A stretch of 64,000 nucleotides of DNA, taken from contig CAWGEI010000005.1 in NCBI GenBank assembly GCA_963821585.1, forward strand, positions 1,014,682 to 1,078,681, in the 5' to 3' direction. The position numbers and the translations under genes are program-made. The notes under the pieces were generated by a model that made no database searches, was not told the origin of the DNA, and saw only the letters and a list, made by a program, of their open reading frames with translations. The DNA comes from an uncultured Acidobacteriota bacterium. Its GTDB lineage: Bacteria; Acidobacteriota; Thermoanaerobaculia; Gp7-AA8. Positions within the stretch are counted from its first letter, which is position 1, and every line of letters starts with the position of its first letter. Shown here in pieces: positions 1-64,000 of this stretch.

Positions 1-181
1 CGCTGGGCGGGACGACATGGTGGCTCGTGTGCCAGGGCTCGCGGCTATGGATCGCAATTGCCGTGGGATCGGTGCTCGCGCTGGCACACTTCGCCAGCGG
101 CGGTCTGCTCGCGCATCGCAGGTAATCGGGAATCGCGCCCGACTCGCTGGGGAGAAGCTCGACGGGTTACGATATTGGCCC

Positions 182-511
182 ATGGCGCAGAAAGATGTGG
201 AGACCATCATCCAGGGACTGCACGCGGAGACGAAGGCGAGATTCGTCGGCCTCTTCGACTACTGGGGCAATGCCATCGCCGCGGTCGGTGACAACGCCGG
301 CTACACCGGCAAGGACATGATCTTCGAGATTCGTCTCGAGCCGGAAGGGGACACGCTGACGACCACCCGCGGCGGGGTCTTCTGCCGCCGCTACCGGATC
401 TGGTTCCGCCCCAACCACGTCCTCGGCTTCCTGCTCAGCGACAAGATGGATGTGGGGCCGGTACGCGACAAGGCGAGGGCGGCGGTCGCGAAGCTGCAGG
501 CGGCGCTCTGA
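182..511 (+). CDS. Hypothetical 109-aa protein, possibly Roadblock/LC7 (MglB-like) fold
   Basis: Start moved to ATG 182 (TACGAT box at 168-173). N-terminal helix, then 'FVGLFDYWGNAIAAVG' beta-hairpin and C-terminal amphipathic helix. Fold assignment is by eye. Confidence 0.55.
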   Translation: MAQKDVETIIQGLHAETKARFVGLFDYWGNAIAAVGDNAGYTGKDMIFEIRLEPEGDTLTTTRGGVFCRRYRIWFRPNHVLGFLLSDKMDVGPVRDKARAAVAKLQAAL

Positions 512-554
512 GGCTGCGGGTGCAGGGGATGGAGCGACAAATGTTGTCAGAATG

Positions 555-919
555 GAGCTGCGCGCAGCTCCTTCAGAGGCAAAATCTGCTCGGTTGGAGC
601 CGATCTCGGCACGAGCGAGCTGAGATCAGCTCCTTCCGAGCTAATTTTGGCTCCATCGGAGCTAATGTTGGCTCGCTCGGAGCCAGATTTGGCTTCAGCG
701 AAGCCGCCGCCGGCTCCAACCTTGCCAAAATTTGGTAGAACCGAGCTACGGCCAGCTCCGTTGGAGCCGAAATCAGCGTCCCAGGAGCCGCTTCCAGCCT
801 GCTCGGGGCAGGATTTACCTCGACAGGAGCCATGGTTGGCTCCGTCGGAGCCAAAATTAGCTCCGACCGAGCCAAAATTAGCTCCAACGCAGCTAAATTT
901 AACTCCGCGGGAGCCAACC
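555..919. repeat. Degenerate 21-bp tandem array (~17 units), consensus GAGCYAAAATTRGCTCCNNNN
   Basis: Units in exact 21-bp phase at 617, 638, 659, 680 ... 869, 890, 911, plus 555, 576, 597. Many units carry a GAGC-N8-GCTC dyad. Confidence 0.85.
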
Positions 920-3900
920 TCACAGCTCCACCTCCGCCACCCCGCCTTCCTGCACCGTCACCCGGGTTTGGTCGACCACGTTCTCTCCCTCTCCCAGCAG
1001 TTGCAGCGTGTACGTTCCCGGTGCGACGGACCGCCACTCCGTCGTACCCGGCCGCGGCGGCAACTCGCGCCACGGCAGTGGAGTGCTGAAGCGGCCATAG
1101 GGGAGGCCGTCCGCGTCGACGAGGCGGATGCGCCGGGCCTCCGCGTGTTTCGACTTCACGAGAATCGTGCCGCCCGGCGTCAGCGCGACCACGCGTGCCG
1201 GGGACGGGGACTGGAGCCGGAGGTTGACCGACGCATACCCATTCGCCGTCACGGCCCCCGTGTAGGACCCTGGTGCGAGCGGCAGCTTCACTTCACCGCT
1301 CTCCGACCCTCTGCCGAACGAGAACGAGGGCTCGTACACCACGCGGTTCTGCGCGTCATACACCCAGATCCAGCCCGCCACCGGCTGCCCGCTCCGCCCG
1401 TCGATCACCTTCAGGATCACCCCTTCGCTCCGCGACAGCTGCACCTGCAGCTCTTCATCGCGCTCGCTCACCGTCACTGCGCGCAGGTCGCTGGCGTAAC
1501 CGTCTTTGGCCGACGTGACGAAGTAGGGTCCCGGCGGAACGGACTCGAGCACGAACGTGCCGGCGGCGTCGGTCGTGGCCCCGCGCGACATGAAGAACGA
1601 CGCGTTCTGCGAGTCCGCGCGGATCTGGATGGACGCATTCGCGAGCGGCTCGCTCGACTCGGCGTCCACCACCGTGCCGCGGACGGAGCCGGTGCGGTAA
1701 TCGATGTCGAACGTCGCCGAGCCGCTCACCGTGCAGGCCGTCGAGTACGGGGTGCCCCCCTGCACGTCGAGCACCTGCACGGTGTACTCCCCCTCCTCGG
1801 CGCCCGTCAGCGAATACAGGCCCTGTTCGTCCGTCGTGGCGCTCGCGTACGTCTGCGCCCGCGTTCCCCGCCGCGGCAGGAACGTGACGTTCGCGCCCGG
1901 GAGCGGTCTCCCGTCGCGCACGACGCGGCCGCGGATGACGATGTCGGTGCGGAAGGTCAGGTCGACGTTCTGCGAGCCGCCGGGCGCCACTTCGATCGTC
2001 TGTACCTGCGACGTTCGCTCCCACGCGACTTCGTGCGAGTCCACCTCCGCCCGGACCGTGACGGTGCCGGTCGGTGCTCCTTCGAGCCGGTAGCTCCCCG
2101 TCGCGTCGACGTTTGCGGTCGCCATGCCGGTGCCGGCGTACGCGCGGACGGTTACCGCGGCCAGTTCCCGCGGAGCAAGGCCGATGACGCGGCCGTGAAT
2201 CGTGGCTCCCTCGCGAATGGTGATGCGCACTTGCTCGTTGCTCGTGATGTCGACGTCTTCCGCGGTTCCCCGGCCGGTGCCGCTCTTGAGCGCGCTGAAC
2301 CGGTAGCGTCCGGGAGGGAGGGTCTCCATCTCGAAGACGCCGCTCGCATTGGTGGTGGCCTCGCTCCCGCCGCGCATCCCGGGACCCCACGCGGAGACGC
2401 GCGCCCCCGGCACCGGCGCACCTGCTTCCGTCACCACCACGCCGGTCACCCGCTGGCCGGCGGTGAGCTTCACGTCGAGCTTCGTCTCCCGTCCCTTCAG
2501 CGTGACCTGCTTCCGTGCGGCGGCATGGGCCGCGTGCGTGAACGCGATCGCTTCCTCGCCGGGCGCGAGTGCTTCGAGCGAGTACTCGCCGTTCGCGTCG
2601 GTGATGGAGGTTGATTCCGGGCCCCACGCCCGGAATGGACGCGTAGGCGACGGCTCGACGCGAACCGACACGTCGGCGAGCGCCGTTCCGTCCGACCCGG
2701 TGACGCGTCCGGTGAGGCGCACGCCCGCATCGAGCGGGAGCTCCACGCCGCTCAGCGCCTTTCCTTCCTCGACCGTGACGTTGAGCCGCGTGCTCGCGTA
2801 ACCGTGCGCGCTCGCTACCAGCGACACCGCACCGGCCGGCACGTTCTCGAGAGTGAACGAGCCGTCCTCGCTGCTGAGCTCTCGCATCTGCGGCGGTCCG
2901 GCCATCATCCCGCCTCGCGAGGTCGACACGCCCGCCTGGAACGACGTCAGCGGCTTGCCGGTGGCCTTGTCGACGACCCGGCCGCTGACCCGGCCGCCGC
3001 CTGGAATCTCGAGCGTGACGTCGCGCGCCGGCGCGGTCAGGCTGCGCGTGTCCTGAATGAAGTCGTCCGCCTTCCATAGCATGACGCGCACGCTGCCCGG
3101 CGCGAGGCCGGAGAGCGTGAACGAGCCGTCCGCACCGGTGACTGCGGCCGCGTTGATCCCGGAGGTGAAGACGTTCACGTTGACCCCCGCGATGCCGGCG
3201 CCGCCGCGCACGACGCGGCCGCTGATCTCGGTGGCCAGCTCCATCGTCGTCTCGACCGAGGGCGCCGCGAGGCGCGACACGCTCTGGGCGCGCACGGTCT
3301 TTGGCGCGTACCCCTCGCGCAGGAAGTTGAAGTCGTAGGTCCCTTCCTCGAGACGGAGCGTGAACGAGCCGTCCGTTCCGGTGCGCACGACGTCCTCCCT
3401 CCCGGCCTGCATTCCGGCAAACATCATCATCGAGTCGTCGCCGCCGCTGGACTCCGCCGTGACGACCGCCACGCCGGAGAGCGGCTCTCCCTTTCCATCC
3501 GTGACGCGCCCTGAGACCGCGATGCCGCCCGGGATCGTCAGGACGAGGCCCGCCTTCCGCTCGCCCGGGGCGAGACGGAACCGCTCGCTCGTCGCTCTCG
3601 GGAAGCCGCGCTTCGTCGCCACGATCTGCAGCGGCTCGTCGGGAGCCACCCGCGTGCTGAAGCGGCCGTCCGGGCCGCTGACCACGGTGTCCCGGCTGCG
3701 CATCATCCGGGCCGGCCCGTCTCTCATGGGAGAGTCGACCTCCTCCGAGGCGACGCCCGCTGCCACGACCGGCCGCTTCTCCTCATCGAGGATCGTGCCG
3801 CTGACGCGCGCCAGCCGCGGGACCGTCAGATCGCGCGCCACCTGCTGTCCCGCCTCGATCGAAAGGTCGGCGTTCGCCGGGTCGTATCCGGGATGGAAGG

Positions 3901-4879
3901 TGTACAGCAGGAACGAGCCCTGCGGAGCCACGATTGAATACGTCCCTTTGGCGTCCGTCTCCGCGGCCAGCGCGTCGCGGTTTGCGCGCGGGGACGTCAA
4001 CCGGACGATGACGCCGGCCACCGGATCCTTCGTCTTCGCGTCCGTGACCCGGCCCGATACTGTAGCCGCCCTGGCGAGCCGCAACGTGTAGTCGCCGGCC
4101 GTCGCGAACGGCAACTGCGCCATCATCGCTCCGCTCCGCGCCGTGACGGTCATCCAGCGCGCCGGCGCGTGCGCGATGGTGAACGCGCCGTCCTCGCCGC
4201 TCTTTGTCATCGGCCACGAGTCGATGGAGAGCGCCGCGCCGGCGACCGGCGTCTTTCCGTCGGGACCGGCCACGCGACCGGTGACCTTGGATCCGGCCGT
4301 GAGCGAAATGGTGAGGTCGCGCTCCGTGGGCTGGTTGAATCCCGGCTTCTCCCCGATCGCATAGTCGGGGTGCACCACCGCGAGCCAGGTCGCACCTTTC
4401 GGATCCGGCGCCTCATACCGCCCCTCGGTGTTCGTCTTCGTCACGTGCTCGTACATCCCGTAATGGATCGCGACCGTCGCGTTCGCAACCGGCTTTCCAT
4501 CGGCAGACGTGATCGCGCCACGGCCCGCCGCGCCTTTGCGCAGGATGACCGCGCCGACCTCTTCATCGCGCTCGATCCGGCCACTATCCGGGACATAGCC
4601 GTTCGCGAGAATGTGCAGCGCCACCACCGCCAGCTTCGGCGACTCGAGCGTGAACGCTCCCTTCGCGTCGGTCTGCGTCGACGCAAGCGTCACCGGCTCC
4701 GGCGTCTCCGACAGCAGCCGCGCGCGCCGCGCCTCCAGTGTTTCGTACGCGCGGATCAGCACCCGCGCGCCCGCGATCGGAGCCCCGTCCGCGTTCATCA
4801 CCGTGCCGGTGACGTCAGCGAATACGGGCGTGACGACGAGGCCGAAGGCCACGAGAACACCACAGAGCTGTGTGCGCAT
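920..4879 (-). CDS. Secreted protein with ~14-15 tandem carboxypeptidase-regulatory-like (CnaB/transthyretin-type) domains
   Basis: Signal peptide MRTQLCGVLVAFGLVVTPVFA from ATG 4879; repeated 'VxGxVxxxxGxP(V/L)xGAxV...T...GxF' modules of ~85-100 aa. Confidence 0.85.
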   Translation of the reverse strand: MRTQLCGVLVAFGLVVTPVFADVTGTVMNADGAPIAGARVLIRAYETLEARRARLLSETPEPVTLASTQTDAKGAFTLESPKLAVVALHILANGYVPDSGRIERDEEVGAVILRKGAAGRGAITSADGKPVANATVAIHYGMYEHVTKTNTEGRYEAPDPKGATWLAVVHPDYAIGEKPGFNQPTERDLTISLTAGSKVTGRVAGPDGKTPVAGAALSIDSWPMTKSGEDGAFTIAHAPARWMTVTARSGAMMAQLPFATAGDYTLRLARAATVSGRVTDAKTKDPVAGVIVRLTSPRANRDALAAETDAKGTYSIVAPQGSFLLYTFHPGYDPANADLSIEAGQQVARDLTVPRLARVSGTILDEEKRPVVAAGVASEEVDSPMRDGPARMMRSRDTVVSGPDGRFSTRVAPDEPLQIVATKRGFPRATSERFRLAPGERKAGLVLTIPGGIAVSGRVTDGKGEPLSGVAVVTAESSGGDDSMMMFAGMQAGREDVVRTGTDGSFTLRLEEGTYDFNFLREGYAPKTVRAQSVSRLAAPSVETTMELATEISGRVVRGGAGIAGVNVNVFTSGINAAAVTGADGSFTLSGLAPGSVRVMLWKADDFIQDTRSLTAPARDVTLEIPGGGRVSGRVVDKATGKPLTSFQAGVSTSRGGMMAGPPQMRELSSEDGSFTLENVPAGAVSLVASAHGYASTRLNVTVEEGKALSGVELPLDAGVRLTGRVTGSDGTALADVSVRVEPSPTRPFRAWGPESTSITDANGEYSLEALAPGEEAIAFTHAAHAAARKQVTLKGRETKLDVKLTAGQRVTGVVVTEAGAPVPGARVSAWGPGMRGGSEATTNASGVFEMETLPPGRYRFSALKSGTGRGTAEDVDITSNEQVRITIREGATIHGRVIGLAPRELAAVTVRAYAGTGMATANVDATGSYRLEGAPTGTVTVRAEVDSHEVAWERTSQVQTIEVAPGGSQNVDLTFRTDIVIRGRVVRDGRPLPGANVTFLPRRGTRAQTYASATTDEQGLYSLTGAEEGEYTVQVLDVQGGTPYSTACTVSGSATFDIDYRTGSVRGTVVDAESSEPLANASIQIRADSQNASFFMSRGATTDAAGTFVLESVPPGPYFVTSAKDGYASDLRAVTVSERDEELQVQLSRSEGVILKVIDGRSGQPVAGWIWVYDAQNRVVYEPSFSFGRGSESGEVKLPLAPGSYTGAVTANGYASVNLRLQSPSPARVVALTPGGTILVKSKHAEARRIRLVDADGLPYGRFSTPLPWRELPPRPGTTEWRSVAPGTYTLQLLGEGENVVDQTRVTVQEGGVAEVEL

Positions 4880-4982
4880 GACATCTATAATGATGCCGAA
4901 AATCATTCCGCGCCATAGGTGGAGAGCGACGGGCGGGCAGCGCGTGGCCAAATGTGCGCTTAGCTGGTGTTAACTTACAGAG

Positions 4983-5549
4983 ATGTCAAAGCATCAGACG
5001 TTGGCGAGCGTTTGTTCTTTCCTGGAAGAAGACAATCTGCTGGGAGCGGCGGATCTTCTGCGGCGCGAGTATCCATTCACCGCCGCCGAAACCGTCGAGC
5101 GTAAGTACGGTGACCACCAAGCATTGAAGGTGTTTCTTCGGGACGGCTTTGTGGATCGCTACTCCGGTGCCCGGTTGGTGTTTCCAGGCGTGCTCCGCGT
5201 TCTCGCGCTGCGGCTGCCGGGAGAGTTTCCGTATCACCCGAATTGGAAGATGACGGAGACGCATCTCGCGTTCTGGGAGCTCTCGCCGACCGTCGATCAC
5301 GTCGTGCCGATTGCTCGGGGAGGTCGGGACGAGGAGAGTAACTGGGTCACGACTTCGATGCTGCGAAACAGTGCGAAAGCGAATTGGACACTCGAAGAGT
5401 TGGGGTGGAGCCTCTTGCCGCCGGGCGACCCGGCTGTGTGGGACGGTCTCCTGACATGGTTCATGCGGTATGTCCGTATTCACCCGGAGCTTCTGCAGAA
5501 CGCAAGAATCGCAGCATGGCGTCGCGCGGGCGTACTGGTCGCAAGTTAA
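4983..5549 (+). CDS. HNH endonuclease family protein
   Basis: TVDHVVPIARGGRDEESNWVTTSMLRNSAKAN matches the HNH motif; preceded by VFLRDGFVDRYSG. Confidence 0.85.
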   Translation: MSKHQTLASVCSFLEEDNLLGAADLLRREYPFTAAETVERKYGDHQALKVFLRDGFVDRYSGARLVFPGVLRVLALRLPGEFPYHPNWKMTETHLAFWELSPTVDHVVPIARGGRDEESNWVTTSMLRNSAKANWTLEELGWSLLPPGDPAVWDGLLTWFMRYVRIHPELLQNARIAAWRRAGVLVAS

Positions 5550-5818
5550 CCACCCGGCATCTCGCAGAGATGATGAGATGTGCCCAAACATGCGGAGCTG
5601 CGACTGATGGCTACCAAAGCACAGAACTCGCTATCCGAGCAACCGATTCCGGAAAGGTAGGGCATGGATATCACTGATAACGAAATAAAAGACGAGCTAT
5701 TCGTTCCTGGAGAACATATATATGGCGACAGCAGAGCTTGCAGCTTGCCAGCTTCTAAGTCAATGGCTCAAGGTGTAGGCGGCGGTGTCAAAACATCAAA
5801 CGACAAGAGGACCGGTAA

Positions 5819-6208
5819 ATGGCGCAAGTAACGCTCTCCACAGGCATACTTCTTCGCGACCCTGCGTCGTTCAATGCTCACGTAGATGTGGGCAACTTCA
5901 GCCCGAGTAGGCAGATGGTTGAAGTTGAAATGTGGGATTGGGGAGTCGATCAGGAATGGGACGCACCCAAACCGATTCCCGTGAGTCCTTCAGGCGCTGT
6001 GATCGTAAACCCGAACACGCTTCGCGCCTTTCTTGCCGTAATCACACAATCAACGGCGCAACCATCACAAAACTTGTCGCACTACGAAGTACGCGTCACG
6101 GTATCCGAAACAAAGAATGTCGTGGTGAACTGTTTCGCGATTGAATCTGGCGGCGCGATCGTGCTTGGAAATACTGTGTTGCATAAGAATCTGGTCGAGA
6201 TAGCTTAA
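5819..6208 (+). CDS. Hypothetical beta-rich protein, 129 aa
   Basis: AGAGGA RBS upstream, natural amino-acid composition, AT-richer codons than the host genes. Confidence 0.6.
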   Translation: MAQVTLSTGILLRDPASFNAHVDVGNFSPSRQMVEVEMWDWGVDQEWDAPKPIPVSPSGAVIVNPNTLRAFLAVITQSTAQPSQNLSHYEVRVTVSETKNVVVNCFAIESGGAIVLGNTVLHKNLVEIA

Positions 6209-6844
6209 GCTGCGGTTCTTGGTCCTCGAGCATCAAACATCGCGATAGCATCCGATGAATCAGTAAGGGGCCAGTGCCAGAACGCCGGTGCCTAGAGTCT
6301 CGTACGCGCTGATCATCGCAGTTGCTGAGCAGGTGATGTCGAGGCGGAGCACCCACTCCATGCTGCTTCCCAATGTGCCAGCTGGTGCGCCTGCTGGATT
6401 GTGGTCCAGCGAAGGTGGGAATCTCTCCAATTCGGGAGGGCCTTGGACCGCGCGCGCCACAACCATGTCGCCTCGAACAGAACGTCTAAGTGCAGCGCCG
6501 CTAACCTCAACGTATCGAAGCTGTCCTTGACGCTCCTACTGCCACGCAGGCCGCTCGCTGCCAGATCCTCAATGCACGTGTACTGAGACGGTGCGGCATC
6601 CGAACCTGAAAGGGTCACTACGTTCGGATAGAAGTGTCGAACTGAGTGTCGGCTGAGCCAGACCGCCCGGTAGAGCTCACCGGGTGTTCCGTGCGCGCGA
6701 CAGATAGCGTCACACCACAGGCGCTATTGCGTGCGGCTTGTTCCACGCGTGAAGACGTCACTCTCAGCATGACCTTCAGTTGCAGAATACCGTTGCGAAA
6801 GCTGGGTGTCGGAAGCTCGTATATCATCCTGCCGAAGATCACTG

Positions 6845-7651
6845 ATGACTGCTGATGAACTACGGGCCGAGATTGTCCGCCTCGGCCCGTGGCACCATGA
6901 TGTGGAGGTCGCACCAGGCGTTCGCACCGGCGAAATCACCCGGTCCATCACTTACGATCCGGCTTTTGGCGAACCGACGATCATTCAGCCGGAGCGGCGG
7001 ATTGCGCAGCTCGTGGAGGAAGTCTTTCCGGAGGGGCTGGCGGGCCGCTCGTTTCTCGATTGCGCGTGCAACGCGGGCGGCTATCTCTTTGCGGCGGTAC
7101 GGAACGGTGCGGGCCGGAGCTTCGGATTCGATGTTCGCGATCACTGGATCCGGCAGGCGCGGTTTCTCGCCGGGCATCTGGCGAGCGACGCGATCGAGTT
7201 CGATACCCGGGATCTGGCGGCGCTTCCCGAACTGGGTCTCGAACGGTTCGACGTCACGCTGTTCAACGGCATCTTCTATCACCTGCCGGATCCCGTCGGC
7301 GGTCTTCGGATCGCGGCTGACCTCACGAACGAACTGCTGATCGTCAACACGGACTGCAAGCCTTCGAAGACCGATACGCTCGTGCTCAACCGGGAGAGCA
7401 CGACCGAGGTGATGTCCGGGGTGCATCGACTGGCGTGGTTGCCGAGCAGCGAACGCGTGCTGCAGGACATCCTGCAGTGGTGTGGCTTTCCGCACACACG
7501 GCTGCGATTTCTCAGGCGAGCGACGGGGGATCGCTATCGGATGGAGATTCTGGCCGCGCGGAGCGCGGACACGTTCGCGCAGTACGACACCTATCGCGCA
7601 GCGCGAAGCGAGGGTCCGGCGCGGCGATGGTTGCGCCGGCTGTTCGGCTGA
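6845..7651 (+). CDS. Class I SAM-dependent methyltransferase (CmoB/DUF1698-like)
   Basis: GPWHHDVEVAPG N-terminus, motif I FLDCACNAGG, FDVTLFNGIFYHLPDP; start at ATG 6845. Confidence 0.85.
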   Translation: MTADELRAEIVRLGPWHHDVEVAPGVRTGEITRSITYDPAFGEPTIIQPERRIAQLVEEVFPEGLAGRSFLDCACNAGGYLFAAVRNGAGRSFGFDVRDHWIRQARFLAGHLASDAIEFDTRDLAALPELGLERFDVTLFNGIFYHLPDPVGGLRIAADLTNELLIVNTDCKPSKTDTLVLNRESTTEVMSGVHRLAWLPSSERVLQDILQWCGFPHTRLRFLRRATGDRYRMEILAARSADTFAQYDTYRAARSEGPARRWLRRLFG

Positions 7652-7674
7652 TTCGAGCGGGCGAACGCAAACGC

Positions 7675-7915
7675 CAGCATCCGCGTGCTGTTGCCAGCAT
7701 TTTTCTGCTGGAATCAGCTCTGTGGAGGTAATTTTTACTCCCGCGGAGCAAATCCCAGCATTTCGGAGCTGATGCCAGCATTTTTCTGCTGATTTTTGCT
7801 TAGCCGGAGGTCTTTCCAGCCCGGTGGAGCGAATTTCAGCATTTTTCTGCTGATTTTTCCTGGAGTGAAGATCTTTCCAGCTCTGTGGAGCGAATTTCAG
7901 CGGCTGCGAGCAAGC
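7675..7915. repeat. Degenerate ~20-bp tandem array (~12 units), core CAGCATTTTTCTGCTG / CAGCYCKGTGGAGC
   Basis: CAGC starts at 7675, 7695, 7715, 7756, 7776, 7817, 7837, 7878, 7898; CAGCATTTTTCTGCTG is exact three times. Confidence 0.8.
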
Positions 7916-7941
7916 CGTAGCAGTTTCACGCGCTCGCTATG

Positions 7942-8035
7942 TGGAGTGCGACGACGGGGAGTCGCCGCTTTCTCATCTTTGCACGCGGACCGCTCCGAAG
8001 ATAAAAAAGCGGCGACTAGTCGTCGCCGCACTCCA
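7942..8035. repeat. REP-like inverted doublet (TGGAGTGCG...CGCCGCTTT / AAAGCGGCG...CGCACTCCA family)
   Basis: Two ~38-bp imperfect inverted arms; overlaps the 3' end and TAG stop of the M14 gene. Confidence 0.8.
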
Positions 8036-10769
8036 TACACATTCCGGCCGCGTTCATCACCAGCGCGTACAACCCCGGCGTGTTCATGCGCCACATGGGG
8101 TTGGTGGACATCAGGATGACGTGGCCTTTGCCGCGGGGGACGTCGATCACCGCGGGTTTGCCGGAGAGCTCGTCGGCGCCTTCGAGCATGCCGGATAACA
8201 ACAGGTCTTTCTCAGCGAAGGAGACGACGACGCGGGGGCGGTCTTCGGGGCGGGGAAAGATGTGCTCGACGCTCCAGGGGGAGTCTTCGGGGAGTTGGAA
8301 GCCTTCTTCGCCGGGGGCGGGCTTGGGGCGTTCGGGGGTGGGGATGAAGGGGCGTCCCTGGGGGACATCGGGATCGTCTTTGCCGCCGCGGCCACTGGGG
8401 CGGGACTCGCGCTCGCGCTCTTCGCGGAAGCCGACGCTGAAGACGGGGCCGCCGGAGAAGTAGAGGGGGACGGTGTCGTCGTAGCCGGTGGCGATGGGGT
8501 GTTTCTTGTCCTTGATCGTACCGCGGACGATGGTGCCGGGGGCTTTGAGCTTGCTGGTGTCGACGACGCGCACCCAGCGCGTGAGGCCGTATTCGACGGC
8601 CCACACGGAGGTATCGCGGGCGGTGACGAGCACGCCGCCGTTCTCGACGAACTGCAGGAGGTGCTGCACGCCGCTGAGGCCGAGGCCGGGGCGCATGTCG
8701 TCGGTTTCGTCGACGCCGAGGTTAGGGGTGAGGTCGGTCTTCTTCCAGGGGAGCGGTGGGCCGGGGGTGTAGCCGTTGACGATGTCCTGCGGCCCGCCCT
8801 GGCCGCCGACGGGCGGGAAGAGGATCACGTCGTATTTCTCGCGCAGGTTGGGCATCGCCGACACGTCCTGCGTCGAGACGTAATCGTAGGGGACGTTCAT
8901 CGACTCCAGCGCCAGGCGCCACCAGCCTTCGTTCTGCGTGGATATCCAGGTGTGCAGCAGCGCGATGCGCGGCTTCTTCGCAGCCGGATCGGCAAACTGC
9001 TGCCGCACGTAAGCGACCTCGGCCAGGTTCTCCTTCACGACCGGCGCCGCTGCGGGCGCGGTGCGCGGGCGCATCTTCACCTTCAACACGTCCGCGTTCG
9101 CCACGCGGGTGACGTCGACGTTGAAGAGGTATCCGAGGGTCCAGCCGGTGTCGTCGTAGACGCGCTCTTCGCCGCGGACGTACTGGACGTCGAGGAGCGT
9201 ATCCGCGAGGCGCGAGTAGGGCTGGTCCATGCGGATGATGTAAGAGCCCTTGGCGAACTTCGTACCCGTGACCGGTTCCCCGTTGCCCGTTGCCCGGGCC
9301 TTTTCGGCCTTGGCGCCCTTGCGGGTTACGGGCAACGGGTCACGGGCAACGCTTTTCTCTTCTTTCTCGCCATCCTCGGCTTTCTTGGGAGGCCAGTTCG
9401 TCGCCATCGAGAACGCGGCGTCCGCGACGTGGATCTCGATCTCGTGGCGGTCGAGGAGCGTCAACAGCTCGTGGACCTGTCCCTGGCGTTTCTGGCCGGC
9501 GTCGATCACCCACGCGGCCGGGCCTTCGTTCGTTGCCTTGGCCACCGCGCGCTTGCCCATCGTCCAGTAGCGCTCCAGGAAGCGCTCGCGGTTTTCGGCC
9601 ATGTCGTGCAGCGCGAAGAGCAGGGCGGACTGCTGAAAGTTGATGTTGTTCCGCAGCGACCACTGCACCTCGGGCAGCGCAGGGTTCTGGCGGAACCAGG
9701 CGCGGGTGCTCTGATCGCGGACGACGCGCTTCTCCGTCGTCGGCCAGCGGTTGCCGAAGGTCTCGTAGAAACGCGCGACGGTGTTGCGGCCGGCGCCGAG
9801 CCAGAACATGTAGTTGGGCGCCCAGCCGTCCCAGAAGCCGTGCAGCCACACGCCGGGCAGGCCTCGGCGCGTCAGCTCGTCCATCTCATGGAAGCCCATG
9901 CGGTGCCACTCGTCGATCATCAGCGGGTCGAGCGCGGGGTTGAACGGGCCGGTGCCGGTGGAGATGTAGAGAAAGGGCACGGACTCGTGGAGGTCGTGCA
10001 GGACTTGCGGGTGGAACCGGTCGTAGGCCTTCATGGCGTTCCGGCTGAGGGCGAGGGCCATGGCGATCTGGTCGCGGTTGTTGTCGTGGACGACGTATTT
10101 GCCCCAGTACGCGAGCGGCGGCGTGGGCAATGTGGGGTTGGCCGCGCGGTAGCGCCAGAGGTCGACGATGCGGTTGCGGCCGTCGACTTCGAGGACGGGC
10201 GTGATGAGGGTGATGACGTTGTCGCGGATGGCGCGGATGAACGGCGTGTCCTCGACGGCGAGGCGGAACGCGAGCTCCATCAGCATCTCGGGGCTGCCGG
10301 TCTCCGGCGAGTGCATCGCACCGGTGGCGTAGTAAAACGGCTTGCCGTTGGCGATGAGCGTGCGCGCCTCTTCGTCGGTGATTTTCCGAGGATCGGCGAG
10401 CCTGCGGGTGATGTCGGCGTAGCGGTCGAGGCTGGCGATGGTCTCCTCGTTCGCGATGGCGACGACGATGAATTCGCGCCCTTCCTCGGTCTGCCCGACG
10501 GAGAACACCTTCACGCGGGGCGACGCGCTCTCGAGCGCGCGCATGTAGCGGTACACGTCCTCCGCGTAGGTGAGCTTCCCCTCGGCGCCGGCGATGTAGC
10601 CGTGGTGCTCGAGCGGGGAGGGGACGGTGTCGGATGCGGGGAGGTGGTCGACGAGCTCGGTCATGAAGCGAGGCTCAGTCGTCTGTTTACGGATCTCGTC
10701 CGTATAGGGCTGGTCGACTTGGGCGAGTGCCGTGGTGGCGACGAGGAGGAGAAGCGCGAGTTTTCTCAT
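8016..10769 (-). CDS. Secreted M14 zinc carboxypeptidase-like protein with C-terminal GATase-like domain
   Basis: Signal peptide; MHSPE (HxxE), DNNRD and DLHES zinc/substrate motifs. Confidence 0.85.
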   Translation of the reverse strand: MRKLALLLLVATTALAQVDQPYTDEIRKQTTEPRFMTELVDHLPASDTVPSPLEHHGYIAGAEGKLTYAEDVYRYMRALESASPRVKVFSVGQTEEGREFIVVAIANEETIASLDRYADITRRLADPRKITDEEARTLIANGKPFYYATGAMHSPETGSPEMLMELAFRLAVEDTPFIRAIRDNVITLITPVLEVDGRNRIVDLWRYRAANPTLPTPPLAYWGKYVVHDNNRDQIAMALALSRNAMKAYDRFHPQVLHDLHESVPFLYISTGTGPFNPALDPLMIDEWHRMGFHEMDELTRRGLPGVWLHGFWDGWAPNYMFWLGAGRNTVARFYETFGNRWPTTEKRVVRDQSTRAWFRQNPALPEVQWSLRNNINFQQSALLFALHDMAENRERFLERYWTMGKRAVAKATNEGPAAWVIDAGQKRQGQVHELLTLLDRHEIEIHVADAAFSMATNWPPKKAEDGEKEEKSVARDPLPVTRKGAKAEKARATGNGEPVTGTKFAKGSYIIRMDQPYSRLADTLLDVQYVRGEERVYDDTGWTLGYLFNVDVTRVANADVLKVKMRPRTAPAAAPVVKENLAEVAYVRQQFADPAAKKPRIALLHTWISTQNEGWWRLALESMNVPYDYVSTQDVSAMPNLREKYDVILFPPVGGQGGPQDIVNGYTPGPPLPWKKTDLTPNLGVDETDDMRPGLGLSGVQHLLQFVENGGVLVTARDTSVWAVEYGLTRWVRVVDTSKLKAPGTIVRGTIKDKKHPIATGYDDTVPLYFSGGPVFSVGFREERERESRPSGRGGKDDPDVPQGRPFIPTPERPKPAPGEEGFQLPEDSPWSVEHIFPRPEDRPRVVVSFAEKDLLLSGMLEGADELSGKPAVIDVPRGKGHVILMSTNPMWRMNTPGLYALVMNAAGMCMECGDD

Positions 10770-10781
10770 CGAGCGCGAATG

Positions 10782-11396
10782 CTATCGCGCGCACACGCCA
10801 TTGCGAACGATGTCTGAGATCTCCTCGACGACTTCCTTCGAGTCTTTCCCGAACGGCGCGTCGACGCCGAAGAGGATCTCTATGGAGAAGTAGTTGAAAA
10901 ACATGCGCGCCGTCAGCAGCAGCGCGTCCGCGGGGGAGATGTTCGGGCGGAGGCGGGACTGGATCTCCTCGAGCACGCCCTGATCGGCGAAGAACTGCGT
11001 GTAGCGCTCCGCCAGCTCGCCGTAGAACTTCTGGATGTGGGTGCCGCCGAACTCGATCACGTCGACGTAGATCAGCAGGTGGTAGGACCGGAACTGGCGG
11101 ATGCTGTCGCGGGCGGCGAAGCCGAGCTGCTCGATGTTGTCAGGGAACATGGCGCCGTAAAGGGCGCGGCGGAAGGGGAACCGCTGGGTGTCCGCGATCG
11201 CGAAGTACTCGTCGATCAGCTCGCGGAAGATGTGCTCCTTGTCCGGGAAGTGGTGGTAGACGTTGCCGGTGGAGAGCTTGGCGCGATCGGCGATCTCGCG
11301 CATGGTGGTGGCGCGATAGCCCTGATGGGAAAAGAGATGGAGCGCGGCATCGAGGACTGCGCGGCGGCTTCTCTCGGATTTTTCTTCGCGCAGCAT
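10782..11396 (-). CDS. TetR/AcrR family regulator
   Basis: LDAALHLFSHQGYRATTMREIADRAKLSTGNVYHHFPDKE HTH. Confidence 0.95.
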   Translation of the reverse strand: MLREEKSERSRRAVLDAALHLFSHQGYRATTMREIADRAKLSTGNVYHHFPDKEHIFRELIDEYFAIADTQRFPFRRALYGAMFPDNIEQLGFAARDSIRQFRSYHLLIYVDVIEFGGTHIQKFYGELAERYTQFFADQGVLEEIQSRLRPNISPADALLLTARMFFNYFSIEILFGVDAPFGKDSKEVVEEISDIVRNGVCAR

Positions 11397-11456
11397 GGGG
11401 CGGACCGCGCAGTGAACCGCATTTCCGCATGGGCGTCAATACACTTTTCGCGACCA

Positions 11457-11559
11457 GGGAAACAATAGGACCTATAAGACGAATAGGACGCATAGGACGG
11501 GCGGGTGGAGTGTGCTTGTCCTATTCGTCCTATAGGTCCTATTCGTCCTATTGTTCCCC
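11457..11559. repeat. Inverted array of 9-bp repeats (ATAGGACnn x4 / nnGTCCTAT x4)
   Basis: aacaataggacctataagacgaataggacgcataggacg ... gtcctattcgtcctataggtcctattcgtcctattgtt, in the divergent tetR/MFS gap. Confidence 0.85.
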
Positions 11560-11573
11560 TACACTGCACGGCC

Positions 11574-12791
11574 GTGCCCTCGCCGTATGCCTCCCTCAAA
11601 ATCACCGACTTCCGCAAGCTGCTCCTCTCCCACGGGACGCTGACGCTCGCGCGCGAGGCGCAGATCGTGGTCGTTGGCTGGCAGGTGTTCGAGCTGACGC
11701 GGGATCCGCTCACCCTCGGGCTGATCGGTCTGGCGGAGGCGTTGCCGTATATAGCGATCGCGTTGTACGCGGGGCATGTGGCGGACCGCGCGGAGCGGCG
11801 GACGCTGGCGATCGCGGGGACGTTCGCGCTGGTGGTGTCGGCGATCGCGCTGCTGTTGCTGACGGTCGTCCCGGGCGCGATTCACGCGCAGCGGATCTGG
11901 CCGGTGTATCTGGTCATGGCGCTGAGCGCGACGGCGCGGAGCTTCATGCGTCCCGCGGTGTTCGCGCTGTCCGCCGCGGTCGTGCCGCGCGAGCTTTATC
12001 CGAGCGCGGTGGCGTGGCGCACGTCGTCGTGGCACCTCGCGGCGGTCGCGGGTCCGGCGGCAGGCGGGATTCTGTATGGATTCGCGGGGCCGGTGCTGAC
12101 GTATGCGCTGGTGGTCGTGGTGATGGCGTTCTCGCTGGCGGCGATCGCCTCGGTCGAGCATCGGGAGAAGCCGACTCCGCCGGAAATGCCGCTGGCAGAG
12201 AGCCTGCAGAGCGGCATCCGCTTCGTGTGGCGCGAGCCGGTGCTGCTCGCGGCGATGACGCTGGATCTGTTCGCCGTGCTGTTCGGCGGTGCGGCTGCGC
12301 TGCTGCCGGCGTTCGCAACGCTCCTGGACGCCGGCCCGGAAGGTCTGGGCATGCTGCGCGCGGCGCCGGCGGCGGGCTCGATCCTGATGGGGATGTGGAT
12401 CGCGCACCGCCCACCGATGAAGCACGCCGGTTTCGCGATGTTCGCGTCGGTGGCCGCGTTCGGCGTGTGCATGCTCGGCTTCGCGCTGTCGCGCGAGCTG
12501 TGGCTGTCGTTCGCGCTGCTGTTCGCGAGCGGGGTGTTCGACAACGTGAGCGTGGTCATTCGCTCCACGCTCCTGCAGACCCGCACGCCGCCCGAGCTCC
12601 TCGGCCGCGTGTCGGCGGTGAGCCAGATCTTCATCGGCTCGTCGAACGAGATCGGCGCGTTCGAGTCCGGCCTCGCGGCGCGCCTCCTGGGCGTCGTGCC
12701 GTCGGTGCTGTTCGGCGGGTGCATGACGCTGATCGTCGTCGCCGTGGTCGCCTGGCGGTCACCTCAACTGCGCAAACTTCGGGAGATCTGA
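11574..12791 (+). CDS. MFS transporter (MFS_3/EntS-like)
   Basis: About 12 hydrophobic segments, AGHVADRAERR motif A, QTRTPPELLGRV; GTG start at 11574 after TACACT. Confidence 0.9.
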   Translation: MPSPYASLKITDFRKLLLSHGTLTLAREAQIVVVGWQVFELTRDPLTLGLIGLAEALPYIAIALYAGHVADRAERRTLAIAGTFALVVSAIALLLLTVVPGAIHAQRIWPVYLVMALSATARSFMRPAVFALSAAVVPRELYPSAVAWRTSSWHLAAVAGPAAGGILYGFAGPVLTYALVVVVMAFSLAAIASVEHREKPTPPEMPLAESLQSGIRFVWREPVLLAAMTLDLFAVLFGGAAALLPAFATLLDAGPEGLGMLRAAPAAGSILMGMWIAHRPPMKHAGFAMFASVAAFGVCMLGFALSRELWLSFALLFASGVFDNVSVVIRSTLLQTRTPPELLGRVSAVSQIFIGSSNEIGAFESGLAARLLGVVPSVLFGGCMTLIVVAVVAWRSPQLRKLREI

Positions 12792-12874
12792 ATCTCCCGC
12801 TCGTAGAAATCCGCAATCGCCGCTCTCAGGGCTGATCCGTAACCCGCCGCTGCCCCGCTATGCTCGCGGTCGAA

Positions 12875-13906
12875 ATGAAAGGCCGAGGAGCCTCCTGGAA
12901 CCCGCAGAACCGCTTCGAGACGCTCGCGTACATCCGGGACGAAGAAGCGCCGCCCGACGATACGTCGCCGCGCACGATCTACCTGCGCGATCCGACGCGG
13001 ACGATCATCGCCACGAACGACAGCCCGGACATCGGCTTCGAGGCCAGCATCAATCCGTACCGCGGCTGCGAGCACGGCTGCATCTACTGTTTCGCGCGTC
13101 CCACGCACGAATACCTCGGCTTCTCCGCGGGTCTCGATTTCGAGACGCGGATTCTGGTGAAGGAAGACGCTCCGGCGCTGCTGCGCGAGGAGCTGAACGC
13201 GAAGAAGTGGGAGCCGAAGCTGCTCGCCATCAGCGGCGTGACGGACCCGTATCAGCCGATCGAGAAGCGGCTCGGCATCACGCGCGGCTGTCTGGAGGTG
13301 CTGGCGGAGTTCCGCAATCCTGTAGCGGTGATCACGAAGAACCAGCTCGTCACGCGCGACGCGGACCTGCTGGCGGACCTGGCGCAGGACCACGCCGCGC
13401 GCGTGTTCGTGTCCATCACGACGCTCGACAACTCGCTGCAGCGGACGATGGAGCCGCGTACGTCGACGCCGGAGCTGCGTCTCGACGCCATCGCGACGCT
13501 CGCGGAGGCGGGTGTGCCGGTGGGCGTCATGGTCGCGCCGGTGATCCCCGCGCTCACGGATCACGAGATGCCGGCGATCCTCGCGGCGGCGAAGAAGGCC
13601 GGCGCGCGCTGGGCCGGCTACGTGGCGCTGCGGCTTCCGTGGGCCGTCGCGCCGCTCTTCGAGCAGTGGCTGACGGAGTATTTCCCCGATCGCAAGGACA
13701 AGGTGCTGAACCGCGTCCGCGACCTGCGCGAGGGAAAGCTGTACGACGCGAAGTGGGGCGTCCGAGGGCGCGGCACGGGCATCTTCGCCGAGCAGATGGA
13801 GGCGCTGTTCGACGTCACCTGCCGGAGACTGGGGTTGAATGAGGAAGACCGCGGGCTGTCGACGGCCGCGTTCCGGCGGCGGACGGCACAGGCTTCGCTG
13901 TTCTGA
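12875..13906 (+). CDS. Radical SAM protein, PA0069/SplB-like family
   Basis: SINPYRGCEHGCIYCFARP (CxxxCxxC), SGVTDPYQPIE. Confidence 0.9.
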   Translation: MKGRGASWNPQNRFETLAYIRDEEAPPDDTSPRTIYLRDPTRTIIATNDSPDIGFEASINPYRGCEHGCIYCFARPTHEYLGFSAGLDFETRILVKEDAPALLREELNAKKWEPKLLAISGVTDPYQPIEKRLGITRGCLEVLAEFRNPVAVITKNQLVTRDADLLADLAQDHAARVFVSITTLDNSLQRTMEPRTSTPELRLDAIATLAEAGVPVGVMVAPVIPALTDHEMPAILAAAKKAGARWAGYVALRLPWAVAPLFEQWLTEYFPDRKDKVLNRVRDLREGKLYDAKWGVRGRGTGIFAEQMEALFDVTCRRLGLNEEDRGLSTAAFRRRTAQASLF

Positions 13907-13914
13907 GGGTCACC

Positions 13915-14409
13915 ATGAAGACCGTTTTCGAAGGCGACCACGTCTACGTTCTCGAGCGCGACCACTGGCAGTACGTGGAGCGCAAGAAGGGGAAGGAAGC
14001 CGCCGCGGTGCTGGCGGAGACGGAGGATGGCGAGATCATTCTCACCGAGCAGTTCCGCCGGCCGTTGAATGCGAACGTCATCGACTTCCCGGCGGGACTC
14101 ATCGGTGACGAGGAGCCGGATACGGACGGTGCGGAGACGGCGAAGAAGGAGCTGGAGGAGGAGGCGGGGTACACGTGCGATTCCGTCGAGCTGCTCGCAC
14201 GCGGCCCGAGCTCGCCGGGGATCACGTCGGAGATCGTGAGCCTCTACCGCGCGCACGGCGTGCGGAAGACCGGGAAGGGCGGAGGCGTGGGAGGCGAGGA
14301 CATCACCGTCCACGTGATTCCGCGCGCGCGGCTGCGCTCGTTCCTGCGGGAGAAGCAGGAGCAGGGCGTGCTGACGGACCTGAAAGTCGCTCTCTGGTTT
14401 CAAACGTAG
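13915..14409 (+). CDS. NUDIX hydrolase (ADP-ribose pyrophosphatase-like)
   Basis: QFRRP, FPAGLIG...AKKELEEEAG Nudix box. Confidence 0.9.
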   Translation: MKTVFEGDHVYVLERDHWQYVERKKGKEAAAVLAETEDGEIILTEQFRRPLNANVIDFPAGLIGDEEPDTDGAETAKKELEEEAGYTCDSVELLARGPSSPGITSEIVSLYRAHGVRKTGKGGGVGGEDITVHVIPRARLRSFLREKQEQGVLTDLKVALWFQT

Positions 14410-14492
14410 GGCGTGGCTTCAGCCCGCCTCCTCGTGCAGACGCACCGTCCCCCGCCCACGAGAGGGGCGGGCTGAAGCCACGCCCTACGTTT
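14402..14492. repeat. GTAG-type REP doublet (family 1)
   Basis: AAACGTAGGGCGTGGCTTCAGCCCGCC and its perfect reverse complement, 27-bp arms. Confidence 0.9.
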
Positions 14493-14512
14493 AGTTGAGC
14501 GAGAATGAACGT

Positions 14513-15723
14513 GTGTTGAATCTCGCCGTCGCGCTGGTGCTGGCCGCGCGCGTTCGCGTCGTCGTTGTGACGCAGCCCGCGCACGAGGGGCTGCGCGCGA
14601 ACGTCATCGCCGCGCTGGACCGCGCCACGCATCGAGCCGTGGGGCGACGGGGCGGCGTTTTCGGCGGAGATCGACGCGGCCGAGCTCGAGCACTCGCGCC
14701 AGATCCGCGCGTGCGCGCCATGGCCATCGACGCCGGCGGCAGCGGCGGTCTCGCGGAAAGCCTGCCGCTCATCGGCGCGGACGTGGTGCACGCCAGGGCA
14801 TCGACGGTCACGGCATGACGGTCGCGGTGCTCGACAGCGGGATCGACTCCGATCATCCCGAACTTCGCCGGACGGATCGCGGGGCAGGCAGTGCTTCTGC
14901 GACAACTTCAACGGCTACGGGCTGTTGCCCTTCCGGCGACGTCGAGCGCCCCGGCCCGGGCTCCGCCGAGGACGGGCAGGGACGCATGGCACCGCACGTC
15001 GCCGGGGCATCGTGCGCCGGCAGCTGGCGCCCGCGACGCGACATCGTGGCGGTGAAGGTGCTCGACTCCGGAAACCGCTTCCGCAGCTTCACGCAGATCT
15101 ACCGCGCGCTGGAATGGATCGCGGACGGACCGGCCCGACGTGAAGGTGATCAACATGAGCCTCGGCTCGGACAGGCTGCTGACGGACTCGGAGTGCGAGT
15201 CGTACGCGATCGCCATCGGGATGCAGCCGGTGATCGCGCACCTGCGCAAGCGCGGGGTGCTGATCGCGGCGTCGAGCGGCAACACCAGCGCCACGGACCG
15301 CATGTGGCTGCCTGCCTGCATGGCCGACGTCCTCGGCGTCGGCGCGCCACGACGTGGCGAACAACGCGCGACGCGGTCGCAGTGACGTTCTCGAACAGCA
15401 GCGCGGGCACTCGACGTCCTTGCGCCCGGCGTGTCGATCACGTCGACCGCGGGCAAGGCGGCGGATCGACGACGCTCTCCGGAACGTCGATGGCCGCACC
15501 GCACGTGGCGGGCCTCATCGCGCTGATGAGGCGGCAAGCGACCGGCCACGATGCTGAGCCCTCCGGACTACGGTCCAGGCGCCGCGTCGTCGATTTGCGC
15601 AACGGACTGGGTTCCCAGCCGACGTCGCCGCCGACATCCGCCGCAACGGCAGTCACCGCGCCGCGCGGCATCGACGCCCTGGCCGACGATTCCCGAGCGC
15701 TCTCTCTCTCCACGCCGCGATAG
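14513..15723 (+). CDS. S8 subtilisin-like serine peptidase (frameshifted, likely sequence errors)
   Basis: AVLDSGID, HGTHVAG-like segment, VINMSLG, AASSGN and GTSMAAPHVAG are spread over several frames; start uncertain. Confidence 0.75.
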
Positions 15724-15802
15724 GCCGCCGAGGCCCACGCGCTCCGCGCCGCCGTCTCGCGGGCGCGGGTAGAGCGGCGCTTGGGACACCGTCGCCTATG
15801 CG

Positions 15803-16760
15803 TCACGTCAGCACGATCTTGCCGAAGTGCTCGCTCGCTTCCATGAGCCCGTGCGCTTCGTCCGCGCGTTCGAGCGGGAGCACGGTATGGAACACGGGCC
15901 GGATGCGGCCCGCTTCAGATCCGCGCCGAAGCGTCCGAGGAACGCGGCGACGAACGCGGCTTTGTCCTGGATGCCGTGCCCGCGAAGGGTCGAGCCGATG
16001 ATCTGCGCGCGTTTGTAGAGGAGCTTCGTCACGTCGATTTCGGCCGTGGGCTCGCCGCCCATCGAGCCGATGATGACGATGCGCCCGTCGGTGGCGAGCG
16101 CTTCGAGGTCGCGCGGGAGGTAGCGCGCGCCGATGTGGTCGAGGATCACGTTCGCGCCGCGGGCCTTCTCGACGAAGTTCGTCCGTCGCGATAGTCGATG
16201 GCCACGTCCGCGCCGTGCGCGAGGCAAGCGTGCGCACTTCTCGCGCGAGCCCGCGGTGACGATCACGCGTGCGCCGGCGAGTTTGACAGCGTCGTCGCCG
16301 CGGTGCCGACCCCGCTGCCGCCGCCGTGGATCAGAGGCGTCTCGCCCTCGCGCAGGCGCGCGAGCATGAAGAGGTTCAGGAAGGCAGTGAGGAAGACCTC
16401 CGGGATGCGCGGCCGCTTCTTCGTCGGTCAACGCATCCGGCACGTGCATCGCGGAGCCGGCGTCGCACGACCACTTCCTCCGCGTAGCCGCCGCCGGGGA
16501 GCAGCGCCATCGCGCGATCGCCGGCGCTCCAGCCGCGCACGTCCGCGCCGAGCTTCGCTGACGATGCCGGCGCATTCGAGGCCGAGGATCTCGGAGGCGC
16601 CGGGAGGCGGCGGGATAGCGGCCGGCGGCCTGCAGCAGATCGGCGCGATTGACCGCCGTGGCGCGGACGGCGATGCGCAGATCGCGCGGTCCGAGAGCGG
16701 GGCGAGGGGCGTCGCCGATGACGAGGGCGTGAGTTTCGCGTGACGAGCGATGGCGCGCAT
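15803..16760 (-). CDS. NAD(P)H-quinone oxidoreductase, PIG3 family (frameshifted)
   Basis: [39 protein letters not shown] and [12 protein letters not shown] in different frames. Confidence 0.85.
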
Positions 16761-16787
16761 GCAGAATTGAGGCTATCGTTCGCGCGC

Positions 16788-17729
16788 GTGACTGACAACC
16801 TGGCAATCGCCTGCCATCGGCCTGATGAAGCACTACCCCGACGTCAAAGCCGTCGATGGGCTCGATCTCGAAGTGTTCGCCGGCGAGTGCTTCGGCCTCC
16901 TCGGCCCGAACGGCGCGGGCAAGACGACGACCATCGAGATCCTCGAAGGACTGAACACGCCCGATGCCGGCGACGTGCGCATCCTCGGCCTGACGTGGAA
17001 CGACAACGAGCAGGAGATCTGCGCGAGCGCATCGGCGTCTCGCTGCAGGAGACGCAGTTCAGCGAGAAGATCACGGTCTACGAGACGCTGCGCCTGTTCC
17101 GCTCTTTCTATCGCCGCGGGCCGGACTCCCGAGGATCTGCTGCGGAGCCTGTCGCTGGACGAGAAGCGGAACGCGCGCGTCGGCAAGCTGTCCGGAGGAC
17201 AGAAGCAGCGCCTCGGCCGTCGCCTGCGCGCTTGTCGGCGAGCCGGACATCCTCTTTCTCGACGAGCCGACGACGGGGCTCGATCCGCAGTCGCGCCTGC
17301 AGTTGTGGGAGATCGTCACGCAGTACCGCCAGCGCGGCGGCACGGTGCTGCTTGACGACGCACTACATGGAAGAAGCGGAGCGGCTCTGCGACCGGATCG
17401 CCATCATCGATCACGGCAAGCGCATCGCCCTCGGCACGCCGACAGGAGCTGATCGCCACGTCTCGAGGCGCCGCACATCATCGAAGTTCGACCAGCCGAG
17501 CCGGAGCTCGAGGAGAGCGGACTTCGCGCGACATCGAGTGGATTTCACGGCGCGACGCGGCACGGGATCGGGATGGTCGCTGCGCGTGGACTCGCTGGCG
17601 ATCGCGGTGCCGCAGCTCCTGGCCACGATCGACGCGCGCGGCTCGAAGCTGATACGCTGCTCGACGCACGCGGCGACGCTGGAGGATCTGTTCGTGGCGA
17701 TGACGGGAAGGGAGCTGCGCGATGCCTGA
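16788..17729 (+). CDS. ABC transporter ATP-binding protein (frameshifted)
   Basis: GPNGAGKTT Walker A, LSGGQKQR signature, LDEPTTGLD at DNA level, [14 protein letters not shown]. Confidence 0.9.
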
Positions 17730-18800
17730 GAAGCGCCCGCCACGGAAACTTGCCACGTAAACCAACGAAGTCGCCGCTCTCGAGCTGACGGTCTTCCGCC
17801 TCAAGGAGTTCACCCGCGAGCCGGACGTGGTGTTCTGGGTCTTCGCGTTCCCGCTGCTCCTCACGCTGGCTCTCGGCTTCGCGTTCCGCGAGAAGCCGCC
17901 GGACCGGCTCCCGGTCGGCGTGAGCGCAAGGCCCGTTCGCGCAGCGATACATCGCCGCGATGCAGAAGTCGCCGTCGCTGCAGGCGCGCATCTATCCGGA
18001 GCGACTAAGGGCGGGAAGAGCTGCGCCGCGGCAAGATCTCGTTGCTGGTCGACGGCGGCGAGCGCAGCCGGTGTACCGCCTACGACCCGACGCGCCCGGA
18101 ATCGCGCACGGCGCGGGTCGAGGTGGACAACGCGCTGCAGACCGGCGCGGGGCGCCGCGACGCGTTCGCGCCGAAAGAGGAGCACGTCACCGAGCAGGGC
18201 TCGCGTTACATCGATTTCCTCGTGCCCGGTCTGCATCGCGATGAACGTGATGGGCACGAGCCTGTGGAGCTATCGGCTTCGCGATCGTGAACGCGCGGCT
18301 GAAGAAACTGCTGAAGCGCTTTCTCGCGACTCCGATGCGCAAGTCGACGTTTCTCCTCGCGCAGTTCCTGTCGCGGTTCGTGTTCCTCATCGTGGAGGTC
18401 GCGGTGGTCACGCTGTTTGCGTGGCTCGTGTTCGACGTCTCCATCCGCGGCCCGATCTGGCTCTTCTGCTTCCTCTCCCTCCTCGGCGGCGCAGCATTCG
18501 CCGGCATCGGCATTCTCGTGTCGTCGCGCGTGAGCACGCTGGAAGCCATGAGCGGCCTGATGAACGTCGTGATGATGCCGATGTGGATCTGCTCGGGGGT
18601 GTTCTTCTCCTACGAGCGCTTCCCTGACGCCGTAAAGCCGATCATCCGTGCGCTCCCCCTCACCGCGCTCGCCGACGCCCTCCGCGCCGTGATGAACGAC
18701 GGCTGCGGCATTCGCCGGCGTCCTGCCGCAGGTCATCAATCTGGTGGCGTGGGCGGTGGTGAGCTTCCTGGTCGGACTGAAGATCTTCCGGTGGAGCTGA
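17722..18800 (+). CDS. ABC-2 type permease (frameshifted)
   Basis: [35 protein letters not shown]; ends IFRWS*. Confidence 0.85.
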
Positions 18801-18897
18801 CCCCGCAGCCCCGAGCGCAGTCGAGGGGCCAACTTAGCACCTGCGCTGCGCGATCCGGGCTGCTGCTAACGTGGCCCCTCGATTTCGCTCGGGGCTG
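18801..18897. repeat. REPIN-like element, family 2, copy A
   Basis: AGCCCCGAGCGCAGTCGAGGGGCCAACTTAGCA ... TGCTAACGTGGCCCCTCGATTTCGCTCGGGGCT. Confidence 0.85.
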
Positions 18898-19354
18898 ACT
18901 TCCCGAACGACACGACCTCCCGATCGTTCGTCATCCACAACTTGAAGCCGCGTTCGTTGGACAGGTACCGCAGGATCGTCTTGCGGAAACCGCACCGGCA
19001 GGGGATCTCGATGCCCAGCTCTTCGAGGCGCGCGGGATAGCCATCGTGCTGGGCGTCGTAACGGACGAGGGCGTCGCGGACGACGTAGCCGCGCGTGAGG
19101 CAGTCGTCCCAGGCGCGGCGGAACTGCAATTGCCCGAGGAGGACGCCGGCGCACATGGCGGTTCCGGTGAGGAGGACGTTCACGCGGGAGCCGCGTCTCG
19201 ACACGAATGTCAGGACGAGGGTGACGAACGGGATGACGTACGCGAAGGCCTGGTGCACGATGCCGAGCTCACCGCGCTCGCCGAGGGCGACGCCAAACAA
19301 AAACGCCGCGCCGGCATAGGCCAGCGCGGCGATGAGACGGCTCAGCAGGATCAC
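18866..19354 (-). CDS. Hypothetical membrane protein (3 TM plus soluble C-terminus)
   Basis: Hydrophobic N-half, YPARLEEL motif; last ~10 codons come from repeat copy A. Confidence 0.65.
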   Translation of the reverse strand: MILLSRLIAALAYAGAAFLFGVALGERGELGIVHQAFAYVIPFVTLVLTFVSRRGSRVNVLLTGTAMCAGVLLGQLQFRRAWDDCLTRGYVVRDALVRYDAQHDGYPARLEELGIEIPCRCGFRKTILRYLSNERGFKLWMTNDREVVSFGKSAPSEIEGPR

Positions 19355-19380
19355 GTCAGAACGAGAATACCAGACCGCCC

Positions 19381-19481
19381 TCCCCGTAGCCCCGAGCGAA
19401 GTCGAGGGGCCAAGTTAGCAACAACGGATCGTGCAGCGTAGGTACTAACTCGGCCCCTCGACTTCGCTCGGGGCTATGGGA
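19381..19481. repeat. REPIN-like element, family 2, copy B
   Basis: CCCCGTAGCCCCGAGCGAAGTCGAGGGGCCAAGTTAGCA ... GCCCCTCGACTTCGCTCGGGGCTATGGG. Confidence 0.85.
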
Positions 19482-19486
19482 GCAAA

Positions 19487-20164
19487 CTAGAACGAGAATA
19501 CCAGACCGGCGTTGACCTCTCCCTGGTAGAAGTCCTGGTTGTAGTAGTAGTCGCAGAACGTGCACTCCTCTTCCTGTTCCAGCGCGGTGTAGTAGCCGCG
19601 GCCTTCGAAGCGGAAGCTGAGGTTGCGGCTCATCGGCACTTTCACGCCGATGCCCGCGGACGCGGCGAAGCGTTGTTCCGCGTCGACGCCGGTGAGCTTC
19701 GGGTCGAGGTTCGCGAGGCCCGCGGTGACGCTGACGTACGGCGTCGCGTTACGCGAGCGCGCGAAGGGGATCTGCAGGCCGCCCTGCAGGTAGGTGATGT
19801 CGATGTCCGCGACTTCGTCGTCGGGCTCGAACAGGCCGGAGCCGGTCTCGAGCTCGGATGACTGGCGGCTCGCCAGTAATTCGAGCTTCAGGCCGGTGTC
19901 GCCGAGGGGGATGGCGAAGTCGACGCCGAAGCTCTCGCTCGAGGCGACGTCGACGTCCTGGCCGAAGATGAAGGTCTGGTCGGCGAAGATGGTTCCGCCC
20001 CAGCGGTAGCCGATGTACGGCGTCAGCTCGAACGCGGAGTCGCGCGGGGAGTAGCGGCGGTCGTCGTAGTCAGGCCGCCGGCGGCGCCAGTCGTCGTCAC
20101 GATCCTGGGCGAGGACCGGGAGTGCGGTGAGGAGGAGGAGAAGGGCGAGGACACCTTTGCGCAT
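19487..20164 (-). CDS. Outer-membrane beta-barrel protein (OmpA/PorT-like)
   Basis: Signal peptide MRKGVLALLLLLTALPVLA, alternating beta-strands, C-terminal GLVFSF. Confidence 0.85.
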   Translation of the reverse strand: MRKGVLALLLLLTALPVLAQDRDDDWRRRRPDYDDRRYSPRDSAFELTPYIGYRWGGTIFADQTFIFGQDVDVASSESFGVDFAIPLGDTGLKLELLASRQSSELETGSGLFEPDDEVADIDITYLQGGLQIPFARSRNATPYVSVTAGLANLDPKLTGVDAEQRFAASAGIGVKVPMSRNLSFRFEGRGYYTALEQEEECTFCDYYYNQDFYQGEVNAGLVFSF

Positions 20165-20191
20165 GAACGCTCCGCATACAATCCCCGGACC

Positions 20192-20935
20192 ATGAAAATC
20201 GCCACCTGGAATGTGAATGGGATCCGGGCGCGCCACGAGCAATTCGTGGCCTGGACGGCGGCCGAACAGCCGGACGTCATCTGTCTGCAGGAGATCAAGG
20301 CCAGGCTCGACCAGATCCCGCAAAGCTGTTCGCTGGAAGGATATACGTGCTACTGGCACGGCGCGGGCGGGTACTCGGGCGTGGGGCTCCATGTGCGCAC
20401 CGGATTCGCCGAGAGCCCGGTCCTGACCCATCCCGCGTTCGATACCGAGACCCGCATCGTACAGGCTCAAATCGAGGACACTGTGTTCACCAGCGTGTAC
20501 GTTCCGAACGGCGGAAAGGACTTCGAGGCCAAGATCGCGTTCATCAACGCCCTGATCGGCTACGCCGCCGATATCCGGGCGCGCGGGCTGAAGCTCGTTC
20601 TCTGCGGGGACATGAACATCGCCCGGACGGAGATGGACGTCCATCCGAAGGAGCGCAAGCCGCGCGCGATCGGGCAGCTGCCGGTCGAGCGCGAGATGTT
20701 CGAGCAGCTCATCCGCGACGGGGGTCTGGTCGACGTCGGCCGGATGCTCTATCCCGACGACGAGAACTACTTCTCGTGGTGGCCGCCGTGGCGGAGCATG
20801 CGCGAGCGCAACATCGGCTGGCGCCTCGACTACGTGCTGGCGAGCGAGGAGCTTGCGAAGCGCGCCGTCTCCTGCCCCTCGCAGCGCGAGATCGGAACGA
20901 GCGATCACGCGCCCGTCGTGGCGACGTTCGCATAG
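20192..20935 (+). CDS. xth: Exodeoxyribonuclease III
   Basis: MKIATWNVNGIRAR, CLQEIK, CGDMN, GWRLDY, SDHAPV. Confidence 0.95.
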   Translation: MKIATWNVNGIRARHEQFVAWTAAEQPDVICLQEIKARLDQIPQSCSLEGYTCYWHGAGGYSGVGLHVRTGFAESPVLTHPAFDTETRIVQAQIEDTVFTSVYVPNGGKDFEAKIAFINALIGYAADIRARGLKLVLCGDMNIARTEMDVHPKERKPRAIGQLPVEREMFEQLIRDGGLVDVGRMLYPDDENYFSWWPPWRSMRERNIGWRLDYVLASEELAKRAVSCPSQREIGTSDHAPVVATFA

Positions 20936-20956
20936 GGTCGCTACCGACGACCCCTG

Positions 20957-20991
20957 AAAAACAAAAAGGCCGGCGTTTGTACGCCGGCCTT
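20957..20991 (-). terminator. Rho-independent terminator for the ompA-like operon
   Basis: AAGGCCGGCGT-TTGT-ACGCCGGCCTT hairpin with an A-tract on its left (U-tract on the minus strand). Confidence 0.8.
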
Positions 20992-21012
20992 AGCTACTGC
21001 GTGTGCGTGCGG

Positions 21013-21627
21013 CTACTCGAGAACCACCAGCACCACGCGGCGGTTGGCGGAGCGTCCGTCGCGGGTCTTGTTGGACTCGAGCGGAAGCGTGTCGCCGTAC
21101 GAGATCGTCGACATGCGGGCCAGCGGGAGCTTGTGCTCGCGCGAGAGGTAGCGGCGTACCGAGTCCGCGCGGCGCTGGCCGAGCTCCTCGTTGTAGCCCT
21201 CTCCGCCGGAGTCGTCCGTGTGGCCCTGGATCTCGATGAAGTACTGCGCTTCGAGGGCCTTGGCCTTGCCCGCGAATTCGTCGAGGGCGGTCTTGGCCTC
21301 GGTCGACAGCTCATACGAGTCGAGCTTGAACTTCACCCGATCCTCGGAGAACGTCTGCTCGAACACGACCTTGCCTTTGGCGAGCACGCCGGCTTCCTGT
21401 GCGCGCTGGAGTGCTTCCGCGGCGGACTGGCTGAGCTGCTCGACGCGGGTGTCCGTGGCCGTCTGCTTCTGCTGCAGATCCTCGACCTGCGAGGACACTG
21501 ACTCGATTTTCTGATTCGTCGTCGCCTGCGAGGCGGCGATCTTTTCGTCGACTGACTTCGACGTGGCGCACGCGCCGAGAACTACAGGCAGCGCGATTGC
21601 GCAAAGAGCTGTGGAAAACTTCTTCAT
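21013..21627 (-). CDS. OmpA-family peptidoglycan-binding lipoprotein
   Basis: Lipobox LGAC; QGHTD, NEELGQRRA and NRRV motifs. Confidence 0.92.
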   Translation of the reverse strand: MKKFSTALCAIALPVVLGACATSKSVDEKIAASQATTNQKIESVSSQVEDLQQKQTATDTRVEQLSQSAAEALQRAQEAGVLAKGKVVFEQTFSEDRVKFKLDSYELSTEAKTALDEFAGKAKALEAQYFIEIQGHTDDSGGEGYNEELGQRRADSVRRYLSREHKLPLARMSTISYGDTLPLESNKTRDGRSANRRVVLVVLE

Positions 21628-22652
21628 CGACTCTTTTTCCTTTCGTTGCGCTTGGATTTCTCGCGTGACGAAGACGCGGTCTGTACCGGAGGCTCTGTGC
21701 CGCGGTAGCCGGCTCGGACCCGAACAGAACGGACTCGACCAGCGAGCTCCAGCGAAATGCGGCGGTACTTTACTCCGCCTTTTCCCGTGGGCGGGAAGCC
21801 AATCAAATATTGGGCCCGAAGTACGCTTTCGATCCCATCCATGGCGCTTGCAAGGGTCTCCGGACGGTTCCCGATGAACAATCTTCCGCCACTTGCAAAG
21901 GCGAGCTCTTCGAGGACGTCGATGTTCGCCATCTCCTCGCTGATGGGCGCCGCGACGCGCGTCGCGCGCGCCTCGCCCGGCTCGCGTAAACCGAAGGCAT
22001 AAATGGGGATAGAGACGCCTTCCATGCGCTTCTCGATGGTCGCGCGGGTCATGCGCGAGGCGTTGTCGATGCCGTCGCTGAGGAGGATGATCGCGCGCGT
22101 CGGATTGCGCCCGAGCTCGCTCCTTTCGGGCATTTCGGCGAGGGCATCAAAAAAAGCTGTTTTGCCCCACGGTTTGACCACATCGAGGGCTCTGGTGATG
22201 GCCGCGGGGTTCTCCGTGAAAGGGACGAGCTCGTTCGCATGGCCCTCGGAATCGAAGACGAAAAGCGCGAAGTCGTCGCCTTCGCGGCGCCGTGCGGTGA
22301 GGGCGTTGATGGCCGCCTTGGCCGAGTCGATCTTGCCCGCGAGAGCCATCGATCCCGAGCCGTCGAGGAGGATCGTCCAGGACACCGGCGCGTTGCGCGA
22401 CTGCTCGAAGAGGTCGGTCCTGACCTTCTTCCCATCGACGAGCAGCGAGACTTCCTTCTGCTTCAGGTCGACGATCGGGACGCCTTTCCCGCTGAGGACG
22501 GTGAAGGGGACCATCACGTAGGAGACGGAGACCTGCTCGGTGAACTTGTCGTCCTGAGCAAAGACGGCGGCCGTCGCGCACACGCTGAGCACGGCAACGG
22601 TGATGAAGCGACGAATCATGGAAAGTAGAACGAGGAGGCGACGCTCCGTCAT
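21624..22652 (-). CDS. VWA domain protein (acidobacterial VWFA-related)
   Basis: LLDGSGSM MIDAS, TAFFDA, LSDGIDNAS, QYLIGF; true start may be downstream. Confidence 0.9.
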   Translation of the reverse strand: MTERRLLVLLSMIRRFITVAVLSVCATAAVFAQDDKFTEQVSVSYVMVPFTVLSGKGVPIVDLKQKEVSLLVDGKKVRTDLFEQSRNAPVSWTILLDGSGSMALAGKIDSAKAAINALTARRREGDDFALFVFDSEGHANELVPFTENPAAITRALDVVKPWGKTAFFDALAEMPERSELGRNPTRAIILLSDGIDNASRMTRATIEKRMEGVSIPIYAFGLREPGEARATRVAAPISEEMANIDVLEELAFASGGRLFIGNRPETLASAMDGIESVLRAQYLIGFPPTGKGGVKYRRISLELAGRVRSVRVRAGYRGTEPPVQTASSSREKSKRNERKKSR

Positions 22653-23041
22653 CCCATCATCAGGGGGATGAAGTCCTCATCTTCCTGATGACTCCGCTCC
22701 CACTTGAGGAAGTCGTAGTAGCCGCAGCGGGGCTTGTCCGGGTACTCGTGGCAGACGCCGGGACGGGCTTCATAGATCGTGCAGCGGCGCGTCTTGGTGT
22801 CGATGAACATGCAGATCGAGCCGTAGACCTTGTCCTTCTGGTGACGCAGGACCTGCTCGTTTTCCTTGATTTTCGTGAAGCGGCGGCGTGCGGTCTCGAC
22901 GTCGATGTCGAAGTGTTTCGCCAGCCTGCGCAGGTCTTTGTTCTCGACGATGATGCGCTCGTAGCTGCAGCAATACGCGGGGCACTTGAGGCAGTCGTAG
23001 CTCGGCTTGCGCGCGGGTGTGGCGTCTTTCTGAATCGTCAT
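22649..23041 (-). CDS. YkgJ family cysteine-cluster protein
   Basis: CLKCPAYCC ... CMFID...CTIYEARPGVC. Confidence 0.9.
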   Translation of the reverse strand: MTIQKDATPARKPSYDCLKCPAYCCSYERIIVENKDLRRLAKHFDIDVETARRRFTKIKENEQVLRHQKDKVYGSICMFIDTKTRRCTIYEARPGVCHEYPDKPRCGYYDFLKWERSHQEDEDFIPLMMG

Positions 23042-23132
23042 GAGCTTTGCGTAAAGTGTAACGCGCGCGCGCCGTACGTGCGCGGGGAAAGTCCGGCTCG
23101 CTGTGGAACGCAACCCGCAATGTGCACGGCCG

Positions 23133-23822
23133 ATGGATCATGCCGTCGCTCTGGTTCAGGCCTATCTGCAACTGAACGGCTACTTCACCTCGGCCGAGTA
23201 TCCGATCATCGCAGGGGCCGGCCGCAACGGCTTCCGCACGATCACGGACATCGACATTCTCGCCTTCCGCTTCCCGACGGGCGAGCCGATGGCGAAGCGG
23301 CCGAGCAAGGCGCCGAAGGGTCTCGACGTCACCGGTCTCGACGACGGGCTCGCGGTGCCGACGGACTCGATCGACATGATCATCGGCGAGGTGAAAGAAG
23401 GGCGGGTGAACCTCAACTCCGGCATCCGCGATCCGGACGTTCTGCGCACGGTGATCAACCGCTTCGGCCAGGTCGGCGACACGGACCGCGTCGTCCAGCA
23501 GTTGCTGCACACGGGTAAGGCGGAGATCCCGCCCTCGTACTCGGTGCGGCTCATCGCCTTCGGCTCGTTCCCGCCCGGCTCCGAGATTCCTCCCTGCCGC
23601 ATCATCAGCCTCGGGCACGTCCTGCAGTTCCTGCAGGGCTACGTGCGCAAGCACTGGAACATGCTCCGCCACCTGCAGTTCAAGGACCCGGCGTTCGGGT
23701 TCCTGATGACGCTGGAGAAAGCGCGCCGCGGCGGTGCGGGCAGGCGCGGGGAACAGGGCGTCGAGATCGTGCCGCCCCTGGGCGAGGCGCAGAGGCAGCA
23801 CCGACCCGACCGGCGGCGGTAG
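23133..23822 (+). CDS. Hypothetical protein with putative PD-(D/E)xK nuclease fold
   Basis: LVQAYLQLNGYF ... TDIDILAFR ... IIGEVKEG. Confidence 0.65.
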   Translation: MDHAVALVQAYLQLNGYFTSAEYPIIAGAGRNGFRTITDIDILAFRFPTGEPMAKRPSKAPKGLDVTGLDDGLAVPTDSIDMIIGEVKEGRVNLNSGIRDPDVLRTVINRFGQVGDTDRVVQQLLHTGKAEIPPSYSVRLIAFGSFPPGSEIPPCRIISLGHVLQFLQGYVRKHWNMLRHLQFKDPAFGFLMTLEKARRGGAGRRGEQGVEIVPPLGEAQRQHRPDRRR

Positions 23823-23886
23823 AAACGTAGGGCGCGGCTTCAGCCCGCCTCCCCGTGGGCGGGCGGGCTGAAGCCACGCCCTACGT
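23823..23886. repeat. GTAG-type REP doublet (family 1)
   Basis: AAACGTAGGGCGCGGCTTCAGCCCGCC ... GGCGGGCTGAAGCCACGCCCTACGT between convergent genes. Confidence 0.9.
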
Positions 23887-25266
23887 CGCGACGCGGTTGC
23901 GGCCCTGGCGTTTGGCGTCGTAGAGCGCCGCGTCGGCGACACGCAGGAAGTCGCCGGAGCCGGTGCCGTCGCGCGGCGGGATCACGGACGCAACGCCGAT
24001 GCTCACGGTCACATGTCCGAGAGGGGCGGAGGGATGCGAGAGCTTCATCTCTTCGACACGCTCGCGGAGGCGCGTCGCGATCTCCAGCGCGTGCCCGGCG
24101 TCGGTCTCGGGAAGCAGGATCGCGAACTCCTCGCCGCCGTAGCGGGAGACGAGGTCGCCGGCGCGCTGGACGCACTCGCACAGCATGTCCGCGACGCGGC
24201 GCAGGCATTCGTCGCCGGCCTGATGCCCGGAGGTGTCGTTGAACGGCTTGAAGTAGTCGATGTCGAGCATCAGCAGCGACAGCGGGGCGCGGCTGCGCGC
24301 GGCGCGCCGCCACTCGATGGCGAGCGTCTCGTCGAAGTGCCGGCGGTTCGCCACGCCGGTGAGTCCATCCTGGGTGGAGATGCGGTGCAGCGTCTCGATC
24401 GCGCTCGCGAGGTGCTTGGTCGTCTCCCCGAGCCGCTCGTTCACCGAAGCCATGTGAAACGCGCCCGCGATCTGGTCCGCGAACGCTTCGAACGCGAGGA
24501 CGCTGGCCGGTGTGAACACGTCCGGCGACGCGCTCTCGAGACTGAGGGCGCCGAGGAGCTGGTCTTGGAAGCGGATGGGAATGACGAGGTGAGCGGGCCC
24601 GCTGCTGGCGACCGGCTGCCGTGCGATGGATACGGAGATCAGCGGGAAGCGCTCATGAATATAGCGCGTCACGCGATCGAGGAGCTCCTGCAGATCCGTC
24701 GCTTCGAGCGCGGTGCGCGAGACCTCGCTCATCATCTCCATCAGCCGCGCGCGCTGCTTCAGCTCTTCGTAGAGCTGGGCGCTCGCGATGGCGCCGGCGA
24801 TCTGGTCGCCGACGGTCTCGAGCAGCTCCAGCTGCCCGCGGAACGCCGCGGGCCGCGTGCTCTCGATATTCAGCACAGCGACGGTGCGGCCGTGGTGCTT
24901 CACCGGCACGCAGAGCTCCGAGCGCGCGCCGGGCATCGTCTCGACATAGTTGGGCCACGCGCGGACGTCGTCGATGAGCACGGGCTCGCCGGTGGCCGCG
25001 ACCTGGCCGACGACGCCGCTGCCGAGCTCCCGTCCATAGCCGACGTACACGGACGTGTCGACGGACGTGGAGAGCGCTTCGCATTGAAATGCGCCGCGCT
25101 CGAGGTCGAGCGAGATCAGCGCGACGAACTGCCAGTCGAACTGCTCCGCGAGGGTGTCGGTGATGCGCTGGAGCATCGGGCGCAGCTCGAGGTCGAGCGA
25201 GGCGATGCGCGCGACCTGGTTGAGGACTTCGAGCGAGCGGGCGTCGACTGGGAGCGTGGTCGCCAC
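23881..25266 (-). CDS. GAF-GAF-GGDEF diguanylate cyclase
   Basis: DGLTGVANRR, DIDYFK, RAGD I-site, RYGGEEF; N-terminal GAF motifs (SELCVPV). Confidence 0.92.
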   Translation of the reverse strand: MATTLPVDARSLEVLNQVARIASLDLELRPMLQRITDTLAEQFDWQFVALISLDLERGAFQCEALSTSVDTSVYVGYGRELGSGVVGQVAATGEPVLIDDVRAWPNYVETMPGARSELCVPVKHHGRTVAVLNIESTRPAAFRGQLELLETVGDQIAGAIASAQLYEELKQRARLMEMMSEVSRTALEATDLQELLDRVTRYIHERFPLISVSIARQPVASSGPAHLVIPIRFQDQLLGALSLESASPDVFTPASVLAFEAFADQIAGAFHMASVNERLGETTKHLASAIETLHRISTQDGLTGVANRRHFDETLAIEWRRAARSRAPLSLLMLDIDYFKPFNDTSGHQAGDECLRRVADMLCECVQRAGDLVSRYGGEEFAILLPETDAGHALEIATRLRERVEEMKLSHPSAPLGHVTVSIGVASVIPPRDGTGSGDFLRVADAALYDAKRQGRNRVAT

Positions 25267-25270
25267 GCGG

Positions 25271-26104
25271 TTACGCTCCTGCCGCGGCCACGGATTGTCC
25301 GGGCTGGTCCGGCAATCCCTCGGCCACCGTGGCGGCGATGGAGAGGAACGGCTGCTGCTCGGCGTCGGTGAAGAGGCGCGGCTCGCGGAAGCTCCACCCG
25401 ACCGCGCCGAGAACGTGTCCGCCTCTTACGAGAGGCACGGCGGCCAGCGCGCGGCTCTCGTACTTCTCGAACACCGGCTTGAGCAGCGGATACTCGGTGC
25501 CGGCGAGGGTCAGCGAGGCGAGCCACACGGGAGTCTCGTTGCGAATGGCGGCGCACAGAGGGACCGGCGCGTCGAGCCGGAGCGGAAAGTACGACTCCGT
25601 TTCTCCGCGACTGTAACCGAAGGAATGGAGCGCCTCGACGCGCGAGCCGTTCTTCCGCGCGATCACGCCTGCCCGCGCCCCCGCACGCACGGAGCGCCGG
25701 CAGAAGACCTCGGCGAACGACGGGTCGCGCTCCTCGCTACGGGCCGCCATCGCCTGGGCGCTCTCGACGATGTCCCCGAGCTCGAACGGCTTGCGGATGA
25801 CGCGCACTTGCGGCCACTGCTCGCGCACGATGTGCAGCTGGCGCTCCGGGGCGGACGACAGGACGATCGATCTCGCCAGCGTCCGCGGTTGCTCCCGCCC
25901 GATCCATTCCAGGAGCTGCATGCCGCTCGTGCCGGGGAGCAGGAGGTCGAGGAACAGCACGTCGTAGCGTACGTTCGCGAGCAGGAGCAACGCGTCGAGG
26001 CCGGTCGGAACGAGATCGACCTCGAGTCCGGCGCGCGTCAGCAGAACGTCCAGCAGCTTACGCGTGCCGCTGTCGTTCTCGATCACGAGAGCGAGGGGTT
26101 TCAT
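25271..26104 (-). CDS. Response regulator receiver plus GAF domain protein
   Basis: LFLDLLLPGTSG and RKPF receiver motifs; C-terminal GAF (ALAAVPLV...LGAVGWSF). Confidence 0.85.
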   Translation of the reverse strand: MKPLALVIENDSGTRKLLDVLLTRAGLEVDLVPTGLDALLLLANVRYDVLFLDLLLPGTSGMQLLEWIGREQPRTLARSIVLSSAPERQLHIVREQWPQVRVIRKPFELGDIVESAQAMAARSEERDPSFAEVFCRRSVRAGARAGVIARKNGSRVEALHSFGYSRGETESYFPLRLDAPVPLCAAIRNETPVWLASLTLAGTEYPLLKPVFEKYESRALAAVPLVRGGHVLGAVGWSFREPRLFTDAEQQPFLSIAATVAEGLPDQPGQSVAAAGA

Positions 26105-26163
26105 GGGCGTCTGGAGAGAACACGCCAAGGATACGCCCGGCCACCCCTGCTGTCATCTGAAGG

Positions 26164-27018
26164 TCAGTCGATCCTGACCTCCACGCGCTGTCCGAGCTTC
26201 AGCGGCGTCGGCTCGGCGAGCGCGATCTTCACCAGCAGTACGCGCGTGTCGATCGGCTTGGCCGGATCCTGCGGCTTGATGCGGCGGTTGACGACGGAGT
26301 CCGGGATCTCCTCGATCGTGCCGCGCCACGCGTGGTCGAAGCCTTCCGCGCTGAACTTCACGGCCGCGCCGAGCTTCATGCGCGCGACGTCGAACTCGTC
26401 GATCTCCGCTTCGATGCGGGTCTTCGAGAGGTCGGCGATGGTGACGATCTCGTCGCCGACGGCCACGCTCTCGCCGGCCTGCGCGTGTCGCGAGATCACG
26501 ACGCCGTCGATCGGCGCGGTGATGATGGTCTTCTCGACGAGCGCGTCGAGGCGCGCCACTTCCGCGTTCGCCGATGCACGGCGTGCGCGCGCGGCGTCGA
26601 GATCGCGGTCCGCCTTCTCCCAGGCCTGCTTCGATCCGATATCCACCTGCCAGAGGTTCTGCGCCCTGACCACCTCGGACTGGAAAAGGCGGATGTCCGC
26701 GTCCGCTTCGCCGACGCGCGCACGGGCGACGCCGAGGGCGGCGCGGGTGTCGTCGGCCTGGATCGTGGCGATGGTCTGGCCGCGGCGGACGGTCTCTTTC
26801 TCGCTCACGGTGAGGCGGGCGATCGTGCCGGCGACGTCGCTGCCGATCGTGACCTCCGCGCCGGGATAGGTGACGACGCGGCCTTCCGCGACGACGCGCG
26901 GCGTCTCCGCGACTTTGTCGACGCGCGCCGGCGCGGGCTTGGGACGCGTGGCGTTCAACTGCACGACCGTGGCGCCGAGGAGAAGAATGCCGAGGAGGGG
27001 ATAGAGAATGCGGTTCAT
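26164..27018 (-). CDS. Efflux periplasmic adaptor (HlyD/DevB-like)
   Basis: N-terminal TM, IGSDVAGTI and ITAPIDGVV lipoyl half-motifs. Confidence 0.9.
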   Translation of the reverse strand: MNRILYPLLGILLLGATVVQLNATRPKPAPARVDKVAETPRVVAEGRVVTYPGAEVTIGSDVAGTIARLTVSEKETVRRGQTIATIQADDTRAALGVARARVGEADADIRLFQSEVVRAQNLWQVDIGSKQAWEKADRDLDAARARRASANAEVARLDALVEKTIITAPIDGVVISRHAQAGESVAVGDEIVTIADLSKTRIEAEIDEFDVARMKLGAAVKFSAEGFDHAWRGTIEEIPDSVVNRRIKPQDPAKPIDTRVLLVKIALAEPTPLKLGQRVEVRID

Positions 27019-27674
27019 ACGAGTGCTCCGTCCTGAATCTTTACGACTCTGTCTGCGATGTTGCGTACTTTCGGATCGTGCGTGACGATGACCAGCGCGC
27101 GGTTCTCCTGCTTGGCGAGCGCGCGGAACATCTCCAGCACCTGCGTGCCGACCTGGGTGTCGAGGTTCGCCGTGGGCTCGTCGGCGAGCAGGATCGGCGC
27201 GCTGCCCGCGAGCGCGCGGGCGATCGCGACGCGCTGCTTCTGGCCGCCGCTCAGCTCACGCGGCAGAAAGTGCTGGCGGTCGCCGAGCCCGACGGCCTCG
27301 ATGACGCGCTGCGCTTCGATGCGGGCGCCTTTGTTCTTCAGTCCCTTCACGTTCAGCGCGTACTCGACGTTCTCGAGCGCGGTGAGCGAGGGAAAGAGAT
27401 TGAACTGCTGGAACACGAAGCCGAGGGAGCGCTTGCGGATGCTGGCGAGACTCTTCTCCGCCACGGTCTGCCCTTCGATGACGACCTCGCCGCTCGACGG
27501 CGTGAGGATGCAGCCCATGATGGAGAGGAAGGTGGTCTTCCCCGACCCGGACGGCCCTTCGAGCGAGACGATCTCGCCGCGCTCGACCGCGAAGTCGATG
27601 CCCCGCAGCACGGGCACGACCTCCCGCCCTTCCTGGAAGTGTTTTTCGACACGTTTCGTATGGAGGATGGACAT
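27015..27674 (-). CDS. ABC transporter ATP-binding protein (LolD/DevA-like)
   Basis: [33 protein letters not shown]. Confidence 0.95.
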   Translation of the reverse strand: MSILHTKRVEKHFQEGREVVPVLRGIDFAVERGEIVSLEGPSGSGKTTFLSIMGCILTPSSGEVVIEGQTVAEKSLASIRKRSLGFVFQQFNLFPSLTALENVEYALNVKGLKNKGARIEAQRVIEAVGLGDRQHFLPRELSGGQKQRVAIARALAGSAPILLADEPTANLDTQVGTQVLEMFRALAKQENRALVIVTHDPKVRNIADRVVKIQDGALV

Positions 27675-27684
27675 TCGATGACTC

Positions 27685-27717
27685 CTCTGTGTGCTCTGTG
27701 CTCTCTGTGGTGAAAAA
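27685..27717. repeat. 9-bp periodic CTCTGTG repeat (3 units)
   Basis: CTCTGTG at 27685, 27694 and 27703, inside the ABC operon gap. Confidence 0.7.
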
Positions 27718-28848
27718 TCAGGTGCGGAAAACGAGCGCGGGATCGATCGACGCGACCTTCCGGAACGAGATCACCGCCGCGGTCAGGCACAACGCGATCG
27801 CGCCGATCAGCACCATCACGTAGAGCTCCGTCGGGATGATCAGCTTCAGGTCGATCTTCGCCATCACCGGCCGCAGCGCGAACGCCTGCAGTGCGCCCAA
27901 CGCGAAGCCGGCGATCGCCGCGATCGTGGCCTGCTTGCCGAGGATGAGGTAGATGTCGCCGTTGCCGCCGCCGATCGCCTTCACCGTGCCGAACTCGCGG
28001 ATGTGCTCCATCGTCGACGTGTACAGCGTCTGCGCGACGACCACGATCCCGACCAGGCATCCGAGGAAGACGGTGATGTACATGTTCAGGCCGAGGCCCG
28101 TCGACTCGATCCAGTACTTGCGCGAGCGCTCCGCCCACTCGCGCTTCGTGAAGACGTCGTTGTACGGCAGGCGCTTCCGGATCTCCGCGCGCACCGCCTC
28201 GGCATCCGCGCCCGGCGCGAGCTTCACCAGCGTGTACGTGGTGTTCCCGCGCAGGTCGCTCTCGTTGAGCGACTGCGCGAGGCGGTAGTCCATGAACGTC
28301 AGCGGCGTGGTCGTGAACGACTTCGCGTCGACCGTGCGGCCGATGATCTTCAGGCGGCGCCCCAGTACTTCGCGGTAGTCGCCGGGCTTGAACGGTCCCC
28401 AGCGCTTCTTCGCGGAGTCGTCGAGCACCATGTAGGGGCCGCGGCGGAGATCGGCGAGGTCGCCTTCGACGACGCCCTGCGGGAAGTTCCAGTGCGAGAA
28501 GTTCTCCAGCGCGTACACCTCCGTCCCTTCGACCGCGCCGGTGGGCAGGTTCACGTTCATGAACCAGACGATGAGGTTGTCCGCCCGTGCGACTCCGGGG
28601 ATCGAGCGCACGCGCTTGATGTACGTCTCCGGGAACGTGTGCGCGAAGTCGACGTTCGGCGTGTTGCGCGACGTGACCCAGAGCTCGGCGTCGATCTGAT
28701 CGATCGTCAGCGACGCGTTGTCCATCAGGCCGAGGAAGAGACCGACCTGCACGAACACGAGCGTGACGGCGAACGCGACGCCCGAAACCGTGATGAGGAA
28801 ACGGAGCTTGTCGTGGAGGAGTGACTTGGTGGCGAGATCGACGCTCAT
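27718..28848 (-). CDS. ABC transporter permease (FtsX/DevC-like)
   Basis: MSVDLATKSLLHDKLRFLIT; REFGTVKAIG; DPALVFR; ATGA overlap with tetR. Confidence 0.9.
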   Translation of the reverse strand: MSVDLATKSLLHDKLRFLITVSGVAFAVTLVFVQVGLFLGLMDNASLTIDQIDAELWVTSRNTPNVDFAHTFPETYIKRVRSIPGVARADNLIVWFMNVNLPTGAVEGTEVYALENFSHWNFPQGVVEGDLADLRRGPYMVLDDSAKKRWGPFKPGDYREVLGRRLKIIGRTVDAKSFTTTPLTFMDYRLAQSLNESDLRGNTTYTLVKLAPGADAEAVRAEIRKRLPYNDVFTKREWAERSRKYWIESTGLGLNMYITVFLGCLVGIVVVAQTLYTSTMEHIREFGTVKAIGGGNGDIYLILGKQATIAAIAGFALGALQAFALRPVMAKIDLKLIIPTELYVMVLIGAIALCLTAAVISFRKVASIDPALVFRT

Positions 28849-29465
28849 TTCAGCATTCCCTTCTCGACCATGTCGAGCACCTGCGCGGTGCGCTCTTCGA
28901 TCGGGCGGAACTCCACCCACTCGTCGTTGGCCTTGGCGATCTCCAGCGAGACGACGCCGTGGATCGTGGCCCAGATCGTCTGCGCGACGAGGTCGGCGTC
29001 CGTGAGGTCGTCACGGAGGCGCCCCTGCGCCTCGAGGTCGTGGACGATTCCTTTCAGGAACGCATATGCGTCTTCTTCCGGGTTGCCCATGCCGCTCTTG
29101 TCCGTCTTGTCGTTCGCCGGCTTCGGGGTCATGAACATCAGCCGGTAGTGGCTGGGGTTCGTGAGGCCGAACTCGACGTAGGAGCGGCCGGCGGCGCGGA
29201 GGCGCTCGACCGGGTCGGGGATCTGGGCGATGACGGTGAACCCATGCGCGAAGTTGCGGAAGTCGTAGTCGCAGAGCTCGGCGAGGAGGGATTCCTTGTC
29301 GCGGAAATGGAAGTAGATCGCGGTGGGGGAGTACTCGATGCGGTCCGCAATGCGGCGCATCGTGACGGACTCGACTCCTTCGCTGGCGAACAGCTCACGG
29401 GCAGCGTCCAGGATCCGGGTCCGGATCTCTTCGCGCTCCCGTTCTCGACGTTCTTTCGGTCCCAA
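28845..29465 (-). CDS. TetR/AcrR family regulator (WHG-type C-domain)
   Basis: VTMRRIADRIEYSPTAIYFHFRDKE, WATIHGVVSL; TTG start with GGAGGA RBS. Confidence 0.95.
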   Translation of the reverse strand: MGPKERREREREEIRTRILDAARELFASEGVESVTMRRIADRIEYSPTAIYFHFRDKESLLAELCDYDFRNFAHGFTVIAQIPDPVERLRAAGRSYVEFGLTNPSHYRLMFMTPKPANDKTDKSGMGNPEEDAYAFLKGIVHDLEAQGRLRDDLTDADLVAQTIWATIHGVVSLEIAKANDEWVEFRPIEERTAQVLDMVEKGMLK

Positions 29466-29478
29466 ACCATTCCTCCGA

Positions 29479-29521
29479 AACTTAACAGTGTTAAGTTAAG
29501 TTCGGAGGCACAGAACGTCAA
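29479..29521 (-). promoter_or_regulatory. Sigma70 promoter overlapping a probable TetR operator
   Basis: Minus strand TTGACG (29521-29516)-17 nt-TAACTT (29498-29493); perfect palindrome AACTTAACA-G-TGTTAAGTT at 29479-29497. Confidence 0.8.
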
Positions 29522-29556
29522 GTGCTGTTTTTAGAAATACGCCTGACGGTGCTGTT

Positions 29557-29784
29557 TTAGTCGGAGAGCCGCTTCATCAGCTCGTTGACCTGGTCATAAA
29601 CGCTCTGGACCGATTCCGCGATGAACACCGTAGTCGCATCGGGCATCCGCTCCCCCTGGCGGACCATGCCTAGGATCTCATCGGTGGCAAAGAGGATATC
29701 GGCGAGTTTGTCGAGCACCCGCTCGGACGTAGGGAGGTGAACAGCAATCGTCGTGTCGATTTCGATGTGGGCTTTTTGATTCAC
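29557..29784 (-). CDS. Hypothetical ~75-aa helical protein
   Basis: Natural-looking acidic amphipathic ORF filling the gap; start uncertain (GTG 29784). Confidence 0.45.
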   Translation of the reverse strand: MNQKAHIEIDTTIAVHLPTSERVLDKLADILFATDEILGMVRQGERMPDATTVFIAESVQSVYDQVNELMKRLSD

Positions 29785-29920
29785 TCTACAGAGGAGTGAT
29801 TTATGTCCCGAAATCCCTACCCTCCCTTCACCCCTGTTGTGCAGGAAAATGCTGTTACGTTTTAGTGAACGCGCTTTGACGCTGGTTGAACGGCTGATTT
29901 TGACCTGTTCCCATCGGCGC

Positions 29921-31588
29921 ATGAAACGGTTCCGAGCCCTCTTTCTCCTCGCCTTCGCCCTGCCGCTCCTCGGTCAGGACGTGCCCGCCACCGTACAGCG
30001 CTCGTTCGACGCGTTCCGTGCCGAGGCGGTGCGTGCGCACCTGAAGTTCCTGGCGAGCGACCTGCTCGAAGGCCGCGGGCCGGGCACGCGCGGGGACGCG
30101 CTCGCCACGAGCTACCTCGCGTCGCAGTTCGAGGCGATCGGCCTCCAGCCGGCGGGAGACAACGGCACGTACTTCCAGAAAGTGTCCCTCCTCGGCATCA
30201 CGACGGACGAGACGAAGTCGACCGTTTCGTTCCGGAAGGGCGATTCGGACCTCGGAGCGCTGAAGTATCGCGATCAGTTCGTCGGCGGGAACCAGTCGCA
30301 GAAGGAGAGCGTGAGCTTCGATTCCGAAGTGGTGTTCGTGGGGCATGGCGTCTCGGCGCCTGAGTACAAATGGGACGACTACAAAGGCTTCGACGCCAAG
30401 GGCAAGACCCTGATCATGCTCGTCGACGACCCTCCGGCCACGGAGAAGGAGCCGGACCTCTTCAGGGGACGCGCGCGCACGTACTACGGCCGCTGGACGT
30501 ACAAGTTCGAGCAGGGCACGGCGCGCGGCGCGGACGCCGTGATCCTCATTCACACCGATCGCGCGGCGGGCTACGGCTGGCAGGTCGTGCGGAACTCGTG
30601 GACGGGCGAGCAGGCGTACGTGAAGAACACGCCGGGCCAGCACGCGCTGGCGTTCGCGGGCTGGGTCTCGGAAGGTGTGGCGGCCGAGCTGTTCAAGACG
30701 GGGGGACGCGACCTCGCGGCTCTGACGAAGGCGGCGGGCTCGCGCGATTTCAAGCCGGTGTCGCTCGGCTTTCATTTCTCCGGCAAGATCACCAGCACGA
30801 TCCGCCCGTTCGACACCGCGAACGTCGTGGCGAAGCTGGAAGGCAGCGACGCGCAGCTGAAGGACGAGGCTGTGCTCTACAGCGCCCATCACGACCACCT
30901 CGGCATCGGCACGCCTGATGACGACGATCCGAAGGACACGATCTACAACGGCGCGATCGACAACGCGAGCGGCACGGCCACGATCCTCGAGGTGGCGCGG
31001 GTGTGGAGCCAGGCGGAGCCGCGCCCGAAGCGCAGCATCCTCTTCGCGCTCGTCGCGGCCGAGGAGCAGGGATTGCTCGGGTCGGAGTACTTCGGCGAGC
31101 ATCCGGTGGTGCCGGCGGGCCGGATTGCCATGGGGTTGAACATCGACGCCATCCATCTCCTCGGCAACGTCGGGAGTGTGTCGATGATCGGCATCGACCG
31201 CACGACGTTCTTCCCGACCGCGCAGAAGGTGACGAAGGCGCTGGGCCTCACGATCGTGCCGGACCAGGCGCCGGAGCAGGGCTCGTACTACCGCTCCGAT
31301 CACTTCAGCCTCGCGAAGGTGGGTGTGCCGGCGTTCTCGATCAAGCAGGGCAACGACATCGCCGGCAAGCCTGCGGAGTGGGGACCAACGAAGACGAAGG
31401 AGTACCGCGACAAGCACTACCACCAGGCCAGCGACGAGTACGACCCGTCCTGGGACTTCAACGCGGCCACCCAGGCCGGCCGCCTCGCCTTCTGGCTCGG
31501 CTGGGAAGCCGCGAACGCCACGGACAAGCCGATGTGGGTTCCGGGCGAGGAGTTCTACGACGTGACGGCGAAGGCGCGTTCCCGTTAA
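29921..31588 (+). CDS. M28 family peptidase with PA domain
   Basis: SAHHDHLG, NGAIDNASG, AEEQGLLGS, RSDH, YHQASD; signal peptide. Confidence 0.93.
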   Translation: MKRFRALFLLAFALPLLGQDVPATVQRSFDAFRAEAVRAHLKFLASDLLEGRGPGTRGDALATSYLASQFEAIGLQPAGDNGTYFQKVSLLGITTDETKSTVSFRKGDSDLGALKYRDQFVGGNQSQKESVSFDSEVVFVGHGVSAPEYKWDDYKGFDAKGKTLIMLVDDPPATEKEPDLFRGRARTYYGRWTYKFEQGTARGADAVILIHTDRAAGYGWQVVRNSWTGEQAYVKNTPGQHALAFAGWVSEGVAAELFKTGGRDLAALTKAAGSRDFKPVSLGFHFSGKITSTIRPFDTANVVAKLEGSDAQLKDEAVLYSAHHDHLGIGTPDDDDPKDTIYNGAIDNASGTATILEVARVWSQAEPRPKRSILFALVAAEEQGLLGSEYFGEHPVVPAGRIAMGLNIDAIHLLGNVGSVSMIGIDRTTFFPTAQKVTKALGLTIVPDQAPEQGSYYRSDHFSLAKVGVPAFSIKQGNDIAGKPAEWGPTKTKEYRDKHYHQASDEYDPSWDFNAATQAGRLAFWLGWEAANATDKPMWVPGEEFYDVTAKARSR

Positions 31589-31621
31589 GTGTGGGTGGGG
31601 TCAGACCCCAACCACACTTAA
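31585..31621. repeat. GGGGTCAGACCCC-type palindrome between convergent genes
   Basis: TTAAGTGTGGGTGGGGTC-A-GACCCCAACCACACTTAA, one mismatch. Confidence 0.75.
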
Positions 31622-32667
31622 GTCACCTGCAGGAGCAGCCAGCCTCCGGCCGCCGCCCACGCGAGGAACGCGAATTCGATCATCGTGAGACGGCGGAAGA
31701 AGCGAGGATCGCGGTTGGACTCGCGTACGTAGATGCGCCACCCGAGGAGGTTGGCGAACGAGGCGACGATCGTGCCGCAGCCGCCGGCGTTTGCGCCGTA
31801 GAGCAGCTCGAGCCAGCGGGAATCGGCAGCCGGGGAGAGCAGGATCGTCGCCGGTACGTTCGAGATCACCTGGGAGAGCCCGATCGCGGCGACATAGAGG
31901 TTCTCGCCGAAGCGCAGGCCAAGGACGGTCATGCCGGCGACGATGATGAAGACGAAGAAGAACAGCGGGACGATCCAGAGGTCGACGCGCTTGCGCACAA
32001 ACAGCAGCCATGCGATCGCCGCCGCGATGGCCGCGGGCCATGCCTCGATCGCATGCGCGATGTGCAGGATCACGAGCGCCAGGCAGATCGCGCCCGCGAC
32101 CGCCGCGTAGTGATTGCGGTCCGGCAGGGCGACGTCGTTGCGCTTCATCTCGTGCGATGGCCCGAGGAGGAACAGGGCCGCGATCAGTCCGGCCGTACAC
32201 CAGCCGACGAACGGCAGCATCGCCATGATGAACTCGCCCGCGTTCCAGCCCGCGCGGTGGTAGACGAACAGGTTCTGCGGATTGCCCAGCGGCGTGAGGG
32301 AGCCGATGAGGTTCACCGCCACGATCTCGAGGATCACCGCGTCCTCGATGTCGAAGTCGGAGAAGCGGCTGGCGATGACGGTGAACGGGATGGTCACGAA
32401 CAACGCCACGTCGTTGGTGACGAACATGGCCAGCACGCCGCTGAACATCACCATCGCGAAGCCGAACGAGCGCGTGGTGCGGAAGCGCGTCATCGCGCGC
32501 TTCACCAGCACGTCGAGATAGCCCGACGCGCGAAGGATCTCCACCGCCAGCAGCAGCGCGAAGAGGACGAGCAGCAGCTCGACGTCGATGGAGACCTCGC
32601 TCCACCGGACCACGCCGGTGAGGAGCAGGAGGCTGGCGATGGCCGCTGCGATGAGTGTGAGAAGCAC
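31618..32667 (-). CDS. ArsB/NhaD/SLC13-type anion transporter (YbiR-like)
   Basis: FVTNDVAL, NLIGSLTPLGNPQN, ISNVPAT, ASFANL. Confidence 0.88.
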   Translation of the reverse strand: MLLTLIAAAIASLLLLTGVVRWSEVSIDVELLLVLFALLLAVEILRASGYLDVLVKRAMTRFRTTRSFGFAMVMFSGVLAMFVTNDVALFVTIPFTVIASRFSDFDIEDAVILEIVAVNLIGSLTPLGNPQNLFVYHRAGWNAGEFIMAMLPFVGWCTAGLIAALFLLGPSHEMKRNDVALPDRNHYAAVAGAICLALVILHIAHAIEAWPAAIAAAIAWLLFVRKRVDLWIVPLFFFVFIIVAGMTVLGLRFGENLYVAAIGLSQVISNVPATILLSPAADSRWLELLYGANAGGCGTIVASFANLLGWRIYVRESNRDPRFFRRLTMIEFAFLAWAAAGGWLLLQVT

Positions 32668-32676
32668 GCGTAAAGC

Positions 32677-32816
32677 CCGTTAGCCCCGAGCGAAGTCGAG
32701 GGGCCAACTTAGCAACAACGCTGCGTGCGCACAACCCGCGGTGCATGTGCATTCGCTCGTTGGATTGTGCAGCGCAGGTGCTAAGTTGGCTCCTCGACTC
32801 CGCTCGGAGCTAACGG
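32677..32816. repeat. REPIN-like element, family 2, copy C
   Basis: CCGTTAGCCCCGAGCGAAGTCGAGGGGCCAACTTAGCA ... TGCTAAGTTGGCTCCTCGACTCCGCTCGGAGCTAACGG. Confidence 0.85.
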
Positions 32817-33772
32817 CTAATGGAAACCTCGAGCGGTCGCCCCACCCGGGGCTGTTCCGCGGCGCGCCGCGCCATCATGGCGGCCCCTTCGACCGGAGGC
32901 AGCTGGGGAGGCTGCAGCGTCGCGCCGGGCGCGTCGCGCTGGAGGCGCAGGCGCATCGGATTGAGCAGCAGCTCGTGCGCGTGGAACGCGCCGCCGACGT
33001 AGGCGACGGGGAACTCCGTGTCGGTCATGTGCAGCTTGCGCGCGACCGCGAGCACGCAGTGCGCGAGCTCCGAGCCGGCGCGTCCGAGAATGTCGGAGGC
33101 GACGGTGTCGCCGGCCTGCGCGGCTTCGATCACCAGCTTCCCGTAGCGCGCGATGTCGTCGACGTGCGTCGTCGTTGCGTAGACGAAACGCGGCAGCTCG
33201 TCCGGGCTACACATCTCGTACTCCTGGCAGAGCAGGTCCGTCATCGCCGTCGCGAAGCCGCGGCCATCGTGCGCGCGCACGATCGCGGACAGGCCTTCCC
33301 GCGCGATCCAGAAGCCGCTGCCTTCATCGCCGAGGGTCGGACCCCAGCCGCCGGCGCGTGCTTCTTCGCCCGCCGGATTGCGGCCGAACGCGACCGAGCC
33401 GGTGCCGGCGATGATGACGATGCCCGCGCCGAATCCGACCGCGCCGGTCAGGGCGATGCGCGCGTCGGTGTCGACGATGAAGTTGCCGCGCGGGAAGAAG
33501 ACCTGCAGCGAATCGACGACGCGCTGGCGGTGGACCGGATGATCGGAGCCCGCGATGCCGCAGTAGGCGTACTCCACGTCGTTGATCGCGATGTGCGCCT
33601 CGCGCAGGGCGATGTTCACGGCGCGCTCGACGTTGCGGGTCGCCTCTTCGATCCCCACGCGAAGATGATTGGACCCGCCCGCCAGGCCGGCCCCGACTTT
33701 TCTACCATTCTCATCCACGACGATCGCCGCTGTCTTGGACGCGCCGCCGTCGACACCGATGTAATACGTCAT
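32810..33772 (-). CDS. BadF/BadG/BcrA/BcrD ATPase (N-acetylglucosamine kinase-like)
   Basis: IGVDGGASKT, IAGTGS, GGWGPTLGDEGSG. Confidence 0.9.
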   Translation of the reverse strand: MTYYIGVDGGASKTAAIVVDENGRKVGAGLAGGSNHLRVGIEEATRNVERAVNIALREAHIAINDVEYAYCGIAGSDHPVHRQRVVDSLQVFFPRGNFIVDTDARIALTGAVGFGAGIVIIAGTGSVAFGRNPAGEEARAGGWGPTLGDEGSGFWIAREGLSAIVRAHDGRGFATAMTDLLCQEYEMCSPDELPRFVYATTTHVDDIARYGKLVIEAAQAGDTVASDILGRAGSELAHCVLAVARKLHMTDTEFPVAYVGGAFHAHELLLNPMRLRLQRDAPGATLQPPQLPPVEGAAMMARRAAEQPRVGRPLEVSISR

Positions 33773-33801
33773 TGCGCGCTCGTACTTGCAAGAATCGTTG
33801 C

Positions 33802-33817
33802 GGGCAGTGCATTTGCA
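33802..33817 (+). promoter_or_regulatory. Putative sigma54 (-24/-12) promoter
   Basis: GGGCAGTGCATTTGCA: GG-N10-GC with TTGCA, upstream of an AAGGAG RBS and ATG 33847. Confidence 0.55.
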
Positions 33818-33846
33818 CAATAACTGAGGTGTAAGGAGAACTCTAC

Positions 33847-34329
33847 ATGAGACGCAAATCGCTTCTCTCGCTCGCAGTCATTGCAGTGCTCGCTGTCGCG
33901 CTTCTCTCCACGACCGCGTGCAAATCCAGCGGGATGGCCGTGACTTCGCGCGGCCAGTTGCTCAAGCTCAACATCGTGCACCCGTCCGACCTGCCGGAAT
34001 CGGGTGTGGACAACCTCGACGTCAACATCAGCAACCGGGGCGTCAACAACATCCAGGACATCCTGCTCGAGGTCGAGCTGCCTCCACAGCTCGTGATCAT
34101 GGATCAGACGAATGAGCGCGGCGTGAACGTGATGCACACGCCGGGCTCGAACATGTACCGCTTCACGTTCGGCAACATTCAGCCGGCCGAGAGCTCGACG
34201 GTCCGGTTCCGCGTCCGCACGGCGTTCGGCACGATGAGCGAGACGGGCAGCGTGAAGGCCACCGCGTGGCAGAGCGGCTTGCCTGGGGACAAGCTGATCG
34301 AGACCGCGGTGATCAAGCTCAGACAGTAG
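33847..34329 (+). CDS. Lipoprotein with Ig-like (DUF11/CARDB-like) domain
   Basis: Lipobox TTAC; beta-rich NISNRG...LPPQL...GNIQPAES. Confidence 0.75.
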   Translation: MRRKSLLSLAVIAVLAVALLSTTACKSSGMAVTSRGQLLKLNIVHPSDLPESGVDNLDVNISNRGVNNIQDILLEVELPPQLVIMDQTNERGVNVMHTPGSNMYRFTFGNIQPAESSTVRFRVRTAFGTMSETGSVKATAWQSGLPGDKLIETAVIKLRQ

Positions 34330-34331
34330 CC

Positions 34332-34360
34332 AACGTAGGGCGGGCTCCAGCCCGCCCTAC
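34332..34360. repeat. Single collapsed family-1 REP
   Basis: AACGTAGGGCGGGCTCCAGCCCGCCCTAC hairpin. Confidence 0.75.
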
Positions 34361-34371
34361 AATGCGCCGCT

Positions 34372-35100
34372 ATGGCGCAACCAGACTCCCTCCATCTCGC
34401 CGCCACCCGTCGTGAGGATCTCGAGGATCGCAAGCTCCTCGATCGCCCGTCCCGGGCCGAGACGCTGCAGAGTGAGTCGTGGCGCGTGCTGCGCATCACG
34501 AGCGAGTTCGTCACCGGCTTCGATCACCTCGCCGACGTGTATCCCGCGGTGTCGATCTTCGGCTCTGCGCGCACGGTCCTCTCCGACCACTACTACGACG
34601 ACGCCGTCCGCACCGCCGAGCTCCTCGGCCAGGCCGGCTTCGCCATCATCACCGGCGGCGGTCCCGGCATCATGGAAGCGGCAAACAAAGGCGCGCAGCA
34701 GGCGGGCGCGCTCTCCATTGGCTGCAACATCCAGCTGCCCTTCGAGCAGCAGCTCAACGGCTTCGTCGACAAGGCCATGACCTTCCGCTACTTCTTCGTG
34801 CGGAAGACGATGTTCATCAAGTACTCCGAGGCGTTCATCACGTTTCCCGGAGGCTTCGGGACGCTCGACGAGCTGTTCGGCGCCCTCGTCCTCATCCAGA
34901 CCAAGAAGATCTCCGACTTCCCGGTGATCCTCTACGGCAGCGACTACTGGGCCGGACTCATCGTCTGGCTGCGCGCACGCGTGCTCGCCGCGAACAACAT
35001 CGTGCAGGAGGACGTCGACAGCATCCACGTCGTCGATACGCCCGAACAAGTGCGTGACATCGTGGTCGCGTACCACCAGAAGGCGGAATCGAACAAATGA
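34372..35100 (+). CDS. LOG family protein (TIGR00730 Rossmann fold)
   Basis: FGSAR, TGGGPGIMEAAN, PGGFGTLDE. Confidence 0.95.
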   Translation: MAQPDSLHLAATRREDLEDRKLLDRPSRAETLQSESWRVLRITSEFVTGFDHLADVYPAVSIFGSARTVLSDHYYDDAVRTAELLGQAGFAIITGGGPGIMEAANKGAQQAGALSIGCNIQLPFEQQLNGFVDKAMTFRYFFVRKTMFIKYSEAFITFPGGFGTLDELFGALVLIQTKKISDFPVILYGSDYWAGLIVWLRARVLAANNIVQEDVDSIHVVDTPEQVRDIVVAYHQKAESNK

Positions 35101-35116
35101 TGGCATCCCTCTCGCA
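35101..35116 (+). promoter_or_regulatory. Putative sigma54 promoter
   Basis: TGGCATCCCTCTCGCA: TGGCA...GG-N10-GCA. Confidence 0.5.
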
Positions 35117-35143
35117 AATATAAGCAGTGAAAGGAGCTTAGGG

Positions 35144-35293
35144 ATGCGAATCCAGGAAACCAACCGGATCTTGAAGGAAGCTCGCTACGCGCACCACGCC
35201 GCTGCTCAACAGCATGAGGAAGGGGTGATGTCCCGCGTATGGAGAGCGGTGTCCACGAAGCTCACGGGGTTGTTCCACCACCACAAGGACTGA
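35144..35293 (+). CDS. Small 49-aa His-rich protein
   Basis: AAGGAG RBS at 35131, ATG 35144; MRIQETNRILKEARYAHHAAAQQHEEGVMSRVWRAVSTKLTGLFHHHKD. Confidence 0.6.
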   Translation: MRIQETNRILKEARYAHHAAAQQHEEGVMSRVWRAVSTKLTGLFHHHKD

Positions 35294-35297
35294 TTTC

Positions 35298-35327
35298 GCG
35301 TGGGGCGGGCTCCGGCCCGCCTCACGC
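35298..35327. repeat. REP-like hairpin (degenerate family 1), possible bidirectional terminator
   Basis: GCGTGGGGCGGGC-TCCG-GCCCGCCTCACGC, overlapping the TGA of the hemolysin gene. Confidence 0.6.
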
Positions 35328-36650
35328 CTGTTCTTCTTCCTCTTCCACGATCTCCACCGGCGGCGCCTTGCTCACCACGAGCACCCAGCGCACCCGGAAG
35401 CGTTCCGCTTCGAGGACGCTGATGGCGAGATCGCCCAGCTCCACTTTGTCACCCGGCGTCACTTCGCGCCCGAGGCGTGCGGCGACGTAGCCGCCCACGG
35501 TCTCTTCCTCCGGCTCGCCGAGATCGATCTTCAGGCGATCCGCGAGATCCTCGATCAGATAGTCGCCGCGCACCCGATAGCGTCCGTTGCCGAGGGGCTC
35601 GATCTCCGGACGCTCCCGATCGAACTCGTCCTGAATCTGCCCGAACAACTCCTCGGTGATGTTCTCCAGCGAGACGATGCCCGAGGAGCCGCCGTATTCG
35701 TCGAGGACCACGGCCATGTGCGTCTTGCTCTCGATGAACTGCGACAGCAGCGACTCGACCGTGCTGTTCTCCGGCACGAACAACACCTCGCGCCGCATCT
35801 CCTGGAGGCTCCGCCCCGGCCCGCGCAGCTGCGCGAGCAGCAGGTCCTTCACGTGAATCAGCCCGATCGTGTTGTCGAGACTTCCCTCGCACAGCGGATA
35901 ACGCGTGTGGCGCGTCGTGCGGATGGTCTCGAGGTTCTCCTCGATCGTGCGCGTCGTGGAGAGGATCACCACGTCCGTGCGCGGCACCATGATCTGCCGC
36001 GCGGTGCGCTTGGCGAACTGGAAGACACCCTCGATGATCTCCCGGTTCTCCTCCGACAGAATCCCCGCCTTCTCCGAGCTCGCCAGGATCAGCCGCAGCT
36101 CCTCGGGTGAGTGCGCAATCTCCGCGTGCTCGCCGGCGGGGTGGATTCCGACGAGCTTGAGCAGCGCGCGCGACGTGCCGTTGAGCACCCAGATCGCGGG
36201 GAAGGTGATGACGTAGAACGCGTGCAGCAGGTGCGCCGTCCAGAGCGTCGTGCCGACCGGCTTCTGGATGGCGATCGATTTGGGCGCGAGCTCGCCGAGG
36301 ACGATGTGGAGGATGGAGATGATGATGAACGCGACCGTCGCGGAGATCGACTTCGCGGCGGCCTCGCCCACCTGGAAACGCGTGAAGAGCGGCTGGATGA
36401 GATGGTGGAACGCGGGCTCGCCGATCCAGCCGAGAGCGAGCGAGGCGAGGGTGATGCCGAGCTGGGTCGCGGAAAGGTAGGCGTCGAGATGACGGATCAG
36501 CTTCTTCGCCATCTTCGCGCGCGCGCTGCCTTGCTCCGCGAGCTCGGTGATCTGCGTGGAGCGGACTTTGACGATCGCGAACTCGGCGGCGACGAAGAAA
36601 CCGTTCGCCAGCACGAAGACAAACGCGAGGACTAAATACCAGGTGTCCAT
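35322..36650 (-). CDS. Hemolysin/CNNM family (DUF21-CBS-CorC) protein
   Basis: NGFFVAAEFA, QLGITLASL, GELAPK, IMVPR, VLDEYGG. Confidence 0.95.
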   Translation of the reverse strand: MDTWYLVLAFVFVLANGFFVAAEFAIVKVRSTQITELAEQGSARAKMAKKLIRHLDAYLSATQLGITLASLALGWIGEPAFHHLIQPLFTRFQVGEAAAKSISATVAFIIISILHIVLGELAPKSIAIQKPVGTTLWTAHLLHAFYVITFPAIWVLNGTSRALLKLVGIHPAGEHAEIAHSPEELRLILASSEKAGILSEENREIIEGVFQFAKRTARQIMVPRTDVVILSTTRTIEENLETIRTTRHTRYPLCEGSLDNTIGLIHVKDLLLAQLRGPGRSLQEMRREVLFVPENSTVESLLSQFIESKTHMAVVLDEYGGSSGIVSLENITEELFGQIQDEFDRERPEIEPLGNGRYRVRGDYLIEDLADRLKIDLGEPEEETVGGYVAARLGREVTPGDKVELGDLAISVLEAERFRVRWVLVVSKAPPVEIVEEEEEQA

Positions 36651-36654
36651 CTTT

Positions 36655-37938
36655 CTACCGAAGCCCCTCGACTGCGCTCGGGGCTATGGCGGACGACAGG
36701 TCGCGCCAGAACCTGGGATACGACTTTGACACAACTTGGTCCCGAGCGATGGTCACGTTCCCCCGCGCCAGTCCCGCGATCGCGAAGGCCATGGCGATGC
36801 GGTGGTCGTTGTGCGTCTCCACGATCGCCGGCGCATCGCTCCAGCCCGGATGGATCAGCAGCGAGTCAGGGCGCTCCTCAACGGTGGCGCCGAGGGCGCG
36901 GAGCTCCGAGGAGACGGTGGCGAGGCGGTCGGATTCCTTCACGCGCAGGTTGGCCACGTTCACGATCTCCACCGGCGACGACGCGAGCGGCGCGATCGCC
37001 GCGAGCGTCGGGACGACGTCCGGCGTCGCGTTGCAGTCGAACGTGCCGCCGCGCAGGGTTTCCGCGCCGGTCACGGTGATCTCGCTTTCCGTGACGTTGA
37101 TTGCACAGCCCATCGCCTTCAGGATGTCGAGGAACCCCGCGTCGCCCTGCGCCGTCGGGATGGCCAGGCCGCGCACGCGCATCGTCCCCTTCGTCGCGGC
37201 AGCCGCGGCGAACCAGTACGACGCGGACGAGTAGTCGCCTTCCACGACGTACTCCGGGCGCTCCAGATTGCCAGCCCGGACGTTGATCGTGTTCCCGTCG
37301 CGCGTCACCTTCGCGCCGAACGTCTGCAGGATATCGGCGGTGATGTCGATGTACGGCCCCGAGGCGAGCTGGGAGATGCGGAGGGTGATGCCGTCCGGGA
37401 GCGTCGCGCCGCCCAGCATCAGAGCGGAGACGAACTGGCTCGATGTTTCCGCCGAGATCGTCACGTCGAACCCGCCGCGCATGCGCTTTCCGCGGATGCG
37501 GAGGGGCGGGTAGCCCTCCTTTTCGACGTACTCGACCTCCGCGCCGATGGAGAGCAGCACTTCCACGAGGTCGCCGATCGGCCGCTCGTGCATCCGCTCT
37601 TCGCCGCGCAGGTCGAAGCGTCCCGGCGTGAAGGCGAGCCAGCCGGTGAAGAAGCGCATCGCCGTGCCGGCGTTGCCGATGAAGACCGGCACTTCGTTCG
37701 CCGACATCGACTTCCGTCCGCCGATCGTCAGCTCGCTCTTGAACGCGCCGCTGGCGTCGAAGCCGATGGTCTTCAGCGCCTCGAACGCGTAGCGCGTGTC
37801 GTCGGCGTCGAGGCAGTTGCGGACGGTGGTCGTGCCGCGCGACATCGCGGCGAGCAGCAGGGCGCGCACGGAATACGACTTCGACGGAGGCGCGGTGACG
37901 GTGGCGTCCAGGGGTCCGGACTTCTGAATGACTCTCAA
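36655..37938 (-). CDS. aroA: 3-phosphoshikimate 1-carboxyvinyltransferase
   Basis: PSKS, GNAGTAMRF, SSQFVSA, LRVKESDR, DHRIAM, KSYPRF. Confidence 0.97.
   Translation of the reverse strand: MRVIQKSGPLDATVTAPPSKSYSVRALLLAAMSRGTTTVRNCLDADDTRYAFEALKTIGFDASGAFKSELTIGGRKSMSANEVPVFIGNAGTAMRFFTGWLAFTPGRFDLRGEERMHERPIGDLVEVLLSIGAEVEYVEKEGYPPLRIRGKRMRGGFDVTISAETSSQFVSALMLGGATLPDGITLRISQLASGPYIDITADILQTFGAKVTRDGNTINVRAGNLERPEYVVEGDYSSASYWFAAAAATKGTMRVRGLAIPTAQGDAGFLDILKAMGCAINVTESEITVTGAETLRGGTFDCNATPDVVPTLAAIAPLASSPVEIVNVANLRVKESDRLATVSSELRALGATVEERPDSLLIHPGWSDAPAIVETHNDHRIAMAFAIAGLARGNVTIARDQVVSKSYPRFWRDLSSAIAPSAVEGLR
36663..36689. repeat. Single arm of family-2 repeat within the aroA 3' end
   Basis: GCCCCTCGACTGCGCTCGGGGCTATGG. 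Confidence 0.75.
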
Positions 37939-38696
37939 AACTCCAGCTCCAACCCGTCGTAGGCCAGATGCACTCCCTCGGGCAGTTGGGCCTCGAGCTC
38001 CTCGTGCTCGACTTCGTGCGTGAGGTGGATCAGGTACGTCACGCGCGCACCGACCTGCCGCGCTGCGGCGACGGCCTGCTCGATCGTGAAGTGCGTCGGG
38101 TGCGGCGGCGCGGGACGGAGGCCGTCGAGCGCGAGCGTGTCCACCCCTTCAAGGAGCTTCATCGACTCCGGCGGGATGCCGTTCGTGTCCGTCAGGTAGG
38201 CGAACGGGCCGATCCGGAATCCGAGGATCGTCCAGTCGCCGTGGATCACCGGGATGGGGACGATCTCGATGCCGTCCGGCGCGAACGGCCCGTCGATCTC
38301 CACGAGATCCAGCTGCGGCTTCCCGCCGCCGAGCTGCGAGCTGTCCCAGATGTACCCGAACGCCCGGCGAATGGCCTTCGCGGTGGGCGTACTGGCGTAC
38401 GCGCGGATGGGCTCGCGCTGCCGGAAGTTGAACGGGCGGATGTCGTCCAGACCCATGAGGTGGTCGGAGTGCGAGTGCGTGTAGAGGAGGAAGTCGAGGC
38501 GCGGGATCGGATGCCGCAGCAGTTGCAGGCGCAGGTCGGGGGTGGTGTCGATGAGGAAGTGTTTCCCGCGCGCCTCGATCGAGACCGACTGCCGGAGGCG
38601 CTGATTGCGCGGGTGCGTGGAGGTACACACGCGGCAACGGCAGCCGACCACCGGCACGCCTGTCGACGTCCCGGAGCCGAGAAAGGTCACGCGCAT
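37935..38696 (-). CDS. MBL-fold metallo-hydrolase (PhnP-like)
   Basis: LGSGTSTGVP..GC.C..C, THSHSDH, AYLTD. Confidence 0.93.
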   Translation of the reverse strand: MRVTFLGSGTSTGVPVVGCRCRVCTSTHPRNQRLRQSVSIEARGKHFLIDTTPDLRLQLLRHPIPRLDFLLYTHSHSDHLMGLDDIRPFNFRQREPIRAYASTPTAKAIRRAFGYIWDSSQLGGGKPQLDLVEIDGPFAPDGIEIVPIPVIHGDWTILGFRIGPFAYLTDTNGIPPESMKLLEGVDTLALDGLRPAPPHPTHFTIEQAVAAARQVGARVTYLIHLTHEVEHEELEAQLPEGVHLAYDGLELEF

Positions 38697-38709
38697 AGGG
38701 AGGGCGATT

Positions 38710-39420
38710 CTAGACCACCACGAAGTCCGCGGTCCCCGTCACCGGGTCGATCCGCATCGCCTCACCCGTCTCGTACCACGGCGGCAGCACCGTCACCGTG
38801 GTCTTCCCCGGCAGCACGAGCTTCTGGTGGAAGTGACCGAACACCACGTCCGTGAATCCTTCGCGGGCCCGCGAGCGTCCGTACAGTTCCATCAGCTCCA
38901 CCGGGACGCGCGACTTGTGCTTGAAGTTCGTCTTCGCCAGCTTCTTCTCGACGCTGTCGACGAAGTTCCTGGCGATCTTCTTCGGCACGAGGCTTACCCC
39001 GATCTTCGTGACCGGGTTCTTCGACGCGCGCCGCCAGAAGCGGTACGCGAAGTCGCGGTCGTTGATCAGGTCGCCGTGGATGATCAGGTACTTCTTCGTG
39101 CCCGCGGGGATCGCGTACTCCAGCGCGATGTCCGTCACCGCGTCCTCGACGAACGAGCCTTTCAGGAAGAAGTCGCGGTTCCCTTCGACGTAATGGATCG
39201 GGATCCCGCGGTCGCGCAGCTCGCGGAACTTCGCCATCACCCGGTCCACCGACCGCGTCCGGAAGTTCCGGTGCGCGATGAGGTAGTGAAAGAGATCGCC
39301 ATTCAAGTACAGCGCCCGCGGCTGCAGCGCCGCGAAGCGGTCGAGCCACGCGTTCACCGGCTCTTCGCTGCCTTCGCCGAGGCCGATGTGCGAGTCTCCG
39401 ATGACATAGATCTGATTCAA
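38710..39420 (-). CDS. lpxH: UDP-2,3-diacylglucosamine diphosphatase-like metallophosphoesterase
   Basis: GDSHIG, NGDLF, GNRDF, HGD, GHFH. Confidence 0.75.
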   Translation of the reverse strand: MNQIYVIGDSHIGLGEGSEEPVNAWLDRFAALQPRALYLNGDLFHYLIAHRNFRTRSVDRVMAKFRELRDRGIPIHYVEGNRDFFLKGSFVEDAVTDIALEYAIPAGTKKYLIIHGDLINDRDFAYRFWRRASKNPVTKIGVSLVPKKIARNFVDSVEKKLAKTNFKHKSRVPVELMELYGRSRAREGFTDVVFGHFHQKLVLPGKTTVTVLPPWYETGEAMRIDPVTGTADFVVV

Positions 39421-39836
39421 CTCTCGAGCTCCTTGAGCACGCTGTCGAACATCGCGTACTCGTCTGCCCCGAACAGGCAGAAGACGGCGCGGTGCAGGGA
39501 GCGTGCGCGGGCGCGGTAGTCGAGGGTCGCGCGGAGCATGCTTCGCGCGCAGCGGTCGAGGCCCAGGGCCTGTTTGCCGAGGACGGGGATGCCGATGATG
39601 GCGACCGCGAGCTCGTCGGCGCGCTCGAGCGCCTCGCGGGTGGCGTCGCGAAGACGCGCATCCGCGTCTTCGTCGGTCCCGAGCGGTACGGGCACTTCGA
39701 TGACGAAGCGGGCCAGCAGGTTGCCGCCGGTGACGACCGTCGCGCGCCCGTTCTGCAGCGTGGCCGGCGAGCTCGGAGCGACGATGGCGTCGACTTTCAG
39801 CGAGGTGATGTCTGCACGGAGGAGTTGGATCTGCAT
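39417..39836 (-). CDS. Short, degenerate macro domain protein
   Basis: IQLLRADITSLKVDAIV, TGGNLLARFVI, IGIPVLG; 139 aa. Confidence 0.75.
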   Translation of the reverse strand: MQIQLLRADITSLKVDAIVAPSSPATLQNGRATVVTGGNLLARFVIEVPVPLGTDEDADARLRDATREALERADELAVAIIGIPVLGKQALGLDRCARSMLRATLDYRARARSLHRAVFCLFGADEYAMFDSVLKELES

Positions 39837-40736
39837 CTAAAGCGTCGCTCTCAGATTCGCTCGCGGATTCTCTGTGTAGGCCTCTTCGATCGCATCCACC
39901 GCCTCGGGCGGCGCACTCGGTGGGGCCATGATCATGATTCGGGAGTAGTGATCGCCGGCCCCGGTCTTCTTCTTCACGCCTTTGCCCGAGAGCCGCATCA
40001 CGCGGCCGCCCTGGGTGCCGGGCGGGATGCGCATGCGCACGGAGCCGTGGATCGTCGGAGCGTCGACGTCCGCGCCGCGGATGGCTTCGCCGACCGTCAC
40101 CGGCAGGTCGATGTGGATGTCGTCCCCTCGGCGCTCGAAGAACGGGTGCGGCTTCACGTGGACGGTGAGCTGGATGGCCTGCCCTCTACGGGGCACGCGA
40201 ATCTTCTGTCCGTCGCGGATCCCTTCGGGGATCTTCACCTTGATCGACTCGCCGTTGACCTGCAGGCCCATGGTGTTGCCGAGGATGGCGTCCCGGAATT
40301 CGATGGTGACCTCGGCCTGCATGTCCGGCTCGGGCGCGGCCTCGAAGCCGCTGCCTCCGCGACCTCCGCCGCCGAAGAGATCGCCGAAGATGTCGGTGAA
40401 GTCTACGGTCGACGAGCGTGTGCGTCCGCCGGCACTGGCGCGGCGGCCGCGGCCCCCGCCGCCCATGAACTCCGAGAAGTCGAAGCCCGCAAACGGGTTC
40501 GCGCCGCCGGGGCCGAAGGCCTCCCGGCCGAGGCGGTCGTACTGCTCGCGCTTTTCTTTATCGGAGAGAACGGCGTAGGCTTCGGAGATCTCTTTGAACT
40601 TGTTCTCCGCTTCCTTGTTGCCTTTGTTCTTGTCCGGGTGATACTTCTTCGCGAGGTCCCGGTATGCCTTTTTCAGCTCGGCCTCGGTGGCCGTCTTCTT
40701 GACACCCAGGATCTCGTAGTAGTCCTTCTCGGCCAT
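39837..40736 (-). CDS. Class II DnaJ/CbpA-type co-chaperone
   Basis: J domain with HPD, G/F region, DnaJ_C, no Zn finger. Confidence 0.93.
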
Positions 40737-40807
40737 ACCGCGCGCAGTATACGAATGTTGCGCCGCATCATGATCTTGGAAAGAATCTCGCACAGGACGG
40801 GAGTCGC

Positions 40808-42073
40808 ATGTACGGATCGCTCGCGCGTAGAAACGTCCTCACCATGATCCTCGCCGGCGGGCAGGGCGAACGGCTCTTCCCTTTGACGAAAGACCGCGCC
40901 AAGCCCGCGGTTCCGTTCGGGGGCCGCTATCGCATCATCGATTTCGTCATCAACAACTTCATCAACTCCGGCTTTTTCAAGATCAAGGTCCTGACGCAGT
41001 TCAAGTCGAGCTCGCTCATCGAGCACATCACGCGCACCTGGCGGCTGGTGCCGGAGATCGGACAGTACGTGGACGTCGTGCCCGCGCAGATGCGGCGCGG
41101 CCCGTTCTGGTTCCGCGGCACGGCCGACGCGGTGTTCCAGAACCTGGAGCTGATCTTCGACGAACAGCCGGAGTACGTCTGCGTGTTCGGCGGCGATCAC
41201 ATCTACAAGATGGATGTGAACCAGATGCTGCAGGAGCACATCAACAACGACGCGGACCTGACCATCGCGACCATCCCGGTGCCGCTGAGCGAGGCGCACC
41301 ACTTCGGGGTGGTGGAGATCGATTCGGACTTCCGGGTGACGGGCTTCGTCGAAAAGCCGAAGGAAGGCGCGAAGACGATCCCCGGGCGGCCGGACATGGT
41401 CCTGGCGTCGATGGGCAACTACATCTTCAAGGCGAACGTGATGATCGACGTGCTGCAGCGCAACTCGCTGCGGAACGCGGGCGTCGACTTCGGCAAGGAG
41501 ATCATCCCGGAGATGTACGAGCGGTCGAAGGTGTATGCGTACGACTTCGGCACGAACTTCATCCCCGGCGAGGAGGAGTACAACCAGGGCTACTGGCGCG
41601 ACGTGGGGACGGTGGATTCGTACTTTGCGGCGGCGCTGGACCTCGTGGCCGTGACGCCGCTGTTCAACCTCTACAACGCCTCGTGGCCCCTCGTGTCGGC
41701 CCCGCTGCACCAGCCGCCGGCGAAGTTCGTCTTCGCCGACCCGACGTCCGCGCGGATCGGCGCCGCCACGAACTCGCTCGTGTCGGACGGCTCGATCATC
41801 TCCGGCGGGACGATCAACCGCTGTGTGCTCCATCCGCGCGTGCGCGTGAACTCGTACACCGAGATCGAGGAGTCGATCCTCATGGATGGCGTGGAAGTCG
41901 GGCGGTACTCGAAGATCCGCCGGGCGATCATCGACAAGGGCGTGCATCTGCCGTCCGGCACGGTGATCGGCTACGATCTCGAGCTCGACCGCCAGAGGTT
42001 CTCGGTTACGGACTCAGGGATTGTGATCGTGCCCAAGGGCGCGGTGTTCGAAGAAAGCAGAGTGACGGTTTGA
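40808..42073 (+). CDS. glgC: Glucose-1-phosphate adenylyltransferase
   Basis: [31 protein letters not shown]. Confidence 0.97.
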
Positions 42074-42852
42074 ACGGAAAATCCAGAGTCGACGGCCGGG
42101 CCGCCGACGAGTTGCGCCCGGTCGCGATCCGGCCGAATTTCATCAAGCACGCGGAAGGCTCGGTGCTCATCGAAGTGGGTGACACCCGCGTGTGCTGCAC
42201 GGCCTCGGTGCAGGAGAAAGTCCCGCCTTTCCTCTACCGCTCCGGCAAAGGCTGGATCACCGCGGAGTACGGGATGCTCCCGCGCGCCACGACGGAGCGT
42301 ACCGATCGCGAGGCCGCGAAAGGCAAGCAGGGCGGGCGGACGATGGAGATCCAGCGCCTGATCGGCCGGTCTCTCCGTGCCGCGGTCAACCCCGAGCTCC
42401 TCGGCGAGCGCACCCTCTGGATCGATTGCGACGTCATTCAGGCCGACGGCGGCACGCGCACGGCGTCGATCACCGGCGCGTACGTGGCTCTGGTCCTGGC
42501 TCTGACGAACCTCTACACGAACGGCACGATGGCCTCCTGGCCCGTCGTCGATTTCATCGCCGCCGTCTCCGTCGGCATCATCAAGGGCGTCCCCGCGCTG
42601 GATTTGAACTATGCCGAGGACTCCAAGGCCGGCGTGGACATGAACATCGTGGCCACCGACAAAGGCCGCTTCGTCGAGCTCCAGGGCACCGCCGAAGGCG
42701 CCACCTTCAGCGACGAAGAGCTGCAGGCCATGCTGGGCCTCGCCAAGTCCGGCATCGCGCAGCTCGTCGAGAAACAGCGCGAGGTGCTCGCGCCATCGCT
42801 GGCGCGGGTGGACGCGTTCTCCCGCGAACGCCTCGCGCGCAAATTCAAATGA
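42070..42852 (+). CDS. rph: Ribonuclease PH
   Basis: [39 protein letters not shown]; TTG start overlapping the glgC stop. Confidence 0.97.
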
Positions 42853-42867
42853 GTGCCCAGTTTTCTT

Positions 42868-43059
42868 CTTTCGCCCGCATACGCGGGCTGATTCTCGAAA
42901 CGACTCCGCGTTCCCCCGGCTGAAGCCGGGGGCTAGTACCGGCCGCCCGCTACGCGGGCTCGGGCTCTTGCCCGCGTAGCGGGCTGCCAGAAAATAGCCC
43001 CCGGCTTCAGCCGGGATCACCGATGTGGACCCCTGACCAGCCCGCGTAGCGGGCGAAAG
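42868..43059. repeat. Compound ~190-bp palindrome (family 3: GCCCGCGTAGCGGGC and TAGCCCCCGGCTTCAGCCGGG modules)
   Basis: A-B-A arm 42868-42960 mirrored by 42970-43059. Confidence 0.85.
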
Positions 43060-45416
43060 GAGAGGGTGCCCAGAATGAGTACGCCCATCGCGGCCAGAGC
43101 GCAACCCACCCACCACGTCCACGGCGAGTAATACATCCGCACGTCGGTCTCGCCGGGCGGGACGGCGAAGCCGAGGAACGCGCCGTTGACGCGCACGGGC
43201 TCCACACGTGCGCCGTTGCGCACGACTTTCCATCCCGGCCACCAGGGAATGCTGCTCACGACGAGCGACCAGCGCGGGGCGCTGACGTGGACGCGGTACG
43301 CCGTCGGCTCGGCGGACACGATCTTCGCGATGGCGAGCGGCGCGTTCTCGGGGCGCGGGTTGAAGAAGTCTGCGCGCTCCTGCGGGGATTCGAGCTTCAG
43401 GTCGTCGAGCAGGGCGGTGTGCGCCCAGGCGTCGTGGGTGCGCAGTTTGTCGATGAACAGCTCATCGCGGAACTCGATGATCACGTTGCGTACGGCGTAG
43501 AACCGCGGAAGCCAGCGCTTGTTCTCGTAGATCTTCCCTTCGGCCGAGTCGAGACGCAGCGTCCAGTGCTCGGGATCGGCGGGGGGCGTGCCGGGGTCCT
43601 GCGTGATGTACCGGACGTTCATGAAGTCGAGCACCGGCGCATTGGTGTTGTCGAGCCACGCGTAGTAGTCGTTCATCATCCTGTAGTTCGCGGTCACGCG
43701 GAGGAAGCCCATGTAGCGGTCATAAGCCATGGGGTCGTGAACGCGGATGTCCTCGAGCCTGAACGCGGCGTTCGTGTTCGGAAAGAGCATCGGACCCACG
43801 CCGGCGAAGCGGAAGGGCTCGCTCTTCGGCGCCGCATCGCGCAGCTCTTCGAGCCTGGCGATGAGCGGCGTGCGGCGGTACATCTGCTCGGCGGGCAGCG
43901 GCGGATTCCAAGCGCGGGTCACGGGCCAGAGCTCCCCGATGACCGCGACGAGCAGCGCGAGCAGCACGGGCTTGCGCGGCAGAAATGCGAACAGCAGCGC
44001 GATCGCGATCACCGCCACGCTGCGGGCCGACGTGAGGATCGCCACCGTTCGGTAGTGCTCGCTGGGCGGGGTCATGACCGCGAACAGCGAGATCAGCAGC
44101 GCCACGACGACCGCGCCGCCGGCGACGAGCGGCATCCGCTCGCCGCGCTGCGTGAGATCGATCGCCGCCGCGGCCTGGATGCCCATCAGCAGCACGAACA
44201 ACAGGCGGAAGCGTGCGTGCGCGACCACCGGCAGCACCGCGTGGATCGCGTCGCCGATGAGCGGCCAAGCATCGATGACCCCGAAGACGATCACCGTTGC
44301 GACGATGAAGAAGAGCTCCGTCGACCGCCACGCGCGCCGCCGGACGACGTGTACCAGCAATCCGAAAAACGCGGCGATGCCGAGGACGCCCGTGAAGCCG
44401 CCGATCAGCTCCGCCTGCACGATGCTCCACGGCTCTTCCTGCGGCGCGCGCCCGAAGTAGTGTGCCTGGAACAGCACCATCGCCGACCGCAGATCGGCAT
44501 ACGGCTGTCCCATGGCGCTCAGCGGCGCAACCTCGAGCTGCGCGTAGCGCTGTGACTTCGGCAGCGCCTCGAGGAAAGGGAGGAGGAACGGCGCGGCGAG
44601 CAGCGCCGCGATCGTCATTGCGCCGCCGAGGGTGAGAAAGATGCGCGCACTCGCGCGCTTCTCCACGAAGACGATCCAGACGAGGTAGATCAGCGAGAGA
44701 AAGAAGATGTGCGACGCGGTCTCCGGATGCCCGCCGAAGAGGATCGCCATCCATACGAATGCCGCCGCGGCGAAGCGACCGAACGTTCGCCGCTCCGCGA
44801 TGCGATCGATCAGATACAGCACTGCCGGCGCCCAGCACGCGGCCGTGACGTGCGGGAAGTGCAGCCACGAGTGGAGGAATCCACCGAAGCCGAAGATCAC
44901 CGCGCCCACCACGCTCGCCAGCTCCGAATACCCGCGTCCGCGGCAGAACAGGAACGCGAACGTCAGCGCGATCAGGATCTTCATCGCCGCCTCGGCGGTC
45001 ATGAAGTACGTGTCCGGCACCGGCAGCGCGAGGAGGCGGATCGGCGAGAGCCCCTGACTCTGTCCGTTCGCGAGCAGCGGGTACCCCGAGCCGGCGTACG
45101 CATTCCAGAGCGGCGGCTTCAGCGACTTCCAGCTCTCGCGCACCTGCAGGCCCCACGCGGTGTGCTGGAGCGGGATGTCGTTCATCTCGTCGTTGATTGC
45201 GTCCCGGTCGCTTGCCGTGACGTACCAGGGCGGCAGGGTGTTGAGGTAGTCGTCCTGGGTGATGACGAAGTGCTGCGTGAGCGGCTTGAAGAAGAAGACC
45301 AGCACCAGCGCGTAAAAAAAGAACGCCACCTTCTTCGGCAGATCGACGCCGCAACGCCGGGCGAGCGCGACCGCCCCCGCGTACAGCACGCCGATGTAGA
45401 TCCATGTCCAGTTCAT
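43017..45416 (-). CDS. YfhO-family (GT-C-like) multi-pass membrane protein, paralogue 1
   Basis: PLWNAYAGSGYPLLANGQ, GGHPET, WWPGWK, VNGAFLGFAVPPG. Confidence 0.88.
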   Translation of the reverse strand: MNWTWIYIGVLYAGAVALARRCGVDLPKKVAFFFYALVLVFFFKPLTQHFVITQDDYLNTLPPWYVTASDRDAINDEMNDIPLQHTAWGLQVRESWKSLKPPLWNAYAGSGYPLLANGQSQGLSPIRLLALPVPDTYFMTAEAAMKILIALTFAFLFCRGRGYSELASVVGAVIFGFGGFLHSWLHFPHVTAACWAPAVLYLIDRIAERRTFGRFAAAAFVWMAILFGGHPETASHIFFLSLIYLVWIVFVEKRASARIFLTLGGAMTIAALLAAPFLLPFLEALPKSQRYAQLEVAPLSAMGQPYADLRSAMVLFQAHYFGRAPQEEPWSIVQAELIGGFTGVLGIAAFFGLLVHVVRRRAWRSTELFFIVATVIVFGVIDAWPLIGDAIHAVLPVVAHARFRLLFVLLMGIQAAAAIDLTQRGERMPLVAGGAVVVALLISLFAVMTPPSEHYRTVAILTSARSVAVIAIALLFAFLPRKPVLLALLVAVIGELWPVTRAWNPPLPAEQMYRRTPLIARLEELRDAAPKSEPFRFAGVGPMLFPNTNAAFRLEDIRVHDPMAYDRYMGFLRVTANYRMMNDYYAWLDNTNAPVLDFMNVRYITQDPGTPPADPEHWTLRLDSAEGKIYENKRWLPRFYAVRNVIIEFRDELFIDKLRTHDAWAHTALLDDLKLESPQERADFFNPRPENAPLAIAKIVSAEPTAYRVHVSAPRWSLVVSSIPWWPGWKVVRNGARVEPVRVNGAFLGFAVPPGETDVRMYYSPWTWWVGCALAAMGVLILGTLSFRPLRGLVRGPHR

Positions 45417-45423
45417 ATCCAGT

Positions 45424-47805
45424 TCATGACCGCCGTACTCCATACGCAACGAGCGCGACGAGTGTCGCAATCGCCAGGATCGCGCCGAAGCGGAACGTCC
45501 ACGGGTCGTACCACACCCGCACGTCGAGCTGCCCCGGCGGCACGGCGAACCCGAGGAAGGCGCCATTCACGCGGATGGGCTGGACGCGGGCGCCGTTGCG
45601 CTCCACCTTCCAGCCCGGCCACCACGGGATGCTGCTCACCACGAGCGACCAGCGCGGCGCGCGCACGCTCAGGTGATAGTCCGTCGGCGTGGCTTCGCGG
45701 ATCTCCGCGGTCGCCACTGGTGCGTCCACCGGACGCGGCTTGAAGAAGTCTTCGCGCTGCTGCGGGCTCTCCACCGCGAGCGACTCCAGCAGCGCGGTCT
45801 GTCCCCAGTCGCGATGCTCCTTCAGCCGGTTCGCGAACGACGCGTCACGAAAGTCGATGACCACGTTCGTCACCGCGAAAAAGCGCGGCCGCACGTCCGT
45901 GTTCTCGAAGATCCGCCCGTCCGAGCCGTCGTAGCGCAGCTGGAAACGCGGCGGCAGCTCGCCACCGGCCGAAGTGAGGACGTAGCGGACATTGAGATAG
46001 TCGAGCAGCGGATGCTCCCAGTCCGGCCAGCGCGCGAAGTATTCGGTCGGATCGTATTCGACGACGTGCGAGAGCAGGCCGACGTAGCGGCCGTTGGACA
46101 TCGGATCGTGCGCGCGCACGTCCTCGTAACCGTACACGGCGGAGACGTTCGGGAACAACGTCGCGGCGTTGCCCACGACACGGAAAGGTGCGTTCTTCGG
46201 GACGTCTTTCGTGAGGTCGTCCAGCGCGCGCAACATCGGGGTCTTCGGGTACATCCAGGCCGAGGAGACGACCGGGTTCCAGTCGCGCGTGGGGATCCAG
46301 AGCTCGGCGAGAACGGCGACGAGGAGGAGCATCCGCGGGATCGGCAACGCCGCGACCGCTAGCACGATGACGCTGGGAATCATCGCCAGGATCGCGGTCT
46401 CGCGCTGGTGCGGCGTCCAGAAATTGCTCGTGAAGTACGCGACGAGCAGCAGCGCTCCGGCTCCGCCGATTCCGATGAGGACACTCATCCGGTCGCGCGT
46501 GAGCAGGTCGACCGCGCATGCCGTCAGCACCGCGAGCAGCAGGACCAGCAGCAGGCGCACGCGCGCGTTCGCGGCGAGGTGGAAGACGACCTGGAACAGA
46601 TCGCCGACGCCCGGCCAGTCGAAGATCACCGCCACCGCCACGATCGCGGCCAGGACGAAGAACGCCTCGTGCGACCGCCAGCGCCGCGTGCGGATCACGT
46701 GGACCAGCGTCGCCAGCCACGCCGCGATGCCGAGGATGCCGGCGAAGCCGGAGATCGACTCGGCGTGTGCCGGCCCCCATCCCTCGCGCGGCATCGCCCC
46801 GTGGAATTGCGGCGAGAAGATGAGGATCGCCGATGGCCAGTCGGAGTAGGGGACGGCGACGGTTTCCGTCCGCGTCTCCAGCTCCTGGTACCGCTTCGAC
46901 TTCTTCACCGCCTCGGCGAACGGCGCGAGGAACGGCGCGGCAAGGAGGACCGTGACGACGGCGGCGCCGAGGATGGCGAGGAGAAACGTAGGGCGTGGCT
47001 TCAGCCCGCCCGCCCCCGGGGGAGGCGGGCTGAAGCCACGCCCTACGTTTGCTCCAACCCAGAGCACGTACAGCGCCGCGAGAAACGCCGTGTGCGAGAC
47101 GGTCTCCGGATGTCCGCCGAAGAGCATCGCCGCGCCGATGACGGACAGCGCGACGAAGCGCGCGTACGTCACGCGCTCGGCGAGGAGGTCGAGGACGTAG
47201 AACACGGCCGGCACGAGGCACGCCGTCGTGATCAGCGGGAAGTGCAGCCAGACGATGATGAACGTCGAGAAGCCGAAGGCGGCGGCTCCCGTCGCGGACG
47301 CGAGCTCGGAGTACCCGCGGCGGCGGCACCAGAGAAAGGTGAACGTCAGCGCGATCAGCACTTTCATCGCCGCCTCGAAGGACAGTGCGTGCGCGAGCGA
47401 GAGCGGGAGCCCGAGGATGCGCAGGGGCGAGAGCGCGGAGCTCTGCGCGCTGGCGAGCAGCGGGTAGCCCGCGCCGGAGAACTGGTTCCACAGCGGGGCG
47501 TGCAGCGACTTCCACCCCTCGCGCACCTGGTGCGCCCACGGGACGATCTGCAGGGCGAGGTCGTTGAGCTGGACGTTCCCGGCGTGGAAGTTCTCCGGGA
47601 CGGTGTACTCCCACGGCGGGAGCGTGCCGAGGAAGTCCACGGACGTGTTCACCGCGTCCCGGGTGAGGACCGGATAGAAGAAGACGAAGACGAGGGCGTA
47701 GAAGAAGAAGGCCACGCGCCGCGGCAGATCGATTCCGCCGCGCCGCGCCAGCCAGACCGCGCCGGCGTACACCGCTCCCGTGTAAAGCCAGGTCGGGTTG
47801 AACAC
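45424..47805 (-). CDS. YfhO-family membrane protein, paralogue 2 (contains in-frame REP)
   Basis: Same motifs as paralogue 1; GTG start at 47805 after TATCAT. Confidence 0.88.
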   Translation of the reverse strand: MFNPTWLYTGAVYAGAVWLARRGGIDLPRRVAFFFYALVFVFFYPVLTRDAVNTSVDFLGTLPPWEYTVPENFHAGNVQLNDLALQIVPWAHQVREGWKSLHAPLWNQFSGAGYPLLASAQSSALSPLRILGLPLSLAHALSFEAAMKVLIALTFTFLWCRRRGYSELASATGAAAFGFSTFIIVWLHFPLITTACLVPAVFYVLDLLAERVTYARFVALSVIGAAMLFGGHPETVSHTAFLAALYVLWVGANVGRGFSPPPPGAGGLKPRPTFLLAILGAAVVTVLLAAPFLAPFAEAVKKSKRYQELETRTETVAVPYSDWPSAILIFSPQFHGAMPREGWGPAHAESISGFAGILGIAAWLATLVHVIRTRRWRSHEAFFVLAAIVAVAVIFDWPGVGDLFQVVFHLAANARVRLLLVLLLAVLTACAVDLLTRDRMSVLIGIGGAGALLLVAYFTSNFWTPHQRETAILAMIPSVIVLAVAALPIPRMLLLVAVLAELWIPTRDWNPVVSSAWMYPKTPMLRALDDLTKDVPKNAPFRVVGNAATLFPNVSAVYGYEDVRAHDPMSNGRYVGLLSHVVEYDPTEYFARWPDWEHPLLDYLNVRYVLTSAGGELPPRFQLRYDGSDGRIFENTDVRPRFFAVTNVVIDFRDASFANRLKEHRDWGQTALLESLAVESPQQREDFFKPRPVDAPVATAEIREATPTDYHLSVRAPRWSLVVSSIPWWPGWKVERNGARVQPIRVNGAFLGFAVPPGQLDVRVWYDPWTFRFGAILAIATLVALVAYGVRRS
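46984..47050. repeat. Family-1 REP doublet inside a CDS
   Basis: 27-bp arms identical to those at 14402-14492; translated as NVGRGFSPPPPGAGGLKPRPTF. Confidence 0.92.
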
Positions 47806-47835
47806 GGCGGCGGATGATACCTTGGCGACGCTCGA

Positions 47836-49950
47836 ATGAACCTTTCCTGGCTCCTCGTAGCCATCGTCTACGTCCTCGGCGTCATCATCGCGCGCCGCTG
47901 CGGCGCGGACCTGTCGAAGCGCATCGCCGCGCTGTTCTTCGTCCTCGTCTTCGGCTTCCTGTGGCGGCCGCTGACCCAGGAGGTGGTGATCGTGCCGGCG
48001 GACGTACTGAAACTCGTGGAGCCGTGGTCCACGATCCGCGCGCCGAACCGGCCGCCGGTCACCAAGTACGAGGTGTCGAACCTGAACCTGCACGACGTGC
48101 CGATGCAGATCGTCCCGTGGATGCACCAGGTGCGCGAGTCGTGGCGGCGCGGGGAGGTGCCGCTCTGGAACGCGTCGGCGGGGTGCGGCTATCCGCTGAT
48201 GGCCAACGGCCAGAGCACGCCGTTCTCGCCGTTCATTCTGCTCACGCTTCCGCTCCCCCTAGGCTACGCGATCACCGCGCAGTGCGCGCTGAAGCTGCTG
48301 CTCGCGCTGGTGCTGACGTATCTGTTCTGCCGCCGGCGCTGGTCGCCGCTGGCGTCGGTGATCGCGGCGATCGCGTACGGCTTCTCGACGTGGATGCTGA
48401 CGTGGCTGCAGTTCCCGATCGCGACGGCGGCGGCGCTGCTGCCGGGGGTGATTCTGGCGATCGAGTTACTAGGAGCGCCGGCCAGCGGCCGGCGCTCCTT
48501 TGCTTTCGCCGTTTTCCTCTTCGCAATCACCGTCCTCTCCGGCCACCCGGAGACCATCTTCAACCTCGGCCTCATCGCCGCGCTGCACGGCCTCTGGATC
48601 GCCAACGTGCGCGGGCTGCTGCGCGTCATCGCCGCGTGCGCGCTGGCAGCGGTCATCACGGCCCCCTACCTCGTCCCGTTCTACGAGGCGGTCACGCGCT
48701 CGCAGCGCTTCGCCGAGATGCACGCGCCGCGCGACATCACGCCTCCCTTCTCCGACCGCGCCTCGGCAGCCCTGCTGATCCAGCCCCGCTTCTTCGGCGA
48801 GCTTCCGATCGAGCGTCCCTGGGGGCCGGCCACGCTGGAGTCGATCTGCGGCTTCGCGGGTGTTCTCGCGCTGGCGTCGCTCGTCGCAGCCGTCTTCATC
48901 ATCCGAAAGTGGCGCAGCATCGAGACGCTTTACGTCCTCGGTGCCATCCTCTGTTTCGGCATCGTCCTCGGCTGGCCGTGGATCAGCGAAGGGTTTCACG
49001 CGATCGCGGGACTGGCGCCGGCGATGCGCATGCGTCTCGGTATCTGCTGGTTCGCGGCGATCCTCATCGCGCCGGTGATCGATCACCCGCGCCGCTTTCC
49101 GCTGCTCGTCGGAGCGCTCGCCGTGGCTGCGACGCTGCTCTGGCTGATGCGCACGACGCCGTTCCCGACGGAATCGCATCGCGCGTCCGCGCTGCTCTCC
49201 CTCCTCCCGAGCCTCGCCGTGCTCGCCGCGATCGCGCTGGCCGCGTTCCGCCGCGAGCTGCTCGTTGTGGCCGGCGCGCTCACGTTCGCCGAGCTCGCGC
49301 TGGCCATGGCGACGTGGAATCCGGTCCGGCCCGCGCGTGAGCTGAATCCGCGCACGCCGCTCATTGCGCAGCTCGAACAGCGCCGCGGTCTCCACCGCAT
49401 CGCCGGCCTCGGCGGGCAGCTCTACCCCAACACCGGCGCGCTGTTCGGCCTGGAGGACGTGCGCGTTCACGATCCGATGGCGTTCGCGCCCTATGTCGAC
49501 CTCCTGGCGCAGAAAGCGGGCTGGAATCCCGCGGACTACTACGCGAAATGGAACGATCCGGATTCGCCGCTGCTGGATCGGCTGAATGTGAAGTACATCA
49601 TCACCGCGGAGGGCCGCATCGTGGAGAACGCCGATGCGCGCGCGCGTTTCTACTCGGACGGTGCCGAAGTGCAGATGACCCGCGCCTCGGACACTGACTA
49701 CCGGCTGCACATCCGCGCCCGACAGCACGCGCTGATCTCGAGCAGCATCGCCAGTTATCCCGGCTGGACCGCAGGCCGGTTCAACGTCTTCGAGTCGGAC
49801 GGCCCCTTCATCGCCTTCATGGTCCCGCCGGGCGAGCACGACGTCACGGTGCAGTACCGGCCGCGGTCGTTCTACTGGCCGCTCATTCCGTCAGCGCTCG
49901 CCACAGCGTTCGTGCTTTTTGGAACGCTTCGGGCTCGTCGCCTTCGATGA
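47836..49950 (+). CDS. YfhO-family membrane protein, paralogue 3
   Basis: PLWNASAGCGYPLMANGQ, SGHPET, DVRVHDPM, YPGW, VPPGEH. Confidence 0.88.
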   Translation: MNLSWLLVAIVYVLGVIIARRCGADLSKRIAALFFVLVFGFLWRPLTQEVVIVPADVLKLVEPWSTIRAPNRPPVTKYEVSNLNLHDVPMQIVPWMHQVRESWRRGEVPLWNASAGCGYPLMANGQSTPFSPFILLTLPLPLGYAITAQCALKLLLALVLTYLFCRRRWSPLASVIAAIAYGFSTWMLTWLQFPIATAAALLPGVILAIELLGAPASGRRSFAFAVFLFAITVLSGHPETIFNLGLIAALHGLWIANVRGLLRVIAACALAAVITAPYLVPFYEAVTRSQRFAEMHAPRDITPPFSDRASAALLIQPRFFGELPIERPWGPATLESICGFAGVLALASLVAAVFIIRKWRSIETLYVLGAILCFGIVLGWPWISEGFHAIAGLAPAMRMRLGICWFAAILIAPVIDHPRRFPLLVGALAVAATLLWLMRTTPFPTESHRASALLSLLPSLAVLAAIALAAFRRELLVVAGALTFAELALAMATWNPVRPARELNPRTPLIAQLEQRRGLHRIAGLGGQLYPNTGALFGLEDVRVHDPMAFAPYVDLLAQKAGWNPADYYAKWNDPDSPLLDRLNVKYIITAEGRIVENADARARFYSDGAEVQMTRASDTDYRLHIRARQHALISSSIASYPGWTAGRFNVFESDGPFIAFMVPPGEHDVTVQYRPRSFYWPLIPSALATAFVLFGTLRARRLR

Positions 49951-50614
49951 TCGCCCGCACGAGCTGCGCGATCTGCTCGGCGTGCGGCCTGAGCTGGTCG
50001 CGATTTGCGGCGAGCACGGAGTGCCACATCTCGCCATCGCTCGCCGCGAGCCGGAACGACCGCAGCCCTCCTCCCGCGAACTTCCGTACGTCAGGCATGT
50101 CACTCAGGTACGCGAAAAGCGCGGTGGACAGCACCTGCGGCAAGTGGCTGGTCAGCGCGACCGCGGTGTCGTGCTCCTCCGCGGTGACGAGCACGGGATT
50201 CGCGCCGCACGCGCGGATCAGCTCTTCCACGCGGTCGTCGTGAGCGTCGACGAACCACGACGCGCCTTCGAACTCGACGTGCTGCGCATTCGCGAGCCCG
50301 CCTTCGTGCCGGCCCGCCATCGGATGCCCGGCGACAAAGTTCGTTTTCGCGGCCGCGCGCAGAGGACGCATCACGCTGCCGACAGAGGTGATGACGCCGC
50401 GGCTCTCGATCGCCGGCAGCAGCTCGATCGCGACGTCGACCGGCGTGGCGAGGACGATCACATCCGCGTCCTCGATGGCGTCGATGCGCTCGACGCCATC
50501 GAGCGACAGGGATGGATCGTTGTCGATGAAGCGGACGTGCCACCCTCGCCGGCGAAGGGCCATGGCGACTGCGCCGCCGATGAGCCCCAGGCCGACGATG
50601 AGCGTGTCGCGCAT
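49883..50614 (-). CDS. tyrA: Prephenate/arogenate dehydrogenase
   Basis: GLGLIGG, GHPMAG, EEHD...TSHLPQ. Confidence 0.88.
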   Translation of the reverse strand: MRDTLIVGLGLIGGAVAMALRRRGWHVRFIDNDPSLSLDGVERIDAIEDADVIVLATPVDVAIELLPAIESRGVITSVGSVMRPLRAAAKTNFVAGHPMAGRHEGGLANAQHVEFEGASWFVDAHDDRVEELIRACGANPVLVTAEEHDTAVALTSHLPQVLSTALFAYLSDMPDVRKFAGGGLRSFRLAASDGEMWHSVLAANRDQLRPHAEQIAQLVRAIIEGDEPEAFQKARTLWRALTE

Positions 50615-51157
50615 TTACCGGCTCATCAGAATGAGCGTCTTGTCCACGACCTGCGAGGTCGTCACGTCGAAGTAGGGCCGCTGCACGGTCACGCGCGGAC
50701 GGTTCGGGCGCGGCATGATGTCCACGGCGCGGTACGAGCCGGTGGCCTTCGCCACGTCGGTGGGAATGTTCATCTGCTGGAGCAGCGGCGCGATGGCCTG
50801 GGTGTCCGCGGCCAGATCGCCCGTGCGGTAGTACGCGGGCGGCTTCGCGGCGCTCAGGTTGTTCGTGATGTCCGGCGCGATCTCCTTGTAGCCGTACTCC
50901 TTCACGTAGTACTCGGCGACTTGCTCGACGGGTGCGTCGGTGTCGTAGATGGCGGTCGGCGGCGGCTCCTGCCCCGGCGACACGATGCGGTGCGCGTTCT
51001 TGGTGGTTTCGGTGAGCTGCCCCAGGTAGCGGGAGCCCGGATAGACGACGAAGCTGAACGCTTCAGGCTCCGCCAGCTCCTCCTTGCCTTTGCATCCCGC
51101 GAAAATCGCGGTGAGGACGAGGAGCGCGGACAACACAATACGTTTAGTCAATGACAA
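50615..51157 (-). CDS. Hypothetical lipoprotein
   Basis: Lipobox FAGC; GGAGGA RBS 7 nt before TTG 51157. Confidence 0.75.
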   Translation of the reverse strand: MSLTKRIVLSALLVLTAIFAGCKGKEELAEPEAFSFVVYPGSRYLGQLTETTKNAHRIVSPGQEPPPTAIYDTDAPVEQVAEYYVKEYGYKEIAPDITNNLSAAKPPAYYRTGDLAADTQAIAPLLQQMNIPTDVAKATGSYRAVDIMPRPNRPRVTVQRPYFDVTTSQVVDKTLILMSR

Positions 51158-51221
51158 CGGTGGATCCTCCGGATTCGAATTCGGCCGCGAATTATACGGA
51201 GCAAGGTCCGTGCGCGTTGGT

Positions 51222-51536
51222 TTATAGGCCCAGATAGTCCTCGACCGACCGGCCCGTGACGTCCTGAAAACGCTGGGCATACGACGGGATCGCGCCCGCC
51301 GGCTCGTCGAGAAAGATCCGCTCCACGCGGAACAGCGGGACGAACATCGTGATCATCTCGATCTCCGATTCCTCCCCCCGGGCGATCTGGTGGATCCAGT
51401 CGTCGAACGAGTCGAGGTTTATCGCGCGCATCGTCACCCCGGCCGCGGACAGCGCGCGCAGCACCCCGAAGAACTTCTCCTTCGGGTTGACGAGGTTGAG
51501 CAGGACCCGCGCGTTGGCGTCGAAGCCTTCGATCAT
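51222..51536 (-). CDS. Hypothetical protein, 104 aa, possibly Sm/LSm-like
   Basis: ATGA-coupled to mce; beta-rich pattern. Confidence 0.7.
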   Translation of the reverse strand: MIEGFDANARVLLNLVNPKEKFFGVLRALSAAGVTMRAINLDSFDDWIHQIARGEESEIEMITMFVPLFRVERIFLDEPAGAIPSYAQRFQDVTGRSVEDYLGL

Positions 51537-51934
51537 TCGATCGCCTCGGACAGCTCAATTAGCACGCCGTTCCCCGCCGACGGATGGAGGAATGCAACGC
51601 GGCAGTTGTGCGCGCCCGGCACCGGCGCCTCGTTGATCAGCCGATACCCCTGCGCTTTCAGCGTCTCCAGATGCGCCTCGATGTTGTCGACGCGGAGGCA
51701 GATGTGATGAATGCCCTCGCCCCGCTTCTCGATGAACTTCGCGATGGTCGAGTCGGGGCCGGTCGGCTCCAGGAGCTCGAGCTGCGAGTCGCCCACGGAA
51801 AGGAAGGCCGTCTTCACCTTCTGCGTCTCCACGGTCTCGACGTGGTCGATGGTGAGCCCGAGGGCTTCGTAGACTTTGGCGGCATCGAGAGATTTGACCG
51901 CGATGCCGATGTGATCCAGTTTCGGTCTGTTCAT
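51533..51934 (-). CDS. mce: Methylmalonyl-CoA epimerase
   Basis: LDHIGIAV, LELLEP, GEGIHHIC, FLHP...GVLIEL. Confidence 0.92.
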   Translation of the reverse strand: MNRPKLDHIGIAVKSLDAAKVYEALGLTIDHVETVETQKVKTAFLSVGDSQLELLEPTGPDSTIAKFIEKRGEGIHHICLRVDNIEAHLETLKAQGYRLINEAPVPGAHNCRVAFLHPSAGNGVLIELSEAIE

Positions 51935-52563
51935 ACGCCTTTCACGTCCGCTCCCCAGATGTGCTTGTGCAGTTGCGTCTGAAAGCGGGCCGGGACGCGG
52001 TCCGCGAGCATCCACTCGGCGAGCGCCTTCATGTCCATTCTCCCCCACACGGGCGACAGGAGGACCGTCCAGCGGTCCAGCCGCCGCTCCTCGATGACGC
52101 GCTTCGCCCACTCGTAATCCGTCCGGTCGGCGATGACGAACTTGATCTCGTCGTGCGGCCGCAGGATGTCGAGATTCTCCCAGCGGTTCTTCTCCACCTC
52201 GCCCGAGCCCGGACATTTGAGGTCGAGGATGATCTTTGCCCGCGGATCGACGGGCGTCGTGTCGATCGACCCCGAGGTCTCGATCAGAACTTCGAAGCCC
52301 TCGTCACAGAGACGGCGGATCAGCTCGAAAGACTCCGCCTGCGCCAGCGGCTCGCCCCCCGTGACCTCCACGAGATTGCAGCCGTAGGCGCGCACGCGGT
52401 CCATCACATCTTCCAGCGCCATCCGCTCCCCGCCTGTGAACGTGTACTCCGAGTCGCACCACGTGCAGCGCAGGTTGCAGCCGGTCAGCCGTACGAAAAC
52501 GCAGGGGCGTCCGGCATGGGAGGACTCGCCCTGGATGGAATGGAAGATCTCAGTGATACGCAT
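51931..52563 (-). CDS. queE: 7-carboxy-7-deazaguanine synthase
   Basis: EIFHSIQGE, CNLRCTWCD, TGGEPL, QLHKHIW. Confidence 0.95.
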   Translation of the reverse strand: MRITEIFHSIQGESSHAGRPCVFVRLTGCNLRCTWCDSEYTFTGGERMALEDVMDRVRAYGCNLVEVTGGEPLAQAESFELIRRLCDEGFEVLIETSGSIDTTPVDPRAKIILDLKCPGSGEVEKNRWENLDILRPHDEIKFVIADRTDYEWAKRVIEERRLDRWTVLLSPVWGRMDMKALAEWMLADRVPARFQTQLHKHIWGADVKGV

Positions 52564-53224
52564 ACGCCGTCGGATCTTCAACGCCGGCTTCCTCGAAGCC
52601 CTTCCTTCGGAGGATGCACGAATCGCAATGAGCGCAGGCTTTCCCGTTCGGAGCGGGGTCGTAGCACGAGTGCGTAATCGCGTAATTCACGCCCAGCTCG
52701 GTCCCGCGCCGGATGATGTCCGCTTTGGTCATGTGCAGCAGCGGAGCGACCAGCCGCGGCTCCTGATGCTCGACGCCGCTGCGCGTTCCCTTCCAGATCA
52801 CCTGCTGAAACGCGTCGATGAAGTCCGGCCGGCAGTCGGGATATCCCGAGTAATCCAGCGCATTCACCCCGATCCAGATCTCCGCCGCGTCCCGCGCCTC
52901 GGCGTATCCAAGAGCCAGCGAGAGGAAGATCGTGTTGCGCGCCGGTACGTATGTGACCGGAATCCCCGGCGCGCCGACCGCATCCTTCGGCACGCCGATG
53001 TCGCTGGTCAGCGCGCTCGCCCCGAACACGCGCAGATCCAGCGCGTGGATATCGTGCTCCGCGACGCCCATCGCCGCCGCCACGCGCTTCGCCGCGTCGA
53101 TCTCGACGCGGTGCCGCTGCCCGTAAACGATGGACAGCGCGAGGCACTCGCGGCCCTGATTTTTGGCGATCGCGAGGACGGTGGCGGAATCGAGTCCGCC
53201 CGACAAAAGAATGACGGCTTTCAC
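52550..53224 (-). CDS. queC: 7-cyano-7-deazaguanine synthase
   Basis: SGGLDS, TYVPARN, YPDCR, SCY...CAHCDSC. Confidence 0.97.
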   Translation of the reverse strand: MKAVILLSGGLDSATVLAIAKNQGRECLALSIVYGQRHRVEIDAAKRVAAAMGVAEHDIHALDLRVFGASALTSDIGVPKDAVGAPGIPVTYVPARNTIFLSLALGYAEARDAAEIWIGVNALDYSGYPDCRPDFIDAFQQVIWKGTRSGVEHQEPRLVAPLLHMTKADIIRRGTELGVNYAITHSCYDPAPNGKACAHCDSCILRRKGFEEAGVEDPTAYAYH

Positions 53225-53232
53225 GGGTCGGC

Positions 53233-53239
53233 TATGCTA
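53233..53239. promoter_or_regulatory. Overlapping divergent -10 boxes for pdp and queC
   Basis: TATGCT (+) 9 nt before pdp ATG and TAGCAT (-) 9 nt before queC GTG, in a 23-bp gap. Confidence 0.6.
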
Positions 53240-53247
53240 TCGCGCCT

Positions 53248-54561
53248 ATGGCCGACTACAGCGTGTACGAGCTTCTCAACAAAAAGCGCCGCGGCGGGCC
53301 GCTGGACCCGCGTGAGATCGAGTTCTTCGTCGAAGGCTTCACGCGCGGGGCGATCCCTGAGTACCAGATGTCCGCGCTGCTGATGGCCATCGCCATCAAC
53401 GGCATGACGGCCGAGGAGATGGCGACGCTGACGCAGGCGATGCTGCGGTCGGGCGAGCAGTGGCACCTCCGTAGCGAGTACGACTTCATCGCCGACAAGC
53501 ACTCCACCGGTGGCGTCGGCGACAAGGTCTCGCTCGTGCTCTCGCCGTGGGTGGCCGCGTGCGGCGTGCAGATCGGCATGCTCTCCGGCCGCGGGCTCGG
53601 GCACACCGGCGGCACGCTCGACAAGCTCGAGGCGATCCCGGGATTCAACGCGCGCCTCTCGCGCGCGGAGTTCGAGCGCTGCGTGGCCGACGCGGGCTGC
53701 GTGATCTCGACGTCGACGGACGGCATCGCGCCGGCGGACAAGAAGATCTACGCGCTGCGCGACGTCACCGGCACGGTCGAGTCGCTGCCGCTGATCACGG
53801 CGTCGATCATGTCGAAGAAGCTGGCCATGGGTGCGTCCGCGCTGATCCTGGACGTGAAGACCGGCAGCGGCGCGTTCATGCGCATCTACCAGGACTCCAA
53901 GGCGCTCGCGCAGAGCCTCATCGCCGCGGCCGCGGGCTCGGGGACGAAGGTCGAGGCGCTGATCACAGACATGGACCGGCCCCTCGGCATCGCCGCGGGC
54001 AACGCCAACGAAATTGTCGAGACGATCGACTGCCTGAAGGGCACCGGCCCGGCGGACGTGATGGAAGTGACGCGCGCTCAGGCGGAGCGCGTGCTGGTGA
54101 TGTCCCGCAAGTTCGACGAAGCTTCCGCGAACCGGGCACTCGCTGAGGCATTGTCGTCCGGCGCCGCCCTCGAGCAGGGGCGCAAGTGGATCGCCGCGCA
54201 GGGCGGCAATCCGGACATCGTCGACGACTACTCGCTCCTCCCCCAGCCGCGCGAGGTGGTCGAGGTGAAGGCGCCCCGCAGCGGCTTCATCACCGCCATG
54301 GACACCTACCAGGCCGGCATGTTCACCGTCGACCTCGGCGCCGGCCGCAAGAAGGCCGACGACGTCATCGACTACGCCGCGGGCGTCCTCTTCGATCGCC
54401 GCACCGGCGACGAAGTGCGCGCCGGCGACACGATCGCGCGCATCCAGCTGGGATTGGCGCCCCGCGACCACGAAGAGCTGCGCGCCCGCTACCTGTCGTT
54501 CGTCACGATCGGAGACGAGCAGCCGGCGGACCGGCCGCTCGTCCATGAACATCTGACCTAA
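53248..54561 (+). CDS. pdp: Pyrimidine-nucleoside/thymidine phosphorylase
   Basis: DKHSTGGVGDK, SGRGLGHTGGTLDKLE, SIMSKK. Confidence 0.93.
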   Translation: MADYSVYELLNKKRRGGPLDPREIEFFVEGFTRGAIPEYQMSALLMAIAINGMTAEEMATLTQAMLRSGEQWHLRSEYDFIADKHSTGGVGDKVSLVLSPWVAACGVQIGMLSGRGLGHTGGTLDKLEAIPGFNARLSRAEFERCVADAGCVISTSTDGIAPADKKIYALRDVTGTVESLPLITASIMSKKLAMGASALILDVKTGSGAFMRIYQDSKALAQSLIAAAAGSGTKVEALITDMDRPLGIAAGNANEIVETIDCLKGTGPADVMEVTRAQAERVLVMSRKFDEASANRALAEALSSGAALEQGRKWIAAQGGNPDIVDDYSLLPQPREVVEVKAPRSGFITAMDTYQAGMFTVDLGAGRKKADDVIDYAAGVLFDRRTGDEVRAGDTIARIQLGLAPRDHEELRARYLSFVTIGDEQPADRPLVHEHLT

Positions 54562-56162
54562 CGCTGCACCAGTTTGACGGCGTCGGCGATCACGTAACCG
54601 GCGCCGGACGTCCACCGGCTCACGCCGACGGCGTTGTAGTCGCCGGCGTTGAGGTGATAGATGCCGATGCTCACCCACGTCCCGCCGTTCCCCTGTTGAT
54701 TGACGACCTGTGTCACGTTTCCGCTCGACGTGGCCACGACGAACGGCGTCGAGGCGTTGTAGCCCGCGTTCGCGGGGTACCAGACATACACCTCGTAGTT
54801 GTCCGTGCTCGGGATGTTGAACTTGAACCATGCCGCGTCGCTTGCCGCGACAGGGTTCGCGTAGCGGTAATCCGCGCCGTAGCGTTGCGCGCTGTAGCTC
54901 GACACCGCCCAGTTCGCGCTGGCGGTGAACCGGCCGGCGGTGGCGTTGTCGACGATCTGCGACCACGTGCTGCCGATCACCAGCGAGCGGAATTGCGGCC
55001 AGTTGAAGCACGCGCCGGGGCAGGTCTTGGCCGTCGGAAAGTTCGTGTGGCCTTTGATCTTGAACGACGATGACTGCGGGAGCTCGGTGTCCCAGCCGAG
55101 GGAGGCGTCGTACGTGGCGGTGCGGGGGATGCCGTGGGAGTCGGCGATGTCGCGCGTGAGGGCGGACGAGCCGTTGTACATGGCGGTCGTGTACCACGCG
55201 CAGTTGTCGGCGAAGCCCTCGTGCTCGATGCCGATGGAGTAGCTGTTGTGACTCGCGACATGCCACGCCGTGTCGCTCTCCAGCACCATCTGCGTGACCT
55301 GGCCGTCGGACGAGCGCACGACGTAGTGCGCGCTCACGCTCGCGCTGCAGTTCTTGAACCACGAGATCGTGCCCGCGTACGACCCCTGCGCGATGTGCTC
55401 GGCCACGTGCGTGACCGCGCTGGAGCGGCCCGCGCCGTAGTTGCAGGTCGCGGCCGGGTCCCAGATGGCGGGAGCGTAATCGGTGGAGTCGCCGCCGATG
55501 CGTCCGCGCGGGGCGGCGTCGATCGTCAGGCGCTCGGCCGAGAGGATGGCGAGCTTCTCGGCGCCGTAGATCGCGTCGAGCGCGATCTCGCGCTGCGCGA
55601 TGCGGTAGCTCTCGCCCTGACGTCCGGAGAGGATGGTGTTGAACACGTCGTAGGTGTGCATCTCCGCGATCGCCGGCTGCGGGATACCGCTCAGCCGCGC
55701 GACCGCAGGCTCCCACAACTCGATCGCGTCGGCCGATCCGAGTCCGCCGCCGTACTGCGCGAGGAGCGCCGCCGCGCCGCGGATGTTGAGCTCCGGATCG
55801 CGCTGCAACTCCTCCGCGGTCCGTCCGAGGAGCGCGGCGGCGTCGCGGAGGGAATGGCCGAAGTAGTCGTCGTCGCGGAGACCCATGACGCCGAACGCCG
55901 GCGGCTGATGCTCGTCGTCGAGCACGAGCTTCGCCTGACGGCCCGCGAACGGGAGCTCCCGCGTCCGAGCCGGCGCCGGGACCATGTGTTTCCAGCGGCT
56001 CTCGACAAATGCGACCGACTGCAGGACTTCCACCGGGACGCCGAACTCCTCCGACGCCACGGCGAACCAGCGGTTCATCTGTTCGGCTTCAGCGGTGAGC
56101 CCGGATGCGGCAAGTGGGACGGCGAGCGTGAGCAGAAGGAGCAGCGCAATTTTTCTCAACAT
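54558..56162 (-). CDS. Secreted N-acetylmuramoyl-L-alanine amidase (Amidase_2) with N-terminal lysozyme-like and C-terminal golvesin/CBM-like domains
   Basis: Signal peptide; VAFVESRW; SAHYVV, AWHV, SIGIEHEG, GH...TCPG; IVDN...YEVYVWYP...IADAVK. Confidence 0.85.
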   Translation of the reverse strand: MLRKIALLLLLTLAVPLAASGLTAEAEQMNRWFAVASEEFGVPVEVLQSVAFVESRWKHMVPAPARTRELPFAGRQAKLVLDDEHQPPAFGVMGLRDDDYFGHSLRDAAALLGRTAEELQRDPELNIRGAAALLAQYGGGLGSADAIELWEPAVARLSGIPQPAIAEMHTYDVFNTILSGRQGESYRIAQREIALDAIYGAEKLAILSAERLTIDAAPRGRIGGDSTDYAPAIWDPAATCNYGAGRSSAVTHVAEHIAQGSYAGTISWFKNCSASVSAHYVVRSSDGQVTQMVLESDTAWHVASHNSYSIGIEHEGFADNCAWYTTAMYNGSSALTRDIADSHGIPRTATYDASLGWDTELPQSSSFKIKGHTNFPTAKTCPGACFNWPQFRSLVIGSTWSQIVDNATAGRFTASANWAVSSYSAQRYGADYRYANPVAASDAAWFKFNIPSTDNYEVYVWYPANAGYNASTPFVVATSSGNVTQVVNQQGNGGTWVSIGIYHLNAGDYNAVGVSRWTSGAGYVIADAVKLVQR

Positions 56163-56175
56163 GGCCGGCCGGTGG

Positions 56176-56191
56176 AGCAACCGAGGTGCCG
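56176..56191 (-). promoter_or_regulatory. Putative sigma54 promoter for the amidase
   Basis: Minus strand CGGCACCTCGGTTGCT, close to consensus TGGCAC-N5-TTGCW. Confidence 0.6.
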
Positions 56192-56346
56192 CAGGCCTGA
56201 AATGCGGAAGTGCTTCAAAAATAAGGGAGCACGTAGAACGGAGGCGGATCAGAAACTGAGCGTCCGCGCAGTGGCTGACCCAGGGGCGGGCAAGGGTGTG
56301 ACCCGCCGGCATCCGCTATGATCGTGGCAAGGATGAAGGTGGAAGG

Positions 56347-56616
56347 ATGAAGGGTGAAACTCAGATCGGAGATGACGACCCGCTCGATCGCGAGATCGAC
56401 TTCTCGAATGCGCGTCCGAATCCGCACTTCCTCTCGTATCACAGCCCGAGGACGGTTCGCGTTCTGGAGCCGGAGCTTGCGGAGCTCTTTCCCGACAACG
56501 ACTCGGTCAACGCGGCACTTCGCAGTGTCTCGGACGCCGCGTCACGCATGCGCCCGCAAAAGGTGAGAGCACAACGGACGACCGCGCCCAAGAAAGCGAA
56601 GAAAGCCCATTCATGA
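56347..56616 (+). CDS. BrnA-like antitoxin, copy 1
   Basis: EIDFSNARPNP...LEPELAELFPDNDSVNAALR; paralogue of 56944-57207. Confidence 0.75.
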   Translation: MKGETQIGDDDPLDREIDFSNARPNPHFLSYHSPRTVRVLEPELAELFPDNDSVNAALRSVSDAASRMRPQKVRAQRTTAPKKAKKAHS

Positions 56617-56675
56617 CGAAACCACGCGCGATCGTTCTAGGCGGATGATCGGCGTTCACCGGTTGAGCACCTGAC

Positions 56676-56969
56676 GTGATTCCGAACTTCGACTGGGACC
56701 TTCGCAAAGCCCGCGAGAACGAGCGGAAGCACGGGGTGACGTTCGAGGAGGCGGCGACGGTGTTCGCTGACTTTGACGCATTCATCGATGACGATCTCGA
56801 TCACTCCGGCGCGGAGGATCGCTTTATCATCATCGGCATATCGGCGCGCGAGCGCACGCTGTTGATCGTGTACACCATTCGCATGGAAGACGTCGTCCGG
56901 ATCATCAGCAGCCGGCCAGCCATGCGGCATGAGAAGAGACTCTATGAAGAAAAAAATCGCCCCGTCTGA
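56676..56969 (+). CDS. brnT: BrnT family ribonuclease toxin
   Basis: FDWDLRKARENERKHGVTFEEAATVF...EDRF...RIISSR. Confidence 0.9.
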   Translation: MIPNFDWDLRKARENERKHGVTFEEAATVFADFDAFIDDDLDHSGAEDRFIIIGISARERTLLIVYTIRMEDVVRIISSRPAMRHEKRLYEEKNRPV

Positions 56970-57207
56970 CGATCCTCTCGATCGCGAAATCGACTTCTCG
57001 AATGCGCGCCCGAATCCGTACGCACGCGACTACTACAAGTCGCGAAACCTCCGTGTGCTCGCGCCGGACCTGCTGGACGTGTTTCCTGATTCCGAATCGG
57101 TGAACGAAGCGCTCCGGACGCTCGTGCGGATCACTGCGGCCATGCCGCAGCGTGTCAGCGCGAAAACGGCGACAGCTCCCAAGAAAGCAAAGAAAGCCCA
57201 TTCATGA
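56944..57207 (+). CDS. BrnA-like antitoxin, copy 2
   Basis: Overlaps the brnT 3' end; EIDFSNARPNPY...LAPDLLDVFPDSESVNEALR. Confidence 0.8.
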   Translation: MKKKIAPSDDPLDREIDFSNARPNPYARDYYKSRNLRVLAPDLLDVFPDSESVNEALRTLVRITAAMPQRVSAKTATAPKKAKKAHS

Positions 57208-58409
57208 CGAAACCTCGTGCAATTGTCCTCGTCTGCGACTCCCTCGGCGTCGGTGAGCTGCCCGATGCCGCCGAATTTGGCGACGAAGGCTCCAACACCC
57301 TCGGCCACGTCCTCGACACGCAGCACCCGCAACTCCCCACGCTGACGAAGCTGGGCCTCCTGCACACGTTGCCCACACCGGCGACGACGGAGCACGCCAC
57401 CGCTGCCTACGGCCGGATGGCCGAGCTGAGCGCGGGGAAGGACACGACTACGGGGCACTGGGAAATGATGGGCCTCGTGGTCGAGGATCCGTTCCGCACG
57501 TATCCGGACGGGTTTCCGCGCGGGATCATCGAGGAGTACGAGCGGCGCATCGGGCGGAGGACGCTGGGGAACAAGCCGGCGTCGGGGACGGTGATCCTGG
57601 ACGAGCTGGGCGAGGAGCACATGCGCACCGGGTGCGCCGATCGTCTACACGTCGGGCGATTCGGTGTTCCAGGTCGCGGCGCACGAGGAAATCATCCCGG
57701 TCGAGGAGCTTTGGCGGATCTGCGCCGAGGCGCGGGAGCTGATGCGCGGGGAGCACAACGTCGGGCGGATCATCGCGCGGCCGTTCATCGGCACCGGCAC
57801 CGGGCATTTCAAGCGCACCGCGAACCGGAAGGATTTCTCGGTCAAGCCGACGGGCGAGACAGTGCGTCGAGCGAGCGCACAAGGCCGGACGCGAAGTCAT
57901 CGGCCTGGGCAAGATCGCCGACATCTTCGACCGCGTCGGGATCGGCACGGAGATCCGTACGGAGTCGAACTCCGACGGCATGCGCAAGACGATGCGACCT
58001 GATCCGGGAGTCGAGCGCGGACTTCATCTTCACGAACTTGGTCGATTTCGACTCGAAGTACGGGCATCGCAACGACGCCGTCGGTTATGCGAAGGCGCTG
58101 GAGACGTTCGACGGCGAGCTGGCCGGCGCTGCTGGAGTCGCTGCGGGAGAACGACCTGGTGTTCATCACGGCCGACCACGGCTGCGATCCGACGGACGTC
58201 TCCACCGATCACACGCGCGAATACGTGCCGCTGATCGTCGCCGGTCCGGGCATTCGCGGCGCGCGTCCCCTGGGCACGCGCAGCACGTTCGCCGACCTCG
58301 GCGCGACGCTGTGCGATCTGCTGGAGCTATCGAAAACGGGACTGGCCGGGACGAGTGTCGATCGGCGAGCTGGGGCTTGCCCGAGCGGAGTGAGGGGGTG
58401 GAGCGATGA
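57204..58409 (+). CDS. deoB: Phosphopentomutase (frameshifted after ~57630; end approximate)
   Basis: [59 protein letters not shown]. Confidence 0.92.
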
Positions 58410-59320
58410 AACGGGCCTTGTCGATTTTTCTGGTTGCGACCGCGATCGAAGCACAGCAGCAGAACGTCGTCCAGCGCATCGCGGACGACGCGCTGGTCTT
58501 CGATCGCGTGGCGCAGGCCAGCAAGCGCGACCTGCCGCGCGACCTGCTGAAGCGCATCGTCAAGGAAGACATCGAGCTGCTGCGCGGGAAGCGCCGGACG
58601 GCTCGTACGAGTTCGCGAACTTCGAGCGCTTCGACTCCGGCCGCATCGACGAAATCGTTCTCCATCCAGCCCGCGGCAAGGGGAAGATGGCAGACGGTGG
58701 AGATGAAGGGCGACTGGGTCTACCGGGTCGATCGATCGAGGTGCCGTCGCGCAAGCTCCTGGTGCGCAGGAACCGCCCCGTCTGGGTCGAGCGGGTCGAC
58801 CTCGACTACATCGCCGAGCGCGGCTCGCAGTCGCGAGCAGCAGTCGATCGAGGTGCAAGCAGTGGCTGCAGCCGGGCGAAGTTCGTCCGGTCGACTTCCC
58901 CGCCATCGCGCAAGCGGCCACGGTGAACGTCATCGCCACGGCGGAGGAGAAGGGCGGCTACGGGAACATCGACGTCGTCGCTGGTGCAAGGCCCGGATCG
59001 TCGACGAACGCCGACAGCCCGTATGCCGAGGCGGTCGCGAGCGCCAAGGCGGTCCTACGCGCGCTGGACAACGGCGACATGGCGTCGATGCGCGCCACGG
59101 CGCAGCGGATGCGGTCGTCCGCCGGCGGGTCGATGACGGTCCTGGCGCGCGCGGCCGAGGTGCCCGTGGTGGTGCCGCAGGCCGCAGCCGCAGACCGACT
59201 GTCCAGCCGGAGATGCAGACCGAGCTGCAGATGATCGAAGATCTGCTGACCGGCACGGAGCGGAGCGGCGCGAGGGGATGGATCGGCTGCACCAGCTCAT
59301 CCGGCGTTTGCGGCAGATAA
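58406..59320 (+). CDS. Hypothetical secreted protein (frameshifted)
   Basis: Signal-like [16 protein letters not shown]; coherent peptide segments across frames. Confidence 0.55.
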
Positions 59321-59404
59321 GGTGGCGACGGATCGCGCCCGAAAATTGCAATGCCCGGGACGCGCGCAGCACACGCCCGCTGCGCGATGAACAGTTTTGA
59401 TGGT

Positions 59405-59433
59405 TTGACGCGCATGGATCGCTGACGTAGAAT
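59405..59433 (+). promoter_or_regulatory. Sigma70 promoter of carD
   Basis: TTGACG-17 nt-TAGAAT. Confidence 0.8.
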
Positions 59434-59483
59434 GCCGATCCCTCTGGTTGTACCCCTTATGCACTTTCCGAAAGGAGCCTCAC

Positions 59484-60014
59484 TTGTCGTCAGTCAAAAT
59501 CAGTTTCAAGGTCGGGGACAAGCTCGTTTACCCGAACCACGGTGTGACCGTGGTCGAGCATATCGGCGAGTCGCCGATCATGCCGCAGGGTGACAGCTAC
59601 TATCACCTTCGGCTTCTCGCGAATAATTCGCGGCTGGTGGTGCCGATCACGAACCAGGACCGCGTCGGTCTGCGCCGTCTGTACCAGCAGAAGGAGATCA
59701 AAGGTCTTCTGGGCCTGCTCGAACAGAAGCTGGTGAAGAGCCACACGGACTGGAAGGGCCGTTACCGCGAGAACCTCGAGAAGATGAAGACCGGTCGCCT
59801 CGAGGACGTCGCTGACGTCCTGAAGAACCTCAACGAAGTGCAGAAACGGAAGAGCCTCTCGTTCCGCGAGAAGAAGATGTACGACCGCGCCAAGTACCTG
59901 CTCGTTTCGGAAGTCGCGATCGTCAAGGACATCCCGGAGCTGGAAGCCGAGAAGCTCATCCACAAGTGCCTGGAGAAGAGCCTCGCCCCCATGGCCGCGG
60001 CCCTCGGTCACTAG
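59484..60014 (+). CDS. carD: CarD/CdnL family transcription factor
   Basis: FKVGDKLVYPNHGV, WKGRYRE, LSFREKKM; AAGGAG RBS before TTG 59484. Confidence 0.93.
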   Translation: MSSVKISFKVGDKLVYPNHGVTVVEHIGESPIMPQGDSYYHLRLLANNSRLVVPITNQDRVGLRRLYQQKEIKGLLGLLEQKLVKSHTDWKGRYRENLEKMKTGRLEDVADVLKNLNEVQKRKSLSFREKKMYDRAKYLLVSEVAIVKDIPELEAEKLIHKCLEKSLAPMAAALGH

Positions 60015-60056
60015 TCGGCGGATCCACTGACTCCCGGAAGATTCACGAGCACCCCC

Positions 60057-60091
60057 AAGTGCCGCTTCGCAAGGGCGGCACTTTTTTGTTT
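60057..60091 (+). terminator. Rho-independent terminator after carD
   Basis: AAGTGCCGCTTC-GCAA-GGGCGGCACTT followed by TTTTGTTT. Confidence 0.85.
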
Positions 60092-60098
60092 GTAATCA

Positions 60099-61025
<927 letters not shown>

Positions 61026-61946
61026 ACCCGAGAAAACGCCGTACTTCGTCACCTATCTGCCGATCTTTCTCGACTACCTCGCGGTCGAGAAGGGCCTGGC
61101 CAGGAACTCGCTGTCGGCCTACGCGTCCGACCTGCGCCACTTCGGCCACTGGCTGGAGGAGCAGCGGCTGCGAGTCGACCGGGTCGAGCGCATCCACATC
61201 GTCAAGTACTTCCAGTGGCTGCGCGGCGCCGGCATCTCGCCCGCGCAGCGTGGCCCGCGCGCTGGCAGCCATCCGCGGCCTGTTCCGCTTCCTCGTCGCC
61301 GAGCGGCATCTGAAGAAGGATCCGACCGAGAACCTCGAGAACCCGAAGCTCTGGGCGACGCTGCCGAAGTCGATGCAGCCCGAGGAGGTCGAGGCGCTGC
61401 TGGCCGCGCCGGACCGCGTCGACGGCCGACGGCCTGCGCGACGCGGCCATGCTGGAGCTGCTCTACGCCACCGGCCTGCGCGTCAGCGAGCTGATCAAGG
61501 TGCGGATCGACGAGGTCGTGCTGGACGCCGGCTTCCTGCGCACGATCGGCAAGGGCTCCAAGGAGCGCATCGTGCCGTTCGGCGACACGGCCCGCGACGT
61601 GATCGTGCAGTACATGGAGAAGGGCCGCCCCGAGCTCGACAAGTACACCGACCCGCACCTCTTCCTCTCGCGCCTCGCCCGGCCGATGACGCGGCAGTCG
61701 TTCTGGATGAAGATCACCCGCTACGCGCGCGAAGCGGGGATGAAGGCGCACATCTCGCCGCACGTCCTCCGCCACTCGTTCGCCACCCACCTCCTCGAGA
61801 ACGGCGCGGACCTCCGCAGCGTGCAGATGATGCTCGGCCACGCCGACATCTCCACGACCCAGATCTACACGCACGTCTCCCGGGCCCGGCTGCAGAAGAT
61901 GTACGAGAAGTTCCACCCGCGGGCGTGAGGGCCGTCGCAGAGTCCG

Positions 61947-62026
61947 AGCCCGCGTAGGGGCCCAGAGGAGCACGGCTTCAGGCGGGGAGACGGGACGCCG
62001 AAACGAGCCCGCGTAGCGGGCGACAG
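61947..62026 (+). repeat. Single degenerate family-3 arm
   Basis: AGCCCGCGTAGGGGGC...CGGCTTCAGGCGGGG...AGCCCGCGTAGCGGGCGACAG. Confidence 0.7.
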
Positions 62027-62074
62027 TAATCAGGGGCATAATCGTCCTACCAGAGCCGTTATAACCGCGCTCCC

Positions 62075-62835
62075 ATGCGTACTCTTGCTTTTGCCAGCCA
62101 TGCTTCTCCTCGCCATTCCGGCGAGCGCGAGCATTGCGCGTGTTCGCCGACGGGCGGAACACCAAGATCGAGACCTACGCGGTCGAGGCCGACCTGATCC
62201 ACCTCACTCTCCAGGGCGGCGGGAAGCTCTCCCTGCCCCTGACCCGCATCGAGCGCATCGTCGACGACGAGATCGTACCGGCCGAGGTCGTCGCAGAGGT
62301 CAAGAAGATCGTCGAGGAGCAGGGCGGCGTCTTCCCCAAGCGCTCCTGGCGCTACAGCGAGCGCAGCAAGCCGTTGTGCCAGTCGAAGTACAACGAGATC
62401 ATCGTCGCCGCCGCGCAGCAAGTTCGACATCGACGCGGCGCTCGTTTCCGCCGTCATCAAGGCCGAGTCCGACTACAACCCGCCGCACCGTTTCCCACAA
62501 AGGCGCACGCGGCCTGATGCAGCTCATGCCCGCCACCGCCAAGCGCTTCGGCGTCACCAACTCCTTCGATCCGCGAGGAGAACATCCACGCCGGAACGCG
62601 CTACCTGCGCTGGCTCCTGAAGACCTTCGACGGCAACGCCGACCTCGCCGTCGCGGCCTACAACGCCGGCGAAGGGAACGTCTGGAAGTACGACGGCGTC
62701 CCCCCGTTCCGCGAGACGGTGAACTACATCAACCGCATCGCGAAGCACATCCGCAAGGCGATCGACAACGAAATCATCCCCGGCGCCGTCGAAGAAGCCT
62801 CCGCCATCACGACCGTGGCCGGCGCCTCGCGCTAG
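62075..62835 (+). CDS. Lytic transglycosylase (SLT domain), frameshifted
   Basis: Signal peptide; AVIKAES, GARGLMQLMPATA, AAYNAGEG and PPFRETVNY read across frames. Confidence 0.88.
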
Positions 62836-64000
62836 CTAGCCGGACAGCGCGGCGGCGAGCTCGCCGATCTGGACCGCGGCGTCGCTGCGCCTCAGCAGCC
62901 GGTCGAACCGCAACACCATCACCGTGCGGTCGTCGTCCGCCGGGCGTGCGCCCGAGTGACGCGCCACCGCGTCGAGGATCGTGTCGCGTACCGCGGACGG
63001 TGAGCGATCCTCCACCGCGCCGAGGAGCGACTCGAGCTTGTCGAAGCCGAGGGGCTCGCCGTCCTCGTCCTGCGCCTCGACGATGCCGTCGGAGAGATAG
63101 ACGATCGTGTCGCCTTCCTGCAGCGGCACCTCCACCGTGCGCGTCGTCGTGTGCTCGCGGACGCCGAGCGGCAGGGACGGGCACTCGATCGCCAGCGCTG
63201 CCGTCGCGCCGTCGCGGAGCAGGTACGGGTAGAGATGCCCGGCATTCGTGTGGCGGATCGTGCCGCGCTCGAGATCGAAGATCGTGAACGCCAGGGTCAT
63301 GAACGCGCGCCGCTCGGTGGAGCGGAACACCAGGTCGTTCAGCCGGCGGAACAGCGACACCTCGTCCGCGCCTTCTTCCACGAGGGTGGTGAGTGCGGCC
63401 TTCACCATCGCCATCACCAGGCCCGTTGACAGGCCGTGCCCCGACACGTCGCCGATCGCGACCGCCAGGCGTGTTTTGTCGAGGTTGAAGACGTCGTAGT
63501 AGTCGCCGCCGATCGACGTCGTCGGCTCGAAGTGCGCGGAGAACGACACGCCGCCGAACTGCGGCCCTTCCTTCGGCAGGAGGTTGCGCTGGATCGTCGC
63601 CGCGATCTCGATCTCGCTCTGCAGGCGCTCCTTCTCCGAGACCGTGGCCAGCAGCGACGCGATCGACGCGGTCATGCTGTCGAACGACTGGGCCATGGCG
63701 CCGAGCTGGTTGCGGCGCTTCATCTTGATGCGGTACGAGAAGTCGCCGCGCTCGACCGCGCGCGTGCCCTTCTCGATGCGGTTCACCGCCCGCGAGATGG
63801 AGAAGATCAGCACGCTCGCGAACAGCGCGGCGATCGCGTACATCATCAGCAGCATCACCGTCAGGACGATGATCACCCGCAGGAGCAGCTCGAAATAGCG
63901 GCCGCCCGATTCGCCGAAGTAGTACGACAGCAGGTTGCGCGGCGGGTTGATGATCAGCGAGAAGAGGCGGTGCGATTCGTCGGACTTGCCGGTCTGCCAG
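62836..64000 (-). CDS. HAMP plus PP2C/SpoIIE (RsbU-like) phosphatase, 5' end beyond the window
   Basis: GGDYYD, IGDVSGHG, NAGH, SDGIVE, DDRT; HAMP and TM upstream. Confidence 0.92.
   Translation of the reverse strand, partial: WQTGKSDESHRLFSLIINPPRNLLSYYFGESGGRYFELLLRVIIVLTVMLLMMYAIAALFASVLIFSISRAVNRIEKGTRAVERGDFSYRIKMKRRNQLGAMAQSFDSMTASIASLLATVSEKERLQSEIEIAATIQRNLLPKEGPQFGGVSFSAHFEPTTSIGGDYYDVFNLDKTRLAVAIGDVSGHGLSTGLVMAMVKAALTTLVEEGADEVSLFRRLNDLVFRSTERRAFMTLAFTIFDLERGTIRHTNAGHLYPYLLRDGATAALAIECPSLPLGVREHTTTRTVEVPLQEGDTIVYLSDGIVEAQDEDGEPLGFDKLESLLGAVEDRSPSAVRDTILDAVARHSGARPADDDRTVMVLRFDRLLRRSDAAVQIGELAAALSG

What the first reader, a model, noticed from the sequence alone, without database searches (positions are those of the whole stretch)
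46984..47050. Complete REP doublet translated in-frame inside a YfhO membrane protein
The 67-bp element has 27-bp arms identical to the intergenic copy at 14402-14492 and lies within the intact ORF, giving ANVGRGFSPPPPGAGGLKPRPTF between two TM helices. The in-window paralogues act as controls and have short loops here (WIVFVEKRASARIF; WIANVRGLL). The frame used avoids the element's TAG. This parallels Rickettsia palindromic elements in coding genes, but with a GTAG-type REP. Perfect arms suggest a recent event.
Basis: seen in the sequence. Interest (0 to 1): 0.7.

Follow-up and report, generated by a model that had tools for sequence, protein, structure and literature searches.

The report
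Mobile palindrome translated inside membrane glycosyltransferase
A small mobile DNA palindrome that normally sits between genes lies in frame inside a membrane glycosyltransferase gene and lengthens one loop of the protein, which is a real but already described kind of event that is common in this soil bacterium.

Summary
Window 46984-47050 is a perfect 67-nt GTAG-type REP doublet, one of 275 family elements in the genome. It lies in frame in a 793-aa YfhO/GT-C gene (45424-47805, minus strand) and encodes NVGRGFSPPPPGAGGLKPRPTF in a low-confidence loop between two predicted helices.

It is not a simple insertion. Closely related alleles (soil metagenome contigs, 11 orthologues, database proteins) carry 33 nt (LVFVERGSPRV) where this genome has 75 nt.

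It does not look recent or private. Filled alleles occur in at least three diverged lineages. One relative keeps only the element's ends. Filled and empty alleles interleave on the gene tree.

It is not unique. 31 of 275 elements are read through by coding-like ORFs, and 21 of 30 host ORFs have Pfam domains, mostly at loops or linkers. Several sites (ArsA, GH3, AcrB, amine oxidase) are shared between species with the frame kept.

GTAG REP dimers inside ORFs, encoding 20-30 residues, were published in 2013 (PMC3733652). This scan has already reported such cases in this genome. The verdict is a new member of a known kind. Translation is inferred, not shown, and no cognate RAYT was identified.

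The parts
46984..47050 (.). REP doublet (REPIN-like palindrome) of 67 nt. The family-conserved part is 46985-47049 (AAY...RTT, 65 nt).
   Evidence: Flank logos show conservation only out to +-3 nt. The 67 nt are identical to 2 other genomic copies.
46988..47010 (+). Left REP unit: GTAG head plus an imperfect stem-loop with one bulged T.
   Evidence: 0 mismatches. A single unit folds at -10.7 kcal/mol.
47011..47023 (.). 13-nt spacer or loop between the two units. It has the commonest loop sequence of the family.
   Evidence: this loop is found in 19 of the 13-nt-loop copies.
47024..47046 (-). Right REP unit, inverted.
   Evidence: 0 mismatches.
46984..47058 (-). 75-nt block (the element plus 8 nt) that stands where empty alleles have 33 nt encoding LVFVERGSPRV.
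   Evidence: tables 5 and 5c: contigs of 3 soil runs from 3 studies join 46983 to 47059 with 33 other letters between. Orthologue alignments.
45424..47805 (-). Host gene: a 793-aa YfhO-family membrane protein with a GT-C glycosyltransferase fold. The element encodes residues N253-F274.
   Evidence: Pfam PF09586 at 54.2 bits against a cut-off of 28.5. Annotated form P0122. Structure model and Foldseek matches to AftD, AglB, ArnT and STT3. dN/dS is 0.13 against G038.
43017..45416 (-). Tandem YfhO paralogue with a short loop at the insertion position.
47836..49950 (+). Divergent YfhO paralogue with a short loop at the insertion position.
14402..14492 (.). Intergenic copy of the same family with a long loop. 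Its arms are identical to those of the genic copy.
23824..23887 (.). Third copy of the family in the window, lying between convergent ORFs.

Best explanation
The element is a member of a GTAG-tagged REP-doublet (REPIN-like) family of about 275 elements that has come to lie inside the coding sequence of a GT-C/YfhO membrane glycosyltransferase.

Shown here:
- The 67-nt palindrome plus 8 nt stands where related alleles have 33 nt, so the frame is kept and the loop between two predicted helices grows by 14 residues.
- The gene is otherwise intact and conserved.
- The same family is read through by coding-like ORFs at about 30 other places in the genome, mostly in loops and interdomain linkers.
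- At several of these places the ORF stays open through the element in other species.

Inferred:
- The element is transcribed and translated as the Gly/Pro-rich, disordered peptide NVGRGFSPPPPGAGGLKPRPTF.
- It is tolerated as a near-neutral passenger, not used by the cell.

Why this family can do this: in the 13-nt-loop form, two of the three frames on each strand have no stop. Because the element is a palindrome, both orientations give the same two peptides. Selection then removes every copy that breaks a frame or lands in a structured part of a protein.

The site is old and polymorphic, with filled, empty and decayed alleles in related lineages. The perfect copy in this genome most likely reflects overwriting by the genome's current master sequence (gene conversion or re-insertion), not a recent first hit. 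The enzyme that moves the family was not identified.
For: Anatomy. There are 496 arms with at most 3 mismatches, forming 221 inverted doublets and 54 singles. Each unit has a GTAG head and its own hairpin. No target-site duplication of 3 nt or more rises above the control.

In-frame replacement: searches show that 11 of 11 aligned orthologues lack it, with a net difference of +42 nt. In one search, contigs of 3 soil runs, about 96-97% identical to the window in the flanking stretches, carry 33 nt instead of 75.

Independent filled alleles: P0001/P0123 and P0125.

Decayed allele: G038 keeps the two ends of the element with the inner 42 nt missing. P0002 shows the same at protein level.

Gene under constraint: dN/dS is 0.13 against G038, 0.19 against G013 and 0.19 against G014.

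Loop position: the structure model has helices at 226-246 and 265-293 and pLDDT below 50 at 248-263, in 786-residue numbering.

Genome-wide: 31 of 275 elements are spanned by an ORF with a coding GC pattern on both sides. 21 of the 30 other host ORFs have Pfam domains at E <= 1e-5, including DnaX, ArsA, AcrB, GH3, PTS EI, BlaR1-type M56 and two more YfhO genes.

Frame kept across species: ArsA in 6 of 6 genomes, GH3 in 4, amine oxidase in G000 and G006, AcrB in 2.

Frame filter: 13-nt loops make up 20 of 28 genic doublets but 38 of 193 others (odds ratio 10.2, p = 9e-8).
Against: - No RNA or protein evidence covers the element. The one RNA contig laid lies at 47087-47290 and stops short of it.
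- In the three DNA metagenomes laid, only the empty form was bridged by a contig. The filled form in this exact gene rests on this assembly plus called proteins from other assemblies.
- A -76 kcal/mol hairpin inside an mRNA could hinder translation or attract nucleases, so the protein level may be reduced.
- 9 of the 30 other host ORFs have no Pfam support, and the coding test is a crude GC-position rule.
- The 65-nt conserved unit is not a multiple of three. How in-frame copies arise (an extra base, or accompanying deletions) is not resolved. Here 33 nt were lost and 75 nt gained by an unknown route.
- No RAYT gene flanked by this family was found.
Confidence: 0.8

Rival explanations
1. The element has been put to use. 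Either the added loop or the strong mRNA/DNA hairpin changes the activity, regulation or stability of this glycosyltransferase, and selection keeps it.
For: Filled alleles persist in at least three diverged lineages, with the arm-encoded residues conserved. Presence and absence interleave on the gene tree, which long-lived balanced alleles could produce. The ArsA linker is repeat-encoded in 6 of 6 genomes examined.
Against: The same peptide occurs in about 20 unrelated proteins. Empty alleles are common: 50 of 117 homologues with a measurable loop have the basal length. One lineage deleted the core of the element without other damage to the gene. Different palindrome families occupy the same loops, which fits a permissive site better than a specific function.
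Confidence: 0.1
2. The gene is a recent pseudogene. The insertion inactivated it and the open frame is a coincidence.
For: The insert adds 14 residues and three positive charges to a short inter-helix loop of a polytopic membrane protein. Two paralogues next door, and many more in the genome (36 matches in G000), could cover a loss.
Against: The 793-codon frame is fully open and the net change is a multiple of three. dN/dS is 0.13 against G038, which carries the derived allele too. Filled alleles are kept intact in other lineages.
Confidence: 0.06
3. The element is an assembly artefact, with a repeat copy wrongly placed into the gene.
For: The family has about 275 elements. Short-read assemblies of relatives break at these repeats (G013 DnaX and G038 amine oxidase). 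No metagenome contig bridged the filled form.
Against: Independent assemblies give proteins with the element at the same position but with different flanks and loops (P0001, P0123, P0125). G038 has its remnant at the same position. The block is exactly in frame, and 8 non-repeat bases differ from the empty allele.
Confidence: 0.02
4. The palindrome is removed from the transcript or bypassed by the ribosome, so the protein has no added loop.
For: No direct evidence. A very stable hairpin is a conceivable substrate for double-strand-specific RNases.
Against: Taking out the 67-, 65- or 59-nt palindrome leaves 8, 10 or 16 nt in place of 33, and none of these keeps the frame. Differences between species inside shared elements sum to multiples of three. 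Loop lengths compatible with an open frame are enriched 10-fold among genic copies. Both points are expected only if the element is read by ribosomes.
Confidence: 0.02

Closest known systems
Intragenic GTAG-tagged REPs and REP dimers (Di Nocera, De Gregorio and Rocco 2013, PMC3733652; passages read; its Additional file 3 was not seen)
   Same: Units have a GTAG head and a stem-loop and are mostly paired in inverted orientation. They are mostly extragenic and close to ORF 3' ends, and the TAG of GTAG serves as a stop codon. A minority lie wholly inside ORFs of known proteins. Dimers encode 20-30 residues and are thought to sit in flexible linkers or loops.
   Different: The phylum differs (names given by NCBI to homologues say Thermoanaerobaculia), and so does the family sequence. 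Here the empty, filled and decayed alleles of one site are all seen, the filled and empty alleles interleave on the gene tree, and copies at shared sites follow each species' own master variant. I did not see these points in the passages I read.
REPINs and RAYT transposases (Bertels and Rainey 2011, PMC3116915; search listing and abstract only)
   Same: Two inverted REPs separated by a short spacer form one long hairpin. There are hundreds of copies per genome with one dominant master sequence, and the family is patchily distributed within the genus (6 of 35 genomes with the 23-nt core).
   Different: No RAYT gene flanked by this family was found. The three Y1-transposase genes of the genome lie more than 3 kb from any copy. 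Homologues of the two that were searched across the genus do not track the repeat family; the third was not searched.
Rickettsia palindromic elements (RPE; as cited in PMC3733652, passage read; size and composition are recalled)
   Same: Palindromic repeats are inserted in frame in ORFs that likely still encode working proteins, adding a peptide segment.
   Different: RPEs are longer, AT-rich elements of an obligate intracellular alphaproteobacterium (recalled). No sequence relation to this family was tested or is expected.
Bacterial MITEs inserted in or next to genes (review PMC10969869; search listing and abstract only)
   Same: Small, non-autonomous, hairpin-forming repeats that can end up in coding sequence.
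   Different: MITEs have terminal inverted repeats of an IS element and target-site duplications. No duplication of 3 nt or more was found here.

Membership tests
GTAG-tagged REP / REPIN | GTAG tetranucleotide at the outer end of each unit | tested here: met
   364 of 496 arms match the 23-nt GTAG core exactly.
GTAG-tagged REP / REPIN | Each unit is a 20-40-nt imperfect palindrome able to form its own stem-loop | tested here: met
   The 23-nt unit folds as a 7-bp stem with one bulge at -10.7 kcal/mol.
GTAG-tagged REP / REPIN | Two units in inverted orientation with a short spacer, folding into one long hairpin | tested here: met
   221 of 275 elements are inverted doublets. The genic copy folds at -76.2 kcal/mol, z = -10.6.
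GTAG-tagged REP / REPIN | High copy number, dispersed, mainly extragenic | tested here: met
   Arms lie on 4 of 5 contigs. 244 of 275 elements are not read through by a coding-like ORF. That test is crude.
GTAG-tagged REP / REPIN | A cognate RAYT (Y1 transposase) gene flanked by the same repeats | tested here: not met
   There are 3 PF01797 matches in the genome and none within 3 kb of a family copy. One of them (L043) is flanked by other repeat families. The genus distribution of the other two does not follow the family. The assembly is rated 88% complete, so a missing gene is possible.
GTAG-tagged REP / REPIN | No target-site duplication | tested here: met
   Across 221 doublets, at 5 boundary offsets, identical flanks of 3 nt or more occur at most 5 times and never exceed the control.
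Classical MITE | Target-site duplication flanking terminal inverted repeats | tested here: not met
Rickettsia palindromic elements | Sequence membership in an RPE family | not tested
   No RPE sequence was fetched. The comparison concerns behaviour only.
Rickettsia palindromic elements | In-frame insertion in ORFs that stay intact | tested here: met
YfhO / GT-C glycosyltransferase (host gene) | Pfam PF09586 above its gathering score | tested here: met
   54.2 bits against a 28.5-bit cut-off. Homologues are pre-annotated PF09586.
YfhO / GT-C glycosyltransferase (host gene) | GT-C fold (polytopic membrane domain plus a soluble domain) | tested here: met
   The model has mean pLDDT 72. Foldseek gives probability 1.00 to AftD, AglB, ArnT, STT3 and DPY19, with E from 2e-7 to 1e-3 but low TM-scores of 0.3-0.5.
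YfhO / GT-C glycosyltransferase (host gene) | Glycosyltransferase activity | not testable with these tools
   Needs a biochemical assay.

The most novel reading that the evidence does not exclude
Protein loops and linkers encoded by these palindromes may not evolve as ordinary coding sequence. At fixed permissive sites they would be overwritten as whole units by whatever master repeat currently dominates the genome. A selfish repeat population would then dictate, and keep refreshing, small parts of some 30 proteins, while filled and empty alleles persist side by side across related lineages.

Evidence so far:
- The copies at the ArsA and GH3 sites carry the 23-nt master arm in G000 (4 of 4 arms exact). 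In G006, all 4 arms at the ArsA and GH3 sites and the right arm at the amine-oxidase site show the 22-nt bulge-less form in the alignments. That form has 738 arms in G006.
- G038 and G013 have an unrelated palindrome at the same ArsA position.
- The YfhO loop carries at least two repeat types in different orthologues.
- Its G000 copy equals the family master even though the site is old.
Probability: 0.3. Interest if true: 0.55.

Novelty: new member of a known kind. Interest (0 to 1): 0.33.

Why it matters
As a single case it is ordinary. GTAG REP dimers inside ORFs have been in print since 2013, and earlier reports of this scan already describe them in this genome. Its value is as a well-resolved example. 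One site shows the ancestral, filled and decayed states. The genome gives about 30 further in-frame copies to work with. Sites shared between species allow a test of whether repeat-encoded protein segments evolve in concert with the non-coding repeat population. For annotation, it warns that these repeats should not be masked out of genes, and that loop differences between orthologues here are repeat-driven.

Tried and rejected
- RNA evidence. The only RNA contig laid (run X19) covers 47087-47290 and does not reach the element, so it says nothing about transcription through it.
- Filled form in metagenomes. Runs X1-X3 bridged only the empty form. The element-sized contigs piling up at 46984-47050 come from other copies.
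- Orthologues of the PTS fusion gene (L017). None was found at E <= 1e-35 in 5 genomes, so that site could not be compared.
- Cognate transposase. Proximity and co-occurrence across 35 genomes of the genus gave no candidate. The L043-type gene was not searched in the genus.
- Target-site duplication. None was found.
- A donor copy sharing the 8-nt flank of the YfhO copy. None exists in the genome.
- Template switching onto the ancestral loop. The ancestral loop matches the REP arm at 11 of 16 positions by my own eye-alignment, not by any tool. I rejected this idea because the residues 5' of the element are not ancestral.
- Extension of the palindrome into the flanks. There are 4+3 extra pairs. 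I judged these to be within chance.
- Script problems. One search timed out and searches had coding errors. They were rerun.
- Side of the membrane. I did not determine on which side the loop lies.
Full report
**Observation.** Window 46984-47050 is a perfect palindrome: 27-nt arms and a 13-nt loop. The arms equal those of the copy at 14402-14492, which has a longer loop. The 23-nt GTAG core occurs 6 times in the window, as 3 inverted pairs, against none expected in 100 shuffles. As RNA the region folds at -76.2 kcal/mol, z = -10.6. The minus-strand ORF 45424-48126 reads through it as ...LYVLWVGANVGRGFSPPPPGAGGLKPRPTFLLAILG....

**The repeat family.**
- The genome (8.17 Mb, 5 contigs, 66% G+C) holds 496 arms with at most 3 mismatches, 364 of them exact. 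They form 221 inverted doublets and 54 single units.
- Loop lengths cluster at 11-14 nt, with a second group at about 38-53 nt.
- Conservation outside the GTAG ends reaches only 3 nt (A, A, C/T). The unit with a 13-nt loop is therefore 65 nt.
- One unit folds on its own into a bulged stem-loop of -10.7 kcal/mol, and there is no target-site duplication.
- This is the anatomy of GTAG-tagged REPs and their dimers (REPINs).
- The expected partner is missing. The three Y1-transposase matches (PF01797) all lie more than 3 kb from any copy. One of them (L043) is flanked by two other repeat families. Homologues of the other two do not follow the repeat's distribution in the genus.
- The 23-nt core is present in 6 of 35 genomes of the genus. 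A 22-nt variant without the bulge dominates G006 (738 arms) and is frequent in G039 (234 arms).

**Host gene.**
- The annotated product is 793 aa (P0122, found on a contig of the same length as G000's contig C5). This places the gene at 45424-47805 on the minus strand.
- It passes Pfam YfhO. Its model matches GT-C glycosyltransferases (AftD, AglB, ArnT, STT3) with Foldseek probability 1.00, though with low TM-scores.
- The element is the last base of codon 252 plus codons 253-274.
- In the model it forms the connection between helices 226-246 and 265-293 (786-residue numbering), with pLDDT below 50 at 248-263.
- The model rests on a 14-row alignment and has mean pLDDT 72.

**Filled, empty and decayed alleles.**
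- All 11 orthologues from the genus that I aligned lack the insert, as do both in-window paralogues. One of the 11, L012, is from the unpublished genome G002, and the claim does not depend on it.
- The net difference is +42 nt, not 67.
- Contigs from three soil metagenome runs of three studies, with 6-20 differences per 211-484-nt flanking stretch (about 96-97% identity), join 46983 to 47059 with 33 other letters between. Those letters encode LVFVERGSPRV, the loop seen in the orthologues.
- So 75 nt (8 nt plus the 67-nt element) stand in place of 33 nt.
- The closest genome of the genus, G038 (87.5% nucleotide identity over the gene), has a 33-nt stretch made of the same 8 nt plus the two ends of the element, with the inner 42 nt missing. 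I read this as a hairpin deletion.
- In the protein collection the best 120 of 634 hits were listed, and a loop could be measured in 117 of them.
  - P0001 and P0123 (93% identical) carry a full element with other flanks and loop (IAPSVGRGFSPTPPETGGLKPRPKF).
  - P0125 (90.5%) carries a long-loop form.
  - P0002 has the G038-type remnant.
  - P0121 and P0124 (about 92-93%) and many others are empty.
- On a tree built without the loop, filled and empty alleles interleave inside two well-supported clades. That tree has 21 rows that I picked by hand from the top hits.
- A return to the ancestral 33 nt cannot happen by mutation. I therefore infer one old origin followed by allele exchange or long-lived polymorphism. 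This is inference.
- The G000 copy is nevertheless identical over 67 nt to two other copies and carries the commonest loop. This argues for refreshment by conversion or re-insertion and against a recent first insertion.
- dN/dS is 0.13 against G038, so the gene has stayed under constraint.

**Not a single case.**
- For each of the 275 elements I asked whether an ORF runs through it with at least 40 codons on each side and with a coding GC pattern on both flanks (GC3 >= 0.78 and GC1 > GC2). 31 elements qualify: 28 doublets and 3 singles. This is a crude test.
- Of the 30 host ORFs other than the window's, 21 have Pfam families at E <= 1e-5 and 9 have none.
- The element usually falls between domains or in membrane-protein loops. 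Examples are between HPr and enzyme I of a PTS fusion, after domain III of DnaX, between the two halves of ArsA, after the GH3 N-terminal domain, and inside AcrB, a BlaR1-type M56 protein, an acyltransferase and two more YfhO genes.
- Among the 20 genic doublets with a 13-nt loop, 15 use the VGRGFSP...GLKPRPT frame and 5 use the RRAWLQP...RAEATPY frame.

**Why the frame survives.**
- Reading the sequence shows that the left arm has TAG in one frame and the right arm has TGA in one frame.
- With a 13-nt loop both stops fall in the same frame, leaving two open frames per strand. With 12- or 14-nt loops only one frame stays open.
- Because the element is a palindrome, both orientations give the same peptides.
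- Loops of 13 nt make up 20 of 28 genic doublets against 38 of 193 others (odds ratio 10.2, p = 9e-8). This exceeds the two-fold excess that stop codons alone would give. It suggests that only this length class adds a multiple of three, which is an inference. The exact inserted unit is unresolved. Net changes were +42 nt here and +69 nt in the amine oxidase gene.

**Sites shared between species.**
- The ORF stays open through a repeat at the same place in ArsA in 6 of 6 genomes. Four carry this family; G038 and G013 carry an unrelated palindrome.
- The same holds for GH3 in 4 genomes, the amine oxidase gene in G000 and G006, and AcrB in G000 and G038. In G038 the right arm of the AcrB copy is triplicated in frame.
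- In the G038 amine oxidase gene the assembly breaks inside the element.
- G006 copies carry the G006 master variant. It differs from the G000 form by three one-base deletions that together keep the frame.
- This points to replacement of whole units, or to repeated hits at the same sites.
- Other orthologues of the YfhO gene carry a different palindrome-like insert (GGWRLAVGG...PANRQPSTAN) in the same loop.

**What is not shown.** Nothing here shows transcription through the element, translation of it, the side of the membrane on which the loop lies, or the enzyme that moves the family.

**Comparison with what is known.** Di Nocera et al. 2013 (PMC3733652; passages read) already report the main features:
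- GTAG and CGTC REPs lie inside ORFs of known proteins in several species, with most intragenic GTAG copies in Opitutus terrae.
- Dimers encode 20-30 residues and probably sit in linkers or loops.
- GTAG supplies TAG stop codons.

I did not open its Additional file 3, which lists the host ORFs. That file could show whether GT-C or YfhO hosts were already listed. The same passages cite the Rickettsia palindromic elements as the first such case.

Earlier reports of this scan describe in-frame palindromes in another glycosyltransferase gene and in trmD of this same genome, and repeats that supply stop codons. My results agree with them.

**Verdict.** The finding is real and well supported, and it is a new member of a known kind. 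The parts that go beyond the literature passages I read are the allele series at one site and the species-specific master variants at shared genic sites.

Noticed in passing
window 14402-14492: The long-loop copy of the family supplies the TAG stop (14407-14409, inside GTAG) of ORF 13915-14409 (+). This behaviour is known for GTAG REPs.
   Followed up: partly
window 23824-23887: The third copy lies between convergent ORFs. ORF 23881-25266 (-) ends on the TAG of the right unit, and ORF 23103-23822 (+) ends just before the element.
   Followed up: partly
L043 (G000:C5:1111525-1114866), about 34 kb beyond the window end: A 150-aa IS200-like Y1 transposase gene has, on one side only, hairpins of two other abundant repeat families: GCCCGCGTAGCGGGC-type (about 270 14-mer counts) and AATAGACCCCGGCTTCAGCCGGGG-type (about 175-215 counts).
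   Followed up: partly
L054 (G038) and L057 (G013), ArsA linker: An unrelated palindromic repeat (TAGGAC-type, read as IGRIGPI...PIRPIGP) occupies, in frame, exactly the site that holds the GTAG doublet in G000, G006, G041 and G039.
   Followed up: partly
P0005, P0007, P0009, P0012 and L011; also L059 (G038 DnaX): Another palindrome-like insert (GGWRLAVGG...PANRQPSTAN) sits in the same YfhO loop in other orthologues. A similar PPTTNRQPPT stretch lies in the G038 DnaX linker.
   Followed up: no
L074 (G038 AcrB orthologue): The right arm of the in-frame doublet is triplicated as 27-nt (9-codon) units, giving GGLKPRPTS three times in a row.
   Followed up: no
L034 (G000:C5:347074-348675), dnaX: The linker after domain III carries a single variant REP (read as NVGRASARPAP) directly followed by a doublet, both in frame.
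   Followed up: partly
window 43017-49950 and genome-wide: Three YfhO paralogues lie side by side. The YfhO query gives 36 matches in G000 and 3-23 in other genomes of the genus, an unusually large family.
   Followed up: no
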